A DNA stretch of 64,000 nucleotides from a virus (Duplodnaviria; Caudoviricetes), in the IMG/VR virus record IMGVR_UViG_3300031088_000782, positions 1 through 64,000 of that record, one strand, 5' to 3'. Positions 1 to 64,000 of the stretch are shown here, one piece after another. A program made the position numbers and the translations under genes. Position 1 is the stretch's first letter; each line of letters begins with the position of its first letter. A model generated the notes under the pieces. That model worked only from the letters and a program-made list of their open reading frames with translations, did no database searches and was not told where the DNA came from.

Positions 1-21
1 TTGAGAAGGGATCAAGATAAA

Positions 22-976
22 ATGAGCAACTTGTACCATATAAACAAAGAGACAGGAAGAGTCAACATCTGCCGAGCCACAAAACAAAAATGCCCCTACG
101 GTGGAAAAACCGGACAAGAAAATCATTTCGCAACAAAAGAAGAAGCAAAACAGCATAACGAAAAAATTCTTTCAGAAATTTATTCAAACACAACATCGCT
201 GCGAAAAACCAAAAACTCTAAAAATCAATCAAACGCAAATTTAAACGACAGAAAATACAAAAGAAAAACTGTCCCCACGATGAATCAAGAACAAGCGTCT
301 AAGCTCACAACAGAGATGTATCAAGAATTCGAAAATTTAAAAAAAACAATTGACAAAAGACGAACAAAGAGCACTACACTTCTACTCAGGAAACGGAGCA
401 GAAAAAATTAACAACTTACTCAGAGAAACAGCAACAGAAGAAGAAATGAATAAAATCAGCAAAAAGACCGGATACGAAATAGCAAAAGAAATCACACCAG
501 TATTAGACAACTTAATGAAAGAACACGGAAACGGAGAAAACAAAGAACCCAAAAAACTTTACCGATACATAGAACTACCAGAAAAAACAAAAATTGACCA
601 ATACATTCAAGAAAATTTTGAAAACACTGACGAATATACTGACAAAGCATTCATCAGCACAACAGAAGATCCGGAACACATAGCAGGATTTATTCACGCT
701 TATGGAAAAAAGAAAAAATACGTGCTACTCGAAATAGAAACCAACAAAGGAATCAGCCTGCAAGAAAAACCAGAAGAGATGGCTGGATGGCTAGCAAGCT
801 TCGAAAAGGAAAGACTGCTACCAAGAGACATGAAATTTTCTATCGAATCCATCAATGAAACAGCTATCAAGCCTAACCCAACAAGAGAAACCCTTACTCG
901 CCAATTCACTACCTTTGCAGACCCCAAAATAGAACCAGCACAATTGAGAATGATAACACTAAAAGAAAAAGAATAA
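22..976 (+). pseudogene. ADP-ribosyltransferase (VIP2/C2-like R-S-E clade) with N-terminal H-C-C-H domain, split by a frameshift at the A8 run 339-346
   Basis: RBS GAAGGGA precedes ATG 22. Frame 1 (to 411) and frame 2 (341-976) join as ...EFENLKKQLTKDEQRALHFYSG... if one A is removed from 339-346. ART motifs: KLYR, FISTT, FEKERLLPR (ExE). Confidence 0.75.
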
Positions 977-983
977 TCCTTAG

Positions 984-1012
984 TTGACAAAAATAGTTTA
1001 CTATGGTATACT
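984..1012 (+). promoter_or_regulatory. Consensus housekeeping sigma70/SigA promoter for the restriction endonuclease
   Basis: TTGACA 984-989, 17-nt spacer, TATACT 1007-1012 with extended -10 TG. Confidence 0.8.
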
Positions 1013-1067
1013 TATTTTAAATTGTCGTACTTAACACTCGAATGCGAAGAAAAGGATACAAGTAAAA

Positions 1068-1808
1068 ATGAGTAGCAATATCAATATTTTAAAAGAATCC
1101 ATCAATGATGTTCATATGGAAAATCTCATTTCCGCTATAAAAGAAGGAAAATCGAAATATTTTTCGCATGGAGCAAGAAGCCCCAAAAAGATCGAACCCA
1201 TCCACAAGGCAATAGCTGAAATATTTGATGCAGAAAAGACTTTGACCGTTAAATCAAAAGGAATCGGAGACGATAAAGAGGAAAAAGTTGCCGGAGTCTT
1301 TTATGATAAAGATTGCGACATAACCATAAAGAATACGGAGAACAATAAAACCTCAGTCGTGGAAGTAAAATTTATCACTACAAACTATAAGCAGAACGCT
1401 AATAATTACTTTGAAAATCTTCTGGGAGCAACTGACAATTTACGAAGAAATAACATCAATGTGTCACAAGTTGTCATCCTCCCTAAAACTATTCCTTACC
1501 TAAAACGAGAAGGAATAGTTTCAAAACTAGAGATCATCAACGACAGAGATATTAGCAAATACCGAAAATTGATGGCAAACACAGAATACACATCCTCACC
1601 AAACAACCTTCTTTTCTTACTCATTGACATGTGGGCAGAAGTAAAAATTGGAGATATGCTCAAAAATGCTGTCATCCACAAAGAAAGTAATGTCAATATG
1701 ATAGATGTTATGAATTCAAACTTTAGCGAAGAAAATATTGAATTCATAAAAAATCACAGCAATTACAATGAATTTATTCAAAAAGTAAAAAATGATGTTA
1801 TGGCTTAA
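1068..1808 (+). CDS. Putative type II restriction endonuclease (PD-(D/E)xK)
   Basis: DCDITI...VVEVKF nuclease motif; convergent with and overlapping a DNA methyltransferase. Confidence 0.7.
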   Translation: MSSNINILKESINDVHMENLISAIKEGKSKYFSHGARSPKKIEPIHKAIAEIFDAEKTLTVKSKGIGDDKEEKVAGVFYDKDCDITIKNTENNKTSVVEVKFITTNYKQNANNYFENLLGATDNLRRNNINVSQVVILPKTIPYLKREGIVSKLEIINDRDISKYRKLMANTEYTSSPNNLLFLLIDMWAEVKIGDMLKNAVIHKESNVNMIDVMNSNFSEENIEFIKNHSNYNEFIQKVKNDVMA

Positions 1809-3270
1809 ATTTTTTAATCATACTTGATGATACTGTTTTATAATCTCCACTCAAATCTTTACCAACAATACGGCAATACTTTAAAAAATCTTCACTTTCG
1901 ATAATCTTCTGCAATTCTTCCAAAGAAAGATTATCGGAAAAAAGATTTCTTTCGTTAGCTGTAACAAACAACCCACTATAAATAAGAACATTAGAAGGAA
2001 CAACATATGTTTTAATAGTTTTTTGAGAAGGACTTATAACAGGACTAAACACTATTTTTTCCTTAGAAGTCTCCTGTATAGACTGACTCCTTCCATACCA
2101 AAACCAACTACTGCCTTTATCAAGAGACCTTTCCAACAATTTTTCCTTATTGTTTAGCAAATATTCATAAACAATCGGAGAATTAGCCAGCTCATCTTCA
2201 CTTATACCCCTGAAAGAATCACCAATCTTTTTATAAGGAAAAACAATTTTTTTAGTTATTGCTTCACCCTTATACTTAGACCCTTTAATAATAGGATAAA
2301 CATAATCGTTTTCTCCCAAATCCTCATTATCTATTAAAAAAAACTTATCTCCAAGAGTAGCAATCCCATTTTGAACTTTGCATAACTCAGAAAGACTCTC
2401 TCCGTCTTCTTTAAACAAAAAATTATTCAACAATAATTGATCCTCTTCAGAAGGAAAAGCAAAACTATCATTTTTTGATAAATCTATTTCTGAATAATTG
2501 ATTTTTCTTACATAGTTTTCTTCTAAATCCTTTTTAGCATCAACATACTCCAAAAAATTCGCATTTTCTTTTGACAAATAAGAGATACATGTATATGTTC
2601 CAACCTTATCAAAAACTTTATCAGCGTTGAAATTGACAATTTTATTCAACTGTCCATGATCAATAACATTCTTTCGAAAAGATTTTTGTGAAACATTTCT
2701 TAACCAAGAATTAGGAGTAATATAAGCAAGTCTGCCGTTTTTACTTAACATAGACAAGCCGATTTCAAAAAATATAATATACAAATCCGTACTCCCCTTC
2801 GAATGCGAATATGTCTTTACCTTCTTTCGCATATCAGCAGGCATATCATGAATTCTTATATAAGGAGGATTACCCACGACAAAATCAAACTTATCGAAAA
2901 TTTCAAAATCCAAAGTATCCATATTATAAAAATTCTTCAACTCAGGAGACAAAGAATACTCATCTGCCAGCCAACCCTTCAAACTTTCAACAGTGAAATC
3001 ATAGACATCTTTGTCATACTCAATAGAATAAACATTATCATCAATAATATTTTCGATTTCATTGTTAGATAAATTATTGATCAAAGAACATTCAATCAAC
3101 CTTTTTATTACTTCAAAAAGAAAAACCCCAGTTCCAGAAGAAGGCTCCATAATGCTTTGATGTAGAATAGAGTCATTATCTGAAGTATACCCAATTTCGT
3201 CAAGCATATTTTCAACAATATAATCAGGAGTCCAAACTTGCCCTAATTCTTCTTTACAAACAATTGTCAT
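1798..3270 (-). CDS. N6-adenine DNA methyltransferase (Eco57I/TaqI-like, gamma class)
   Basis: GQVWTP, motif I MEPSSGTGVF, motif IV VGNPPY, TDLYIIFFE, YITPNSW. Start moved to ATG 3270 after an AAAAGG RBS. Confidence 0.9.
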   Translation of the reverse strand: MTIVCKEELGQVWTPDYIVENMLDEIGYTSDNDSILHQSIMEPSSGTGVFLFEVIKRLIECSLINNLSNNEIENIIDDNVYSIEYDKDVYDFTVESLKGWLADEYSLSPELKNFYNMDTLDFEIFDKFDFVVGNPPYIRIHDMPADMRKKVKTYSHSKGSTDLYIIFFEIGLSMLSKNGRLAYITPNSWLRNVSQKSFRKNVIDHGQLNKIVNFNADKVFDKVGTYTCISYLSKENANFLEYVDAKKDLEENYVRKINYSEIDLSKNDSFAFPSEEDQLLLNNFLFKEDGESLSELCKVQNGIATLGDKFFLIDNEDLGENDYVYPIIKGSKYKGEAITKKIVFPYKKIGDSFRGISEDELANSPIVYEYLLNNKEKLLERSLDKGSSWFWYGRSQSIQETSKEKIVFSPVISPSQKTIKTYVVPSNVLIYSGLFVTANERNLFSDNLSLEELQKIIESEDFLKYCRIVGKDLSGDYKTVSSSMIKKFKP

Positions 3271-3325
3271 TATGAAACCTTTTCTTTTTCGCAATTCTCT
3301 ACTGTTTAATTATATCAAATAACAC

Positions 3326-5170
3326 TCAACTCTTCGCTCTCACAAAACGAATCTTTCCAGAATCCCACACCCGATCAAACCCATTTAACTCAGCAAGCTC
3401 CCTTTCAGACAAACCCTCTTCAAAAACCAGAAAAGGATCATTCTTAAACTTTGACAAACGAAAACCGAATTTATGGAAACGCTTATTCCCAATCACATAA
3501 GAATAATCAGGCGGAACAATCCCATCAATATTCCAACCAGTCTTTTCATACAAACCACCATCGCTAAAAGACAAATCAGCAAAAGTTACGAGACGTTCAA
3601 ACTCATAATTATTTTCAAAGAATTTGACAATTTTGCTGTGACCACCAACAACATGAACACAAGTAGCATAACGAGTCAAAGTATAATCACTTTTATTTTT
3701 AACGAAAGCAGCAACAGCAATAAGTTTCTTGCTCAATTTGTCAAATAAACCAAGATAAACAGAAGACCCAACAAACCCCTGAATATGGTAAGAATCCAAA
3801 AAACTTGAAGCTTCAAATTTTTCAATAACCTTCACAAAAGTATTGCGAGCAAAAACACGTTCAGAAGAAACACCTAAAACATGCTTAATATGAGATTTAA
3901 CAATATCTTGTTTATTGTCCCACTCATCCTCCCAAATCTGAAGTAAACGAACATTCTTATTCTTAGCCAATTGGAATTTATCTTTATGAAAATTTCGCCC
4001 CTTGAACTTCTCACTATGCCAATACAATCCATTGAACTCAATTCCAACATTCAAATCAGGAATGAAAACATCAATCTCTTTCCCATTAAGAATCTCACGA
4101 TCATTCTCAATAACTTCAAAACCCAAAGATTTAACAAAATTAGCCAAATCTTTTTCTTTTTTGGAAACGTTTCTGGTTCGACATTTTTTGCAACCCTCCA
4201 ATCCTTGAAGTATTCTAAAAATAGAGTAAGTAAAATATTCAAAATGTTTATTGCATTTTAAAACAGTATCACCTTGAAGACTATTTTTTAGCACAGTTTT
4301 GTCGAATCCATATCTGTTTTCACCATGAACACCTTTAACTCTTTCAATGAATTCCTCTAATGTTGTTGATCTATTTTCTTTATCACAAAGATTACAACCT
4401 GTCTTTCCCATCAATAGGCCATCAAGTGTTTGAGTGAAAAATCCATGTTCAGTAACAGAACATCCAATAGTTTGCTTTTCTCGAATCCCTTTATTCCAAT
4501 CTACTTGTGAAAAATCGAATTTTTTACTATGCACTTTAAAAGATTTTTCAATAATAACTTCTTTCGACATTTTCAAAGTTTTAGAACACTTATAGCATCC
4601 AATCATTTTATTCAAATTGGACCAAGCTTCTTGAATATATTCCACATTGTGAATATTACAAATCAAAACCACCTTAGTGTGAATTCCTTTAATCTCAGAA
4701 ACTTTTGAATAATCAAACCTATCCTCTCCGAAGATATTTTTTGATCTTTTTATAAATTCATCACGATCAATAGGTTTTTGACCATTACAATCAGTGCATC
4801 CATTAAATCCCTTCATAAAAGCCTGGGGGTTTTGAAAAAAGAAAACATCATGTTCAACACATTTAATCTTTACTTTTTCATTCATCTTAGTATAAACGGT
4901 TTCTGAAAAATCAAATTTGTCCTCACCATGAATTTTAATTGATCGTCTGATGAAATCCTCATTTGTCAACCTTTTCCCCCCGCAATCAGGGCATCCATTT
5001 TGAGATTGAAGTATTTTTCCGGGACGCATCGTAAACTCTAAATCATGCTTTTTACATACAACAGTAACAGGAGTGGTCGAATTTTTATAAATAGATTTAC
5101 TGAAATCAAGATCTGGAGACAAAGATTCTGCTCTTTCAACAAACTCTTTTTGAGTCAATTTTTTAGGCAT
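3326..5170 (-). CDS. Homing-endonuclease-like protein: 5 DUF723-like Zn repeats + PD-(D/E)xK/Vsr-like nuclease + C-terminal GNAT-like domain
   Basis: Five ~65-aa repeats (F..R...IHG..FDFS...C..H.....GC..C); EIDVFIPDLNVGIEFNGLYWH; C-terminal YHIQG..VYLGLF..LTRYA..GGHSK. RBS AGGGG before ATG 5170. Confidence 0.75.
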   Translation of the reverse strand: MPKKLTQKEFVERAESLSPDLDFSKSIYKNSTTPVTVVCKKHDLEFTMRPGKILQSQNGCPDCGGKRLTNEDFIRRSIKIHGEDKFDFSETVYTKMNEKVKIKCVEHDVFFFQNPQAFMKGFNGCTDCNGQKPIDRDEFIKRSKNIFGEDRFDYSKVSEIKGIHTKVVLICNIHNVEYIQEAWSNLNKMIGCYKCSKTLKMSKEVIIEKSFKVHSKKFDFSQVDWNKGIREKQTIGCSVTEHGFFTQTLDGLLMGKTGCNLCDKENRSTTLEEFIERVKGVHGENRYGFDKTVLKNSLQGDTVLKCNKHFEYFTYSIFRILQGLEGCKKCRTRNVSKKEKDLANFVKSLGFEVIENDREILNGKEIDVFIPDLNVGIEFNGLYWHSEKFKGRNFHKDKFQLAKNKNVRLLQIWEDEWDNKQDIVKSHIKHVLGVSSERVFARNTFVKVIEKFEASSFLDSYHIQGFVGSSVYLGLFDKLSKKLIAVAAFVKNKSDYTLTRYATCVHVVGGHSKIVKFFENNYEFERLVTFADLSFSDGGLYEKTGWNIDGIVPPDYSYVIGNKRFHKFGFRLSKFKNDPFLVFEEGLSERELAELNGFDRVWDSGKIRFVRAKS

Positions 5171-5254
5171 AATATCCCCTTTTCTTTTAATCTCTATATA
5201 AAATATCTTACCAAAAGTTGCGGAAAAATTTAAAAAATACGAATAAAAGCACAC

Positions 5255-5298
5255 AAAAATACCGTAGATCTTAGATTACTAAAACCTACGGTATTTTT
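5255..5298. terminator. Bidirectional intrinsic terminator downstream of nrdF
   Basis: AAAAATACCGTAG / CTACGGTATTTTT inverted repeat. Confidence 0.7.
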
Positions 5299-5328
5299 AT
5301 CAAAAACTACGAAATTCGTTTTTAATTG

Positions 5329-6333
5329 TCAGAAATCCCAGTCATCATCGTCCATATCCTCCGCTTTACCTACGATATACTGACTACTGGATTGGCTGAA
5401 AAAGTCGTGATTCTCATTAGATGGGTCAAGAGATGCCAAAATCTGCGGAGCAATAGTGGTTTCCTCTTTACCAAAGATTCCTTCAAACCCAAGATTGTTC
5501 AAAGCTTTGTTTGCATTGTATTTAAGGAATTTCTTAACTTCTTCAGTCAATCCCAAATCATCATAAATAGATTCGGTGTAGTGCTCTTCATTTGCGAAAA
5601 GATGATTCAAAAGTTCGATTGTGAAATCATACAATTCTTTTTGGCGTTCAGGTGTTGATTCATTGTAAGCTTTTTGGAATTTATAACCAATGTAATAACC
5701 ATGAATTGACTCGTCACGGACTATTAAGGAAATTATTGATGCTGTATTTGTCAATTTTCCTTTACTTGACCACCAAAGCGGCATGAAGAATCCTGAGTAG
5801 AACAAGAATGATTCAAGAAGGGTTGAAGCAATCTTTCGTTTCTCTGGGTCATCTCCACGGTAATAGTGTAAAACGATAGCTGCTTTCTTTTTCAGAAATT
5901 CGTCTTCTCTTGACCAACGAAACACTTCTTCAATTTCTTTACTTGATAAAAGAGTTGAGAAAATACTTGAATAAGATTTTGCGTGAACAGATTCCATAAA
6001 AGCAATGTTAGTATAGATTGCCTCTTCATGGGGGGTTCTGGCATCGGGAATGAGCGAAATAGCACCAACGCGACTTTGTATGGAATCCAAGAGAGTTAAA
6101 CCAGCAAAAATTTTTGCTGTTGAGTCTTTTTCTTGTTCAGTAAAGGTGTTCCATGAAGAGAGGTCATTACTGATCGGCACCTTAGTGTCAATCCAAAAGT
6201 TCTGCACCAAGCGTTGCCAAATTTCCAAATCTTTTTCATCTTCAATTTTGTTCCAGTTAATTGCTTCTTCAAGTTTAACATCGTCAATATTGAAATCGTC
6301 AAGTGTTGTGGGAGTTTCATTGTTGTCTGTCAT
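5329..6333 (-). CDS. nrdF: Class Ib ribonucleotide reductase beta subunit
   Basis: AINWN, LTLLD, MESVHAKSYS, LLESFLFYSGF, RDESIHG and C-terminal DDDDWDF; all metal ligands and the radical Tyr are present. Confidence 0.97.
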   Translation of the reverse strand: MTDNNETPTTLDDFNIDDVKLEEAINWNKIEDEKDLEIWQRLVQNFWIDTKVPISNDLSSWNTFTEQEKDSTAKIFAGLTLLDSIQSRVGAISLIPDARTPHEEAIYTNIAFMESVHAKSYSSIFSTLLSSKEIEEVFRWSREDEFLKKKAAIVLHYYRGDDPEKRKIASTLLESFLFYSGFFMPLWWSSKGKLTNTASIISLIVRDESIHGYYIGYKFQKAYNESTPERQKELYDFTIELLNHLFANEEHYTESIYDDLGLTEEVKKFLKYNANKALNNLGFEGIFGKEETTIAPQILASLDPSNENHDFFSQSSSQYIVGKAEDMDDDDWDF

Positions 6334-6447
6334 CAGTTCTCTTTCCTTTTTCTATTTTTCATTACTTGTTTAATATCTTAACAAATTTTGTTTTGCCGCA
6401 ATATCATTATTCGATTATTTTATCAAACTTAGCAAAATATTCTATTC

Positions 6448-8106
6448 TCAATCGTCATCATCTAAATCGAATGCGCTTCTTTCTATGCCAAGGTCTTCAC
6501 CAGAATTTATTTCATTTTTATCCGATGTTTTTGGGGTGTTGACTGTTTTGGATTTTGACGAATTTTGACTTTCTTCAATAATGTTTATAAATTCTTCTGG
6601 AAGGTCTACTTCTGGTAAGGAGAGTGAAGTATCATTTTCTTCTAAAATTATTTCATCAAGATCAAAAGCACTTTCTTCTACATCAAGGTCTTCATCATCT
6701 TCTTTTATCAATTGTTCAAGGTCTTTGCCTTTGATTTCGTCTTCATCAGGGAGGGATAGAGCTTCTTCATCTTCATTGTTTTTGTGAGAAAGAATCTGCT
6801 CTCTTTGTTTGGCTATTTCGGCCATGCTCAATTTTTTGGGTTCTTTCTTCTCATCAAGTTTTTTTGCAACATTTGCCGAAGCTACTCCGCTGGATATAGC
6901 ATTTGAACTGCTTTCAACAGCGTTTTCATTAATGTCTGGGAGAGGCTGTTCAGTTTCTTCGCTTTTATGAAGAAATTTCTTGTAGGTGATAATACCTTTT
7001 GCTGATTTATTGCCGAATTCCCATCCTTGTTTTTTCAGAAAATTTTCGATGCTGTTCTGTGTTCCATTGTTATTTCTGAATTTGACGCAAATTTCTTTCT
7101 TTTTCATCATTTCAGCAATTCTTCTGTAATCTTCGAGAATATATTTCAGAATTTTATGTCCATCTGTTTCTTGTCGATGGACTTTGATGTCATGTAATTC
7201 ATCAAAGTCTTTGTCAATTGTGTAGAAGGCTATCACCTTTCCGTTTTTGAGCACGACTCTGTAATTGGTGATTCCTTTTGCTTCGTTGCTTTTCATAAAC
7301 ATTTCGAAATCTTTTTCAGTAAGGTTGGATTGTTCGTTTGTTCGTGAAGTTGTGGTGTAGATTTCTTTTATTTTTTCGTAGTCTGAGGGGTGAAAATTTG
7401 AAAATTTTATCGAACTATTGATGATATAATCTTTTGGTAATAGTACAAATACTTGGAAAAGAGACAATATTGCAAACAGTGTGTTACAGAACAAATTGAT
7501 TGCTATTCCCATGAAAGACACAACAAGAGCTAAACCTATCAAGAGTATGATTACTGTGAAAGCTGAGTCAATTATTGTTCCTTCTTTCATAGTTGCGATT
7601 GGAAAAGATTGAACAATTGATTCTTTAATTTGGATTAATATTTCATAAATCCTTCCAGTGACAAACAGCTCTTTTACGATAACGAAAACAAAGGTTGATT
7701 GAATAGCAGCATGAGATAAGATAACTATGAAATTCATCAATGGTTTCTGCATTTGCTTTCCATAATTTGCACAGTATTCCATAATTTTATTATAAATAAA
7801 TTTAAGAATTATGGGAGTGGTGAAAAACATGAGGATGAATGTTATTGTCTCATATGCTGTTGGTTGAAAGAATGATTGGATGATCTCTGCTTCAGGGGAA
7901 CTTTTTCGTAAATAGGCAATGAGAAAGAAAAGCAGTGAGGCGGCTGTTGTAAGAATTAATGAGACTATCCAGAAGAAGGACTCTTTTCTTGTGTATTTAA
8001 TGAGTTTTCTGTTAGGGGAGTAGTCTTTTTGGGGTCTGCCTATTTTCCCTCTGTTGTCTTCTGTGACAAATAATTTCTTTTTTATATCTTGTATTTTGGT
8101 TTCCAT
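6448..8106 (-). CDS. Membrane protein with possible GNAT-like cytoplasmic domain and acidic tail
   Basis: About 4 hydrophobic segments; RVVLKNGKVIAFYTI...ENFLKKQGWEF pattern; D/E-rich C-terminus. Confidence 0.5.
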   Translation of the reverse strand: METKIQDIKKKLFVTEDNRGKIGRPQKDYSPNRKLIKYTRKESFFWIVSLILTTAASLLFFLIAYLRKSSPEAEIIQSFFQPTAYETITFILMFFTTPIILKFIYNKIMEYCANYGKQMQKPLMNFIVILSHAAIQSTFVFVIVKELFVTGRIYEILIQIKESIVQSFPIATMKEGTIIDSAFTVIILLIGLALVVSFMGIAINLFCNTLFAILSLFQVFVLLPKDYIINSSIKFSNFHPSDYEKIKEIYTTTSRTNEQSNLTEKDFEMFMKSNEAKGITNYRVVLKNGKVIAFYTIDKDFDELHDIKVHRQETDGHKILKYILEDYRRIAEMMKKKEICVKFRNNNGTQNSIENFLKKQGWEFGNKSAKGIITYKKFLHKSEETEQPLPDINENAVESSSNAISSGVASANVAKKLDEKKEPKKLSMAEIAKQREQILSHKNNEDEEALSLPDEDEIKGKDLEQLIKEDDEDLDVEESAFDLDEIILEENDTSLSLPEVDLPEEFINIIEESQNSSKSKTVNTPKTSDKNEINSGEDLGIERSAFDLDDDD

Positions 8107-8141
8107 TGAGCATCCTTAAAAAGTTCTATTGTATATATCTT

Positions 8142-8573
8142 TTATGGGCGTTTTTTGATGCCTTTTTCTAATTTTATAGCGACTTTATACATATTGTCGT
8201 TAAATTCTTTTTCTGTGTCTGTTTTATTTATCATGTAGTTCATTTCGGCATTTTTTTCAGAATTTTCTCTGTCTGTCACTCTTATAACAGATTCGGGGTA
8301 TGATAGGTTATTTCTTATATCTTCAATCATTCCGGTTAGGGGTTTTGATTCGAAAATTGTTTGCGCTTCATGATCGGTTAGTTTGATGATCATTTCATGT
8401 TTATATTCATTAACAGGGTTGGAGAAAGTCCAGCTCAATGCTGCTTCATTATCTTTCATAGGAACCAGAAATTGTGTAATTTCTCCATCCCAGTGATTGA
8501 GGACAGCTATTTCTTTTTGGCTATTCTTTTCGAATTCATCTAACCATTCGGGTTTTATAAATTTTTCATGCAT
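8142..8573 (-). CDS. Hypothetical protein
   Basis: 143-aa ORF co-oriented with neighbours. Confidence 0.65.
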   Translation of the reverse strand: MHEKFIKPEWLDEFEKNSQKEIAVLNHWDGEITQFLVPMKDNEAALSWTFSNPVNEYKHEMIIKLTDHEAQTIFESKPLTGMIEDIRNNLSYPESVIRVTDRENSEKNAEMNYMINKTDTEKEFNDNMYKVAIKLEKGIKKRP

Positions 8574-8671
8574 TTTAAACTCTTTCTTTTTTTTATGTTT
8601 TTCATTTTAATCATTTTATCATTCTTTTTTGTTAATATTTCGGTAATGTATTTTTTAATGAAGGGTTTATT

Positions 8672-9415
8672 GTGCAACTTATTATTGCTGATTGTTCTGC
8701 TATTTATTCTGGTCGAGGAGATACGTCTTTACCTCGCGGAGTGAGATCGATTATGGTGAAATCCGATGGATCTGTTTCTATTCATAATGATGTTGGAAAC
8801 AAGCCTTTGAATTATATGAAAACGGCATCTTTTTCTGAAACTTTTAACAATATTGGCGAAAAAGTGTGGACATATGATTCACGAAAGGAGTCTCTGTCAA
8901 TCACTATTCATTCCTTGTTGATGATGACTGAAATGCCTTTGATAGCTGAGGATCCTGGTCTTGAACGTGATGGAACTGAAAATCATCTGCAAGAGTGGTT
9001 GTCTCTTCATCCTGAAACTCTTGGTGCGGGTTTTTCTCTCATTTCAAGAGAATTCCCAACTGGCAAAGGTCCAGTGGATCTTCTGATGAAAGATGCAGAA
9101 GGAAATCCTGTTGCTGTGGAGGTAAAACGAGTTGCTATGCTGGGAGCTGTTGATCAGTGCAGGCGTTATCTTGATGGGTTAAAAGATCCAGAAAGTCAGC
9201 CTAATATTGAAAAATTCATTGATGAACACTCTCTTAGAGATTCAGGAATTATTGATGAAAAGTTCAGTTTACTTTCAGTTAGAGGAATGGTGGCAGCTGT
9301 GGATGTCAGACCAAAAACTTTCGATTGGGCACTCAAACATAACATTGAAACTGTAATCGTTCCTCATGACTGGAATGATCACAGCAAAAATGAAACCAAC
9401 TCTTCACCCGAATAG
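8672..9415 (+). CDS. nucS: Mismatch-specific endonuclease NucS/EndoMS
   Basis: IADCSAIYSGR, KSDGSVSIH, KPLNYM, REFPTGKGPVDLL, AVEVKR, VDQCRRY. Confidence 0.92.
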   Translation: MQLIIADCSAIYSGRGDTSLPRGVRSIMVKSDGSVSIHNDVGNKPLNYMKTASFSETFNNIGEKVWTYDSRKESLSITIHSLLMMTEMPLIAEDPGLERDGTENHLQEWLSLHPETLGAGFSLISREFPTGKGPVDLLMKDAEGNPVAVEVKRVAMLGAVDQCRRYLDGLKDPESQPNIEKFIDEHSLRDSGIIDEKFSLLSVRGMVAAVDVRPKTFDWALKHNIETVIVPHDWNDHSKNETNSSPE

Positions 9416-9525
9416 AATTTATTTGACATTAATGATTTTATTTTGAAAATTTTCTTATTATAGTTGCATAGATGATTCTTTTGTGTTATTATGTCATTAA
9501 TAATAACTTTATGAAAGGATTTATC

Positions 9526-10461
9526 ATGAGCACTATGAATACTGCAACGTTTTCAAATATTGAGGAAATCGGCTTCAGGGTCAAAGCTTCTCGACTTTCT
9601 CGTGGGCTTGGGGTTTCATCAGCCCATAAGGGTGTTATGACGCATGTTGCCTACACTCGATCAGAAGAGGGGCGCGGGTCTCTGAGTAATCTTGTTGCTA
9701 TCTGTGATGTTCTCAATCTGACAGTGGAGACAAGCTTCAAGTCAGTTTCGGGCGAGTGGGTTAAAATTCCACTTGCTGAAGCCCGAGATGCTGTTGTTTC
9801 TTATCGTGAAGCATCTGGGGTATCACCATCTGATTTAGCACGAGACATGAGTGTCCCTTATGCAAGTGTTCGTGTTTTTGAAAGTTCTGACAGGCCACAG
9901 GTTCGATCCATCAGTCGCTATGCACAGTCCCTTGGAATGGAATTTAAGTTCGCTGTTTCTGACGTCCACGGAGAATATGTCATTCCTTCGAAACGACTCA
10001 ACCAGACTGTCTTGGCAAAACTTGAAAAAGATCTTCATCAAGCATTGAATGGCTACCAAAGCTCTCATTTCGAAACAAAGCTGGGTAAAGAAATCAAGAA
10101 GATTCGAGAAAAGAAGAATATGACAAAAGCTGAAGTTTCACGACTTTCAGGTATCGGTCAGGCTTCAGTTGCTAAGGTTGAAAATTCTCGCACCACTCTG
10201 GAGACTTCACAAAAGGTTGTTGAAGCTCTCGGTAAGCAGCTTTTCGTTGTTTTTGAAGGGGACACGGTTCCAGCTTCGGAAATTCACACTGCTCTTGATA
10301 GAATTCGTTGTGAAAGAGGCATCACTCCGTCTGATTTCGCTCGACGTATCGGAACAACTTACCGCGCTGTGATGGTTTTCCCCAAAGCTCATCCGACCGT
10401 TCAGAGCATCAGTCGCTATGCACATGGGCTGGGAGTTGAGATCCGTCCTCTCATTGCCTGA
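9526..10461 (+). CDS. Multi-HTH (XRE/Cro-like x4) DNA-binding protein
   Basis: Four HTH_3-like units; units 2 and 4 share G.(S/T)PSD.AR...SISRYA..LG. Confidence 0.75.
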   Translation: MSTMNTATFSNIEEIGFRVKASRLSRGLGVSSAHKGVMTHVAYTRSEEGRGSLSNLVAICDVLNLTVETSFKSVSGEWVKIPLAEARDAVVSYREASGVSPSDLARDMSVPYASVRVFESSDRPQVRSISRYAQSLGMEFKFAVSDVHGEYVIPSKRLNQTVLAKLEKDLHQALNGYQSSHFETKLGKEIKKIREKKNMTKAEVSRLSGIGQASVAKVENSRTTLETSQKVVEALGKQLFVVFEGDTVPASEIHTALDRIRCERGITPSDFARRIGTTYRAVMVFPKAHPTVQSISRYAHGLGVEIRPLIA

Positions 10462-10488
10462 TATTCATTAATTGTTGATGAATTTTTC

Positions 10489-10535
10489 AAGAAAGATCCG
10501 ATGAAGCAAATCGTCAGCTTCATCGGATCTTTCTT
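10489..10535 (+). terminator. Intrinsic terminator
   Basis: 19-bp perfect stem AAGAAAGATCCGATGAAGC / GCTTCATCGGATCTTTCTT followed by T-rich sequence. Confidence 0.8.
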
Positions 10536-10591
10536 TTGTGATTTTTGTATGACCATAACCATTTAACAAATTTAAGGAAGGAGGATTGTGA

Positions 10592-10888
10592 ATGAGCATC
10601 AATGACATGAATGATGACTACTATTCGGGAAAAATACAGTATTGGCTTTCTCAACAACATCCGATTTTCGCTCACTGCGCACGAGGTTTTATTATATTTT
10701 CCGGGATTGCTGTTATACTTCTCGGAATTATTCTCATTCCCCTTCCCGGACCTGGTTGGCTGATTGTGTTTTTAGGGTTATCTTTGGTGGGCACCGTCTC
10801 CCGACCTGTTGATGAATTTGTAAAGAAAATCAAAAATTTCATTAAACAAAAATTCCAAAAGTTCGTACATAAAGAAAAACTTCGATAG
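10592..10888 (+). CDS. PGPGW-family small membrane protein
   Basis: Two TM segments around IPLPGPGW. Confidence 0.85.
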   Translation: MSINDMNDDYYSGKIQYWLSQQHPIFAHCARGFIIFSGIAVILLGIILIPLPGPGWLIVFLGLSLVGTVSRPVDEFVKKIKNFIKQKFQKFVHKEKLR

Positions 10889-10966
10889 AATCTTATTTTT
10901 TCAAATGTTGTTTCTTGCGATATTGAAAGTAACAATTGCTTAAATGATTTTGAAAGGATTTTCAGT

Positions 10967-11923
10967 ATGATTTCTTACACCTGTTCTTCGGAGGACATGA
11001 TCAATAACATTGAGAATTCCTTGCGTTCTGCTTTTTCGGATGTGGATAAAGGAATATTGGAGATGCGATTCATGTCAATGAGCAGAGGAACTGAAATATC
11101 CGCTAATTTTGTTACTGATTCTGACATTGATTCAAAAGAAGTAAGAACTCGAATTATAGATAAAATCAGTCTTTCAGCCATTTCAGAGTTGCGAGAAATC
11201 ATGAAAGACGAAGAGCAAGGAGTATGGCTCAGCGGACTTATCTCTTTTAATTGCTTGACAGAAGAATTCAAAATTTCATTCAATTATAACGAGAGATTCA
11301 ATGTCCTCACCGAAAATTGGGAATACAGTGAATCTGATGACGAGATTTTTCCTGACAGAGTAACATTGATCAATGATTTTGAAAAATATTCTCGAAACGA
11401 TAAAAACATTCCTGATTGGTATTTTGATCTTCTTCATGAACAACGTCAGATAAAAAATGCAATCAAGAAAGCAGTTCCAGAAGATGTTTTCAGTGAGCAA
11501 TTAGATGCTAATCCTCAAATAGAAGAGAAATTTGATTATCTTTCTGATTCAGAAGAATGGAAAATTGCATGGGGGCAGTTAGGTACTGTTTATATGAGAA
11601 CCCTATTGAAAGATAAGAGCCTTCTTGCTCTGTTTGTTGATGACAGTAAAATTCCAGAGAGAGCATCCTACATTTTTGATGAATTCGAACCTAATGTTCT
11701 TGATGAATTTTTAACATATTTCATGAATAGAACATCAACTAAACTCCGTGCTCACATGATCAACCTTGTTCAAGATTCTAATGGCTCTGAATCTTATGAT
11801 CTTGATTCAGAGGATGATTTCGATAGTGATCTTTTGGAAGAAGAATTCGAAGATGTAATCATTTCTATGATCATGTCTCAAACCAGACAACGTTTCCCCG
11901 ATTTAGATGAAGTGATTTTTTGA
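10967..11923 (+). CDS. YezG/DUF600-like polymorphic-toxin immunity domain with acidic C-terminal extension
   Basis: ELREIMKDEEQGVWLSG...FKISFNYN...DFEKYSRNDKNIPDWY pattern. Confidence 0.55.
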   Translation: MISYTCSSEDMINNIENSLRSAFSDVDKGILEMRFMSMSRGTEISANFVTDSDIDSKEVRTRIIDKISLSAISELREIMKDEEQGVWLSGLISFNCLTEEFKISFNYNERFNVLTENWEYSESDDEIFPDRVTLINDFEKYSRNDKNIPDWYFDLLHEQRQIKNAIKKAVPEDVFSEQLDANPQIEEKFDYLSDSEEWKIAWGQLGTVYMRTLLKDKSLLALFVDDSKIPERASYIFDEFEPNVLDEFLTYFMNRTSTKLRAHMINLVQDSNGSESYDLDSEDDFDSDLLEEEFEDVIISMIMSQTRQRFPDLDEVIF

Positions 11924-12348
11924 TGAATGATAATAAATTTTCAAAAAAGACAGAAGAAGAATCCGATGTAATACTTCAAATGGCTTTCAATTCTCTTTTA
12001 AGCTCATTAGATGGAGAGCCTGATGGCGATGTTATTTTCAAATACCAGGGCGCACACAAGGTTCTCAACTTTGCTTCTCTCAAAGAGTCTGATTTGATAA
12101 GAGTTAAAGAGGGAGATTTCTCAAATTTTATCTTTCTTTGTGAAAAGCTTCAAGAAACGATGTATTCACCAAAAACAGGCGCATGGTTAAGTTTTACTCT
12201 TATGCTGACTCATGACAGAAGATTCAATGCTGTATTTGATTTTGATAGTTATCCAACAGATTTAGACGGAGAACCTCTGTCTTTAGCTCCGGTTAGAGAG
12301 TTGTTTGAGCATTATCCCCGCAGAGACCTTCCTGAATGGTATTTCTAA
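11923..12348 (+). CDS. YezG/DUF600-like immunity protein
   Basis: ETMYSPKTGAWLSF...FNAVFDFDSYP...FEHYPRRDLPEWY; TGATG coupling with the upstream gene. Confidence 0.6.
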   Translation: MNDNKFSKKTEEESDVILQMAFNSLLSSLDGEPDGDVIFKYQGAHKVLNFASLKESDLIRVKEGDFSNFIFLCEKLQETMYSPKTGAWLSFTLMLTHDRRFNAVFDFDSYPTDLDGEPLSLAPVRELFEHYPRRDLPEWYF

Positions 12349-12461
12349 GCGTTTAATAGCGTTTGTAGAGACTAAACCGCTTTATAGGATAAAATGGCAT
12401 AGGTGTGATTTTATATCCTCTCTACGGGGCTTTTAGAGCTTTTCGAATTTCAAATATAAAT

Positions 12462-12513
12462 AAAAATTCAGCCACATGATTTCTACATAAAGTTATCATG
12501 TGGCTGAATTTTT
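12462..12513. terminator. Bidirectional terminator between convergent genes
   Basis: 19-bp stem AAAAATTCAGCCACATGAT / ATCATGTGGCTGAATTTTT. Confidence 0.75.
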
Positions 12514-12529
12514 GAAATTTATCAACAGT

Positions 12530-12691
12530 TCAAGAAGCTGGACGTTCTATAAGCAAGTTCCCGGTCAGATAATCATGAAGATCCTGTGCTGATGGAGAAT
12601 TCTCATATTCATCAAACTGTTCATCCCGCATATACATCTCTTCTTCCTCACGGCTCAGAGGGGCATCATTATCATTGTATTCCATATTCAT
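12530..12691 (-). CDS. Small acidic protein (53 aa), absent from the ORF track
   Basis: MNMEYNDNDAPLSREEEEMYMRDEQFDEYENSPSAQDLHDYLTGNLLIERPAS*; RBS AAAGGTG; stop lies just before the terminator at 12462-12513. Confidence 0.65.
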   Translation of the reverse strand: MNMEYNDNDAPLSREEEEMYMRDEQFDEYENSPSAQDLHDYLTGNLLIERPAS

Positions 12692-13141
12692 ACACCTTTA
12701 CTTTCTCAATATTTAAAAATACACAATCCTTACTTTTTCTTTTTACCAAAATATTCCGACAGATCTTCTCTTTACAAAAACATTCTCTTCTTTTTAAATT
12801 TTGTTTATTCAGATTGGTGTATTTGATAGCATTTGCAGAGTTTAATTGTATTTGACAGTATCCTTCTCAATTATATCCATTTAACAAACAGTAAAACCGA
12901 TAGTGTTAGATAGTTTCAATTTTCTAATTTTTTGTTAATATTAAGAAATGTTTTTATAGTATTATATAACTATTCGAAAATAAGTGTGCGCTTTGATAAA
13001 ATTGAACAAACTTGAAAAACAACGGTGGAATGCGACGTTTTCAAATGGTGCTTATACAGTGTTCCAAAAAATTTGTCAACCCCTCTACTTCCCTTTATTT
13101 ACGCGGAAAAATTAATAAAAAACTTTTAAAATAATGTTGTT

Positions 13142-13170
13142 TTGCATAACCATTTGAGGTAAGATAGTCT
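13142..13170 (+). promoter_or_regulatory. Probable SigA-type promoter
   Basis: TTGCAT-17 nt-TAGTCT, upstream of GGAGG RBS and ATG 13213. Confidence 0.5.
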
Positions 13171-13212
13171 TAGACAAGGGAAACAAAGAAGCTCAATAAC
13201 TCGGAGGTTATA

Positions 13213-13632
13213 ATGTTCAAAAATGTTCTTATGGAAACAGCATCCACCCGCGCTCATTCTGCTATTCTAAACACACTCGAAATTGAGGTCATCACACGCA
13301 GGGACACTGCAGTCACTGTTTATGATAAGGCTTACCTGAGAATGTACACTGTTGCACGTAAAGCATTCGCTGATAGCTGGGATGTTCTTATGCCACATGT
13401 TGATTCTATCTCTTATGCTGTTGCATGGGATAAGTACTACGAGACCTCACGACGCAAGAAGAATGTTATTGAAACCGTGAATGAATACATTGAACTGATT
13501 TTCCAAGATATTGCCGCTGACCTTGAGGCCATGTTCCCCATCTCGTCAATGGAAGAAATCTCTGGTGCTGAAAAGGCACTCAGTGAAATCGTTGGAGTTG
13601 AAAACCGAAACAACCTTCTTGCTCTCGTCTGA
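13213..13632 (+). CDS. Hypothetical protein
   Basis: 139 aa, strong GGAGG RBS, own promoter and terminator. Confidence 0.8.
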   Translation: MFKNVLMETASTRAHSAILNTLEIEVITRRDTAVTVYDKAYLRMYTVARKAFADSWDVLMPHVDSISYAVAWDKYYETSRRKKNVIETVNEYIELIFQDIAADLEAMFPISSMEEISGAEKALSEIVGVENRNNLLALV

Positions 13633-13653
13633 CAAAAACAAAACCTCCGAAAC

Positions 13654-13693
13654 AATAAAAGACAGTCTGTTAAAAAGCAGGCTGTCTTTTATT
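13654..13693 (+). terminator. Intrinsic terminator
   Basis: AATAAAAGACAGTCTG / CAGGCTGTCTTTTATT (one G-U pair). Confidence 0.75.
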
Positions 13694-13721
13694 CTTCAAT
13701 ATAAAAGAGTTCTCTCGAATA

Positions 13722-13750
13722 TTGACTTTTAAACTGAAATCTAATATAAT
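13722..13750 (+). promoter_or_regulatory. Consensus SigA-type promoter
   Basis: TTGACT 13722-27, 17 nt, TATAAT 13745-50; implies the downstream gene starts at GTG 13797. Confidence 0.75.
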
Positions 13751-13796
13751 GAAAACATACGATTTTATAAATAAGAAAGAACAATGGAGAAATATT

Positions 13797-14903
13797 GTGA
13801 ATTTGACTAAAACTGTTAACGGAGCTTCAGGCATCTATATTGCCTCTTTGTCTTCCCCTGAAAACTCAGATCATGAATTCGCCGTTGAAAGCTATAGACA
13901 CAACCGTCTTGGAAGCGTTACTCTTGATTCTATTCTTCTGGATCAAAAAGCAGTATCTGAATTTTTCGAAACAGTCACTGCCGATGATTTCTTTTTGTCA
14001 ATGCTGAAAAGAAACAGCTTCTCAAATGAATTGTCTCTTTCAACAAATCATTTTGAAACTGCAGAGAAAATTTCTGCCCAAGGTGTTCCCTCATCATTAG
14101 GGTTTTCTTTCTCTGCTCTCACAGACGGAAACTATGAAGCATTCGAAGCATTACTGAACACTAATGCCGCTATTCAAATGGATAACGAAACAACAAACAA
14201 TTCTTTGGAGATTTTTGCTAGAATTTTTTCCCAAAAAGGATTGAAAGTTGCGGAAAAAGTATTTACATCTTTGGGCGGAAACATTCAAGACCAAAATCGC
14301 TTTACACAGACTATTCTTAATCTGTCTTCTAACGCAGTTAAATCGCTTCTAGAAGTTCCTGATGAATCTTTTGTCTCAGCGTTGACTATCCTTTCAATTT
14401 CTAATCTTTCTGAAGAAGAATCAAACATTATTGCTGAACTCATAAATGAGTTTAGCAAAAGAGATTGGGTAAAGATTGGAGAACTGTTTACTATCCTGTC
14501 AGACTCAACATCGAATCTCTCTGAGATGTTAGCAGAAATAAATAAAGATCATTCAAGAATAGAATCTGACATCCTTGTAGAGATGATGAAAATGCCTCTC
14601 CATACTAACCAAAGAACCAGAGCCTTGTGGATCGACCATGAAACAAATCAGAATAATGTTAAAAAACTGATTGCAGTAATAATTTACAAATACACAGCAC
14701 AAGAGATTACAGAATCATATGAGAAAATTGTTGAATATGCTGAAGAGCACGAAAAGAATCTTCCTATCAGCGGATTCAAACCTATCAATCATTTCAGTAT
14801 TCTCCAATTTGGTGCAATACTTTTGCAGAATGATTGTGACATGGAAGTTTCGTTGTCTCTCAGTATGGCAGGTTTCGAGATCAATCCGTCTAAGTGGGAA
14901 TGA
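13797..14903 (+). CDS. Hypothetical protein
   Basis: Long ORF; GGAGA RBS before in-frame GTG 13797. Confidence 0.7.
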   Translation: MNLTKTVNGASGIYIASLSSPENSDHEFAVESYRHNRLGSVTLDSILLDQKAVSEFFETVTADDFFLSMLKRNSFSNELSLSTNHFETAEKISAQGVPSSLGFSFSALTDGNYEAFEALLNTNAAIQMDNETTNNSLEIFARIFSQKGLKVAEKVFTSLGGNIQDQNRFTQTILNLSSNAVKSLLEVPDESFVSALTILSISNLSEEESNIIAELINEFSKRDWVKIGELFTILSDSTSNLSEMLAEINKDHSRIESDILVEMMKMPLHTNQRTRALWIDHETNQNNVKKLIAVIIYKYTAQEITESYEKIVEYAEEHEKNLPISGFKPINHFSILQFGAILLQNDCDMEVSLSLSMAGFEINPSKWE

Positions 14904-14930
14904 TTTGTGCAAGTTTAAATAAAAAAATAG

Positions 14931-14968
14931 AAAACCGGCGAACAAAGTAAAAGTTGTTCGCCGGTTTT
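14931..14968. terminator. Bidirectional terminator
   Basis: AAAACCGGCGAACAA / TTGTTCGCCGGTTTT between convergent genes. Confidence 0.8.
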
Positions 14969-14981
14969 TAGATGTTTAATT

Positions 14982-15341
14982 TTATGCAGGTAGCAATTGA
15001 CTGTTGAGAGTATTGATTCTACCATTGGTTTTCTCAATAATCGATTTGAGACGATCATGAGCAACACTAGAAACAACCTTAAATCCCTCTATCGGATGAA
15101 AGATAAGATTGACGCTAGAAAAATCTGTCCCCTGAAACCAATAACTCTCCGGAATTTCCTTCGTGAAAATATTGATAAAATCTTGTTTCTTATTCTGATA
15201 AAATTCTTGCGCCTCTTCCGGCATCGTCTCATATCTAAAAACCCCAATGAATTCATCAAGGATTTTGTAAAGCTTCTCTGTCTCTGTTGTTGAAATAGCA
15301 GCCATGATAATTGCTTCCTTTTTCTCTTTTCTTATTGACAT
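14982..15341 (-). CDS. Hypothetical protein
   Basis: 119-aa ORF convergent on the terminator. Confidence 0.6.
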   Translation of the reverse strand: MSIRKEKKEAIIMAAISTTETEKLYKILDEFIGVFRYETMPEEAQEFYQNKKQDFINIFTKEIPESYWFQGTDFSSVNLIFHPIEGFKVVSSVAHDRLKSIIEKTNGRINTLNSQLLPA

Positions 15342-15595
15342 ATATTTTCGCTGTATTCTATTTTAAGGAACGCTATCAAGCGATCCTTTGAATTAAATAT
15401 CATGATAATGTTTCATAAAAATTCAACTCTCTCATAAAACATTTTCACGATCCAATTAATTCCTTTTTAATTTCAAAAAATTGTAAAAATGTTTTGAAAC
15501 ACTTCCGATTTAGCTATAAAAACAATTTTACTAAACAAAATAAAGATATTGAAAAACAATAAAATAATCAATAATTACAGCAGGAACGGACATAT

Positions 15596-15931
15596 ATGCT
15601 TTTAGGAAAACTTAATTACGTGGCAAAAGAATTTGAATACAAAATGTTGAAATTACCCTACAACACTAGAGTTATCTTAACTGTCATCGGTCTTCTGTTC
15701 CCCTACTTACTCCCTATGTCATTTTTAATTCTCAAAAAATCCGAATATGCTGTCACAGCAACCATAACCATAATAATCAATCTCGCTGCAATTCTCTTTT
15801 GGGAGTATTCATCAATATTTGTAATATTTTTTGCCATGTTAACATTATTGAGCTATCTTGCACTGGCTATGATTTGGGTAATGTGTCTGTTCTATCTTAT
15901 TAGCACACTCCACAAAAAGACATTTTACTGA
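15596..15931 (+). CDS. Small integral membrane protein
   Basis: About 3 hydrophobic segments; AGGA/GGA RBS-like sequence; hairpin 15939-15979 follows. Confidence 0.65.
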   Translation: MLLGKLNYVAKEFEYKMLKLPYNTRVILTVIGLLFPYLLPMSFLILKKSEYAVTATITIIINLAAILFWEYSSIFVIFFAMLTLLSYLALAMIWVMCLFYLISTLHKKTFY

Positions 15932-15993
15932 TAAAATAAAAGCCCTTGAATAATTTATTAATTTTTACCCAAGGGCTTTAAAATCACCAATTA

Positions 15994-16449
15994 TCAATGA
16001 GTTACAGTGATGCTCGCCTTCCCGATCAATTCATCCGCTGCATTACGCCATTCAGAAGACACATTCTCAGGCATTTGGCAAAACAAACATTCGGGATTTA
16101 ACATAATATGACCATCAGAAACAGATTCACTTAATTCATCCATCTGCAAATCTATCATACTCACAATTCTCTTATATTCAGAAATTCTTGACTCAGCTTT
16201 TTCAATCACTACTTTTTCAATAAATTCAGGAAAATTATTGCTTTTGATCTTTTCGATTTCAAGCTCAGGAGACCAATCAGGACGATTGTTGAAATCAATT
16301 CTTTCGTCTTCCACAACATCACCTTTGTAATCCCACATGAAACCATTATTGACATTAGTGAAAACATATTCCAAAACATCTAAACGATTCTTAAACATTC
16401 CCGGTTGAGTCAGAATCAACTTTCTCACCAAATCATTAACTGAACTCAT
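15994..16449 (-). CDS. Hypothetical protein
   Basis: GAGG RBS before ATG 16449. Confidence 0.65.
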   Translation of the reverse strand: MSSVNDLVRKLILTQPGMFKNRLDVLEYVFTNVNNGFMWDYKGDVVEDERIDFNNRPDWSPELEIEKIKSNNFPEFIEKVVIEKAESRISEYKRIVSMIDLQMDELSESVSDGHIMLNPECLFCQMPENVSSEWRNAADELIGKASITVTH

Positions 16450-16581
16450 CAACACACCAACCTCTTTATAAAAATAATTTCGCAAATTGTTTTTCTATCT
16501 TAACGAAAAAGCAGCGCAAGATATTTATCATAGTATTTTGAAAATAAACATTTAACCGATCAAAAACAAAAGGAGAGAACA

Positions 16582-16641
16582 ATGAAAAGAACAGTTTTGC
16601 AACTTGTTATGCTTTTAGTCGCTAAAATATTTGTCAAGTGA
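16582..16641 (+). CDS. 19-aa hydrophobic peptide (type I toxin-like), absent from the ORF track
   Basis: AAAGGAGAG RBS; MKRTVLQLVMLLVAKIFVK*; short hairpin ACTTAG/CTAAGT follows. Confidence 0.45.
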   Translation: MKRTVLQLVMLLVAKIFVK

Positions 16642-16911
16642 ATTACCGACTTAGCTAAAGACTAAGTGGCTTCCTTTATAAACAATAAATGAACAGATTT
16701 GACATAAAATTTCATTAATTATTTTCTCATCCCTCATAAAGCCATTTTGCCGCACAATAAAGCGGATTCCTCTGGATCTCATAACTCATGATATTAACCA
16801 ACAAAGGTTCATTAACCAACATCTAATAAATTAAAAAATTTTAACGAAAAAGTTAATGAATGTTATTAAAATTTAAATAAAATTTAATAAACGTTATGAA
16901 AGGAACTGGAA

Positions 16912-17601
16912 ATGAGTGACGGAATGAATTTTGATGATATTGAGTTTGCGGAAAATTCGGACGCGAGAGCACCCCTAATAATTTGCGTTGACGAAAGCGG
17001 CTCTATGGGAGACAAAAGACCAGGTGAGGACAGATCGCCCATAGAAGCTTTAGATTCTGGATTAGACAGCTTAGTCTCTTCCCTGGCATCTGATCCCCTT
17101 GCGAGACGGAGATGCGAGATTTCTTTTGTGACATACTCTTCTCAGGTTAATAATGTCACAGATTTTGCAACTATTGACAATCTTATTTTGCCAAATCTTC
17201 AAGCAGGCGGATTAACGGCTACAGGAGCTGCACTGAACGCTTGTTTAGACAAACTTGAAGAAAGAAAGAAAACATATAAGCAAAACGGAATTTCTATGTA
17301 TCGACCATTTTTGGTACTATTAACTGATGGATTGCAAACAGACAATGTTGATAAAGCTGCAAAAAGAATTGCCGAATATGAAGCAAGTAAAAAAGTCGCA
17401 TTCTTTCCTGTTGGTATTTCAGGATTTGATCCAGAGGGATTAAAGGAAATATGTCCTCCCGGAAAAGAACCTTTAGCTTTGTCAGGATTAAAGTTTGACG
17501 AATTTTTCCAATGGCTGTCTGCCTCACAATCAGCGGTCTCAGAATCTAACGTTGGCGACAAGGTAGCTTTGCCTAATCCTTCGGGATGGGCCGAAATCTA
17601 A
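16912..17601 (+). CDS. vWA-domain protein, TerY/YegL family
   Basis: MIDAS DESGS, GGLTATGAA, YRPFLVLLTDG, FFQWLSAS. Confidence 0.88.
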   Translation: MSDGMNFDDIEFAENSDARAPLIICVDESGSMGDKRPGEDRSPIEALDSGLDSLVSSLASDPLARRRCEISFVTYSSQVNNVTDFATIDNLILPNLQAGGLTATGAALNACLDKLEERKKTYKQNGISMYRPFLVLLTDGLQTDNVDKAAKRIAEYEASKKVAFFPVGISGFDPEGLKEICPPGKEPLALSGLKFDEFFQWLSASQSAVSESNVGDKVALPNPSGWAEI

Positions 17602-17614
17602 TCTTATAAAAATT

Positions 17615-17664
17615 AAAAAATGCTGCAAAAATTCTCGTTTTGAATCTTTTTTGCAGCATTTTTT
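17615..17664 (+). terminator. Intrinsic terminator
   Basis: AAAAAATGCTGCAAAAA / TTTTTGCAGCATTTTTT. Confidence 0.75.
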
Positions 17665-17803
17665 GTTACAGTTTGAGAAAAATTTCGAACAGGTTAGGTT
17701 TTTCCGAATACTCTTCTATTTTCAAAATTTCATTAAATCTTTTAGTAACAGATATTGAAATTTTATAGAACAATTTCGTCAGTTTTCAAAAGTAAGGTTT
17801 ATT

Positions 17804-18622
17804 GTGAAGTATAAAAAAACTATCTTTTTGTCTAATCTTGAGGGGCAATATAAATTGTGGAAGTCAGAGATTGCGCCTGCCTGCAATGGAGCGGATGAGG
17901 TTATCCAATTGGGAAATGTTATTGGTTGCAATAATCTTGTAAAAGATAAAGAAAAAATTGGGCCAAATGAGGCTGTTTTGAAATATTTGATTCTTTATCG
18001 ATCTACACAGGAGAATTGGACACAAATAGCAGGAACTAACGAAATGGCAGCTTTGAATTTTCCTGAAGAATGGACAAATGCTGTGAGTAGGCAAATTTTG
18101 AGAAATGCATGGTTCAATAAAAATCCTTCTATGGTTACAGCAGCAGTTAACAAAGAGAGGTTGATCACACATGGCGGTTTGACTTATGGGGAATGGCTGA
18201 GTATAGGCAGTCCTCAATCGCCACAGGAGGCTGCTGACAGACTTAATGAAAAATATTATGGGAGTATTTATCAGGGAGCATGTTTTAAGTTGGGAAATCC
18301 GCCTAATTATGCGGCTAACCCTATTTGGGCGGATCCTGTTATGGAAACTTATCCCTCTTGGATTACTGCTCCTGTGGCGATGCCTTTTGATCAGATTCAT
18401 GGTTCGAACAATCTTAATGCAAAAGAGAGTCGGGGCTTGATATCCGATAAACAATCTCCGTTATCTTTTTTTGATAAAGTGAACTTTAACTCCTATGGTT
18501 CACGAGTGTTTATAAAAGAAATGCAGATACTTGGTGTAAACCTTGAATTGCCACAGAAACTTATTTCGTCAATTCCTCAACCGCAATCTCTTTATATAGA
18601 AAAAATGTTGGTTCAAGAGTAA
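17804..18622 (+). CDS. Degenerate calcineurin-like metallophosphoesterase-fold protein
   Basis: Motif order is kept but altered: FLSNLEG (for DxHG), QLGNVIG (for GDxxD), AGTNE (for GNHE), ITHGG, QIHG. Confidence 0.55.
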   Translation: MKYKKTIFLSNLEGQYKLWKSEIAPACNGADEVIQLGNVIGCNNLVKDKEKIGPNEAVLKYLILYRSTQENWTQIAGTNEMAALNFPEEWTNAVSRQILRNAWFNKNPSMVTAAVNKERLITHGGLTYGEWLSIGSPQSPQEAADRLNEKYYGSIYQGACFKLGNPPNYAANPIWADPVMETYPSWITAPVAMPFDQIHGSNNLNAKESRGLISDKQSPLSFFDKVNFNSYGSRVFIKEMQILGVNLELPQKLISSIPQPQSLYIEKMLVQE

Positions 18623-18817
18623 TCGAAAAAATAATCATAGTGAGAGTGATGACATTTTACTATACAAAAACTTACACGGTATGGACCTAGAACTTATGAA
18701 GGGGTTCTTAGGGGAGACAGAAGATAGAAACTATTATTGCAGAAGAAATATTTTTAAAAAAATAATTGGTAGAATCAGAAAGCAATAATGAAATAAGATG
18801 AGGGGAGTGCGAGAACT

Positions 18818-20764
18818 ATGTTTGATGCTGACATTGATCTGTTCGATGATGTTGATCAGTCTTCGTCAAACCGAAAATTCTTGCAGAAGACTCTTGGTGA
18901 CAATGCCCAATACCTGAAATTGAAGAATAAATCTAAAACTCCCGATGGCTCTTTTGCAAAGGGGCGCAGGAACAGATTAAAAAACATTCCAAAAACAGGT
19001 AATTATGGCATTATTCCTCATAAGAAATTGTTTATTCTTGATTTTGATTGCCATAATGATGGTTTTTCTACTATTGATGAACAGATAGATTTCTTTAGTG
19101 AGTTTTTTGAAGTTAACTTACGTAAGAGTTTTGCTGTTGTCACACCTACTGGCGGTATCCATGTTTATCTGATGTTCCCGGAGGATATTTCTGAAACTTC
19201 AAAAAATGATTTTCCCAAGGCTTCTCTACGTGGTTATTCAAAAGCTTTTTCTGAAATTGTTGGTAGAGAAATAGTACTGGACGCTGACATTCGCAGTGGT
19301 TTAGTGAATGGTTATGTAGTTGGAGTTGAGAGCCTTTCTTCTCGTGTTAATGCTATTCATGAAAAATATTGGATTGCGGATCATACTGTGGGTTTTTCTT
19401 CTGAGGGATTTGACATTCTTTCTGTTCCACAGGAATCAATGGACAAGTTTAAGAGAGTCGTAGAATTCCGAAATAGCACCGAAAAATCTCTGAATGATAA
19501 GTTGGGAGAGATTGATGGTGAAAACCCGTTAAAGGCTATTTTTGAGTCTCTTGATAGTGCTTCAGGGGAAAAGACAAACATCAAGCCGCCAACTGAAATT
19601 ATTTATCGTTTGAAAAAATCAATCAAAACAAAAAATATAGTTTCTTATCATGCTAAAAGAGCCTTCGTCAAATCGGCTTTGCATTGCTGCTATGATGATT
19701 ACGCTATTGCTATTGCTTGCATTGAGATGGGAATTGATAAAGATTCATATAATGATAAATCTATCGGGTTCCGTTCTCTTATTACTGACATCAAAAGATT
19801 TACACCAGAGAAAAGATATCATGGATTTTACTGTTATCAGGGGCGTCAGAACCTCAGAATAGCGAAGAAACAAGAGTTCAAAGAACAGTATTCTGGCGTT
19901 GAATTTAATGTAGATGAATTCAAGCAGAAGATGAAACAAAAAATTTCACAACGTTCCAATGCTGGTGCTTCATCTTTTCGCGTTCTTAATCCGCGTGTTA
20001 TTGACATTGGAAAAGTATCTTCGGCTATTCTTATGGAAAAGAAAAAAGACAATCCTCCGCAACAGTATTTTGATGCTATGGCAATAGTCGATTATTTCAT
20101 TCAACCTTTGTCTAATGTCGGAACTTCTCGAATTCTTTTAGCTAAGACCGCTATATGTGAAAGGCTAGCTATTTCTCCGTCTCGCACTACTCAAGCTTTG
20201 CGATTACTGCGAGAAAATAAGGTCATTCGAATTGAGGAAAAACAAAAGAGTGGCATGGCTCCCACGTATTCTGTTTCTGAATCTTTCACTCAATTCTATT
20301 TGACGAAGGCTTTGCGTTTGGCTTGGGGAAGATTGAACAAAGGAAAGCCAAGAGAAGAGAGTGACTCCATCTATTTTGATAGATTGTCTGGCGTTTTTCG
20401 CAAGGTCTTTACTGATGAGGCTGTTGAGACTGTTTCTCCTGTTGATGATGTATTGAGAAAAATTTCCTTGTCAGTTCCAGCTGTTTCTTTTAAGTTCTAT
20501 GCTGGTGGAGCAGCAGTATCTTATTTAAAGTCTGAGGCTGAGAGGTACGATTTTTCTCCGGTTGTTCTTGATGACATTGTTGTTGATGAAAATACTGGTG
20601 AAATTGTTGAGGATCTTGATTTCAATGGTGAATTTTCTGTTGAAAGAATGTTGAATGATTCTGAATATTTAATAACTAATGAAAATAATTTAATTACACA
20701 AGAAAATAATGCTGTAGATAATATAGAGGGGCAGAATAATCATTGTTTGATAGATAGCAGTTAA
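18818..20764 (+). CDS. Bifunctional primase-polymerase (Prim-pol/AEP) with C-terminal wHTH; candidate replication initiator
   Basis: GNYGI...FILDFDCH, TPTGGIHVY, DIRS...GYVVG; C-terminal AICERLAISPSRTTQALRLL. Confidence 0.75.
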   Translation: MFDADIDLFDDVDQSSSNRKFLQKTLGDNAQYLKLKNKSKTPDGSFAKGRRNRLKNIPKTGNYGIIPHKKLFILDFDCHNDGFSTIDEQIDFFSEFFEVNLRKSFAVVTPTGGIHVYLMFPEDISETSKNDFPKASLRGYSKAFSEIVGREIVLDADIRSGLVNGYVVGVESLSSRVNAIHEKYWIADHTVGFSSEGFDILSVPQESMDKFKRVVEFRNSTEKSLNDKLGEIDGENPLKAIFESLDSASGEKTNIKPPTEIIYRLKKSIKTKNIVSYHAKRAFVKSALHCCYDDYAIAIACIEMGIDKDSYNDKSIGFRSLITDIKRFTPEKRYHGFYCYQGRQNLRIAKKQEFKEQYSGVEFNVDEFKQKMKQKISQRSNAGASSFRVLNPRVIDIGKVSSAILMEKKKDNPPQQYFDAMAIVDYFIQPLSNVGTSRILLAKTAICERLAISPSRTTQALRLLRENKVIRIEEKQKSGMAPTYSVSESFTQFYLTKALRLAWGRLNKGKPREESDSIYFDRLSGVFRKVFTDEAVETVSPVDDVLRKISLSVPAVSFKFYAGGAAVSYLKSEAERYDFSPVVLDDIVVDENTGEIVEDLDFNGEFSVERMLNDSEYLITNENNLITQENNAVDNIEGQNNHCLIDSS

Positions 20765-20781
20765 TTATCACTTATTTTGAC

Positions 20782-20810
20782 TTGCTTCTCTGCGATTTAT
20801 GGTGTAGAAT
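20782..20810 (+). promoter_or_regulatory. Probable SigA-type promoter
   Basis: TTGCTT-17 nt-TAGAAT upstream of the rIIA-like gene. Confidence 0.55.
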
Positions 20811-20848
20811 GTAGTTATTGAACATTTACACGATGATTGGAGAAAATA

Positions 20849-23389
20849 ATGACATTTCAGGGATTGTCTAAGGGCGATAAGAACTACTCAAGCGTTACTG
20901 ACCTTATGGTTGGACGTTCTTCTGGTCGAACTATCAAGATGAGAATGAATCTTGAAGATCAGGGTGCTCTTATGAACAAACTGACTGACATGTACGATAA
21001 GCCTATTACTGCAAGTGTGCGAGAGGTTCTGTCTAACGCTATTGATGCAACTGTATCTCTGATGAGTAAGGGTCATAAAGTAAATCCTGTTGAAGTCAGT
21101 ATGCCTTCTGTAATGTCTCCTGAATTTGTTGTAACTGATCATGGCATTGGAATGTCTGAAGATGACATTGAAAATCATTTTGCTGTTTTTGGTGGTTCTG
21201 AAAAGAAATCAGACTTTCAGCAAATTGGAGCTTATGGGCTTGGTGCCAAATCTCCGCTTGCTTATTGTGATCAGTTTTCTTTCGAAACAACTAAGGATGG
21301 AGTGACTTGTAAGGTTCTCGTTATTCGTTCTGAAAGAGGCCCGGAAACTCAAATTTTGTCTGTTGAAAATACTGGTAACGAGTCTGGAACTACTGTGCGA
21401 ATTCCTCTCAATTCTTCTGATGGAAGCGATCAAGCTATTGATATTTCCAGCTTCAATCAGGCTATTCAGTCATACAAAGATTTCTCTTTTGATGTTCCCG
21501 TTGTCATCAATGGTGTTGAATATTTTGGAAATCCTAACTATATTGAGCTTGGCACTGTTGAGATTGAATCCGACTCTAACACTCAGGGGCGTTTTTGGAT
21601 TACACACGAATGTCTTCTCAAAGTTTTGGGTGAAACTGGATATTATTCTCGTTTCAGTAACATTCATTCTTATGTCCTTTCAGGATATAGATACGATTCT
21701 GTTATGAGTAGTCCTTATGTTGAATCTAAAGATGTTATTGTCGAACTGAAGCCTGGTGTCGTTGATTTTATTTCGTCTCGTGATGGAATTACAAAAAACA
21801 ACCGTTCCATTGCTCTTGACAATCACATTAACGATGTTCTTAACAATAAAAAAGAATTCATTCTTAATGGAACGATTTCTGGAATTAAAGCTGGAAAATT
21901 TAGTAAGTATGAGACTTACAAGATTTTTGAAGCTCTGAATCCACAGATCTCTTCTGACGAAGATAAAGTGACTATTGAAAATGAAATTTTTGATTTTTCA
22001 GATTTCGATTCACCTGATGGATACAACTTTCTTAAAGAAAATGCGAAATTCTCTCATGAAAGTATTCATTCTGTTCTAAGGGTCAATGAAAGCTCTACTT
22101 ACTCGAATAGTCGCAATATTCTTACGCCTGTCAAGTCGGGAAATTTTTCAACATATTTCAAAGCTCCTTACAACTATTCAGGAAAAGTCAATGACCTTAT
22201 CAATGATGTTATAACAAACCTTAATCTTTCTGATAGAGAAGATAACAGAAGTGTGAGATTAGTTGATTGTGCAAGGGTTGTAAATGAATCATCTGGTGAA
22301 ATCTATTTTGTTTCTGGAATGAATAATGAAAAAGACATTAAAGCAGTCATTCGTCAACGTAAAGAAATTGCTTCATCTAGAGAATCTACTCTTATCATCA
22401 TGACACAAGATGATAAATTTTCAGACGAAGAGATTGAGGCTTTTCTTAACAAAGTTGATTCTGACATTCATTCCAAGATTAATTGGGTTGATGTTGAATT
22501 TTTTAAGAAGATTGCAAAAGAGAAGCGAAACAATTCTGTTTCTGTTTCGAAGGATTCAACTCCTTATGCAAGGATCTGGGCTTTTTCAGATGGTTTCGAT
22601 TCATCGGAAGAGATTGTTAATGGAGAAGTAAAAGATTCTTCTAAGAAAAACAATTCTTACCTTGGAAAAACAGATCTTAATACTGTTTATGGAGAAAATG
22701 CACTGATTATCGCTTCAGAGGGCGGAAGTAGTCGTAATGTTGTTTTCGACCTTTTGAATGGATATCAGCACATTAAGGGATTTGATGCTCTGAAAAATAG
22801 ACCTGTTTATGTTGTTGCTCAACTTTTGAAGAATTCGGTTCTGTCTCTCGTGAATTCGGGAGAAGAAGTTATTCGTGACAAATCTATCAGACACGCAAGC
22901 AAAGATGCCGAAGAGAAGCTTAATTCTCTTCCAACTTATTCTCGCTCTGTTGAGGATGATAGGCTTAACCTTGCCTCGGATGAAAGCTTGATCGCTAAAT
23001 ATGTGCAGTCAAAGCTGGGCGGATACTGCGATACAGTCAACCAAAGATTGCAGTCACTTGCGTCTTTTGGCAGTGATTCAAATTCTGTTGAAAATATTGA
23101 CAAAATGAAAAACTTTATTGACAGTGTTGATTACAAGTCTAATCTTTTGCAAGTTCCCGAAGTTTCTGTTGAATATATTGCGACTAGAGGCGGACTTGAT
23201 GGATTGATCAGAAAAGTTGAAATTCTTGAAAAGGTAAGCATGATGGGACGATACAGTTATGATCAAAAAATCAAAGAGTTTGTTTCTAGCATGGCTCTTC
23301 TGCTTAACATGAAAGAAGGAGAATCAGCTATCCCTGATTATTTGAAGCAATCTCTGGTGAAGTTCATTAATGATGAGCTTGCCTTGTGA
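20849..23389 (+). CDS. GHKL (HSP90-like) ATPase, T4 rIIA-like
   Basis: VREVLSNAIDA, DHGIGMS, FGGSEK, IGAYGLGAKSPLAY, GTTVRIP. Confidence 0.8.
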   Translation: MTFQGLSKGDKNYSSVTDLMVGRSSGRTIKMRMNLEDQGALMNKLTDMYDKPITASVREVLSNAIDATVSLMSKGHKVNPVEVSMPSVMSPEFVVTDHGIGMSEDDIENHFAVFGGSEKKSDFQQIGAYGLGAKSPLAYCDQFSFETTKDGVTCKVLVIRSERGPETQILSVENTGNESGTTVRIPLNSSDGSDQAIDISSFNQAIQSYKDFSFDVPVVINGVEYFGNPNYIELGTVEIESDSNTQGRFWITHECLLKVLGETGYYSRFSNIHSYVLSGYRYDSVMSSPYVESKDVIVELKPGVVDFISSRDGITKNNRSIALDNHINDVLNNKKEFILNGTISGIKAGKFSKYETYKIFEALNPQISSDEDKVTIENEIFDFSDFDSPDGYNFLKENAKFSHESIHSVLRVNESSTYSNSRNILTPVKSGNFSTYFKAPYNYSGKVNDLINDVITNLNLSDREDNRSVRLVDCARVVNESSGEIYFVSGMNNEKDIKAVIRQRKEIASSRESTLIIMTQDDKFSDEEIEAFLNKVDSDIHSKINWVDVEFFKKIAKEKRNNSVSVSKDSTPYARIWAFSDGFDSSEEIVNGEVKDSSKKNNSYLGKTDLNTVYGENALIIASEGGSSRNVVFDLLNGYQHIKGFDALKNRPVYVVAQLLKNSVLSLVNSGEEVIRDKSIRHASKDAEEKLNSLPTYSRSVEDDRLNLASDESLIAKYVQSKLGGYCDTVNQRLQSLASFGSDSNSVENIDKMKNFIDSVDYKSNLLQVPEVSVEYIATRGGLDGLIRKVEILEKVSMMGRYSYDQKIKEFVSSMALLLNMKEGESAIPDYLKQSLVKFINDELAL

Positions 23390-23449
23390 AAGATTTGTAA
23401 AATTTTTTTTAAAATGAAAAAAACAATAGGTGAATGGAAGGATTATATT

Positions 23450-23680
23450 ATGAATGATTCAATGAGTGTTATCAAGAAAGCTCTTTCTGAGAAGAGTGCA
23501 GTATCTTTCAATTATGAAAAAGCGGATGGGGATAGTTCTTTTCGAAATATTGTTCCTGAAGATGTGATTATTGCTTCTGACTCTAATCCGCTTGTTGTGG
23601 GGGTTGATCAAGATGTGCAGGGCTATCGTAGGTTTAATCTTTCACGAATGACTGATGTGAAGCTGTCTGTTGGTGAATGA
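23450..23680 (+). CDS. Stand-alone WYL-like domain protein
   Basis: ALSEKSAVSFNY...SFRNIVP...YRRFNLSRM. Confidence 0.65.
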   Translation: MNDSMSVIKKALSEKSAVSFNYEKADGDSSFRNIVPEDVIIASDSNPLVVGVDQDVQGYRRFNLSRMTDVKLSVGE

Positions 23681-23716
23681 TTGACAAACTTTTGTTTATG
23701 GTTTAAGTAGTAAGAT

Positions 23717-23765
23717 AATAAGGTTATCAGTGAGTTTCTTAATGTCTCTTACTGATAACCTTATT
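23717..23765 (+). terminator. Hairpin/terminator
   Basis: AATAAGGTTATCAGT / ACTGATAACCTTATT followed by a T-rich tract. Confidence 0.7.
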
Positions 23766-23891
23766 GTTTTTTTTGTAAAGATATTGAAAATGGTTTTTCA
23801 AAAGAATTTTGGTGATGATTTTTTGTTAAAATCTAAATGAAGTAGATAAATAGTTTTTCATATAGAGAAATTTTGAAAGGTAGTAAAAATT

Positions 23892-24986
23892 ATGACAGTT
23901 ATTGAGCCTTTGGTTCCTAAGTTTGACAATATTGAGGTAAATAAAGTTGATTTGCCTTACAGAAACGAGTCTTATCTTCGTTTTTCTTATTCAGATCCTA
24001 TGTTGGAGGGATATGAAGTTACAGTTATTGCTGATTCTGTTCCAGTAGGCAGTGAATTTAAGAATGGTGATGAAGAGGGGGAGCGTTTATTAACAATTTC
24101 AGCAAGATTCCCACGTTGCATCCTTTCGGAAGTAAACACTCACAGGGTTTTTTCAAGAAATTCAGCTTCTTCTCGTGCTCGTTCAGTTAAAGCCACTATT
24201 GGTGACATTATGCGTAAGCCTTATATTCCTTTGTTCACTAAAAACAAAAAAGGTATGAGCGGAGAATTTTTAACTGCTGCTGAAAGAGAATTAGCTGTCA
24301 AGGCTTGGCTTTTGGGGCGAGACTCGGCTGTTGTTTCTGAACTTCGGCTTTTATTGGGTGATTTACTTACTCCAAGCGGAACTATCACTGAAATTGCATC
24401 AAATTATGCATCTCACATTGACCGCTATTACAAGGAAGTTTATGAAGCTGAGATTATGCCTGTTGAAGCTATTTCTGTTCATAAACAAAATGCTAATCGA
24501 GTAATTGAGCCTTATATGTGGCATGAAGCTATTGTCACTTCGTCTTATTGGGAAAATTTTGTTGAATTGCGAACAGACTTGGAAGCTGCTCAACCTGAAA
24601 TTGTTGCTTTGTGTCGTTTGATTGAAAAAGCTTTGGAAGTTTCTCGGCCTTCGCAAACTTGGTTGCACCTTCCATTTATCGAAGATTCCGAAAAACCTGA
24701 ATCCTTTGATAATTTTGCGAATATTCGTGATTTGTTGCTTCTTTCTGCAACTGAGTCAGCACAGGTTTCTTATCGTGACAAATCAAGAGCAGATAAGTCG
24801 ACTGCGACTACTCGCTTAGGTGAGCGGTTACTGAAGATGCGCCATTTGAGTCCTTTTGAGCACGTTGCTTTCTCTTCGGATGCCTACCACAATAATTCTG
24901 AGGAGATCTTACCGCGAGGAAATGTCTTGCGGAGTAATTTGGATGATAACTGGGTTCAGCTTCGTCCAATTTTGACAGCTATGTGA
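23892..24986 (+). CDS. thyX: Flavin-dependent thymidylate synthase (ThyX/Thy1), phage type
   Basis: FPRCILSEVNTHRVFSRNSASSRA, HKQNANRVIEP, HLSPFEH. Confidence 0.85.
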   Translation: MTVIEPLVPKFDNIEVNKVDLPYRNESYLRFSYSDPMLEGYEVTVIADSVPVGSEFKNGDEEGERLLTISARFPRCILSEVNTHRVFSRNSASSRARSVKATIGDIMRKPYIPLFTKNKKGMSGEFLTAAERELAVKAWLLGRDSAVVSELRLLLGDLLTPSGTITEIASNYASHIDRYYKEVYEAEIMPVEAISVHKQNANRVIEPYMWHEAIVTSSYWENFVELRTDLEAAQPEIVALCRLIEKALEVSRPSQTWLHLPFIEDSEKPESFDNFANIRDLLLLSATESAQVSYRDKSRADKSTATTRLGERLLKMRHLSPFEHVAFSSDAYHNNSEEILPRGNVLRSNLDDNWVQLRPILTAM

Positions 24987-25001
24987 AAACTGTCAAACAT
25001 G

Positions 25002-25033
25002 GAGGGGTAGAGAAAAATCATTCTCTACCCCTC
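25002..25033 (+). terminator. Intrinsic terminator
   Basis: GAGGGGTAGAGAA / TTCTCTACCCCTC. Confidence 0.7.
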
Positions 25034-25091
25034 TTTCGTGGATATTTTTCTATGAATACCTATTAATATTAATGCAAAGGTTTGATAAAGA

Positions 25092-25718
25092 ATGAGTGAA
25101 TTGCTTGAAAAGTCCCCTGTGAGACGTTTTTGGAGTAAAGACGTGATTCTGTTCTCTACTATGCTCCTATCGGCTCTATCATGCCTTGTAGCATCTCTTG
25201 TGTTGTCGATTGATGCTGTCAAGCTAGCTTCTGACCCCACCGCGAATCTCTCCTGTGATATCAACGCAATAGTAAGCTGTGGAACTGTTGCCTTATCAGA
25301 TCAAGCTCAGATTTTCGGATTTCCTAATTCTTTTCTGGGACTTATCTGTGAACCTATTGTCATTATGATTGCTGTTGCTGGCTTATCAGGCGTAAAGTTT
25401 CCAAGATGGATGCTCACAGCTGCTCAAAGTGTTTATTTCATCGGTTTCGTCTTTGCATTGTGGCTGTTCTATCAATCTGCTTTTGTTATTGAAGCTTTCT
25501 GTCCTTGGTGCTTATTAGTGACTGTTGGGACAACTTTAACCTTCTTCACACTGTTGAGATATAACATTATTCATGACAGAATTTTCCTTCCTAAAAGATT
25601 GTCAAATTTTGCTAAAACTGCTGTAAGCTTGAGGATAGATAGCGGGTTGGCTGTTATTGTTTTGATGGTTTTTGCTTTCGTTATATTCTACAATTATGGA
25701 TTCTCAATGTTTGGCTAG
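25092..25718 (+). CDS. Vitamin K epoxide reductase (VKOR) family membrane protein
   Basis: SCDINAIVSCGTV..S.QA.IFGFPN and CPWC redox motif; several TM segments. Confidence 0.9.
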   Translation: MSELLEKSPVRRFWSKDVILFSTMLLSALSCLVASLVLSIDAVKLASDPTANLSCDINAIVSCGTVALSDQAQIFGFPNSFLGLICEPIVIMIAVAGLSGVKFPRWMLTAAQSVYFIGFVFALWLFYQSAFVIEAFCPWCLLVTVGTTLTFFTLLRYNIIHDRIFLPKRLSNFAKTAVSLRIDSGLAVIVLMVFAFVIFYNYGFSMFG

Positions 25719-25807
25719 AATTTTAAAATATGTTTTTATCAAACTGTTTTTGATCTGTTTTAGAAAAGTTCATAACTAAACCTAACGAACGATAAGGTAG
25801 GATGAAC

Positions 25808-26398
25808 ATGGCGAAAACAAAGTTTCACGTAAACCCTGAAACGGGTGAGTCCGGAGAATGCAATGCATCTGTTCGTGCTTGCATTTACGGTAATAGTAAG
25901 GGCGACTATCATTATGCTACCAAAGAAGAAGCTGAGAAAGCTGGACAGAATATTCTTGCTTCAAAATATGGGACTTTTAGTAAAAAGAAAAAATCTAACA
26001 AAACTTTAAAAGCTGTTTCATCTTCTGCCGTTTCTTCGGAAAAGGTTTCTTCAAATAAATCGAAGGCAGCTAAATTTCGATCTCAAATCGAAGACATGAA
26101 TCAAGAAGAAATTCGCCAATTCGCTGACATGTCTCAATCTAATTATAATGCTATTCATAAAATTGCTGAAGATAAAATTAATGAGGATAATGCTGTTTTG
26201 TCAAGACTCGGAGAGTTGTCCGAAAAGAATGGTGCACTTATTGCCGAAAACCGTGAGATAATTATGCGAGATTACAGTATAAATCATAAATCAACTTCTG
26301 AAATTGTCAAAGGATTGGCTAACAGCAAAAACTTTTCTCCATCTAACTCTATCCTTGATCATATAAGAGATGAATATGTTAAAAATTGTTTCAAATGA
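25808..26398 (+). CDS. Protein with the same N-terminal H-C-C-H domain as the ART at 22-976
   Basis: FHVNPETGESGECNASVRACIYG...HYATKEEA. Confidence 0.8.
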   Translation: MAKTKFHVNPETGESGECNASVRACIYGNSKGDYHYATKEEAEKAGQNILASKYGTFSKKKKSNKTLKAVSSSAVSSEKVSSNKSKAAKFRSQIEDMNQEEIRQFADMSQSNYNAIHKIAEDKINEDNAVLSRLGELSEKNGALIAENREIIMRDYSINHKSTSEIVKGLANSKNFSPSNSILDHIRDEYVKNCFK

Positions 26399-26537
26399 TT
26401 CAAATGTTCGATTAAGTTGATATTCTTTTCATGCCATTAAGTTCAAGTGCTGAAGCACATGTTTTCACACTGTTTTCAGGACAAATAAGCTTCTTATTTT
26501 GAACTTAATGGTCTTTAATTTTTGATTGGAGTTTTCT

Positions 26538-26819
26538 ATGACAGGTTCAAGTTTGAATGATCTTATTGATGCTATTCGTTCTCGTTCAGCTCTTATTAAT
26601 GAAGGACTTGATGACAACAGAGCAGATTTGGGAGATCTTTTTATCAAATCAATTCGAAAAACAATGAAGGAAATTCGTCATGGAGCAAATTCTGATGATT
26701 TTTCGGAATTGGTTGTTGTCAATCTTATTATAATGGGATCGAACGAAGGTTATTCTTCCGAAGAGATGAAAGATTTTGTAATGAACCTTAAATCAGATGA
26801 TGAAGATCATCTTTTATAG
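26538..26819 (+). CDS. Hypothetical protein
   Basis: GGAG RBS before ATG 26538. Confidence 0.65.
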   Translation: MTGSSLNDLIDAIRSRSALINEGLDDNRADLGDLFIKSIRKTMKEIRHGANSDDFSELVVVNLIIMGSNEGYSSEEMKDFVMNLKSDDEDHLL

Positions 26820-26926
26820 CAATGAAAGTATGATATTTTTATGTGATTAAACAACTTTGTAAAATTTTACATAAATTTAGGACATAGTGCAAAAGTTTAA
26901 AATATACAGGCAAGAAAGGTTTCACA

Positions 26927-27523
26927 GTGTTCTCATCGACTTGGATTAACACTCACGGCTCTCAACATGAGGTCAATGAAGCGATACTGTGGGCTGATGT
27001 CGAATCATCTGGAACTACCCCTGAAGTTGACACACTTTTGGAACTTGGAGCCGTTATTTCTGATATGTCAGGGAACAGAATAAGCTCAACATGGGAGACA
27101 CTGTTTGAAATACCTGATTTGTCAAGAATTATAGCAAACTCCAGTAATGATGTTCAAAGATTACATGATAATTCAGGTTTATGGCAGGACTTGTGGAGCA
27201 AAGAGACAAAAACATATGCAGAAGCTGATTCTGATTTTTCTGACTTTATATTATCTTCTGTTCCTGAGAATACCTTGCTTTATTTCGGTGGAAATTCAAT
27301 TACTTTAGATAGGCTTTTTATTCGAATGCATATGCCTAAAACTTATTCTCTTATTTCGTATCGCTCTATTGATGTGACTTCCCTCTCTATGACGTTACAA
27401 TCAAATACTTCAATCCCTGGATTTAATAAAGGAAAAGATCATAGAGGATTGAAAGATGCTTTAGATTCATTAGAGGAATATAATTATTATTTAAATTGTT
27501 TGAAAAAGATTAATAAAAATTAG
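26927..27523 (+). CDS. orn: Oligoribonuclease (DEDDh exonuclease)
   Basis: LWADVESSG, LLELGAVISD, GNSITLDRLF, YRSIDVTSL, HRGLKD. Confidence 0.85.
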   Translation: MFSSTWINTHGSQHEVNEAILWADVESSGTTPEVDTLLELGAVISDMSGNRISSTWETLFEIPDLSRIIANSSNDVQRLHDNSGLWQDLWSKETKTYAEADSDFSDFILSSVPENTLLYFGGNSITLDRLFIRMHMPKTYSLISYRSIDVTSLSMTLQSNTSIPGFNKGKDHRGLKDALDSLEEYNYYLNCLKKINKN

Positions 27524-27590
27524 TGAATAAAGTTGATAAGATTAAATAACGGTTAGAAAAATCGGTTTCATTGAAGGAGAAATTAGTTAA

Positions 27591-27857
27591 ATGAGTGAAG
27601 TAACAGTATATAGCAAACCTAATTGCGGAAATTGTGATAAGACATATACCCTTTTGGGGAACCTTGATGTTGATTATAATAGTGTCGACATTTCAAAAGA
27701 TAAAGAGGCTTTGAAGAAAATCAAGGCTATGGGCTTCAGAGAAGCACCAGTTGTCGTTGTTGGTAAAGATTCATGGGGTGGATTCAACGAAGATAAGATT
27801 CGTGAACATTTTGATCCTAATCACAGCAATAATGATGATGACACATGGGATTTCTAA
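27591..27857 (+). CDS. nrdH: NrdH-redoxin with C-terminal DDDTWDF extension
   Basis: VTVYSKPNCGNC, GFREAPVV, WGGF. Confidence 0.9.
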   Translation: MSEVTVYSKPNCGNCDKTYTLLGNLDVDYNSVDISKDKEALKKIKAMGFREAPVVVVGKDSWGGFNEDKIREHFDPNHSNNDDDTWDF

Positions 27858-27874
27858 GCTGTTGAGAAAAATCG

Positions 27875-27920
27875 AAAGTGAGAGACATGAGACTGTTTTG
27901 GTGCTCATGTCTCTCACTTT
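27875..27920 (+). terminator. Intrinsic terminator
   Basis: AAAGTGAGAGACATGAG / CTCATGTCTCTCACTTT plus T tract. Confidence 0.8.
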
Positions 27921-28027
27921 TTTGTTAGAATATATGATATATAATGTTGTTCTCATAAAACAAATGAGGTATAGATTAAAGACTTAGATTTAAAAGACAG
28001 AGTAGATGTTGAGGGGTAGCTTTAGTT

Positions 28028-29779
28028 ATGAAAAAAATTTACGCCAGAAAATGCGAAGTAAAAACAATTTCTAAGGATTTAGGAAGTGTTTTTATCGAAG
28101 AAAACCACACTCAAAAAGCAAGCAAAGCTTCTGCAAGTGTTTATATTGGAATCTTTTTTCAAGACAACCTTTTAGGCGTATGTATGTTTAGCAATCCCCG
28201 AACGACAAAAAAGAAAAAAGAATATTCAAGAGAACTACTTCGTTTATGCTTCAAAAAAGATACACAAGTTATTGGTGGGGCATCTAAATTGATTAAATAT
28301 TATATAAAAAATTATAACCCTGTAGATTTTTTTACATATCAGGATACAACTGGAGAGAATTCTGATGTATATGAAAGATCAGGAATGAAAATGGTAAAAG
28401 ACGGAATTAAAACAAAGAAACAATACATGGTTGCTCCTGGAAAAAACATGTCAACAGCAAATCGAAAAGAAGCTTTAAGTATGGCTTATGCTGTTAAATA
28501 TGGCCCAGACAGAATTCTTGGAACAAAAATAGGTGAAGTATTCGAAGAAAATGGAAAAAGAAAGTCCAATAGGAATATTTTCATAGAAGAATTAGGTTGG
28601 CATATAGAAGAGACAACAGGCGATTCTATATATGAGTGGACAAACCCAAATATATCTTTTTATGTTTATAAGATAACATCCAAATTAGATAATGGTTATT
28701 ATATTGGAAGAAGAAAAATAAACATAAAAAATGCAACCATACAGGAATGTATAAATGACAAGTATATGGGAAGCGGAGGTGTTAAATTTAAAAACTGGAT
28801 AAACAATATAGGAAAAGAAAATCTCGAAAAAGAAATTATGTGGATTGTAAATACAAAAAAAGAAGCAATCGCAAAAGAAGAAAAAGAAATAGGAGATTTG
28901 TATAAAACAGACGTGAATTGCAAAAATTCTCATAAAGGAGGGCTAGGCAAAAACGCTTCCAATTGGTCTGATTTATTTACAACAGGAAATTGTAGCGTTC
29001 ACGGTGAAACAAAATTTTTTGCATCTTATTGTTGCGCCTGCAGAAATCAAAAAACAGTCACTATAAAGATGTGTGACATTCATGGCGAAACAAAACACCA
29101 AGGAGGATCTTGTTCAAAATGCTCTTCTGAAAAAACTTTTCATATAAAAAAATGTATTATTCATGGGGATACAATGTTTGCAGGAAATGAATGTAGAAAG
29201 TGCTCGATTGATAAATCTTGGAGCATAATGTTTTGTGACATTCATGGGGAAACAAAACACCAATCAGGAAAATGCAAAAAATGTTCTATTGGAAAGAATA
29301 TAAATATTAAATTTTGTGACATTCATGGGGAGACTACATTCTATGGTGAATCATGTAGAAAATGCCAGGTGGATAAAAGTCTTAATGATAAAATATGTGC
29401 TATTCATGGAAAGACTAAGCATAGAGGCAATCAATGCTGCAAATGTGCATCAAAAGAAAAAGACGCAATTAAATTTTGCAAAATTCATGGTGAAACAAAA
29501 TTTCAATATAGCAAATGTATTTTATGCATAAAAGACAAAAGAGATTCATTAAAAGAATGTCCTACTCATGGGTTAGTTAAGCACAGGGGTGAAAATTGTT
29601 ATACTTGTACTATAGAAAAAGCAAACGCAATTAAATTTTGTGACATTCACGGTGAAACAAAATTTAGAGGAAATAATTGTTGTAAATGTTCTTCTGAAAA
29701 GGCCGCTCACAAAAGATTCCATGTAAAATTAAACACGAAGAAAAAAGATTGTAGGTTTTGTTTAAATTATGAAAAATGA
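28028..29779 (+). CDS. GNAT-like domain + GIY-YIG (Seg-like) endonuclease + 9 Zn-ribbon repeats
   Basis: FYVYKIT...YYIGRR...YMGSG; N-terminus aligns with the C-terminal domain of 3326-5170; 3' end overlaps the dnaG start. Confidence 0.8.
   Translation: MKKIYARKCEVKTISKDLGSVFIEENHTQKASKASASVYIGIFFQDNLLGVCMFSNPRTTKKKKEYSRELLRLCFKKDTQVIGGASKLIKYYIKNYNPVDFFTYQDTTGENSDVYERSGMKMVKDGIKTKKQYMVAPGKNMSTANRKEALSMAYAVKYGPDRILGTKIGEVFEENGKRKSNRNIFIEELGWHIEETTGDSIYEWTNPNISFYVYKITSKLDNGYYIGRRKINIKNATIQECINDKYMGSGGVKFKNWINNIGKENLEKEIMWIVNTKKEAIAKEEKEIGDLYKTDVNCKNSHKGGLGKNASNWSDLFTTGNCSVHGETKFFASYCCACRNQKTVTIKMCDIHGETKHQGGSCSKCSSEKTFHIKKCIIHGDTMFAGNECRKCSIDKSWSIMFCDIHGETKHQSGKCKKCSIGKNINIKFCDIHGETTFYGESCRKCQVDKSLNDKICAIHGKTKHRGNQCCKCASKEKDAIKFCKIHGETKFQYSKCILCIKDKRDSLKECPTHGLVKHRGENCYTCTIEKANAIKFCDIHGETKFRGNNCCKCSSEKAAHKRFHVKLNTKKKDCRFCLNYEK
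28991..29719 (+). repeat. Nine tandem 81-bp (27-aa) CxxH-x9-CxxC coding repeats
   Basis: First Cys codons at 28991 and 29639 are exactly 8 x 81 nt apart; consensus IKFCDIHGETK(F/H)xGxxCxKCxxxK. Confidence 0.9.
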
Positions 29780-31655
29780 TTTCAAAAGCTTAGTTGCTGA
29801 AGTGAAATTGGCATACAATATTGTTGATTATATTCAGCAGTCAGGGATCAAGCTTCAACAGAGAGGCATGAAGCATAAAGGCTTGTGCCCATTTCACAAC
29901 GAAAAAACGCCTTCTTTCACTGTTGATGAAAACTATCAGAATTTTAGATGTTTCGGTTGCGGAGCTGCAGGCGATCTGATGAATTTTGTTATGAGACAAG
30001 AAAGTCTTGATTTTTTTGAAGCTTTGAAGAAACTTGCTGAAGATAAAGGAATCGAAGTTGAGATTGATGGGGATAATTCTTCATCTGTTGATTACAAGTC
30101 ACTTCGTGCCTGCATAAAGACAGCTGCTAATTTCTTCGTTGCAGAGTTCAGGAAATTAGATAATGATCATGTGGCAAAGAAAGAAGTTTCGAACCGTGGA
30201 TTGTCTATCAATGGAAAAATGCTTTATGGGTATGCTCCCGAAGGCCGACAGACCTTGTTTAATTTTCTTAAAGGACAGGGGTTCAGCGAAGAAACTATTG
30301 TAATGACTGGGGTGTGCGGAAAATCAGAAAAAGGGAATTTCTATGATTTCTGGCAGGGGCGCTTGATGTTCTTTATCACAGATATCACAGGTAAGCCTAT
30401 TGGTTTTTCTGGTCGAAAACTCTATGATACTGACAATAGAGGAAAATATGTAAACTCTTCTGATACGCCTTTGTTTGATAAAAGTGCATCTCTTTATCAT
30501 GTTGACAAGGCAAAGAAAACCGCTTCTGACGAGAAAGAAATGTTTGTTGTTGAAGGTCAGTTTGATGTTTCTTCTTTTGTTGAGGCTGGTTTGAAAAACG
30601 TTGTTGCATCTTCAGGAACTGCTTTCACAGAAAAACAAGGGATGATGATTCGCCGTCTTGTTTCTGAGAGCGGACGAATTGTGTTTGCGTTTGACGGTGA
30701 CAGTGCTGGTGTTGCAGCTGCTGTTAAAGTTTTCAAAAACGTTCCTGGTATCCATGATCAATCTTATGTTGTGTCTTTTCCTGATGATCAAGACCCCTGC
30801 GACTACAGATTAGAAAATGGTTCAGAAGAACTTGTAGAATATGTGAAAAACAATGCAAAGCCGATGATTGAGTTTATTTTGGAAGCGACTGCTGATGATT
30901 ATGATCTTGATTCTACTCTTGGTAGGTCTCGTTATGTTGATGCTGCATGTAGGGTTCTCAAAACAATTTCAAGTGCATCTCTTCGTGAAGTCTTTTTGAA
31001 GAAAGTTTCTTTGGATTCTTTCACTTCTGTTGAAGCTGTTCGTGAAGTTCTCGTAAAAGCCGATCCCATTGAAACTTATTCATCTTTTTCTGGTAACAAT
31101 GAGGATAAAGAACATAGAGAAAGACCTGATTTGGATGAGGGATCTGTTATTGATCAAGATGAGATTTTAGTTAAGATTAAAAAGGATTCAACATATAATG
31201 TCACTGCCCGTTTTATTTCTCTTTGTTTTATGCAGAAGAAGTTTATTCCTTATCTGATTAAGGCTCAAAGTATTATTCCATCTGAAATGTCTTCTATTGT
31301 TGATGACTTGAAAGAATTGAATTACACTGAGACTTTGGTTCCTGAACAGTTCCAATTGTCAAAAGTTGTTTCAGCTTTGTTCAATGCTAATTTCTTTCCG
31401 CTTGCACATATGATGACTTTTGCAGATCAGAAAGATCAATTCATTTATCTTCGAAATTATTTGTATAAGAGAGAGATGAGTGCTAATAAGAATCGCATTC
31501 GTTCAAAAATTTCAAGAATTATTGAACAATCTAATAATACTGATGTTGATTTCTTGGAGAGGGCTTTAATGAAAGAAGAACAGGAGTTGCAGAAACTCAA
31601 ATCATCACATCATGAAAACACAGATAGTTCAGAGAGTGAGATTGTTGAACAATAG
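29769..31655 (+). CDS. dnaG: DNA primase
   Basis: CHC2 Zn finger CPFH..KTPSF..CFGC; GKYVNS; TOPRIM VEGQFD and FDGD. Confidence 0.96.
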   Translation: MKNDFKSLVAEVKLAYNIVDYIQQSGIKLQQRGMKHKGLCPFHNEKTPSFTVDENYQNFRCFGCGAAGDLMNFVMRQESLDFFEALKKLAEDKGIEVEIDGDNSSSVDYKSLRACIKTAANFFVAEFRKLDNDHVAKKEVSNRGLSINGKMLYGYAPEGRQTLFNFLKGQGFSEETIVMTGVCGKSEKGNFYDFWQGRLMFFITDITGKPIGFSGRKLYDTDNRGKYVNSSDTPLFDKSASLYHVDKAKKTASDEKEMFVVEGQFDVSSFVEAGLKNVVASSGTAFTEKQGMMIRRLVSESGRIVFAFDGDSAGVAAAVKVFKNVPGIHDQSYVVSFPDDQDPCDYRLENGSEELVEYVKNNAKPMIEFILEATADDYDLDSTLGRSRYVDAACRVLKTISSASLREVFLKKVSLDSFTSVEAVREVLVKADPIETYSSFSGNNEDKEHRERPDLDEGSVIDQDEILVKIKKDSTYNVTARFISLCFMQKKFIPYLIKAQSIIPSEMSSIVDDLKELNYTETLVPEQFQLSKVVSALFNANFFPLAHMMTFADQKDQFIYLRNYLYKREMSANKNRIRSKISRIIEQSNNTDVDFLERALMKEEQELQKLKSSHHENTDSSESEIVEQ

Positions 31656-31698
31656 TTTGATATAATAATTTTATTTAAGCATTCTGAAAAAGGAGAAT

Positions 31699-32232
31699 AT
31701 GGTGCCTAATCATAAAAAGGTTTTTGTTGTTGATTCTGATTTGTCGAAGCTTGAAGAAACTTTTAAAAGTCAGAGAATAGAAGATGTTGAAAGATTCAAT
31801 ATTATTGAAAGTTTTATAACATCTTTTGAATCAGTTAAAGAAGTTGTTCAGCTAATGAGTCTGTCAAGGATAGGCGACTTAGAGAGGAGAGGCGTTTTCT
31901 TTAAAACTGTATTCTCTGTGGATGATGACACTTTTAATCAAGTGACAAATAAAGTTGAAATTCCTCAGCAAGAATATTATGATAGACTTCTTGGTGCTGC
32001 ACCTGAAGTTGTTGAAAGAAAATTGAGAATGAAATTCAATTTCCGTGGTGCTAATTATACTCTTGACTTTTATCCTGACTTGTCTTTCGCTGTTGCTGAA
32101 ATTGAATGTTTTGATGAAGCCGCAGAATTAGACTGGGAACTATTCAGTTTTGGGTCTTTGCTTTTTGAACATGATTTAAATATGAGTTTAGATGAATCAG
32201 CTTACAGAAAATTTTTAGAGCGTTCTCTCTGA
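31699..32232 (+). CDS. CYTH-like (triphosphate tunnel) protein
   Basis: VERKLR.KF...YTLDFY....VAEIE pattern. Confidence 0.5.
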   Translation: MVPNHKKVFVVDSDLSKLEETFKSQRIEDVERFNIIESFITSFESVKEVVQLMSLSRIGDLERRGVFFKTVFSVDDDTFNQVTNKVEIPQQEYYDRLLGAAPEVVERKLRMKFNFRGANYTLDFYPDLSFAVAEIECFDEAAELDWELFSFGSLLFEHDLNMSLDESAYRKFLERSL

Positions 32233-32388
32233 TTGTTTTTTAGATCAATAGATAATTATTTCGAATCGATTTGAAATGTCTTCTAATTTTATACTTCAAA
32301 GCGATTCTGATAACTGTTTGATATTTATAAAAAGGTAGATATTGTAACTATAAATAGCAATAACGATAAAAAGAATGGACTCCGAGAT

Positions 32389-34260
32389 ATGGGATTTTTC
32401 AAGAAGAACAACAAGGCAGAACCGCCTAAAACAAGCGTTCCTAAAATAGAATATGCTGACCTTAAAACGTCTTTAGTTGAAGCTCTGAGTGTCGGCTCCA
32501 AAGACTCTAAATTTCTTGACGTTTTGACAGAGGATGGAGATCAGATATTCATTTATGCTAACAGCGGAGAAATCAAATACGCTTATAGTAAGAATAACCC
32601 TTTAAGATTTAGCGAAAGACTATTTTGGGTGTCCGAAGATTCTCTTTCTTTTGAGAAACGAGAAAAACTTTCTACTCTTGTCAATGATTTTAGTAATGTT
32701 AATTTTTATGCTGAAATAATGAAAGAAATTCCTGAATCTAAAGATGTAGTAGATGGAATACTTAGGGATTACACGCTTTCTGTTATTCTTAATTCAAAAA
32801 GAGCGAAAATCACAAAGATTTTTACCGAACTTTTATTCCATCCTGAAAATGCTATTGTTGAAAATATTAATTTCTTTGAAAAGTCTATTGATGAACTTAT
32901 TGATGAAGTTGAGAAACTTGATAAGGATGAAAACAAATTTCTCCATGCTTTGAGTAAGAATAAAGATGAAAAAGTCTCTATCGCTTTACCAGAGGGTTTC
33001 AACCAGAAGCCAAATAATGATATCGAGTATCTTCTTTTCTCTGCGGCTGAAGCAGAAAGCACAATTGCAGAAGTTCGAGAAGCTTCAACAGGATTTGTGT
33101 TTGCAGAAGTTTTGAGTGTTTTGAATTCTCTTATTTATAACAAGGTTATTACTATTGACGAAATTGGAGATGACGATGATGCTTTGCCAACTTTTCCATT
33201 TGAAGAAACAGCTGAAAAAGAATCTATTGTAGTTTCACCAAAAGATGAAGAAACAGAATCTTCTAATGAAGAGAGAAAAGAAATCCCCATTGATGATTAT
33301 TCAACAGTCATTTCAAATGATTTTGATGTTTTCAAACAAGAACCAGAGAACAAAGATTTAGAATCCACAGAAAGCGATTTGATGGTAGAAAATGTTACTG
33401 AGGAGGTTGAGTCCGATAGTGATGATTCTGATACCCATGACAGCACTCTTCATGGCTCTCATCATATTCATCCAAGTTCTGGCATGTTTGAGGTTGAGGA
33501 AGATGATGAATTTGTTTTCGCTTACCCTCCTAAAGATTCTGCTGATGATTCTGTTGGCTCTGAGGATGATGGCGGATTCGATTTCGAGGTTGTTGAAGAT
33601 GCAGAATCAGCAGGAACTACTGGAGCTTTGGATGATGAAGATTTTGTAAAAGATTTTGAAAAAGTTTTGAAGGATAAAAAGATTTCCGAAGAAAACAGAA
33701 AAGAAGTTCGCTCTCTTGTGGAAAACAATGACAAACTTGAGATTGAATTGAAATCTGTGGAACAGGAAGTTGTTTCTGCGCAAGAAGAATACAATAAATC
33801 AGACAGTTCAGCAGAAAGTGATAGTGATTCTCATGATTCTTTATCTACTCTTTATGAAGTAGAATCCCAGAGACAAGAAATAAATACTGCTCGTAAGTCA
33901 GTTCTTGAGCGATTGTTTATTATTACTGATTCTCTTCCAAGTGACTATGTTCAGGAGATGTTGCATCGAATTACTTTGAAATTGGATGGAATTGAATCAG
34001 TAGTTAATGTTGCTTTCAATGTTTCAGAGCAAGAAGATGTATCAGAATCAGAAGTAACAATTGTTAATGTTACAGAAGAATTCGAACCTATTGAAGAAGC
34101 TGTTGGAATTGATGCAGAAGAGTTTAAAGAAAAAGTTGAAAAAGAATTTCATGATGTTCTTGATTTAACAACTGAAGTTGATTTCAGTGAAGAATCGACA
34201 CCTATATATTCAGAATTAATCAAAACGATGGGATTCAACCCTTCTAACAAGACAAAATAA
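32389..34260 (+). CDS. Large acidic hypothetical protein
   Basis: 623 aa; central D/E-rich low-complexity region and coiled-coil-like segment. Confidence 0.75.
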   Translation: MGFFKKNNKAEPPKTSVPKIEYADLKTSLVEALSVGSKDSKFLDVLTEDGDQIFIYANSGEIKYAYSKNNPLRFSERLFWVSEDSLSFEKREKLSTLVNDFSNVNFYAEIMKEIPESKDVVDGILRDYTLSVILNSKRAKITKIFTELLFHPENAIVENINFFEKSIDELIDEVEKLDKDENKFLHALSKNKDEKVSIALPEGFNQKPNNDIEYLLFSAAEAESTIAEVREASTGFVFAEVLSVLNSLIYNKVITIDEIGDDDDALPTFPFEETAEKESIVVSPKDEETESSNEERKEIPIDDYSTVISNDFDVFKQEPENKDLESTESDLMVENVTEEVESDSDDSDTHDSTLHGSHHIHPSSGMFEVEEDDEFVFAYPPKDSADDSVGSEDDGGFDFEVVEDAESAGTTGALDDEDFVKDFEKVLKDKKISEENRKEVRSLVENNDKLEIELKSVEQEVVSAQEEYNKSDSSAESDSDSHDSLSTLYEVESQRQEINTARKSVLERLFIITDSLPSDYVQEMLHRITLKLDGIESVVNVAFNVSEQEDVSESEVTIVNVTEEFEPIEEAVGIDAEEFKEKVEKEFHDVLDLTTEVDFSEESTPIYSELIKTMGFNPSNKTK

Positions 34261-34360
34261 TGCTATATGAGATATTGATATAGGCACAGCTGAAATGTTA
34301 GATGCTGTGTCTATATTTCTTTAATCGAACATATAGCAAAAGAGTTTGGTGGTTTGTGTA

Positions 34361-36781
34361 ATGTTATTTCTTTCTTCTGAAGATAAGGATGATGACAACA
34401 ATAAAGGGTTTGTCGGACTCCTTGTTGTGCTGTCAATAATCTTTCTCCCCGCTTTCATTCTCGGATGGGGTTATTATAGTTTGATTCGGTTTTTCAAACA
34501 GCGTTTTTCCGTAATAGCTACTGTTGTCCTCTTTGTTGATTTGATTGCTGTGCTCTACGGATTCTTGTCTCATGCAGTAGAAAGAGCTTTAGGTGTTTTT
34601 GCCAATCTTTTCCAAATTCAAAATTTATGGACTGATTTGATACCTTTTGCTATTGTTTTCAATATTATTTTAGGTGGATTTTTTGGATTATTGCTAGTGT
34701 TTATACAAATACAGCAGATTAAAGCTAGCCCTTATAAACTTAAATTTAAGGGAACATGGCTTTATGAATTCAAGTTTAGAAGAACACCTTTACAATATTT
34801 CCGAAAGAAAAAAATTATTGAAGGTTTAAAAGAAGGTAAATATTCATCACCTGAAAAAGCACCACTAGGATTAGATGAAAACAATGGCGATGTTGTTGCA
34901 TCAATGTATGGTTCAGAGAGTGGTAAGCCTACGTTGATCTCAGGAGCAGCAGGTTCAGGAAAAACTATTACTATGCTTTCAATGATTCACAATAATATTA
35001 AAAATGGGAAACCCTCTGTTGTGATTGATTTCAAGCGAAGTCCAGAACTTTCTTCAAAACTTGCGTCTTGGGCAAAAGAAAACAACAGAAAATTTTATCA
35101 TTTTGTGAACGGAGACCCTGATAGATATGATGTTAAAGATTCTCCTGGTCAAGCTTGTTATGACGCTTTGATTAACGGTGATGCATCTAAGGCAGACATG
35201 GTTTTGGGAATGCGAGAATATGATGTTGCGGCTGAAGTCTATAAATCTAGTATGCGTCAGTTACTACAAGTTCTTTTCTCTATGCTGAAGTATGCAGATA
35301 AAAGTAAGGCTCCAAATGTTGATTGGGATCATGGTGAACTTTATCAAGTTGCCTCTTCAATCACTGGTGGTAATTTTACGGATCTTGTTGGGGCTTGTGA
35401 AGGAACAATTATTCAAGCTAGTGCTGAGGAAGTTGAGATTGGGTTACGTAGCAGAACTTCTAGTTTGCATAAGGCTATGGAGGAACTGCGAGGTCAGATG
35501 AGAACTATCATTTCGTCCGAGTATGGGCGTTGGTTAAAAACTGAAAAAGGCGGAAGGAATATTGACCTTTATAAACTTACGTCTGAATCAGATAGTGATA
35601 GCGTTATTCTATTCTCTCTTAACTCTGATTCTGAGAAAGACTTTTCAAAATATTTGGGATCTTTAATCCTAGCAGATTTGAGTGCAGTATCTGCTAAGCG
35701 CAGAAATAATGGCATTAAGAATCAAATAAGTGTTTATGTTGATGAGTTCCAAGCTGTTCCCCCTACAGCCGTTACAAGCCTTTTGGAAAAATCTCGTGAA
35801 TCCAAAATGGGCATGACTCTTTCCAGTCAGTCTTATGAACAGATTGTTGCAGCTTCTGATAACAATGGTGAAGCTTATTTGATCAGTATTATGGATACTT
35901 GTTCTAACTTCATAGTCCATAACGGTGCTACTGAAAAGTCTGCTGTAAGATTGGCTGAAATTATTGGTAAAGATTTCGAAACTGTTTATTCAGCTTCTAA
36001 TCAGAATGATGGTTTCTTATTCTCTATCAATTGGTTTAATAAGAGGAATCAGATTGTGAAAACAGACGAAGAGGAAAGATGGATCGTACATCCTAAAGAA
36101 TTCATGTCTTTGTCTTCTCCAAGTGAAAATAATGGTTATAAATCTACTGCTGTTATCATTAACAAATCACCTGATGATCCTTTGTTTAAAAATAACGCAG
36201 GCGGTGCTGTTGCTAGACATGTTTGGATGATTCCTAATCAAGAAGTAATCAATGATTATTATATTCCTAAATTAGCTTCTGATGACAGTTACGATGAAAC
36301 CGACCTTCCGCCAGCTCTAGTTGAACTTACTGGTAAAGGGCATAATTCTATTCTTGAAGAACAGGAAGCTCCAAGAGATTATCTTTCTGAAAGACTTGAT
36401 GGACATCGCTCAACAGATTCTATTGTTGAAGAATACGATTATTCAGGTATGGAAGATGAAGATCTTGACGGATCTTTTGGATTTGAAACTATTGAAGAAG
36501 ATGAGGATGACAGCTTCAAAGATGTTCAAAGCATAGATTATCGGAAGGTCATGAATCAAAGAAAAACAAACAATGATGATCTTTTTGAATCTGCTCGACC
36601 AAAAACGAGAAGATCAGCCATTGAATCTGCTTCTTTTGAAAGCTTATTCAATTCAGAGGCAACTCCTGATTTGGTGAGACGTAAAGAATCACCAAAGAGC
36701 AGACTACCCAAAAAACCAGACCCAATTGAGGAAGACCTTTATGAAGAGGAAGCTCTGCCCGATATAGAGGAACTTATGTGA
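34361..36781 (+). CDS. Type IV coupling protein (VirD4/TraD-like)
   Basis: N-terminal TMs, Walker A GAAGSGKT, Walker B YVDEF, EKSRESKMGMTLSSQS; acidic tail. Confidence 0.88.
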   Translation: MLFLSSEDKDDDNNKGFVGLLVVLSIIFLPAFILGWGYYSLIRFFKQRFSVIATVVLFVDLIAVLYGFLSHAVERALGVFANLFQIQNLWTDLIPFAIVFNIILGGFFGLLLVFIQIQQIKASPYKLKFKGTWLYEFKFRRTPLQYFRKKKIIEGLKEGKYSSPEKAPLGLDENNGDVVASMYGSESGKPTLISGAAGSGKTITMLSMIHNNIKNGKPSVVIDFKRSPELSSKLASWAKENNRKFYHFVNGDPDRYDVKDSPGQACYDALINGDASKADMVLGMREYDVAAEVYKSSMRQLLQVLFSMLKYADKSKAPNVDWDHGELYQVASSITGGNFTDLVGACEGTIIQASAEEVEIGLRSRTSSLHKAMEELRGQMRTIISSEYGRWLKTEKGGRNIDLYKLTSESDSDSVILFSLNSDSEKDFSKYLGSLILADLSAVSAKRRNNGIKNQISVYVDEFQAVPPTAVTSLLEKSRESKMGMTLSSQSYEQIVAASDNNGEAYLISIMDTCSNFIVHNGATEKSAVRLAEIIGKDFETVYSASNQNDGFLFSINWFNKRNQIVKTDEEERWIVHPKEFMSLSSPSENNGYKSTAVIINKSPDDPLFKNNAGGAVARHVWMIPNQEVINDYYIPKLASDDSYDETDLPPALVELTGKGHNSILEEQEAPRDYLSERLDGHRSTDSIVEEYDYSGMEDEDLDGSFGFETIEEDEDDSFKDVQSIDYRKVMNQRKTNNDDLFESARPKTRRSAIESASFESLFNSEATPDLVRRKESPKSRLPKKPDPIEEDLYEEEALPDIEELM

Positions 36782-36842
36782 TTTCAGACCGTGATTGATA
36801 TTCTCAATAGTATATGTATGATAATTTGTATGGGAGCTTTAA

Positions 36843-38780
36843 ATGCCAATTCCTAAGAATGCTTCACCAGGAGGAAACTCTAACAGGGGTAACGATTCGA
36901 ACAGAGGTCCGGGTGGAAATCCTCCTCGAAATAACCCTAATCGTTCAAATAACCCTAATATTCCACGCAGACCGCCTGCTGGTGGTAATCAGTCACCTTC
37001 AGTGCCTCATTCCCCGCAAAGAGGGAATGGTAACGCAAGGCAAAATCCTGCAAGGTCAGGACAAAACCCAAATCAAGATCCACGTCAGGCAAGACGTCCA
37101 CAGCAGTTACCGCAGAATAATCCTCCGGTAAGAGGTCAAGGCCCAAGACAATCCACTGCTCAGGCTTCTCATTACGTAGATGACGAATTGGGTTTTGAGG
37201 AAAATCAATCAAATCAGGTTCCTTCCCAAGAAGGCAGAAGAAGACCTCCAAGCTCTCACGTTGAGCAGTATGACTATGATGAACGTTCTTTTGATAATAC
37301 ACCTAATCCCTCTCCAAGAGAAAATTATCAGCGTCCAAATCGATCTTACCCTCAAGACGATCAAGAGAGAGAAGTTCGTGAACCTTTTGTCAATGAATTT
37401 GATGAATATGAAGATGAAACATTCAGCCCTATTTCTATTGATGAACAGTTAAGAATAGAAGATGAAGAAGACAATCGTTCATCAAATAATTCTCGTAATC
37501 GTTCACGTAGAGATGAGGAAGTTTCTTATGAGCCTTCTCCCTTAGATGATTATGAAGATGACGAGGAAAAAGAAGTTTCGGTTCCCCAAAAAGCTCCTAA
37601 GTCAAAGCCTAAAAAAGTAAAGAAAAACCGTAAAGATAAAAAAGGGCAAGATGTTTTTATTGATGAGAAAAAAGGTGTTGTAAAACCTTTCGGTGGAAGA
37701 AAAATTAAAGAGAATGAATTTGATAAGAGAAAGAACATTCGTAAAAACGCAATCGTCATTCAATGGGTTGTTATCAGTCTTATCGTTATTCTTGTCGGAT
37801 TAGGTGTGAAAAATGCTGTTGTTCCGCCAAAAACTCTTGATGAACAAGAAGTAGCTGACATTGCTGCAGTTACAACTGGTGTGACAAATTATCCATTAGA
37901 AAAAGGAAAAGGTTTCGCAACTGATTTCATGAAGGCTTACCTTACTATTAACAATGATGAGGTCGCTTCAAAAGTGTTGGGATACTACTATTCTGGAAGC
38001 TTAACTGTTGAGGATGATAATAGTAACAAAGAGGCAACCAGTAATTACAAACAGACTATCCTTTATGGCCCAACTGTTTATGATTCTTTCGCTTTCAATG
38101 ACTACTCAGCTCGTTATACAATAGGATCTTTGGTCAAGCCAGGAGCAGTAGAGGGTAAAGCTTCAGGAGTAGATCCTCATTGGGTATTCTTTAATGTTAA
38201 TGTATATTACAATTCCGCAGCTGATTCATTTACTATTACTGATGATTCACCAACAGTTGTTCCTTCAGCTGAAGTAGGAAATATTGCGGACCTTCCTGAA
38301 CGACAAGTTTTGGGCACAGGCGAAGCAGATCAAGGTATTGGAGAATCTATCAAATCTGTTGTATTCGGATTCTTACAAGGCTATGCTGAATCTTCTCCTG
38401 CAGATCATTCAAGTCTTGATCAATACATTACTGACTCAAAAGACTCGGAACTAATAAAAGGATTAGACGGAGAATATGAATTCTCAGGAGAAATGAATGA
38501 CGCAGTTCAATTTGAAGCTTTCCCTGTTGATGAATCAGAAAGCCCAACTGAGATAAAAGCTCTTACGAAAGTAAGATGGGCCAACAAAGTTAAGGTTTCA
38601 GATCAAGAAACACGAGTTGATTATACCTCCACTTATGTTATGACTCTTCAAAAAGTTGGAGATAAATATTTGGTATCAAAATTCCAACCACAATATTACG
38701 CCTCTGAGGAAGCCGAGAAGCCTGTTGTTCCTGACTATGAAGAAGATCCAGCCACAGATACTTCTATCGAAGAAGAGTGA
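36843..38780 (+). CDS. TcpC/VirB8-like conjugation protein with long disordered N-terminus
   Basis: P/N/Q/R-rich N-terminus, single TM, FATDFMKAYLT and two NTF2-like halves. Confidence 0.7.
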   Translation: MPIPKNASPGGNSNRGNDSNRGPGGNPPRNNPNRSNNPNIPRRPPAGGNQSPSVPHSPQRGNGNARQNPARSGQNPNQDPRQARRPQQLPQNNPPVRGQGPRQSTAQASHYVDDELGFEENQSNQVPSQEGRRRPPSSHVEQYDYDERSFDNTPNPSPRENYQRPNRSYPQDDQEREVREPFVNEFDEYEDETFSPISIDEQLRIEDEEDNRSSNNSRNRSRRDEEVSYEPSPLDDYEDDEEKEVSVPQKAPKSKPKKVKKNRKDKKGQDVFIDEKKGVVKPFGGRKIKENEFDKRKNIRKNAIVIQWVVISLIVILVGLGVKNAVVPPKTLDEQEVADIAAVTTGVTNYPLEKGKGFATDFMKAYLTINNDEVASKVLGYYYSGSLTVEDDNSNKEATSNYKQTILYGPTVYDSFAFNDYSARYTIGSLVKPGAVEGKASGVDPHWVFFNVNVYYNSAADSFTITDDSPTVVPSAEVGNIADLPERQVLGTGEADQGIGESIKSVVFGFLQGYAESSPADHSSLDQYITDSKDSELIKGLDGEYEFSGEMNDAVQFEAFPVDESESPTEIKALTKVRWANKVKVSDQETRVDYTSTYVMTLQKVGDKYLVSKFQPQYYASEEAEKPVVPDYEEDPATDTSIEEE

Positions 38781-38960
38781 TAAAAGATTAAATAATTGTT
38801 TTTATTAAATATTGTTGTAATTTCTTTTTAGAAAACGATATTAAAGAATAATTATAGAATAAAAAACTATTCTGATATTAAGGGTGTAGTATTTATCATA
38901 AAGCCGGTTTATTAACGAATATTACATCTGATCAGAATACTAAATCTACGGAGTAGGAAA

Positions 38961-39350
38961 ATGGAATTTTTAAACATATTGGCATCATCAAATTTGGTTG
39001 ATATGCACGCAGTGGGCAGTTTTGTTGATATGCACGCAGCAGGTTTGACCGATCTTTGGGGCAAAGTTCTCAAAAACTGGATCACACCACTTTACATTGC
39101 AGCGGTTGCTGTATTTGCTATTATCTTCCTTAAGGATAGGGCATGGATGAAGCTTATTGGATTCGTCGGTATTGCAGCAGTTGTTGGAGTTCTTGTCTTT
39201 GCTGGTTCTGAGATCTTCGGACAAAAGAACAAAGGTTTGACAGGAGTTGCAAAGAAAGCGGCTACTGAGATCAATACAGTGAACGGGCCTTCGCTGGCAA
39301 GCGGTGGGGATAACTCGTTCCTCGGTTCGTCAAGTGCATTCAACAAGTGA
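38961..39350 (+). CDS. Small T4SS membrane protein (VirB2/TcpD-like)
   Basis: Two hydrophobic helices; lies between the TcpC-like and VirB4-N genes; 30-bp internal duplication (VDMHA x2). Confidence 0.55.
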   Translation: MEFLNILASSNLVDMHAVGSFVDMHAAGLTDLWGKVLKNWITPLYIAAVAVFAIIFLKDRAWMKLIGFVGIAAVVGVLVFAGSEIFGQKNKGLTGVAKKAATEINTVNGPSLASGGDNSFLGSSSAFNK

Positions 39351-39386
39351 AATTTTAATAATAATTAATTAAAATTAAATAACGCA

Positions 39387-39444
39387 AAATAAAGCAAAAG
39401 AAACAAGGTAAGACACAAAAGACCTTGTTTCTTTTGCTTTATTT
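39387..39444 (+). terminator. Long hairpin/terminator
   Basis: 23-bp stem AAATAAAGCAAAAGAAACAAGGT / ACCTTGTTTCTTTTGCTTTATTT. Confidence 0.75.
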
Positions 39445-39536
39445 ATTTATATTAAAATTGTTTTTATGGGTGTGCGCTATAAGTTGATATTTAATTTGAG
39501 CAATAGTAGTTTTATTATATTTTTCAAGGAGATACA

Positions 39537-40922
39537 ATGACTGAAAACAAGGAAAAAGAAGTTTCACCAAAGAATAACAGGAAAAGGTTAGACATTGCAC
39601 CAGTAGCAATAATTGATAATCTTGTTTTCAGTAGAACAGAAGTTTTTGCTTATTTTCAAGTAACTAATTCGGTATTCGACTTTCTTTCAAATGATCAAAA
39701 AGTAAATTTGGCACTTCGTATTTCAAACGCTTTTAACAATTTAATGAACGACAAGCAACAACCTGTGGAATGTCACACTATCATCACTTCTGTTCCTTTT
39801 GATGTTGATGCATGGGCTGAACAGGTAAGAGGGGTTTCAGAAGATTGGCCGACTGGACCTGGTTTTGAAAGATACATCAATGAACAGATGTTTTATCTTG
39901 AACAAAAAAGCTTTATGAAAAAAGTGACGTATGTTGGTGTTTCTCTTGGAAAAAGGGGAGCTTTGGATATGTCTAATTTGAATGTCTTTGAGAATGGGGT
40001 CAGAGGAGCTTGGGATGTTGTAAAAGCTTGGGGAAACACAATGCTTCAAGTTCCTACTGCATCAGTATCAAGTAAAGAAGAAGATGATATGCGAAGAAAG
40101 GAAGCAGAACTATTCAGAACACTCTCAAACGGCCATTTACAGGCTTCGAGAGCAACGACTGAGGATTTACTGCTTCTCATCAAAAGACAGCTTTATCCGT
40201 CCATGCCTGCGCCCTATCTTGATGTTGATCACGAGAACAGAGTTGGCCCAGGAGATCTTGATTTAGAATTGGGATCCGCTATCGAAAATAAATATAGATG
40301 GCTTAAAATTACACAAATGTTTGATGATATTGAAATTTCTGGCTACAGAGCAGCTTTGTCTTTTGCTAAATTCCCTAAACATATGGAGTATCCTGGTGCA
40401 GCACCATTTTTGTATTTCCCATCTCAGCTGGGAGCGCCATTCACTTGTTACTCCCGTTTCACACTACATCCTAGTCAAAAGATGAAATTAGAGCTTGAGA
40501 AAAAGAAGAAAGAACAGAAAGACGAACTTGAGAACTTAACAGCAGCTCAGGATCAATACGATTCCGCTGTGGACAGTATGCCTTCGGATATTGTTCAATC
40601 ATTGGAAGATATACGACAAATCGAAAACATGCTTTCGCAGGACAAAACAGCTTGGGTCGAAGGATCTTACCGTATCGTTGTTGAAGCTCCTAGCGAAGAA
40701 AGACTAAGGGAATATTGTTCCAAGTTAAAGCAGTCTTATGATGATTTGGGAATTCTCCTACAATGGACAGCAGGCGATCAAAAGCAGTTACTTTTGGAAC
40801 AAATGCCGGGTGATACTCACAGGGTAAAAGCTTTCCAGCAGATTACCAGCCTTAATATGTTATCTACTTCAGGAATGAATTTTAGTTCTGATGTTGGGGA
40901 TCCGATTTTTAAATCTAATTGA
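39537..40922 (+). CDS. VirB4-family (Tn916 Orf16/TcpF-like) N-terminal half lacking the ATPase domain
   Basis: IIDNLVF...FAYFQV..SVFDFLS start resembles Gram-positive VirB4 N-termini; no Walker A/B. Confidence 0.6.
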   Translation: MTENKEKEVSPKNNRKRLDIAPVAIIDNLVFSRTEVFAYFQVTNSVFDFLSNDQKVNLALRISNAFNNLMNDKQQPVECHTIITSVPFDVDAWAEQVRGVSEDWPTGPGFERYINEQMFYLEQKSFMKKVTYVGVSLGKRGALDMSNLNVFENGVRGAWDVVKAWGNTMLQVPTASVSSKEEDDMRRKEAELFRTLSNGHLQASRATTEDLLLLIKRQLYPSMPAPYLDVDHENRVGPGDLDLELGSAIENKYRWLKITQMFDDIEISGYRAALSFAKFPKHMEYPGAAPFLYFPSQLGAPFTCYSRFTLHPSQKMKLELEKKKKEQKDELENLTAAQDQYDSAVDSMPSDIVQSLEDIRQIENMLSQDKTAWVEGSYRIVVEAPSEERLREYCSKLKQSYDDLGILLQWTAGDQKQLLLEQMPGDTHRVKAFQQITSLNMLSTSGMNFSSDVGDPIFKSN

Positions 40923-40984
40923 TGTTTTTAAAAAATCAGATAGAGAAGTATTACGTAATATTGAAAAAGTTTAGGAGAAAGTAA

Positions 40985-41788
40985 ATGGCCCAAAGAAAAG
41001 GACGAAGCGGCGGTGGGTTCAAAGGTTTTTTTGCCAGTGGATTAATCTTAACTCTGTTGGTTTGCGGATTAGTAGCAATTGCAAAAAATAACAATCTTCA
41101 GTCCCCCGCCGATGTTTATGAATACGTAAAAAGTTGGTCTGATAAAGCCTGGAGTTGCGGGGCTGGCGAAGCTGAGTGGGAATGTCGTGGTGGTAAAGGC
41201 AGTCCCGGTGGAGATGGAAGCAAAGAAGGCGATGAGGCAGCTTCTAAAATTAAATCTTCTTCTACTAAAAAAGATGAAGCCTTAGCACAACTTGACAAAA
41301 TTGTTATTCGTGATCGCAAAGAGGTAGCTTACAAGCGTTCAGAATGGAAGCATTGGACAGGAAGCCCTTGTGACACCAGAGAGAAAGTACTCAAATCTCA
41401 AGGGGCAAAAGTGAAAACTGATGATAATTGTAAAGCGGTAAGCGGAACATGGGTGGATCCTTATTCTGGTGACATATTTAAAGATTCATCTAAACTTGAC
41501 ATAGATCATGTTATTCCTCTGTCAGCAGCTGCGCAAAGTGGTGGGCAAGCATGGAATAGCGAGAAAAAAGAAAAATTTGCAAATGACACTTCTCAATTAT
41601 TAGCTGTTTCCGCTGGAGAAAACCGTAAGAAGTCAGACAAGGGGCCGGGAGATTATATGCCACCTAATAAGGATTTCAGATGTGATTATGCAAAACTTTG
41701 GATTGACACTGCTCTCAAATATGAGCTTTCTATTGACAAATCAGATAAAACAGCTTTGACTGCTGCTCTTCGAAAATGCTCCGCGTGA
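40985..41788 (+). CDS. Membrane-anchored/secreted HNH nuclease (DUF1524-like)
   Basis: Signal/TM; YKRSEWKHW, WVDPYSG, DIDHVIPLS, FAND, NRKKSDK. Confidence 0.85.
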   Translation: MAQRKGRSGGGFKGFFASGLILTLLVCGLVAIAKNNNLQSPADVYEYVKSWSDKAWSCGAGEAEWECRGGKGSPGGDGSKEGDEAASKIKSSSTKKDEALAQLDKIVIRDRKEVAYKRSEWKHWTGSPCDTREKVLKSQGAKVKTDDNCKAVSGTWVDPYSGDIFKDSSKLDIDHVIPLSAAAQSGGQAWNSEKKEKFANDTSQLLAVSAGENRKKSDKGPGDYMPPNKDFRCDYAKLWIDTALKYELSIDKSDKTALTAALRKCSA

Positions 41789-41818
41789 GTGAATTAAACT
41801 AAGAAAAGGATTATTATA

Positions 41819-42688
41819 ATGGTTAATACAACAAGCAGCTCACGTTCAAAAAGAATTGCAGAAGAATTCAAACAGAATCAAGAGCAAGCAAAAAATCAAG
41901 ATTATCAAATTGGTGCAGCGCAACTCACTGTTGATGAGAAGTTGAAATTTCTGGAAGAGACTGGTCGGGAAGAAATGATCGATTTGTTCAAAGAATGGAA
42001 GCCTCGCGTATCTAATAGAAAAAAACGCGGTGCCCCTCTTGATCAGCGTGTCTCTATTACAGTAACAAGCCAAGAGCGTGTTTCTTTGGATAGAGAACTA
42101 AAGACTGTCAAAGCATCTGGAGAAAAAATCAGTATGTCTCAATTTATTAGAAACAGAGCTTTGGGGACAGTAGATATCAATGGCTGGAAAGAAATAGCAG
42201 AAAAAGCATTGAACGAAATTGAAGATACTGTAAAGAACCAGTCAGAATTGAGAAAGTCAAAACTTGCCATTGCTGAAATGTTTGACAATGAAGAGGATCC
42301 TGACGAAGCTTCTCTATATGCAAAACAGATTGATGATATCAACCGAAAACTGAATAAACTTGTAGGACAAAATGAAAAAAGAGCTAATCGCCTGTCAGGA
42401 CGTATGAGTATGCCAGAAGCCGAGACTGTTAAATGGCGTGCTCAAAAACTTTGCGTTTCTTCATCGGATTATTTAAGAATGATGATTTTTGCATTGGAGC
42501 CAGATTCTAACGCTGATTCTCATATGAGTTTAGATGCAAAAAGAAGATTTTATTTGTCGATTATGGAGGTCGCTAAAAATGGATGGGGAACACCTCCTAC
42601 TATTTACGAGTGCTCACAATGCCAGAATTATATGGATGAAATCAGAAAACTTCGTCAAGAGAATGAACAATTGAGAAAATTTTCTTAA
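41819..42688 (+). CDS. Tandem ribbon-helix-helix protein (MobC/relaxosome accessory-like)
   Basis: RVSITVTSQER...MSQFIRNRAL and RLSGRMSMPE...SSDYLRMMI. Confidence 0.55.
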   Translation: MVNTTSSSRSKRIAEEFKQNQEQAKNQDYQIGAAQLTVDEKLKFLEETGREEMIDLFKEWKPRVSNRKKRGAPLDQRVSITVTSQERVSLDRELKTVKASGEKISMSQFIRNRALGTVDINGWKEIAEKALNEIEDTVKNQSELRKSKLAIAEMFDNEEDPDEASLYAKQIDDINRKLNKLVGQNEKRANRLSGRMSMPEAETVKWRAQKLCVSSSDYLRMMIFALEPDSNADSHMSLDAKRRFYLSIMEVAKNGWGTPPTIYECSQCQNYMDEIRKLRQENEQLRKFS

Positions 42689-42753
42689 GATATATAGAAA
42701 AGAGATTACTTGATATTAGTATTAACGATCTTATAAATAGGGAAGTACAGACC

Positions 42754-43329
42754 ATGCTTAAGAAATTAACGAAAAAGCTCAATTCGGACAAAGGCGATTC
42801 TCTTGTGTCTACAATTATCATTTTTCCTTTGATGATTATCATGCTTGTCACAGCAATTGACTTCAGTATATATATGGCTAACCGTGGTCAGATACAAGGC
42901 ATTGCGAGAGACGGGGCACGAACTGTTGCTATCATGGGTGGCAATGGAACAAATAAACAGGGAACGGCAATTGAGGCTAAATACGGTAATGCTAGAAGCG
43001 AATCGTGTGCTGGGTTGGAATCTGAAGCATTCACAAGTAAGTCTACTTCTATAGAATGTAACATTATCAGAAATTTAGAAAATTATAAAGGTTTGGTCAA
43101 TGTTGAGATTAAAGCTGTAAAATGTACTCCACAAAAGGCTAATTTCATTGGACAGCGAGTTTCTTGTGAAATTTCTTGGAAGTATGGCGGAATTCCTGGT
43201 TCTACTATGACTTTGATGAGAAATGCCGCATCGTTCAACTCTGATCCTGCTTTACAGGGATTGAATACGACAGCTGGTTCTTCTGAGTCAGAGGTTAATT
43301 TGAACGGTGTCAGTTTGGTAAATAGGTGA
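42754..43329 (+). CDS. tadE: TadE-like pseudopilin
   Basis: Prepilin cleavage DKG|DSLV, hydrophobic helix, IARDGARTVA. Confidence 0.75.
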   Translation: MLKKLTKKLNSDKGDSLVSTIIIFPLMIIMLVTAIDFSIYMANRGQIQGIARDGARTVAIMGGNGTNKQGTAIEAKYGNARSESCAGLESEAFTSKSTSIECNIIRNLENYKGLVNVEIKAVKCTPQKANFIGQRVSCEISWKYGGIPGSTMTLMRNAASFNSDPALQGLNTTAGSSESEVNLNGVSLVNR

Positions 43330-43940
43330 TGATGAAATTGTTAAATTATTTTATTAGCAAAAACAAAAGTGATCGCGGCGATACGCTTGTCATGTTTATA
43401 GTAAGTATTCCTTTCATTATGATCCTTATGGGTTTTTCCGTAAATATTAATCAACAGATAAACAGCGGAATTGAAAACAAAGCAATGGCTCAAACCTCTG
43501 TTGAAACAGCGGTAAAAAGAGTTGACTCACAAGGTAGTTTAAATACTGCTTCTGTGCAAAGCTTTGTTAATGAGTATCGAATCCAAACGGGTGATTCTTC
43601 AATAAAAAGCGGAAGCACGAGCGAATCTCAAGCATATAGGTCACCTGTATGCAGTAAAGCTGAAGTTGATGGAGTTGAAAGAGAGATGCCTTACATGATT
43701 GTCAAGTTAGGGTCTGAACGCGGAGTTGAAAAAACTCAATCTTCTACTTGGGTGATTGAAGGCTTGAACAATGATGAAGTAGAACAGAGAGATTTGGGCA
43801 ACACTCGTTATCGTGTTATCTCTGCAACAGTATATAACACAACAACAAGTTTGTGGGGTGCAGTTGGATTGTCTGATTGCCAGATGCACAAATCGGAAGT
43901 TTCAGCTATTGCCTTCGGAAGCAATGCTGACTTGAATTAA
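43326..43940 (+). CDS. TadE/TadG-like pilus protein
   Basis: DRG|DTLV prepilin motif and TM; overlaps the previous gene. Confidence 0.65.
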   Translation: MMMKLLNYFISKNKSDRGDTLVMFIVSIPFIMILMGFSVNINQQINSGIENKAMAQTSVETAVKRVDSQGSLNTASVQSFVNEYRIQTGDSSIKSGSTSESQAYRSPVCSKAEVDGVEREMPYMIVKLGSERGVEKTQSSTWVIEGLNNDEVEQRDLGNTRYRVISATVYNTTTSLWGAVGLSDCQMHKSEVSAIAFGSNADLN

Positions 43941-44153
43941 TATTTTTTAAAAAAAGAAGTTTACATCACTTCTTTTTTGATAGAATGATTTCAAATTGAA
44001 TATAGTAAGTTTTAATTATTATTAGTTTTCAACATGAAAGGAGATGGCTGTCAAAGGTTATCTCTTTTTGTGTTTTGAATTAGAAAAGGTATATAAGAAC
44101 GCTATTCCGAAAAGCGGTTTAGCTGTACCGAGTAATAGATAGGATAACTAAAA

Positions 44154-45581
44154 ATGGTGAATGATTCCAGAAATATAACAGTCCCACTATCGGAATCTCT
44201 CAAAGGTAAGTATGTTGTTGCTGATACATCCTCACTTTTGATGGCTGGAACAGGAATGTTGAGCATTATGAAGGGATGCTTTTTGATTATTCCAGCAATT
44301 GTTGTTCAGGAACTTGAAGATAAAAGAGCGCATTCAACTATAGGATTTCTTGCAAGAGAATGGTTGAGGTTACTGGAGGACAATCGAGTAAAACACGGTT
44401 TGGAGTTATCCAAAGGAATTGATCTTGAAGATCATGGATTATCTATTCAAGTTGAACCGAACCATTCTAATCAAGGGTCTCTCCCTGTTCATCTTCAAAA
44501 TGGAACGCATGACAGCACTGTTCTTGCTGTAGCGAACAACCTTTTGCAAGAAGGTAAAGAGGTCGTTCTTTTGTCCAACGATATGCCTATGCGACTTCAT
44601 GCCACTTTGGACTTAAAGATCGATGCTTATGAATTCAATGCAACACAGATTATTGGAGCGAAAGATTTCGATGGTCGATACAAAGTTTCTCTTACTGATG
44701 AAGAATATGCTGAAATTTGCGAAAGTGGAACTCGACATAACCAAGATCTTCACGAAGCTGTAATGAAAAAGTTGCCGAAAAACCACTCTAAGAATGCTTT
44801 TATCGAAGTTGTTCTTGAAGGAAATAGCGTTTTGTTTGAAATGATTTTGACAGACGAAAGGCTATCTGAAGTTGGACATAAAGGTAAGGCTTTCGGTATC
44901 ACTGCAAGAACTCGTGAACAAGACGTTGCTCTGGAGTACTTAAAGAAGTCAGCTAAAGATCTTCCTATTGTTTCTATCGGTGGTGGAGCCGGAACAGGAA
45001 AGACTCTTCTGACTATTGCGAATGGGCTTGAACAGTTGAAAGCTGGAGCTTACCAAAAAGTTATTGTATTCCGTTCTCTTCATGAGATGGGTGCAGGACA
45101 GGAAATGGGATTCTTACCAGGTGGTGTTGATGAAAAGATGAATGCTTGGGCTGGAGCAATTTATGATGCTCTTGATGTTTTAGCGGCAAAGAAAAAACCA
45201 TTGAAAAAGAATTCTGGCGTTCATGGACAGGTAGCTCAGAAAGAAGAAGCTGAAAAGCTTCGTGACATGATTGAAATTTCTCCAATTACCTATCTACGTG
45301 GTCGTTCTTTGGCAAACACTTACATGGTTTTGGAAGAAGCTCAAAACTTCTCTCGTTCTGAGATTCTGAATATTCTTTCTCGCGCTGGAGAGGGGTCAAA
45401 GATTATTCTTACTTTCGATGCCGCTCAGGTAGATAACAGATTCTTGCAGGCAGGTAAGAATGCTGATATTTGGTCAGTGATTGAAACCCTTAAAGACGAA
45501 AATCTTTTTGCCCATATTACACTGAAAAAGACTGAACGATCACAAGTTGCTGAACTAGCTTCTCGTATTCTTGAAAAATAA
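44154..45581 (+). CDS. phoH2: PIN-PhoH (PhoH2-type) RNase/ATPase
   Basis: PIN: VADTS, VQELE, HDSTVL, SNDMPMR; PhoH: GGAGTGKT, GFLPG, YLRGRSL, EEAQN, RSQVAELA. Confidence 0.9.
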   Translation: MVNDSRNITVPLSESLKGKYVVADTSSLLMAGTGMLSIMKGCFLIIPAIVVQELEDKRAHSTIGFLAREWLRLLEDNRVKHGLELSKGIDLEDHGLSIQVEPNHSNQGSLPVHLQNGTHDSTVLAVANNLLQEGKEVVLLSNDMPMRLHATLDLKIDAYEFNATQIIGAKDFDGRYKVSLTDEEYAEICESGTRHNQDLHEAVMKKLPKNHSKNAFIEVVLEGNSVLFEMILTDERLSEVGHKGKAFGITARTREQDVALEYLKKSAKDLPIVSIGGGAGTGKTLLTIANGLEQLKAGAYQKVIVFRSLHEMGAGQEMGFLPGGVDEKMNAWAGAIYDALDVLAAKKKPLKKNSGVHGQVAQKEEAEKLRDMIEISPITYLRGRSLANTYMVLEEAQNFSRSEILNILSRAGEGSKIILTFDAAQVDNRFLQAGKNADIWSVIETLKDENLFAHITLKKTERSQVAELASRILEK

Positions 45582-45610
45582 TTTTTGAATAAAGTCAAGT
45601 AGTTCATTTT

Positions 45611-45654
45611 CGGGCTGCAGTTGATATTCTTCATAGGATATCAACTGCAGCCCG
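45611..45654. terminator. Hairpin/terminator containing a GATATT box
   Basis: 17-bp stem CGGGCTGCAGTTGATAT / ATATCAACTGCAGCCCG. Confidence 0.7.
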
Positions 45655-45715
45655 CAGTTTTTTAGAAAAGCTTGTGCAAGAGTTTTAATAGTCATATATG
45701 ATTGTGGAGTTATGA

Positions 45716-48700
45716 TTGATGAGTAAAAGACTTGATTCTTCTTATATAGAGAATGAGAATAAAATAAATGCCGCTATGGTGAATAACCGAAAGGCTCCTT
45801 TTGCTGTCGCAATTTCAGCATCTCTTGCTTTTGCTGTACTTATGATGATGTTCCAACCATTCTTAATGACTTTATTCAAAAATGATTCTACAACACAAAA
45901 CAACAGTATAGTAACAACTAACTCTACTCTTGCTGAAGCCGGTGAACCAGGATGGTTCTGCAGTGATAAATTCGGCGGAGGAATGAATTCTAAATCAACT
46001 TGGGAAGGCCCATTAGACATTAAAGTATATCCTGAAAAGGGAAGCCGAGAGGTCACTATTCAAGAAGCTTTAGGTGCTGGTTTAGCATTTGTCACTTATG
46101 ACGGCGAAGGCGAAGCCAAAGATCGCATGTTTGTTAAGGGAAAAGAAAAACCAAAACCTGGTGATAAAGTTTTCGGCAGCAGTGAAGCTAAATTTGACAA
46201 ACTCTTTGAAAAGAATAAATCAAAATTAGAAAAGGAAAGAACTCTTGGTAAATGTTTGGGCGGAGTCTTTGTTCCTAACATAGCAAATGCTGTTATGTGG
46301 GTTTCAAGTAGTGTGACAAAAATTGCTCAGTTTACAGCTGTTATGGTATTCAACGGTAATTTGATCTGCGAAAAACCAGGTAAGGGTGGAGCGTGTTTGG
46401 ATCTTATCGGAATTATTGGTGGTAAAGGTTCAAGTGACGGAGGAATTATTGGTGTTCTTACATCAAGCATCTACTACCCTCTGTTGATTATAGCTGTAGC
46501 GATCACAGGTTTGTGGGTCTTGAAGAGAGGTCTTGTTGACAGGAAGCTTCGAGAATCCTTATTTGGCGCATTATGGATGTGCTTGTCGGTGATTATAGGT
46601 CTTGCATTGTTGTTGAATCCACTTCTTATCACTAAAGCTCCAATGGCTGTTTCAAATGTCGTTTCAACATGTGTTATTGGGGCTTTTAATGGTAAAAACT
46701 GTTTTGACTCAAGCGGTGGAAATTCTGTCAAATATGAAGATGGAGATTCAACTTCTGAAAAAGTTTGCCGAAGCAGTTCAGATCAGGCAAGTATTAATGA
46801 ACAAATGACATTCACTACTTCATCTATTACTTGTAGTATTTGGCGAGCATTCATTCTTGAGCCATATGCACAGGGTTCTTTTGGAACTTCATTCAATGAT
46901 CTTGATGTCAAAGCTAATCCACAATTGAATAAATTGATTAAAGATCAGGGGCTTGATCCTAACATTTTCTGTGTTAATCTTGCAACTACAAAATCTTTGG
47001 ATTCTATGAATGGTAAATACATTCAATTGAATAGTACCAAAAACAAGGTATGCAACCTTGCAGCTTACCAAATGTATTTGAAGACACAAGCAACAACAAG
47101 TGGCGATAAGAACGTCTCTGATGTGGATTACAAATGGTACAGAGTTATCATGGTAGCAGCTGCTGATGAGGGATTGTGGGCTAACTGGACTAACACAGCA
47201 GGATCTGCATTCAATAAAATGACAGTTTCAAGCATTTCTCTGTTTGCATCAGGATTGGGAACATTTATTATTTTCATTACATCAATTTTTGCTCTTGTTT
47301 ATTACATTTCCTCAATCCTACTTATGGCTTTTGCTCCAGTATTCTTCTTAATGGGTGTTCATCCCGGTAGAGGAAAGAGGATTCTTTTGGGATGGCTTGA
47401 AAAAGTTATTTCAAATGTTCTGAAATATATGGCTTCTGCGGTGTTCCTTATTGTTACTATCTCGATTTATGGTGGAATTCTGTCATCTATCAGCAATATT
47501 GGATTAACTTTGATTTTCATTATCATCGTTACTATGGCTTTGTTTATGTATCGCTCTGAACTTATTGATTTAATAGGAAGGGCAAATATGGGAGGAGAGA
47601 AGATTTCTAGCTCTCTTTCTGAGAAGCTTGGTAACTCCACTAAGGGTGCCTTGAAGTTTGCTGGTTCAACTGCGGTTGCTGGAGCTGGTGGTGTTGCTGG
47701 CGCAGCTTTGACAAGCGATGGAATGAAGGTTAGCAATCCATTCAAGAAGGGTGGGTTCGAAGAACTTAGGAAAAACAGCAGTGAGCTTCGAAAAGACATG
47801 TCTGCTGGCTTTAAAGATGGTATTAAACGTGAAACTAAGCGTAATCCAGGATTCATTGGAAATGTTGCTCGACAATATGACCGTAACACTGTTGACAACA
47901 AGCAAGACTTGAGAAGCAAGAGGGATCGTGCTGCTGAAGCTGAAGAAGCTGCGGAGAAAGCATATAATGAGAAACGTGATGATTACCAAGAAGTCTTGGA
48001 CAGACAATCCAAGTTCAATTTTGACTCTAATGCGGATAAAGCAGATTTGAAATCTCTTGAAGACAGCCATGAGAACATTAAGAATGTAGAGAATAAAACC
48101 CTTAATGATTTCAGGGGCAAGGCTGACAGAAATTATGCTCAAGAAAAACAAAGAATTGACAGATCTGATATGCTTGATGAAGACAGAATAAAACATCTTA
48201 ACAATATTGCTATCCAAAGAGATGAAAGCCATAATTTTGCTCAACTTCAAGAATTAGTCAACGCTATGCGAGACAATAAGATTCAACTTGACGTAGCAGT
48301 TCGAACAGGTAATGTTGATGAGCAGAATAGACTTAAATCTGAAATTAATTCTCAACAAAGTCAAGCAGGTGAGCTTCGTTCAAAGATTTCTGAAAGAAAT
48401 TACAACCGATTCACAAGAGAATATGGTAATGCCATGAACACTCAAAGAGACATTGGTGCTATTGACACTCTTGATGATGATATGAAGAACGATTTGGCAA
48501 CAAAGAGAGCAGCAGCTTTAACTTACGAAGATAGACGCAATGAAATTGCTCAACAGCTTAACTACGCAGAAAATGAGTTGTCTGAAGCTGAGGCAAGACT
48601 TGACAAAGAGAGTCTAGCTAGCAAGCTATATGATGAAAAGTATATTGGTCATCGTCCAGGTGAGGGATTGAACGACAAGAAAGTCAACAAGATTGAAAAA

Positions 48701-49360
48701 GAGCTGAAGCAACATCAGAATGTCTATAATGACAGAAGGGATAGAGAAATTGCTGCGAATCAAGAAAAGTATGAGAAAACTGTGAATGGAGAAAATGAAT
48801 CACAATCATCTAATTCTTCATCTGGTTCATCAAGAGGGTCGAACAATGAAAACTATTTTGATAAAAATGATGTTGATTTAGTCGAAAAACAGGATATTCG
48901 TCAAATTGTGACTCCACCTAAACCTAGTTCTTCTCCGACAAACCATTTGCCAGATAAGCCTAGCTCTGCTCCAACTAATCATATTCCAAATAAGCCGACT
49001 AAAGCACCAACTAATCATTTGCCACCTAAACCTACTAAGGAACCGGACGCACATAAAATTCCACCTAAGCCTACTAACTTACCTTCTGCTCCAAGAGGGC
49101 AAGATGCAGATAACGTTAGAAGGGCTGAAGCCAGAATTAATAAGGATGACAGTTTTTCAAGAAAAGACAGCAGTAAATCCAACTTTGAAAACAAATTGTC
49201 AAACAAAGAAAACGACAAAGGCAGCGGTAAAGGCGGAAATGGAAACAGGGGAAGCAATTCGTTAGCAGATATTGCCAAACGAAGAGAAGAGATTAGAAAT
49301 AAAAATAACCCCAGTTCCCGACCTGATGACAATGGTAGCGGAAACGGGAATAAGTTCTGA
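45716..49360 (+). CDS. VirB6-like (TcpH/ConG-type) polytopic T4SS membrane protein with coiled-coil and Pro-rich tail
   Basis: Multiple TMs, FAPVFFLMGVHPGRGKRILLGWL, long charged C-terminus; position upstream of the VirB1-like hydrolase. Confidence 0.75.
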   Translation: MMSKRLDSSYIENENKINAAMVNNRKAPFAVAISASLAFAVLMMMFQPFLMTLFKNDSTTQNNSIVTTNSTLAEAGEPGWFCSDKFGGGMNSKSTWEGPLDIKVYPEKGSREVTIQEALGAGLAFVTYDGEGEAKDRMFVKGKEKPKPGDKVFGSSEAKFDKLFEKNKSKLEKERTLGKCLGGVFVPNIANAVMWVSSSVTKIAQFTAVMVFNGNLICEKPGKGGACLDLIGIIGGKGSSDGGIIGVLTSSIYYPLLIIAVAITGLWVLKRGLVDRKLRESLFGALWMCLSVIIGLALLLNPLLITKAPMAVSNVVSTCVIGAFNGKNCFDSSGGNSVKYEDGDSTSEKVCRSSSDQASINEQMTFTTSSITCSIWRAFILEPYAQGSFGTSFNDLDVKANPQLNKLIKDQGLDPNIFCVNLATTKSLDSMNGKYIQLNSTKNKVCNLAAYQMYLKTQATTSGDKNVSDVDYKWYRVIMVAAADEGLWANWTNTAGSAFNKMTVSSISLFASGLGTFIIFITSIFALVYYISSILLMAFAPVFFLMGVHPGRGKRILLGWLEKVISNVLKYMASAVFLIVTISIYGGILSSISNIGLTLIFIIIVTMALFMYRSELIDLIGRANMGGEKISSSLSEKLGNSTKGALKFAGSTAVAGAGGVAGAALTSDGMKVSNPFKKGGFEELRKNSSELRKDMSAGFKDGIKRETKRNPGFIGNVARQYDRNTVDNKQDLRSKRDRAAEAEEAAEKAYNEKRDDYQEVLDRQSKFNFDSNADKADLKSLEDSHENIKNVENKTLNDFRGKADRNYAQEKQRIDRSDMLDEDRIKHLNNIAIQRDESHNFAQLQELVNAMRDNKIQLDVAVRTGNVDEQNRLKSEINSQQSQAGELRSKISERNYNRFTREYGNAMNTQRDIGAIDTLDDDMKNDLATKRAAALTYEDRRNEIAQQLNYAENELSEAEARLDKESLASKLYDEKYIGHRPGEGLNDKKVNKIEKELKQHQNVYNDRRDREIAANQEKYEKTVNGENESQSSNSSSGSSRGSNNENYFDKNDVDLVEKQDIRQIVTPPKPSSSPTNHLPDKPSSAPTNHIPNKPTKAPTNHLPPKPTKEPDAHKIPPKPTNLPSAPRGQDADNVRRAEARINKDDSFSRKDSSKSNFENKLSNKENDKGSGKGGNGNRGSNSLADIAKRREEIRNKNNPSSRPDDNGSGNGNKF
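48912..49090 (+). repeat. Imperfect 33-bp (11-aa) Pro/Thr coding repeats
   Basis: PPKPSSSPTNH LPDKPSSAPTNH IPNKPTKAPTNH LPPKPTKEP... Confidence 0.7.
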
Positions 49361-49433
49361 AAGATGATTGAATTTTGAAAAATATTATTAAGATTAAACA
49401 ATCATCTTTCAGAACACAAAACAAGGAGTAAAA

Positions 49434-51128
49434 ATGGCGGAAGAAAAGCCTACTGGACAGGGTCAAGGGAACGAATCATCTAAAAATAATGATAACACTA
49501 ATAAGCAACCCCAAAGTGGCTCTCCTTCTGCTAAAAACAACAATCCAAATGGCACAAATGGCTCTGAGGGCAACATAAAGGCACCAAGAAACGCTTTTGA
49601 TGTAGCTAAACAAGCAACATCAGATCCGGCAGACGAAAAAGGCTCAGAGGGGCAAAAAGGGAAAACTGACATATCTAAAAATATGAAAACAACAGCAGAC
49701 ATTGCTAAAGATCCTAAAAAGGGATTAACAAATGCTGTTAAAGATAAAGGTATGGAAGTTGCTAAAAAAGCGGGCCAAGGAGCAGCTCCCGAAAGCGTTC
49801 AAAAGGGTATGGAAGTCGCTCAAAAAGCTACAGACATTGCCATGAAAGCGAAAAGCGCTTTTCTTGCAACAAAAGGTGGTATTGCTATTTTCGCCGCAAC
49901 AGTAGCGGATCCTATTTTCTGGATTATCGTTCTTGTCATTCTTGTTATTATTATTTTGATTATTGGCATTGTAGGAACTGTTCAAGTTGTCGGCAGAACC
50001 GAAAATGGTGATGGCTGTGGCGTGGCTGGAGATAGTGGTGATGGAGTTGAAGCAAAAGATACGGGAAATTGGCTTGAAAACGCAAGTTCAGCCGCTAATT
50101 GGATGATGTCTACGAAGTTCAAATTCTTAGGCGACAAACCTATGACTTTGAATCAAGCTGCTGGCATTATTGGTAACTGGTCACAAGAATCTCGTGTCAG
50201 TCCAAAAATTGTGCAAGGTGGATCTGGGTTGTCTACCGATATGTCAAACGAAGCTCTTATGGGAGTCAGCGGCGGCGGAAAAGCTGTTGGACTGGCACAA
50301 TGGGATGGAGGACGTAGAACAAATTTGGCAAAGTTTGCGAAAAGTCAGGGAAAACACTGGACTGAAATGACTGTTCAACTTGAATTCTTCAAAACTGAAC
50401 TTGAAGGATACGAAGGTTCAAGTCTTGTTGCCGGAGGATTTAATGACCCATCCAAATCAGCTAAAGATTTAGTGCTGATTTTCGAAGAGAAGTTTGAGCG
50501 TGCTGGAAAACCTGCTATGGAAAATCGTTATAAGGGAGCTGAAGATTTCTTGGCTAACTTCAAAGGTGGAGGAAATTACAGCGAAGACACAGGAGGAAGT
50601 TGCCTTACCGCTGGTGAAGGAGATGTTGATACTTCAGATTTGGTAAACCTTGCTATTTCACTCTCCTATCCGACATCTGCAGAATCAAAAGTTGGACCTG
50701 GTGATTCTTATGGACAAAAGAAAGCAAAACCTGAATATAAGTCTGCAAAAGCCGAAGCCGAAAAGGTTGGCGGTAAAGACGGTATGGCTCTTTATGCATC
50801 ATGCGACCGTTTTGTTGCTACTGTGATAAAGCTAACTACAGATAAAGACATTCCTTGGGGATCAACAGCAGAACAAGGAACTTATCTGAAAAATAGCCCT
50901 AAATGGAAGCAATACACAAAGAAATCAGATGCTAAACCTGGCGATATTTGGATTACAAAAACACGAGGACACGTTATTCTTTATTTAGGAAACGTTAAAG
51001 GTAGAGATACCATTGCTCACGCTTCTTATCTTTCTCGTGTGGCTGCTTTGGGTGATGCTAATTATCTTTCAGCTAATCTTGTTGATACTGGTGGTAGAGC
51101 ATATTACGGATATACTTTTGTAGGATAA
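49434..51128 (+). CDS. Conjugative peptidoglycan hydrolase (VirB1/CwlT-like): phage-tail-lysozyme domain + NlpC/P60-like amidase
   Basis: AAGIIGNWSQES, GLAQWDGGR, FERAG; C-terminal SCDRFV...KPGDI...GHV. Confidence 0.85.
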   Translation: MAEEKPTGQGQGNESSKNNDNTNKQPQSGSPSAKNNNPNGTNGSEGNIKAPRNAFDVAKQATSDPADEKGSEGQKGKTDISKNMKTTADIAKDPKKGLTNAVKDKGMEVAKKAGQGAAPESVQKGMEVAQKATDIAMKAKSAFLATKGGIAIFAATVADPIFWIIVLVILVIIILIIGIVGTVQVVGRTENGDGCGVAGDSGDGVEAKDTGNWLENASSAANWMMSTKFKFLGDKPMTLNQAAGIIGNWSQESRVSPKIVQGGSGLSTDMSNEALMGVSGGGKAVGLAQWDGGRRTNLAKFAKSQGKHWTEMTVQLEFFKTELEGYEGSSLVAGGFNDPSKSAKDLVLIFEEKFERAGKPAMENRYKGAEDFLANFKGGGNYSEDTGGSCLTAGEGDVDTSDLVNLAISLSYPTSAESKVGPGDSYGQKKAKPEYKSAKAEAEKVGGKDGMALYASCDRFVATVIKLTTDKDIPWGSTAEQGTYLKNSPKWKQYTKKSDAKPGDIWITKTRGHVILYLGNVKGRDTIAHASYLSRVAALGDANYLSANLVDTGGRAYYGYTFVG

Positions 51129-51180
51129 TTTTGATTTTTGATATAATTAAAATTATTAAGCAAAAAGTCAAGGGGAAAAA

Positions 51181-52002
51181 ATGGAAAATGATGAAATTAA
51201 TAGCAAAACAGAAAAAAAGCGAATGATAATGCTTATTGCTGGCATTTTCGCTGTTCTTGCTGTTGTTTTAAGTCTTGCATTTGCGTTCATTCCTGATAAT
51301 TCTGACCAAGAAGAGGATATAAAAAGCGAAGTCGTTGTCTCTAAAGAAGATCAACTTATAATAGAAGAACTCTCTTCTTCTATTATGGAAGATATAGGAA
51401 ATTTTGGGGTTGTCACTGACTCTCTCACAGCTGAAAACGCTTTAGATGTTGAATACATTATTGCGCAAACTCCTAATAGCGGAGGAGAGTTTTATACTTC
51501 CAGAAAAAATTCTTATGACAAGATAAGAGAAGACATTCTTAAAGGCTCTCCTATTGATTACTCACCGAAAGTCGCTTCTGAGTGGATTAACGAATCTGAA
51601 ACAGATGGGCTTATTTCCTATGAAATGATTTCTCAAAATTCAACTGCTGTTGAAAAAGGAAGTTATTTGAATTTTAACGGGACAGATGAAGCAGCTGCTT
51701 ATGTTGATGTTAATTTCACCAGTAAAGAAACTATTAGACAAGCTACAGCGGATGATTCAAGTTGGGATGGAAGTTATGACATTCTTGAAAAAACTTTTCC
51801 AAACAATACTTTGCGCATGACGTTTCTCAAAGATGCTAACAATGAATGGAAATTATATTCTTTGATTAATTTGGAAAACAAGTTCCTTTTGTCTACTTGG
51901 GAAACTCCTTCATCTTTTGATACTTATGCAACAACACAATATGATTTCAAAAAAGTCGGAAAGCTTAACAGAGAAAAACCACTTTCTCCGCCTGAAGATT
52001 GA
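51181..52002 (+). CDS. Membrane-anchored hypothetical protein (transfer region)
   Basis: N-terminal TM; GGGG RBS. Confidence 0.75.
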   Translation: MENDEINSKTEKKRMIMLIAGIFAVLAVVLSLAFAFIPDNSDQEEDIKSEVVVSKEDQLIIEELSSSIMEDIGNFGVVTDSLTAENALDVEYIIAQTPNSGGEFYTSRKNSYDKIREDILKGSPIDYSPKVASEWINESETDGLISYEMISQNSTAVEKGSYLNFNGTDEAAAYVDVNFTSKETIRQATADDSSWDGSYDILEKTFPNNTLRMTFLKDANNEWKLYSLINLENKFLLSTWETPSSFDTYATTQYDFKKVGKLNREKPLSPPED

Positions 52003-52128
52003 TTATATATTATTTTTAAATTTTGGTCAGTAGTCGATATTTTCAGTAGATGAAATATTGAATTGGTATTTTTGAGTAAATTTTTGGTAATATTCTAGAA
52101 TAGGTATTTCTTAGAGAAGGATTTGATT

Positions 52129-52923
52129 GTGGCAGATGAGAAAGAAACCGTTGAGAACAACAATAGCATAGATGACATTATTGATTCTGTAGTGGATGAA
52201 GTAGAAAATTCAGAAGATAATTCTAATTCTGTTATAAGTGTATCTGATGACAATAATGTTGATGATAACAATTCTGACGAACCAAAAACTACTGAAGAAG
52301 AAAATGATGAGTCAAAAAGCTTAGATGAAGAGACTATTGATGATCTTTCTGTTGATGATAATTTGTCAAAGGTTAATGAAGAGAATGAAAAAATTTTGGA
52401 AAGTGACACTACCGAATCTGAATTAGATAATTTTGACGAAAAATTTGCATCTGAAGTCAATAGAGATTATTTCGATGATGATGAAGAGTTTCTTGCTGGT
52501 GATGATGCAGAAATTTATGACGAAGATGCTCTTTCTATGTTTCAGCAATCAGATAAAGTTGTTTCAGTTGAGGTTTTGAATCTTTACACACCAGAGGGGA
52601 ATTTGAGAAATCGTTTGTCTTTAAGATCGGATCCCCCTATTCTTGAAATTAAAAGCAACGATGGTCAGACTGCTCAATTCATTTTGACAAAGAATTTTTC
52701 CTATGGACTGTTAGGAAAAATTGATGATGCATATAGTGCTTATTTCGGAATTCAGTCTAAGACTTCAAAGAATAAGAAAAAGATAAAAGACAAAGAAGAA
52801 GATGAAAAATTGACTTTTCAAGATAGAGTGAATAACGGTTTGAATTGGATGCAGGATAATAAAGGAAAAACCTTTATGGGTATTATTATTGTGTTTTTGG
52901 TTATTTTCGGACTGGTCTTCTGA
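52129..52923 (+). CDS. Acidic protein with C-terminal TM anchor
   Basis: D/E/N-rich N-terminal half; terminal hydrophobic helix. Confidence 0.7.
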   Translation: MADEKETVENNNSIDDIIDSVVDEVENSEDNSNSVISVSDDNNVDDNNSDEPKTTEEENDESKSLDEETIDDLSVDDNLSKVNEENEKILESDTTESELDNFDEKFASEVNRDYFDDDEEFLAGDDAEIYDEDALSMFQQSDKVVSVEVLNLYTPEGNLRNRLSLRSDPPILEIKSNDGQTAQFILTKNFSYGLLGKIDDAYSAYFGIQSKTSKNKKKIKDKEEDEKLTFQDRVNNGLNWMQDNKGKTFMGIIIVFLVIFGLVF

Positions 52924-52968
52924 TATATATAATGGTATTTAAAATAGGCTTAAATGGAAGGTTTATTA

Positions 52969-53595
52969 ATGGCTGTTTTCAACAAAAAACCAAAGAAGGC
53001 TGTTAAGCCTAAAAGTCGCTCTCCACAAATAAGGGTGACTCATAAGGCGTATACTAAAATTGTTTTCAAAAGATTGGTGAAAGTCTGTTCGGTTGTCGTT
53101 ATCCTTCTTATGGGGCTGTATGTAGTTTTTGCGGCGACATTGCTGAGAGCTGTTCCTACTACGAACATCGGATTTGTCCCGGTTAAGAATGTTACATATA
53201 GTGGGGGTATTGTCCCTAAAGATGCACAGGTTCTTGTCAATATGGATAAGAAACAAGGGATAGAATTTATGGATAGATTGAAGCAGAGTTTTGTTCCTAC
53301 TTCTGATGCAGCTATTATACAGGTTGTTGCAGGGCCATACGGAAAAATGCATTGGACCGAACCTGATATTCTCAGTGTTGATGGATACCCTACAAATGTT
53401 TCTCTTGCACCTGAAGAAGGGGAAAAATCTCCTTTGGAAAGCAGAGAAAGTGAATATCTTGAAGATGAGTATTTGGCAATTTGCGTTAAGGGTGCCTGCG
53501 GTGAAGCTGGAAGCGGACTGATTATATCTAAAGATAATATTATGGGATCGCCTTTGAGTAAAGAAACCGTTGATAAAGTAGTAGCGGGAGAATAA
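52969..53595 (+). CDS. Membrane-anchored protein, possibly degenerate S26 signal-peptidase-like fold
   Basis: TM followed by a beta-rich domain ending IISKDNIMG; catalytic S/K not recognised. Confidence 0.4.
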   Translation: MAVFNKKPKKAVKPKSRSPQIRVTHKAYTKIVFKRLVKVCSVVVILLMGLYVVFAATLLRAVPTTNIGFVPVKNVTYSGGIVPKDAQVLVNMDKKQGIEFMDRLKQSFVPTSDAAIIQVVAGPYGKMHWTEPDILSVDGYPTNVSLAPEEGEKSPLESRESEYLEDEYLAICVKGACGEAGSGLIISKDNIMGSPLSKETVDKVVAGE

Positions 53596-53837
53596 TGGGT
53601 AAAATGTTTGATGACTTCGATCAAGTCAAAAAGATGAAAGATCCAGAAGCAAGACAAGTAGAAGATCTGAAAAGGTCAAAGAAGAAGCTTCGTGGATACA
53701 GAAAGCAGAGCAGTTCTGTCAGTATGAAAGCTGTTAATTTCAGCTTGATTGTTGTAAGTATTGTTGCAGGTCTTGCAGTTGCAGGAGTAGTAGCATATGG
53801 AGTTTATTTTGGTATTCAACTGTATTTAAACGGTTGA
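53595..53837 (+). CDS. Small membrane protein
   Basis: TAATG coupling; C-terminal TM. Confidence 0.7.
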   Translation: MGKMFDDFDQVKKMKDPEARQVEDLKRSKKKLRGYRKQSSSVSMKAVNFSLIVVSIVAGLAVAGVVAYGVYFGIQLYLNG

Positions 53838-53852
53838 TCAGATAGGAGTAAA

Positions 53853-54341
53853 ATGACTAGGTCTTTCCTAGAGTTGCTATCAGATCTTCGTGTAGCTGAA
53901 ACTCATGATGAAATAGAAAGTTTAACGAATTCTTTGAGTGAAATCCTTGAAGAAGATGATAAGCACGCCAATTTTTTCCTATATTCAATGTTCAAAGAGA
54001 TAGCTGAAAGTGCATCTTCGAAAAGTTTTTCTTCCGCAGCTAACAGTGAATTTTATACAGTGAAAATAAATTCATACATTGATGATGAAGATGAAATGTT
54101 TAGAACTAAAATATTTGTCAACATGGCTTTCTTGCAAGATAACGGAAATCATGAAGATAATCTTGATGAAAAGATTTTAGATACTATTATTGAATATTTA
54201 AAAAAGAACAATTTAAACATACTGGTAAATGATATTTCAGTAAATACTGTACAATTCAGAAATGGAAAAAAGTTTGAATTAGATTCTTATAGGGGGAAAC
54301 ATGTTTTTCAAGAAGAAGAAACAAGCGGAGGAGAAATCTGA
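53853..54341 (+). CDS. Hypothetical protein
   Basis: AGGAG RBS. Confidence 0.7.
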   Translation: MTRSFLELLSDLRVAETHDEIESLTNSLSEILEEDDKHANFFLYSMFKEIAESASSKSFSSAANSEFYTVKINSYIDDEDEMFRTKIFVNMAFLQDNGNHEDNLDEKILDTIIEYLKKNNLNILVNDISVNTVQFRNGKKFELDSYRGKHVFQEEETSGGEI

Positions 54342-54729
54342 TTCTCGCTTCCTTCCAAAAGCAGATATTAGTGATTTCGTGCCTCCTGTTGACCCAGCGA
54401 TTGAGCGGATAAATAATTCTGATGCTAATGTTCTAAAAAGTTTACAAAGTGAGCTTGTCAAATCTGGAGTTGTTGATGACAATACAGATAAAGTAGATCA
54501 TGGAACGCAAAAAATTGATGAATTGTTAAATATTATGAAAGATGCTAATAATAACGCGAAAAGCGAAAAAGATTTTAATAGCGAATTTTATGATGCTGAT
54601 GTTGATTTGTATTTTGATAATGATGAAGAATTAAGAAGCCGAAGTGATTTTGATAATCCTGTCCTAGATGGAGTTGACGATTATGGAAATCAGGTGTATG
54701 ATGATAGTAGAAATAAAAGGTTCATCTAA
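54301..54729 (+). CDS. Hypothetical acidic protein
   Basis: GGGG RBS; 41-bp overlap with the previous gene. Confidence 0.6.
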   Translation: MFFKKKKQAEEKSDSRFLPKADISDFVPPVDPAIERINNSDANVLKSLQSELVKSGVVDDNTDKVDHGTQKIDELLNIMKDANNNAKSEKDFNSEFYDADVDLYFDNDEELRSRSDFDNPVLDGVDDYGNQVYDDSRNKRFI

Positions 54730-54922
54730 ATTATTATTCTACTGAAAGAAGTAATTTTATATTAATTTTCAATCACGATAATTAAATATAAATTGTTATA
54801 AAAAACTTCATTTTTCGGGAATGTTTGCATTGATGCTTGAGTTACAATAAAGCATGTGCTTATTCTCGAAAGTGGAGTTAGCGGCATTTGTAAGTAAAAG
54901 TATAAGATTAGTGAGGAAAAAT

Positions 54923-55837
54923 ATGAGCAAAGACAAGCATTTGGACAAAGAAGAAGAGCTGCGTTTAGGGTTTCTGATTCAAGATATGCTAAAATCTCGG
55001 GAAATATTGAAAAATAACGAGTTTGAGTTGACAGAGAATGAAGTGTCCATTATTAAAGATAAAATCATCCTGGGAGAGAACGCAGTCGCAAAATTAGTTG
55101 AAGCTTATACAGGATTAGTTCATAATAAAGCAAGAATCTTCAAATCAAAGTATCCAGGTGCACCCGATCTTGATGACATTATTCAAGATGGTATGGCAGG
55201 ATTGCTGAATGGTATTTATCATTATGATCCAACACGCGGAAATAAAGTTTCTACAGTAGTTTCATATTGGATTTTTCAGTCCATTACCCGCTGGACAAAC
55301 AAAACCGGAAGATTAGTTAGACTTCCAGAAAATCGCGTCTCGGATTTTAGTAAAATTTCAGAAATGAGAGCCTCCCTTGACTTCAAAGGCTACACCCCCA
55401 AAGAAGCTGATGAAAAAATTATGAAAGATCTTAACCTTTCTGAAGAAGATCTTTATTACATTACGAATGCCGCGTCTACCCCAGCAAGTTTGAACAAAGT
55501 CGTTTCTTCCGATGAGTCTACAACAAAAGAGCTTATGGATATTGTGACAGAAGATCAAACCTCTGAATCATCCGAAGATCTTGTGATGAAGAATGCCGTT
55601 TATGACATTCTTTCTGACTGTTTCGAAGATCTGAGCGAACTTCAGGTTGATACTGTTGCGTCTACATTCATGTTAGACGGATTTGAAAGCGGACAAATGA
55701 ATGCCAAACAAGTTCGAGAAAAGCATGGTGTATCCCCCACAAAATTTAAAAAACAACTTGGGGAAGCATTGAAGATAATTAAGGTGAGACTTGATGAAAT
55801 TGGAATTAGTTATCAAGACTTTTTTGAGCACAGTTGA
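54923..55837 (+). CDS. RNA polymerase sigma-70 family factor (RpoD-like regions 1.2-3, divergent region 4)
   Basis: LDKEEELRL, DIIQDGMAGLLNGIYHYDPTRGNKVSTVVSYWIFQSITR, RLVRLP, SLNKVV; GAGG RBS before ATG 54923. Confidence 0.9.
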   Translation: MSKDKHLDKEEELRLGFLIQDMLKSREILKNNEFELTENEVSIIKDKIILGENAVAKLVEAYTGLVHNKARIFKSKYPGAPDLDDIIQDGMAGLLNGIYHYDPTRGNKVSTVVSYWIFQSITRWTNKTGRLVRLPENRVSDFSKISEMRASLDFKGYTPKEADEKIMKDLNLSEEDLYYITNAASTPASLNKVVSSDESTTKELMDIVTEDQTSESSEDLVMKNAVYDILSDCFEDLSELQVDTVASTFMLDGFESGQMNAKQVREKHGVSPTKFKKQLGEALKIIKVRLDEIGISYQDFFEHS

Positions 55838-55870
55838 TCTTGAATAATAATTAAATATAGAATGATCAAT

Positions 55871-55919
55871 AAAAGAACCTGCTTTGTTATAATAATATTT
55901 GTAACCAGCAGGTTCTTTT
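55871..55919 (+). terminator. Hairpin/terminator after the sigma gene
   Basis: AAAAGAACCTGCT / AGCAGGTTCTTTT with 23-nt loop containing TATAAT. Confidence 0.65.
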
Positions 55920-55953
55920 ATTTTTTCGATTTGATTTTAGGTAGAATACGAAC

Positions 55954-56286
55954 ATGAGCATATTAAAAAAATACGAAACAGACAACAGCCTTTATTTATT
56001 CATAGCTTTTCACAATTCATATGATGATTCAGTACAGGCATCACAAGCAAAACTTGAAAAACTAATGAAAGAAATTTTCAAAAATGATGAAAGATACCAT
56101 TTGATGTCTTCAGGTGAAGAAATAGAAGATAATGAGATTATTTATCGTTTTCAAAAACCACTCATGGCTTCTGAAAGAGAAACACTTGCTTTTTTCACAA
56201 AACTGAAATTAGTTTTTCAAATGACTTCAGAAATGTCGCCTCATTTCACTCAAATGACCGCAGAAGACAAAGGAGCTAATAAATAA
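55954..56286 (+). CDS. Hypothetical protein
   Basis: 110 aa; TAATG-coupled to the next gene. Confidence 0.7.
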   Translation: MSILKKYETDNSLYLFIAFHNSYDDSVQASQAKLEKLMKEIFKNDERYHLMSSGEEIEDNEIIYRFQKPLMASERETLAFFTKLKLVFQMTSEMSPHFTQMTAEDKGANK

Positions 56287-57572
56287 TGAATGCATTATTT
56301 ACTAAAGATAATTTAAAGAAACAATCAGCTGATTTTAGAATTGGTGCTATTATTTCTGATGGTATGTGGTATTCGCTCCCTAAGTGGAGAAAATTAGCTA
56401 AAGTTTCAGAAGAAGAAATTAACAAATGGATTGATGAAAAACTTGATGAAGGAGTTTTGATACAATCTCCCACAGGTGCAAAATCATATCGTTTCCCTTT
56501 GACTGAAATTTACAAATGGTATGACGAACATGAACTTCCTTTGGGTGTTCAACTGATTGATTCTATCTTCCCTCCACGAATTTGGGACGAAATGACAGAG
56601 ACAGAAGGTTTTCTTTCTGCTCCATTGAGGAAAATAGGAATCGTTTCTTTTTCTTGCGGCTCTGATGTTGCATTAGAGATAACTCAGGCATTAAGAGGAA
56701 TAGCAAAGATTAGAGAAACTGATCCCGGAAGATATAAAGCATATTCTTTAAGCTCATCTTATGTAAAAGAAATTATTGAAGATATCTTAAAAAAGCATGA
56801 GCCAATTTCTGCGAATAGAAAAATTTATTCAAGAGCTGAGTCGAAGCGAAGAGAGATGGTTGATTTTACTCCTGATTTCGCTCATGGTTTAGTAATGTTC
56901 TACAAGCAATTTGCAAAAACTTTGGTAAAGAAGTTTATGGATACAATTCAGATTTTTGTTCCTGATCCTGAAGATCAAGAATCTCAAATTCTCATTTGGG
57001 TGATTGCATCTATTGAAAAATTTGATGAATCAGCATCGGTTCCTTTCAGTGGCTATCTCAACAGTGTTCTTAACAGGAGACCTTTTGATCTTCCATCAGA
57101 TCATCTTGGCAAAGAATTAAGCTCGTTCCAAAGAAATCGTTCTCGTAGCATTAATGCCATGAAGAAACGTTTTGGTGAGGATAAGAACTTCACTAATGTG
57201 GAGATAGCTTCAGAGATGGGTATGGCACAGATCAAATTTAACGATTTGGAAGAAAAGCACAGAGTGTGGACACGATCAAGAAATACAACAACTCTTACTT
57301 GGGATGAGAATGCTGATGAGAAATCTATCGAATCTAATCTTTCTGGAGATTTCAGCGGTTCGGGTGATTCTGATATATTACTTGCAAACAAACTTTCACA
57401 ATCGGTTATACAAACAGCTATCAACACAGGTCTTTATGAAGATGCTTTTGCAATTATCAGCCAAATAGATCTTTCTGAAATCAATGTCAGTAAAATACAG
57501 TCGATTTCCGAACCTTTCATTCAAGAACTTGGATTTGTGTTAGGAGTTGAAGGAGAACAGCAAAATGGCTAA
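56286..57572 (+). CDS. Divergent sigma-70-like protein with N-terminal Xis/MerR-like HTH
   Basis: ESQILIWVIASIEKFDESASVPFSGYL (region 2-like), TNVEIASEMGM (region 3-like HTH), N-terminal YSLPKWRKLAKVSEEEINKW..YRFP. Confidence 0.5.
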   Translation: MNALFTKDNLKKQSADFRIGAIISDGMWYSLPKWRKLAKVSEEEINKWIDEKLDEGVLIQSPTGAKSYRFPLTEIYKWYDEHELPLGVQLIDSIFPPRIWDEMTETEGFLSAPLRKIGIVSFSCGSDVALEITQALRGIAKIRETDPGRYKAYSLSSSYVKEIIEDILKKHEPISANRKIYSRAESKRREMVDFTPDFAHGLVMFYKQFAKTLVKKFMDTIQIFVPDPEDQESQILIWVIASIEKFDESASVPFSGYLNSVLNRRPFDLPSDHLGKELSSFQRNRSRSINAMKKRFGEDKNFTNVEIASEMGMAQIKFNDLEEKHRVWTRSRNTTTLTWDENADEKSIESNLSGDFSGSGDSDILLANKLSQSVIQTAINTGLYEDAFAIISQIDLSEINVSKIQSISEPFIQELGFVLGVEGEQQNG

Positions 57573-58134
57573 AAGAGAACTAAACGATGAGCAGAAACAG
57601 TTCATAGAGGACACATTGAAATCACATGAGGATCTTGAGATGGCTGTGTCTGAAGGCAATTCTGACAAAGAGAAAGTTAAAATTGTCAAAGTTAAAAAAG
57701 AACGAGTTCCAGGATACAAAAATCCTGTTCACTGGCTTATCGCTGTTACCTCTCTCCCCGTTCTTCTCGTTATCGGATTCTTTGCTCTTTTGATGAGAGC
57801 AGAGCAATATCTTGGCGGAAAAGAAACCTTAGATTACCTTGTAGAGCATAACAAAGGCGAAGAAGGTAGAATGATAAGAGAAGTTGCTGTACAGGCAGGG
57901 CAAGGGTGGCTTCCAGGTTTTCTTACGGTCTATGAATACAGAACTGCTATTGTTGCAGCTCTTATCGCGCTATTTCTTGTAATAATTATTATGTTTGTAC
58001 TTATTGACAACAAAATTCATACTAAAAAAGATTCTGCTGTTGATGATAATAAAGAAAATGAAAATTTGGATTATTCAGAAGATCATAAAGAAAATACTGA
58101 AGAAGATTTTGAGACAAATGATAAAGAAAACTAA
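57565..58134 (+). CDS. Membrane protein
   Basis: Two TMs; GGAG RBS. Confidence 0.75.
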   Translation: MAKRELNDEQKQFIEDTLKSHEDLEMAVSEGNSDKEKVKIVKVKKERVPGYKNPVHWLIAVTSLPVLLVIGFFALLMRAEQYLGGKETLDYLVEHNKGEEGRMIREVAVQAGQGWLPGFLTVYEYRTAIVAALIALFLVIIIMFVLIDNKIHTKKDSAVDDNKENENLDYSEDHKENTEEDFETNDKEN

Positions 58135-58145
58135 TTGGAGAATGT

Positions 58146-58808
58146 ATGTTTGACAAAATAACCACTGGCAGAAAGAGATTACTAATAGTCCTGGGTATTG
58201 CTTTGATTCTTATTTTGGGAACAGGTGGATATTTTGCATGGTCTGCTTATTCAAATGATAAAAGCCAAACCGAAACTATTGAAAAAGAATCTGCTGATGG
58301 AAATGAATCCGCTAAGCAGGCAAAGAAAACCGTGAGTGGAAAATCTGCAAATCAAGACCGCAAAGATGCTTTGGAAGCAGCTGGTGAAATTCTGACTCTT
58401 GCCGCTAAATCAGACAAAGACATGACACCTGAAGAACGCGCTGAAGCTCTTGACAAGGGAGACACTTCAGTTGTTGACAAATCTTTGAGCAAAAGAATTA
58501 GACTCGCTGATGTGTATTCTGAAGAGGATATGAAAATCAATGTTTATCAGGCTTTGATTGCAATGACTAAGTATATTGCTGTAGATGGTAAAGTCAAACC
58601 TATTTCAGAAGATTCATGGCAAAACGTTTATGTCGATTCAGAAATTGGGGTCGCATATGTTCCTCTAACAACTTTCTATGAGAATGGAACAGTTTTTAGT
58701 TTCGAAATGGTTTATGTAGATGGAGAATGGAAATTCGCTCCATACTCCTTCATGGATATTGTCAAACTCTCAGCAAGCCTTCAAGATTCAGAAGAAAGTA
58801 GCGAATGA
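58146..58808 (+). CDS. Membrane-anchored hypothetical protein
   Basis: N-terminal TM; ends FEMVYVDGEWK (NTF2-like C-terminal pattern). Confidence 0.75.
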   Translation: MFDKITTGRKRLLIVLGIALILILGTGGYFAWSAYSNDKSQTETIEKESADGNESAKQAKKTVSGKSANQDRKDALEAAGEILTLAAKSDKDMTPEERAEALDKGDTSVVDKSLSKRIRLADVYSEEDMKINVYQALIAMTKYIAVDGKVKPISEDSWQNVYVDSEIGVAYVPLTTFYENGTVFSFEMVYVDGEWKFAPYSFMDIVKLSASLQDSEESSE

Positions 58809-58852
58809 GAGCCTATTTTTGAAGCATTAAAAGCTCTTTAAATTTCGTCCTG

Positions 58853-58903
58853 TAACGCTATACGAAAACATAGCATAAAACCTAACGTTTTCGTATAGCG
58901 TTA
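58853..58903. terminator. Hairpin/terminator
   Basis: 17-bp stem TAACGCTATACGAAAAC / GTTTTCGTATAGCGTTA. Confidence 0.7.
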
Positions 58904-59086
58904 TTGTGTTTTTCGAGAACTTTTTTGGAAAATTGCTTTTATAGTATCACCTATCATATTTTTGTTATTTTTCTCTCAAAATCCTTTCTGTGCTTTTTTA
59001 AACTCATTTTGAAAATTTGATTTTTGAAATTATTGCATAAGAAATTGATAAAATAAAAGTAACTGCCTATGACGAAAAGGATAAGT

Positions 59087-61372
59087 ATGAGCATCAAATT
59101 AAAAAGAGTTGAACTGTCTAATTTCAGAACACATGATCATATTGTGTTTTCACCTGAAAATGATGGAATAACAGCTATCAGTGGTCCTAATGGGTCGGGG
59201 AAATCTACTATTGTCGATTCTGTTGTTTGGGCTTTGTATGGAGTCAAGCCCCAAGGAGTAAGCAAAAATTCAGACTTAACAAAAAGTGATGTTAAATTAG
59301 AGAAAAATGGAAAAGAAGCTTTTGTTAGTGTCAATATTGTCATAGATGGCCAAGAACTGAAAATTAAAAGATTCTTCACTGATGGCGGAAAGCATGTGCA
59401 ATGCACTGTCTCAGAAACAGGAGTTGATGATAAAGGCATACCTTATGAAAATAAAAAAGCAGGAGATGCTGTTTCTGATGCTGAATCATACATTAGACAA
59501 ATTATGAAAATGGACAAAAAAGGATTTCTTGCGGCTATTCTCGTTCAGCAGAAACAAGTTGATAATCTTATTGCAGCAGGATCAAAAGAACGTGCACAAG
59601 TTATTGAAAAATTGATTGGTGTATCATCAATCACTAAGGCGTTAGATTCAGCAAGAGAGCATAATCGTGAACTTAAAAAAGAATTTGATTACATTGATGT
59701 AAATGAAGAAGATTTCGAAAAATTAAAAAAAGAAAAAGAAAAATCAGATAAAGACTTTGAAAAGAATCAGAAAATTCATGCAGACTTAAAAATCAAACTT
59801 AAAGAAATTATTGAAAAAACGAAAGAATCTAGAGAAAAACTAAATTCAGAAACTTCAAAAATAAATTCCGTAGAAGAATTTAATCAAATAGTTGTCACTT
59901 TGCAGGCTCAGATCAAAGCTCAGGAAGAAACTCTGGAAGCCGTCATAGTTGAGAAGAATAGCAAAAAAGAGCAATTGTCTCGTGCAGAAGCAGGAGCATC
60001 TATTGATGAACTCGAACCGCAAGTTCAAGAGCATAGAAGAAAGATAAGACAACTTGAGAACGAAAAATCATCTATGCAAAAAGATCTTGATGAAGCTAAA
60101 AAAGAATTGAAAAATGCTCAGGATTTGATTGAAAAATCTTCTATAAAAACTACCGAAGAAGCTGAGAGTGGATTAGCAAAGAAAGAAGCACAGCTCATTG
60201 CTATGATCAATAAATTAAACAATTCTCGTGCTGAAATCCTATCTTCTGATTCCGAAGTTAAAAAACTTGATAAAGCAATCAAAGTTTTGTCTAATGGTGA
60301 TGGGACATGCCCTACTTGTCTTCAGCATGTTGAAGATGTTTCGGATGCAATTAAGGTTCTCAACTCTCAAAAAGATGAGTTGTTGAGAAAAAAAGAAGAA
60401 GAAAAAGCCAATGTTGAAACATATGAAATCAATATTGAGAAAGTTAATCAAATTATTGAAAAATTTAATCAACTTATCGAAGCTATCAATATTGATGAAG
60501 TTCTTGCTGAAAGCATTACGGAAGATGAAAAAGAAATTCAAAAGCATTCAAGCATGATAAAGGTTTCAGAATCAGAATATGCTGCTTTTGACAAGGTTTA
60601 TCAAGCTGCGAAACGTAAAAGCGAGACAAAAGAAGAATATGACAGACTTCTTTCTCGTTCAAAGAACATCAGTAATGATATAAACACGAAAAACAAAGAG
60701 CTTGAGGAAGCACAAAAAGCCATCAAAGAGTCTGGTGTTATTAGTTCGTCTGCTTTGGAAAAACTTCGCAAAAATTTTGATGAATATTCAGCGAAATATA
60801 ATGATATCCGAGAGAAAGAAGGCAATGTCAGAGTTGACTTGAATGTTTCTGCTGAAAGATCGAAAAATCTTCAGGAAAAAGTTAACGAATACAAGAAACG
60901 ATTAGATCTTCATAGTGAGTTAGTAAAAACTTATGAAATTGCTACAACTACCACCAAAGTTCTTGAAGAATTCAGATCTGATAGAATAGATAATTCCATT
61001 CCAGTTATCGAAGTTTACGCTTCTGATTTGTTAAACCGTTTCACTGATGGAATGTTTACTAGATTGAAAATTGATTCAAAGTTCAATACCAAAGTCGTTC
61101 GATCTGACGGCAGGGAAGTTGCGGTAGGTTTGCTTTCAGGTGGAGAGCTTTCAGCAACAGCAATTGCTTTAAGATTGTCAATTTCAATGTTGTTGAATGG
61201 AGGAGGATCGGAAAATTTGATAATTCTTGATGAAGTTTTGGTTTCCCAAGATGATAACAGAGCAAGTCTTATTCTATCTACTATCAAAGAGGTTTGTAAA
61301 GGTCAAGTTATTCTTGTTGCCCATAATAGTGTAACTGACGAAATTTCAGATAAAGTGTTTGATTTGAGATGA
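59087..61372 (+). CDS. sbcC: SbcC/Rad50 SMC-family ATPase
   Basis: Walker A GPNGSGKST, Q-loop LVQQ, Zn-hook CPTC, signature LSGGE, Walker B ILDE, H-loop VAH. Confidence 0.92.
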   Translation: MSIKLKRVELSNFRTHDHIVFSPENDGITAISGPNGSGKSTIVDSVVWALYGVKPQGVSKNSDLTKSDVKLEKNGKEAFVSVNIVIDGQELKIKRFFTDGGKHVQCTVSETGVDDKGIPYENKKAGDAVSDAESYIRQIMKMDKKGFLAAILVQQKQVDNLIAAGSKERAQVIEKLIGVSSITKALDSAREHNRELKKEFDYIDVNEEDFEKLKKEKEKSDKDFEKNQKIHADLKIKLKEIIEKTKESREKLNSETSKINSVEEFNQIVVTLQAQIKAQEETLEAVIVEKNSKKEQLSRAEAGASIDELEPQVQEHRRKIRQLENEKSSMQKDLDEAKKELKNAQDLIEKSSIKTTEEAESGLAKKEAQLIAMINKLNNSRAEILSSDSEVKKLDKAIKVLSNGDGTCPTCLQHVEDVSDAIKVLNSQKDELLRKKEEEKANVETYEINIEKVNQIIEKFNQLIEAINIDEVLAESITEDEKEIQKHSSMIKVSESEYAAFDKVYQAAKRKSETKEEYDRLLSRSKNISNDINTKNKELEEAQKAIKESGVISSSALEKLRKNFDEYSAKYNDIREKEGNVRVDLNVSAERSKNLQEKVNEYKKRLDLHSELVKTYEIATTTTKVLEEFRSDRIDNSIPVIEVYASDLLNRFTDGMFTRLKIDSKFNTKVVRSDGREVAVGLLSGGELSATAIALRLSISMLLNGGGSENLIILDEVLVSQDDNRASLILSTIKEVCKGQVILVAHNSVTDEISDKVFDLR

Positions 61373-61460
61373 TATAAGTGAATTTTATAGGTTTTATCTG
61401 ATCTTTTCGGTGTTTGATATTAATATTTAAACACACAGTCCGTTTATTTGAGGAGTTTTA

Positions 61461-64000
61461 ATGTACAATATTTCTGAGTGGCCTGAATGGAATGCATGTC
61501 TCAATATTCTTTTGGATCCAGAGGTTTCCGAAATAGCAAGCAATGGGCCTAACAGTTTCTTCGTTGTGAAAAACGGAAAAAGAATAAAGTTAGACATTAA
61601 AGTTGCTTCCGAAGAGAAATATGCTGAAGGTGTTGAAAAAGGGCTTGTTCCCAAAGTAAAGACAACCAGGGACTTTGACATCAATGGTTATCTATTTGAA
61701 GGTAGGCTCACTTACAGCGCAGGTGGTACTGAAGTCATCGCTCGTTGTCACATTGGACTTTCTCCTTCAACTGTTACTCCACAAGTTTCCATTGCGAAAA
61801 AGAGTGCATCTTTACGTAATCTTGATTCAATTGCTTCACAAGGATCAATGAGTACAGAGATGATGAACTTTTTGAAAATGACTGTGGATGCGGGGTTGAC
61901 AACAGTGCTTTCAGGTGGAACCGGAGCCGGGAAAGAGGTACATAAAAATACTCTTATTCCAACCCCTTCAGGAATGCGAAAAGTTGATGATTTGAACATT
62001 GGTGATACAATTTTTGATGAAGTTGGTAAAAAAACCAAAATTGTTAACAAATATTCACCAAAAGATCCTAAACATTACAGATTGACATTCAATGATGGAA
62101 CAACTGTTGATGCGGGTATGGGGCATTTGTGGAAAGTATATGCACTGAACGAAAAAGTGAATTTCGGCCATAAATCTCATCCTATTCTTGATGAATCTCA
62201 AGTTGCTAATTTAAACAATATTCTTAATGAAGAAGAAGAATTTATTACTTTTTCTGAACTTAGAGAAAAAATTGGTGGAAATATCGACAAAACTGGATCT
62301 ATAAGAGAAACAGTCAAAGGTTTTGGCACAAAAGCAATTGATTTTTTTAATTTTGAGAAAGATTCAGTTGTTGAAAAAATCAAAAAATCAACAATCAATG
62401 AAAAAGATAAGAATGAAATCCTGAAAAGATTTAATACTGTTCAAGAGTCTTCTTTGTCTTTGAGAAAAGTGAAAGAACTTGTTGATAGCAGATATTTCGT
62501 TTCTAAGATTCTCCCCACTGAGCACAAAATTTCACAAGAAACAGTGTTTGTAAAGAAAGAAGTTGCTACACATCTTTTGAAAGATGACGAATTAAGAAAA
62601 GAAGCAAGAAAAAATCTTGACAAATCTTATCAAAGTGCTACTCGCCCTGTGAAAGTGATGACCACTCAAGAATTGGTTGATTATGGAGTAGTTAATAAAA
62701 AAGGGCGTTTAAATTTTGCTGTTGAAAGCTTACAGAATCCTGTTGAATACGATAAGCAAGATCTTCCTATTGATCCTTATACTCTAGGTGCCTGGTTAGG
62801 TGATGGATATTCAGCAACCGGAAGTATTTGCGGAATAGATAAAGAAGTTATTGAAAAAATTTATGAAAATGGGTTTAACTACAAAGAAAGACAGGATTTT
62901 AACGAAAGACAGAATATTCCTCTGAGTATTTGGACAGTTGAGGGTTTGAGTAAACTTCTCAGAGAAAACAATTTGAAGAACAATAAGCACATTCCAGAAA
63001 TTTACAAATATTCTTCTGTTAAACAAAGAATTCAATTACTTTCAGGATTGCTTGACACCGATGGGACTTTGGATTATCGTCGTGGAACAGTTCATGTTGG
63101 AATGACTGTTGAAAGCATTGTTAAAAACATGAGAGAAATAGTTTGCTCTCTCGGATGGCACGCTACTCCTGTTATTTCTCGTGAGAGAAGCTACAAAGCT
63201 GCTGACGGAACTAAAGTTGAGTGCAAGGATAGTTACGGCTTCAGTTTTGTTCCTGATGTTCAATTGTTTAATATTTCAAGAAAAGCGAAACTTCTGCATG
63301 AAAGATTAGGTAGAGATATTTCTCAGCAAGACAGACGAAACAGGCACTATATCAAAGATATTCAGTTGATTGAAGACGCTAAGGCCGAGGACTATTACTG
63401 CTTTGAAGTAGATTCAGCAACTCATATGTTCTTGTGCTCTGAGTCTTTCATTCCTACTCATAACACTACTATGCTTGAAGCCATGACTAAATTGTTCCCG
63501 AATGATTATAGAATTGCTGTTGCCGAGGATATTCCTGAACTTGTTCTTGTCCAGCCTAACGTCACTTATTGGGAGGCTGTTCCGTTTGTTCCTGGTATGG
63601 ATCCGAATGAAGTTGCCACTTTGCAGTGGGTTGTGAAGCAGTTCCAGCGTAATAGAAATGACAGAATCATCATTGGTGAGACTCGTGGCGCTGAGTTTTC
63701 TGAATTCTTAGTCGCTGCTAACTCTGGTAAAAACGGTTCTTTGACAACAATCCACGCTGATGATCCTGTATCATGCTTGAGAAAGATGACAAATTTTGCT
63801 ATTCAAGGTTTCGGAGGATTGAACATTCGTTCTGTTAACACTGAATTATCTACTGCTGTAAATATTATTGTACAGTTGAATAGGTTCCCTGACACTGGAA
63901 GGCACCGTGTGACTCAAATTCAAGAAGTTACACAAACTTTGAGTAATCAGGAGAATGCTCAAATTTCTACTCAACCTTTGTATTCTTATGATCCGTTGAG
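61461..64000 (+). CDS. cpaF: CpaF/TadA (VirB11-family) secretion ATPase with intein; 3' end beyond the window, so absent from the ORF track
   Basis: GAGGAG RBS; DPEVSEIASNG, SGGTGAGK|intein|TTML, VAEDIPEL, DRIIIGETRG, GSLTTIHA. I translated it open to the window end. Confidence 0.9.
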   Translation, partial: MYNISEWPEWNACLNILLDPEVSEIASNGPNSFFVVKNGKRIKLDIKVASEEKYAEGVEKGLVPKVKTTRDFDINGYLFEGRLTYSAGGTEVIARCHIGLSPSTVTPQVSIAKKSASLRNLDSIASQGSMSTEMMNFLKMTVDAGLTTVLSGGTGAGKEVHKNTLIPTPSGMRKVDDLNIGDTIFDEVGKKTKIVNKYSPKDPKHYRLTFNDGTTVDAGMGHLWKVYALNEKVNFGHKSHPILDESQVANLNNILNEEEEFITFSELREKIGGNIDKTGSIRETVKGFGTKAIDFFNFEKDSVVEKIKKSTINEKDKNEILKRFNTVQESSLSLRKVKELVDSRYFVSKILPTEHKISQETVFVKKEVATHLLKDDELRKEARKNLDKSYQSATRPVKVMTTQELVDYGVVNKKGRLNFAVESLQNPVEYDKQDLPIDPYTLGAWLGDGYSATGSICGIDKEVIEKIYENGFNYKERQDFNERQNIPLSIWTVEGLSKLLRENNLKNNKHIPEIYKYSSVKQRIQLLSGLLDTDGTLDYRRGTVHVGMTVESIVKNMREIVCSLGWHATPVISRERSYKAADGTKVECKDSYGFSFVPDVQLFNISRKAKLLHERLGRDISQQDRRNRHYIKDIQLIEDAKAEDYYCFEVDSATHMFLCSESFIPTHNTTMLEAMTKLFPNDYRIAVAEDIPELVLVQPNVTYWEAVPFVPGMDPNEVATLQWVVKQFQRNRNDRIIIGETRGAEFSEFLVAANSGKNGSLTTIHADDPVSCLRKMTNFAIQGFGGLNIRSVNTELSTAVNIIVQLNRFPDTGRHRVTQIQEVTQTLSNQENAQISTQPLYSYDPL
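61935..63464 (+). mobile_element. 510-aa intein with LAGLIDADG homing endonuclease, inserted in the P-loop (GK|T)
   Basis: Block A EVHKNTLIPTPSG, block B DAGMGHLW, blocks C/E LGAWLGDG and SGLLDTDG, block F YYCFEVDS..HMFL, block G PTHN|T. Confidence 0.92.

Follow-up and report, generated by a model that had tools for sequence, protein, structure and literature searches.

[quoted passage not shown] The repetitive modular architecture of these enzymes is thought to speed retargeting (PMC10448857). Homing endonucleases with repeated zinc fingers are known already; their fingers are long, few, and poorly understood.

We analyzed a protein, P0001, encoded in a 64,000-nucleotide stretch of viral DNA (the window). 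P0001 shares with T5orf172/GIY-YIG-type endonucleases a nuclease of the GIY-YIG kind joined to tandem zinc modules that are taken as the DNA-binding part, and their genes, like its own, are free-standing and adjoin essential genes. The modules differ, in that those of the CapR, DUF723, and DUF4379 types have Pfam models of 56 to 60 positions and no exact-period packing, whereas the unit of the P0001 family has 27 amino acids (C-x2-H-x9-C-x2-C) and runs head to tail without linkers in 5 to 15 copies. The C-H-C-C ligand order is common to both kinds, and the distance from C-x2-H to C-x2-C is about 18 to 19 residues in the module of the Hef-like protein P0121 (DUF723, E value of 5.8e-9) versus x9 in the P0001 unit. 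Neither PF05265 nor PF14311 matched P0001 or its array at E values up to 10. Comparison of 400 array units with DUF723 in hhalign gave a probability of 4%, with just 4 DUF723 units, too few to inform, and Foldseek against BFVD gave weak local matches to CapR-homology proteins (E values of 0.01 to 0.05, TM of <0.2).

The T-even SegA-G endonucleases, I-TevI, and I-BmoI resemble P0001 in having a monomeric GIY-YIG domain upstream of a DNA-binding domain. T-even Seg-type genes also lie, as the P0001 gene does, between conserved nucleotide-metabolism and replication genes, and Pfam calls the P0001 domain SegE type. However, these enzymes bind DNA through NUMOD, helix-turn-helix, or minor-groove helix modules, I-TevI having a single zinc finger besides, and to our knowledge neither a long array of zinc fingers nor a Mom-like domain occurs in any of them. 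Such a domain is what P0001 has in common with Hef and Hef-like endonucleases of phage U5 and of Campylobacter, Pseudomonas, and Vibrio phages (phrog_559, phrog_3339), in which it stands at the C terminus. The CHCC zinc modules of these proteins are of the DUF723 type, longer and fewer than those of P0001, and the order is reversed (zinc modules, Vsr-like nuclease, Mom-like domain), with a different nuclease fold.

Outside homing endonucleases, C2H2 arrays and engineered zinc-finger nucleases, including I-TevI-zinc-finger fusions, likewise combine tandem beta-beta-alpha modules of about 27 to 28 amino acids with a nuclease. In the P0001 fingers, the ligands are C and H in the hairpin and C and C at the helix N terminus, whereas C2H2 fingers use C,C and then H,H; the P0001 array has no sequence relationship to C2H2 arrays, and no recognition code is known for its fingers. 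Where a TGEKP-type linker would stand, the connection is made by a strand that belongs to the following finger. The plant EFFECTOR OF TRANSCRIPTION (ET/HRT) factors have a GIY-YIG domain followed by a variable number of Cys/His repeats described as zinc and DNA binding (PMC6585611). They are plant nuclear regulators, unlike P0001, and are likened to it here by published architecture alone. The Cys spacing of the ET repeat differs from that of the P0001 unit.

The gene, its neighbors, and the nuclease part

P0001 is encoded by a complete open reading frame of 583 codons' worth of protein (28028 to 29779, plus strand; 583 amino acids), modeled by AlphaFold2 with a mean pLDDT of 93.3. From the N to the C terminus, it consists of a Mom-like domain, a GIY-YIG domain, an array of nine fingers, and a cap. 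Upstream lies an nrdH-like gene (27591 to 27857), followed by a perfect 17-bp hairpin and then a T run (27875 to 27920, plus strand), the arms of which (27875 to 27891 and 27904 to 27920) were 100% complementary in a repeat search. This hairpin is likely an intrinsic terminator separating nrdH from the endonuclease gene; it was absent from the output of a simple terminator scan. From reading by eye, we infer that TGATATATAAT, an extended -10-like element at 27935 to 27945 on the plus strand, 83 nucleotides 5' of the start of the reading frame, could be a promoter element of the endonuclease gene; a consensus promoter scan did not report it. Downstream, a DnaG-type primase gene (29769 to 31655, plus strand) begins with an ATG that lies within the final codons of the endonuclease gene, an overlap of 11 nucleotides. 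The endonuclease gene is thus wedged between an nrdH-like gene and dnaG, the intergenic position of free-standing homing endonucleases.

The window belongs to an IMG/VR record that spans 309.5 kb and was itself taken out of a longer contig (681,645 bp). Two paralogues occur in the same genome, both between gyrB and gyrA, bringing the element to three copies. Among relatives, L086 and L153 adjoin nrdI and L007 is near recA; the neighborhoods are mixed, and some relatives lie among conjugation genes (FtsK-like, TcpE). The nrdH-dnaG, gyrB-gyrA, nrdI, and recA positions are typical of the classical niches of free-standing homing endonucleases. A megablast search of 7 kb against phages gave 0 matches, and with the primase as the query, no close relative of the element was found in viral contigs. 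The family had one match in GTDB genomes, on an 8-kb contig of a metagenome-assembled genome, so no host could be inferred. We also considered a 24-nucleotide direct repeat at the two start codons (28012 to 28035 and 29753 to 29776, 18/24 identical) as an insertion footprint and rejected it as too weak because both copies are ribosome-binding-site-plus-ATGAAAAA regions in AT-rich DNA. The Hef-like gene for P0121 lies in the same window (3326 to 5254, minus strand).

The first part of P0001 (28028 to 28648, plus strand; amino acids 1 to ~207) is a domain of about 207 amino acids that was absent from an earlier note on this DNA. Pfam Mom (PF25680) matched it with an E value of 5.8e-6 and 26.5 bits, just below the 27.1 cutoff, and matched 33 of 70 family members. 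Against phrogs, the domain gave E values of 1.7e-30 for phrog_3339 and 2e-24 for phrog_559; the family alignment gave 9.5e-4 against Mu Mom in hhalign. The modeled domain matched 8bv8_A in Foldseek (E value of 5e-7) and Mom in VIA (model residues 6 to 207; Z of 14.4, root mean square deviation of 2.6 Å, 133 residues aligned). By profile and predicted structure alike, the N-terminal domain has the GNAT-type fold of phage Mu Mom. In the hhalign alignment, the catalytic serine of Mom, S124 (mutated in 8bv8), lies in a stretch that is inserted with respect to the family profile, and the family-invariant S86 (GGASK) pairs with Mom L131. The domain, common to Hef-like endonucleases, would be an accessory part.

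The earlier note had called a fused GIY-YIG nuclease, and such a domain does precede the array (28649 to 28942, plus strand; amino acids ~208 to 305). Its match to Pfam SegE_GIY-YIG (PF19835) had an E value of 0.0018 and 19 bits, below the cutoff of 25; the homologue P0070 scored 32.3 bits, above the cutoff. Across the 70 aligned members, PF19835 matched 8 and the GIY-YIG model PF01541 matched 2 (E values up to 0.01). Ten residues are invariant in the 70 sequences (Y212, Y214, Y225, G227, Y246, G248, S249, G250, E284, and N300), and they include the GIY/YIG motif residues in YVYKI (Y212, Y214) and YYIG (Y225, G227), as well as E284 and N300, 16 residues apart. In the AlphaFold2 model, the secondary structure of the domain runs beta-beta-alpha-alpha-beta-alpha. 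No residue in it was identified as the catalytic Arg. This SegE-type domain would be the part that does the cutting.

An array of 27-residue fingers

The array consists of nine tandem C-x2-H-G-x8-C-x2-C zinc modules (28991 to 29719, plus strand; amino acids 322 to 564) of 81 nucleotides each. The C..HG starts fall at residues 322, 349, and so on to 538 (window position 28991 + 81*i); each of the eight intervals is 27 amino acids without deviation, bearing out the indel-free period described earlier. The array ends in a cap, H561-x3-H565-x9-C575-x2-C578 (29708 to 29776, plus strand), predicted as helix, loop, and helix. This HxxxH...CxxC cap, which had also been noted before, recurs in 54 of 193 family members, with H...CxxC in 70 of 193, and is a probable tenth zinc site closing the array. 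The units are 46 to 73% identical in DNA, and Tandem Repeats Finder reported nothing for the array; to judge from their divergence, the units are old.

The exact period extends to the family. In 120 homologues with 6 to 15 units, the spacing was nearly always 27 among the matches listed; the 27-amino-acid periodicity is a family trait and not chance. The family comprises 130 clusters among 1.84 billion representatives, with 5 to 15 fingers; it is small, unnamed, and metagenome only, and this kind of finger is undescribed. Most arrays are fused to GIY-YIG and a few (P0216, P0218, P0220, and P0198) to a Vsr/DUF559-like nuclease, and we found no stand-alone array or longer fusion among the family members, so that the array was seen only joined to DNA nucleases, of two unrelated folds. 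DUF4379 modules stand alongside 27-amino-acid units in P0024, P0098, and P0124. When a degenerate DNA pattern was scanned against IMG/VR, most of the 29 matches were frames of 27-nucleotide tandem repeats and not members of the array family, and about 7 of 67 matches in a metagenome collection were real members.

Within each unit, C1, H4, G5, C14, and C17 are invariant, and each finger would bind one zinc through C1, H4, C14, and C17. In P0123, H4 is swapped for Cys in alternate units, as is expected of a metal ligand. An alternative register pairing C14 and C17 with the next C1 and H4 was rejected because arrays start with C..HG and end with C..C, such that only the register used here leaves no orphan half-sites. 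The array profile also had a local, nonsignificant match to the MDM2 RING ('C.VHGKTGH...C..C'; E values of 0.18 to 0.2), which would suggest H9 as a zinc ligand or a RING-like cross-brace; we rejected both readings because a third of the units have Phe9 and C1, H4, C14, and C17 are a full site already.

Both AlphaFold2 models had a pLDDT of 93 to 94, and DSSP gave the same order in every unit: a strand, the CxxH knuckle, a second strand completing the hairpin, and CxxC at the start of a helix. The units are therefore predicted to be treble-clef-like beta-beta-alpha fingers and not the zinc ribbons proposed earlier. Nor are they classical C2H2 fingers, as C1 and H4 are in the knuckle and C14 and C17 are at the helix N terminus; zf-C2H2 did not match P0001, and no Pfam model matched the array. 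Despite a pLDDT of 94, the pTM was only 0.57 to 0.60, so the relative orientation of the units is uncertain. A single 27-amino-acid unit is too small for fold searches. With the array as the query, Foldseek against the PDB gave no match at E values up to 0.001, the best Z in a VIA-wide fold search was 2.0 (CTCF), and the best score in the ESM Atlas, 0.80, was noise. The best structural matches, all nonsignificant, were C2H2 arrays on DNA (ZFP568, E value of 0.18, and CTCF). In sequence searches of solved structures, the single protein had no match, and the profile had no significant one.

The residue at position 9 of successive P0001 units is F,H,F,H,F,H,F,H,F in turn, from which a 54-amino-acid super-repeat had been proposed. 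The letters are as read, and nothing beyond chance lies behind them. Family-wide, position 9 is His at a fraction of about 0.61 and Phe at 0.34; the fraction of unlike neighbors is 0.459 versus 0.461 expected, i.e., neighboring units are independent; and among 172 proteins with at least seven units, P0001 is the only perfect alternator, with about 0.3 expected. Units of the same parity in P0001 were no more alike than those of different parity (permutation P = 0.79), and P0014, the array nearest to colinear with P0001, reads FHFFFFFHF. The alternation in P0001 is chance, and we rejected the super-repeat on these grounds.

Finger identity and the likely role of the array

Next, we considered which residues set one finger apart from another. 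The five residues before the second CxxC vary as the earlier note had listed them (FFASY, HQGGS, FAGNE, HQSGK, FYGES, HRGNQ, FQYSK, HRGEN, and FRGNN). In ortholog groups, finger i matches finger i, and identity at positions 10, 15, 18, 19, 22, and 23 is 0.52 to 0.72 between orthologous units versus 0.09 to 0.19 for different units in the same protein; positions 2, 6, 12, 20, and 27 drift. P0001 therefore has, like modular DNA readers, repeat-specific positions on a constant scaffold. The idea of a variable five-residue tip holds for position 10 and weakly for position 13. Of the others, position 11 holds a conserved Gly and 12 drifts, and the bulk of the unit-specific signal comes from one helix stripe (15, 18, 19, and 22) and from 23, where the next strand begins.

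Per unit, the net charge of the array comes to about +2, and its pI is about 9, with K/R at 47 to 64% at positions 8, 16, 21, and 26. Acidic residues make up no more than 3% at positions 7 to 11, 13, 15, 16, 18, 19, 22, and 23 versus 22 to 46% at the drifting positions. Additionally, among 86 pairs with 60 to 65% identity in the N-terminal part, array identity was at background (<0.45) in 52 and colinear (≥0.55) in 10, so that an array changes, by divergence or by replacement, independently of the nuclease. A basic array with an acid-free face, unit-wise conservation, fusion to two nucleases, and independent variation are all as expected of a DNA-targeting domain.

What the analysis shows is the anatomy of the sequence, a predicted fold, a family, conservation unit by unit, a pattern of charges, combinations of domains, and a gene neighborhood. 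Most likely, the array directs the enzyme to an extended DNA target in the manner of a natural zinc-finger nuclease. The architecture claimed in the earlier note survives as a GIY-YIG domain plus a periodic array with properties of the DNA-targeting type, shorn of the ribbons and the super-repeat. On balance, we favor P0001 being a homing-type endonuclease in which the nine fingers and the cap are a targeting domain that reads one long site. As a free-standing enzyme carried by a giant mobile element, it would bind zinc, bind DNA with sequence specificity, cleave, and home. In each finger, positions 10 and 13, where strand 2 ends, would form a patch together with one helix stripe (15, 18, 19, and 22), with the Lys/Arg residues at 8, 16, 21, and 26 holding the DNA backbone. 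With a conserved patch of its own in every finger, the nine would jointly recognize a single long asymmetric site, probably located in an allele of the nrdH-dnaG region without the endonuclease gene, and the array would position the tethered monomeric nuclease much as the DNA-binding domain of I-TevI does.

A bolder proposal, which we hold only tentatively, is that the 27-residue CHCC finger is a natural, compact, programmable DNA-reading module with a decipherable code, a prokaryotic counterpart of the zinc-finger nuclease. By way of positions 10, 13, 15, 18, 19, and 22, every finger would recognize a small, constant number of base pairs, such that 5 to 15 fingers would spell long sites and mobile elements would retarget nucleases by changing or exchanging fingers. 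No simple TALE-like code is evident because 1200 units hold 1023 different five-residue combinations. This lack of a small set of unit types is also consistent with an array that binds DNA not finger by finger but as a basic, semirigid rod, sensing backbone or shape or setting the cutting distance, with the unit-specific residues mainly making packing contacts and specificity supplied by a small number of fingers, by the cap, or by the nuclease's preference for a cleavage motif. Covariation among the unit-specific positions is strong (mutual information of 0.55 for 10-15 and 0.46 for 15-18; null of ~0.13), and positions 15 and 18 are often hydrophobic; therefore, some of the signal could reflect packing, inside a unit or between units, and not base reading. 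The uncertain orientation of the units fits a rod as well, and the zinc finger of I-TevI belongs to a linker that regulates catalysis and not to DNA binding (PMC10448857). However, packing alone leaves unexplained both the exclusion of acidic residues at exactly those positions and the replacement of whole arrays between proteins with 60 to 65% identity in the nuclease part, and we consider a rod unlikely.

Two further explanations question homing itself or the binding of double-stranded DNA. P0001 could be a domesticated weapon or regulator of the giant element, its DNA-targeting array serving either a nuclease that attacks host DNA or rival elements or a repressor, and DNA-binding domains of homing endonucleases have been domesticated in CapR and Odn (PMC10448857). 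The translational coupling of the gene to dnaG, the three paralogues kept by the element, and the relatives found among conjugation genes and not beside conserved replication genes point the same way. Against this, the positions at nrdH/dnaG, gyrB-gyrA, nrdI, and recA are classical homing niches, and the catalytic-type residues are invariant, leaving domestication improbable in our view. Since treble-clef and ribbon modules have many functions and the structural matches to DNA complexes stayed at noise level, the array might instead bind RNA, single-stranded DNA, or a protein partner or be a structural zinc scaffold. Yet DNA nucleases, of two folds, are the only proteins on which it was found, it is basic and has a face free of acidic residues, and it sits where GIY-YIG homing endonucleases hold their DNA-binding domains, all of which makes a role apart from double-stranded DNA very hard to credit.

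Taken together, what is new here is a small monomeric nuclease that carries as many as 15 minimal fingers, each of 27 residues and repeated with an exact period, and the comparative data point to a defined set of about six residues per finger that carries finger identity. If these residues do not read DNA, what remains is a zinc-repeat architecture that had not been described, the fold of which is predicted with confidence and lacks a solved counterpart. If they do read DNA, the family would provide a new natural scaffold for long sites, smaller per unit than a TALE repeat and placed on a nuclease active as a monomer, and a possible prokaryotic analogue of the plant ET factors with their GIY-YIG domain and zinc repeats. 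It would also offer a tractable system for learning how selfish nucleases retarget.

Domain organization and predicted finger fold

The ORF at 28028-29779 (+ strand) encodes P0001, a protein of 583 aa, with the repeat array in its 3' part. The earlier note read the protein as an array fused to a GIY-YIG nuclease; the GIY-YIG domain does lie upstream of the array, but an N-terminal Mom-like domain had been missed. Residues 1 to ~207 match the Mom family (Pfam, E 5.8e-6, slightly below the cut-off) and the Mom-like region that lies C-terminally in "Hef-like" families of homing endonucleases (phrog_3339, E 1.7e-30; phrog_559, E 2e-24). Using the AlphaFold2 model (mean pLDDT 93.3 for the whole protein), we found that the best structural match of this domain was phage Mu Mom (8bv8_A; Foldseek E 5e-7; VIA Z 14.4, rmsd 2.6 Å over 133 residues), followed by GNAT acetyltransferases. 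With hhalign, the family alignment matched Mu Mom at an E of 9.5e-4, and Mom S124 was not placed on any conserved family residue. Residues ~208-305 gave a weak profile match to a SegE-type GIY-YIG domain (19 bits), which was above threshold in the homologue P0070 (32.3 bits). GIY-YIG models matched 10 of the 70 aligned family members, and Tyr-x-Tyr, Tyr-x-Gly, E284, and N300 are invariant in all 70.

The C..HG motifs of the nine units begin at residues 322, 349, 376, 403, 430, 457, 484, 511, and 538. The eight intervals between them each measure exactly 27 residues, every unit reads C-x2-H-G-x8-C-x2-C, and a cap (H561-x3-H565-x9-C575-x2-C578) lies C-terminal to the array. The exact period proposed from the sequence therefore holds, and the residues listed with it (F or H at position 9, counted from the first Cys of each unit; the five-residue "tips"; and the cap) agree with P0001. 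Because the units are merely 46-73% identical in DNA and Tandem Repeats Finder called no repeat in the array DNA, the repeat is old.

Next, we considered the fold of the unit. AlphaFold2 runs on full-length P0001 (pLDDT 93.3) and on residues 310-583 (pLDDT 94.3) agreed on the unit structure. In both models, one strand comprises positions 23 to 27 of a unit plus C1 of the following unit, C1-x2-H4 forms a knuckle, positions 5 to 10 form a second strand followed by a turn at 11 and 12, and C14-x2-C17 sits at the start of a helix spanning 15 to 22. The unit is thus predicted to be a treble-clef ligand arrangement inside a beta-beta-alpha package, not the zinc ribbon that had been proposed. The predicted strand-knuckle-strand-helix order, with C1/H4 in the knuckle and C14/C17 at the helix start, is neither that of a two-hairpin ribbon nor that of a C2H2 finger. 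H4 as a metal ligand is supported by the homologue P0123, because there C-x2-C replaces C-x2-H in alternate units. The top Foldseek matches of the array were C2H2 arrays on DNA, at nonsignificant scores (ZFP568, E 0.18; ZFP91, E 0.30), and an exhaustive VIA search returned CTCF alone (Z 2.0); in these searches, the whole array had no counterpart among solved structures. No Pfam model matched the array, even at an E of up to 10, and sequence searches of solved structures found no PDB match. Separately, positions 337 to 376 of the family profile show a local, nonsignificant likeness to an MDM2 RING segment, "C.VHGKTGH...C..C" (E 0.18-0.2), which is probably convergence of zinc-knuckle motifs.

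Position 9 and the individuality of the fingers

A 54-aa super-repeat had been proposed from the alternation of F and H at position 9. Family-wide, this position is ~61% His and ~34% Phe, and adjacent units are independent (45.9% unlike neighbors observed versus 46.1% expected). P0001 alone alternates perfectly among the 172 proteins with at least seven units; by chance, a perfect nine-unit alternation has a probability of 0.0017 per protein, so that ~0.3 would be expected in the set. P0001 units that share parity resemble each other no more than units that differ in it (P = 0.79), and P0014, whose array is nearest to colinear with that of P0001, reads FHFFFFFHF. Given these independent neighbors, the parity test, and the P0014 pattern, the super-repeat is unsupported. 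Position 9 instead looks like a packing residue: in the preceding unit, positions 26, 25, and 23, which belong to the strand that pairs with it, covary with it (Cramer's V of 0.40, 0.29, and 0.27).

To consider what the array does, we turned to charge and conservation. Arrays of the family carry ~+2 per unit (+21 over the nine units of P0001; pI of ~9), with Lys/Arg predominating at positions 8, 16, 21, and 26. Asp/Glu make up at most 3% at positions 7-11, 13, 15, 16, 18, 19, 22, and 23 and 22-46% at positions 2, 6, 12, 20, and 27; therefore, each finger has one face that avoids negative charge. Orthologous arrays align finger by finger, as in a group of 11 proteins with 11 fingers. Identity between orthologous fingers versus fingers of one protein is 0.72 versus 0.15 at position 10, 0.62 versus 0.09 at position 15, 0.54 versus 0.12 at position 18, 0.52 versus 0.17 at position 19, 0.57 versus 0.13 at position 22, and 0.56 versus 0.19 at position 23. 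Positions 2, 6, 12, 20, and 27 drift in both comparisons. Positions 15, 18, 19, and 22 form a helix stripe, 10 closes strand 2, and 23 begins the next strand; at these six positions, the nine P0001 fingers all differ. Of the proposed variable tip, only position 10 (and, weakly, 13) is finger specific, and other tip residues are not, 11 being a conserved Gly.

Arrays also change independently of the nuclease. Among 86 pairs with 60-65% identity over the N-terminal 320 residues, 52 have arrays at the unrelated-finger background (<0.45) and 10 have colinear arrays (≥0.55); above 70% N-terminal identity, arrays are colinear in 9 of 9 pairs. The same finger units are joined to two unrelated nuclease folds. 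Together, charge, finger identity, independence, and portability are what one would expect of a targeting domain whose fingers each have a separate task. Packing may account for part of the finger-identity signal, and a simple code is not apparent, because the identity positions covary strongly (mutual information up to 0.55 versus a null of ~0.13), are partly hydrophobic, and show 1,023 different combinations in 1,200 units.

Family distribution and architectures

A word-indexed search found 236 proteins at an E of up to 0.001; in the 120 matches listed, there are 6 to 15 units per protein, the spacing is nearly always 27, and almost no member carries a name. When 1.84 billion cluster representatives were searched exhaustively with phmmer, 130 clusters were found, some with as few as five regular units. 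Cellular genomes almost entirely lack the family: among 185,579 species genomes, there was one match, on an 8-kb contig of a MAG. The family is rare in IMG/VR, and several members lie on contigs of 480 to 830 kb. Mom-like + GIY-YIG + array is the commonest architecture, and another is GIY-YIG + array (270 to 390 aa); among the members found, none is a stand-alone array or exceeds 1,021 aa. DUF4379 treble-clef domains also occur, after the array in P0024 and P0098 and ahead of two units in P0124.

Some members mix CxxC and CxxH units. In the metagenomic proteins P0216, P0218, P0220, and P0198, mixed units of 27 to 28 aa stand at the N terminus and recur ahead of a C-terminal DUF559/Vsr-like nuclease, with an extra Cys-rich middle region, so that the same finger serves a second architecture. 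P0123 (316 aa, metagenomic; evidently misannotated in one source as "ribosomal protein L33") has a GIY-YIG domain and then seven units in strict C-x2-C/C-x2-H alternation, a two-unit alternation that is real, unlike the F/H pattern of P0001. One branch of the 11-finger group (P0038, P0040, P0049, P0085, P0088, and P0090) has a conserved C-terminal tail, "...RFGISKHH(V/L)KK...", instead of the zinc cap; this tail resembles a small helix-turn-helix. Open frames in which "C..HG" recurs at 9-residue intervals, in up to 26 copies, at IMG/VR loci L087, L089, L094, L102-L106, and others were rejected as zinc fingers, as they arise from a different, GC-rich 27-nt tandem repeat.

Genomic setting and related systems

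The element, which is classed as a provirus, is a 309,534-bp IMG/VR record taken from a contig of 681,645 bp. Upstream of the P0001 gene is an NrdH-like gene, closed by a perfect hairpin of 17 bp (27875-27920); a TGATATATAAT element is found 83 nt before the P0001 start codon, and the last 11 nt of the P0001 gene are shared with the 5' end of a DnaG-type primase gene. Two paralogues (6 and 10 to 11 fingers) lie between gyrB and gyrA, ~190 kb away. In other assemblies, relatives adjoin nrdI (L086 and L153), lie 2 kb from recA (L007), or sit amid FtsK-like and TcpE conjugation genes (L119 and L177). The classical niche of free-standing homing endonucleases is beside nucleotide metabolism and replication genes. 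The endonuclease gene and dnaG both start ATGAAAAA, and an imperfect 24-nt direct repeat (18/24; 28012-28035 and 29753-29776) has the same register at both start codons; it may be the footprint of an insertion or just two ribosome-binding regions that resemble each other. Around the gene, at 23892-27523 and 34346-36781, genes of nucleotide metabolism and redox (a weak ThyX-like match, VKOR, an RNase T-like exonuclease, and NrdH) are mixed with one for a TraG/VirD4-like coupling protein. The element seems to combine phage-like with conjugative functions.

A second selfish-type nuclease gene, at 3326-5254 (- strand), encodes the Hef-like P0121 (642 aa), which combines four or five DUF723-type modules of the form C-x2-H...GC-x2-C with a Vsr-like nuclease ("FNGLYWH") and, at the C terminus, a Mom-like domain (phrog_559, E 3e-113). 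Together with P0001, it shows the Mom-like domain attached to two different nucleases within the window. Its modules share the C-H-C-C order of the 27-aa units but are longer, with 18 to 19 residues between C-x2-H and C-x2-C and no exact-period packing, and neither Pfam models nor hhalign against four DUF723 units ties the two together.

Among published systems, the nearest are the T5orf172 (GIY-YIG-like) homing endonucleases found in ICP1 and other phages; most of these enzymes carry at least one CapR, DUF723, or DUF4379/DUF4397 (both numbers are printed) zinc finger as a predicted DNA-binding domain (PMC10448857). According to experimental work cited there, the DNA-binding domain of CapR is a zinc finger, and repeat-mediated recombination is proposed as a route to new specificity (PMC10448857). 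Structural matches of the array in BFVD, to CapR-homology, T5orf172, and Hef-like proteins, are only weak and local. Plant ET factors, likened to the P0001 family by architecture alone, have their parts in the same order, a GIY-YIG domain and then zinc- and DNA-binding Cys/His repeats (PMC6585611). Our literature searches found no paper describing the 27-aa unit.

Taken together, the observation is real apart from the alternation, and the zinc-finger-nuclease-like architecture first proposed was right in outline. A finger-by-finger recognition code is possible, though we consider it rather doubtful. The best-supported reading, which we hold to be somewhat probable, is that P0001 is a homing-type GIY-YIG endonuclease aimed by nine individually specialized treble-clef-like zinc fingers.
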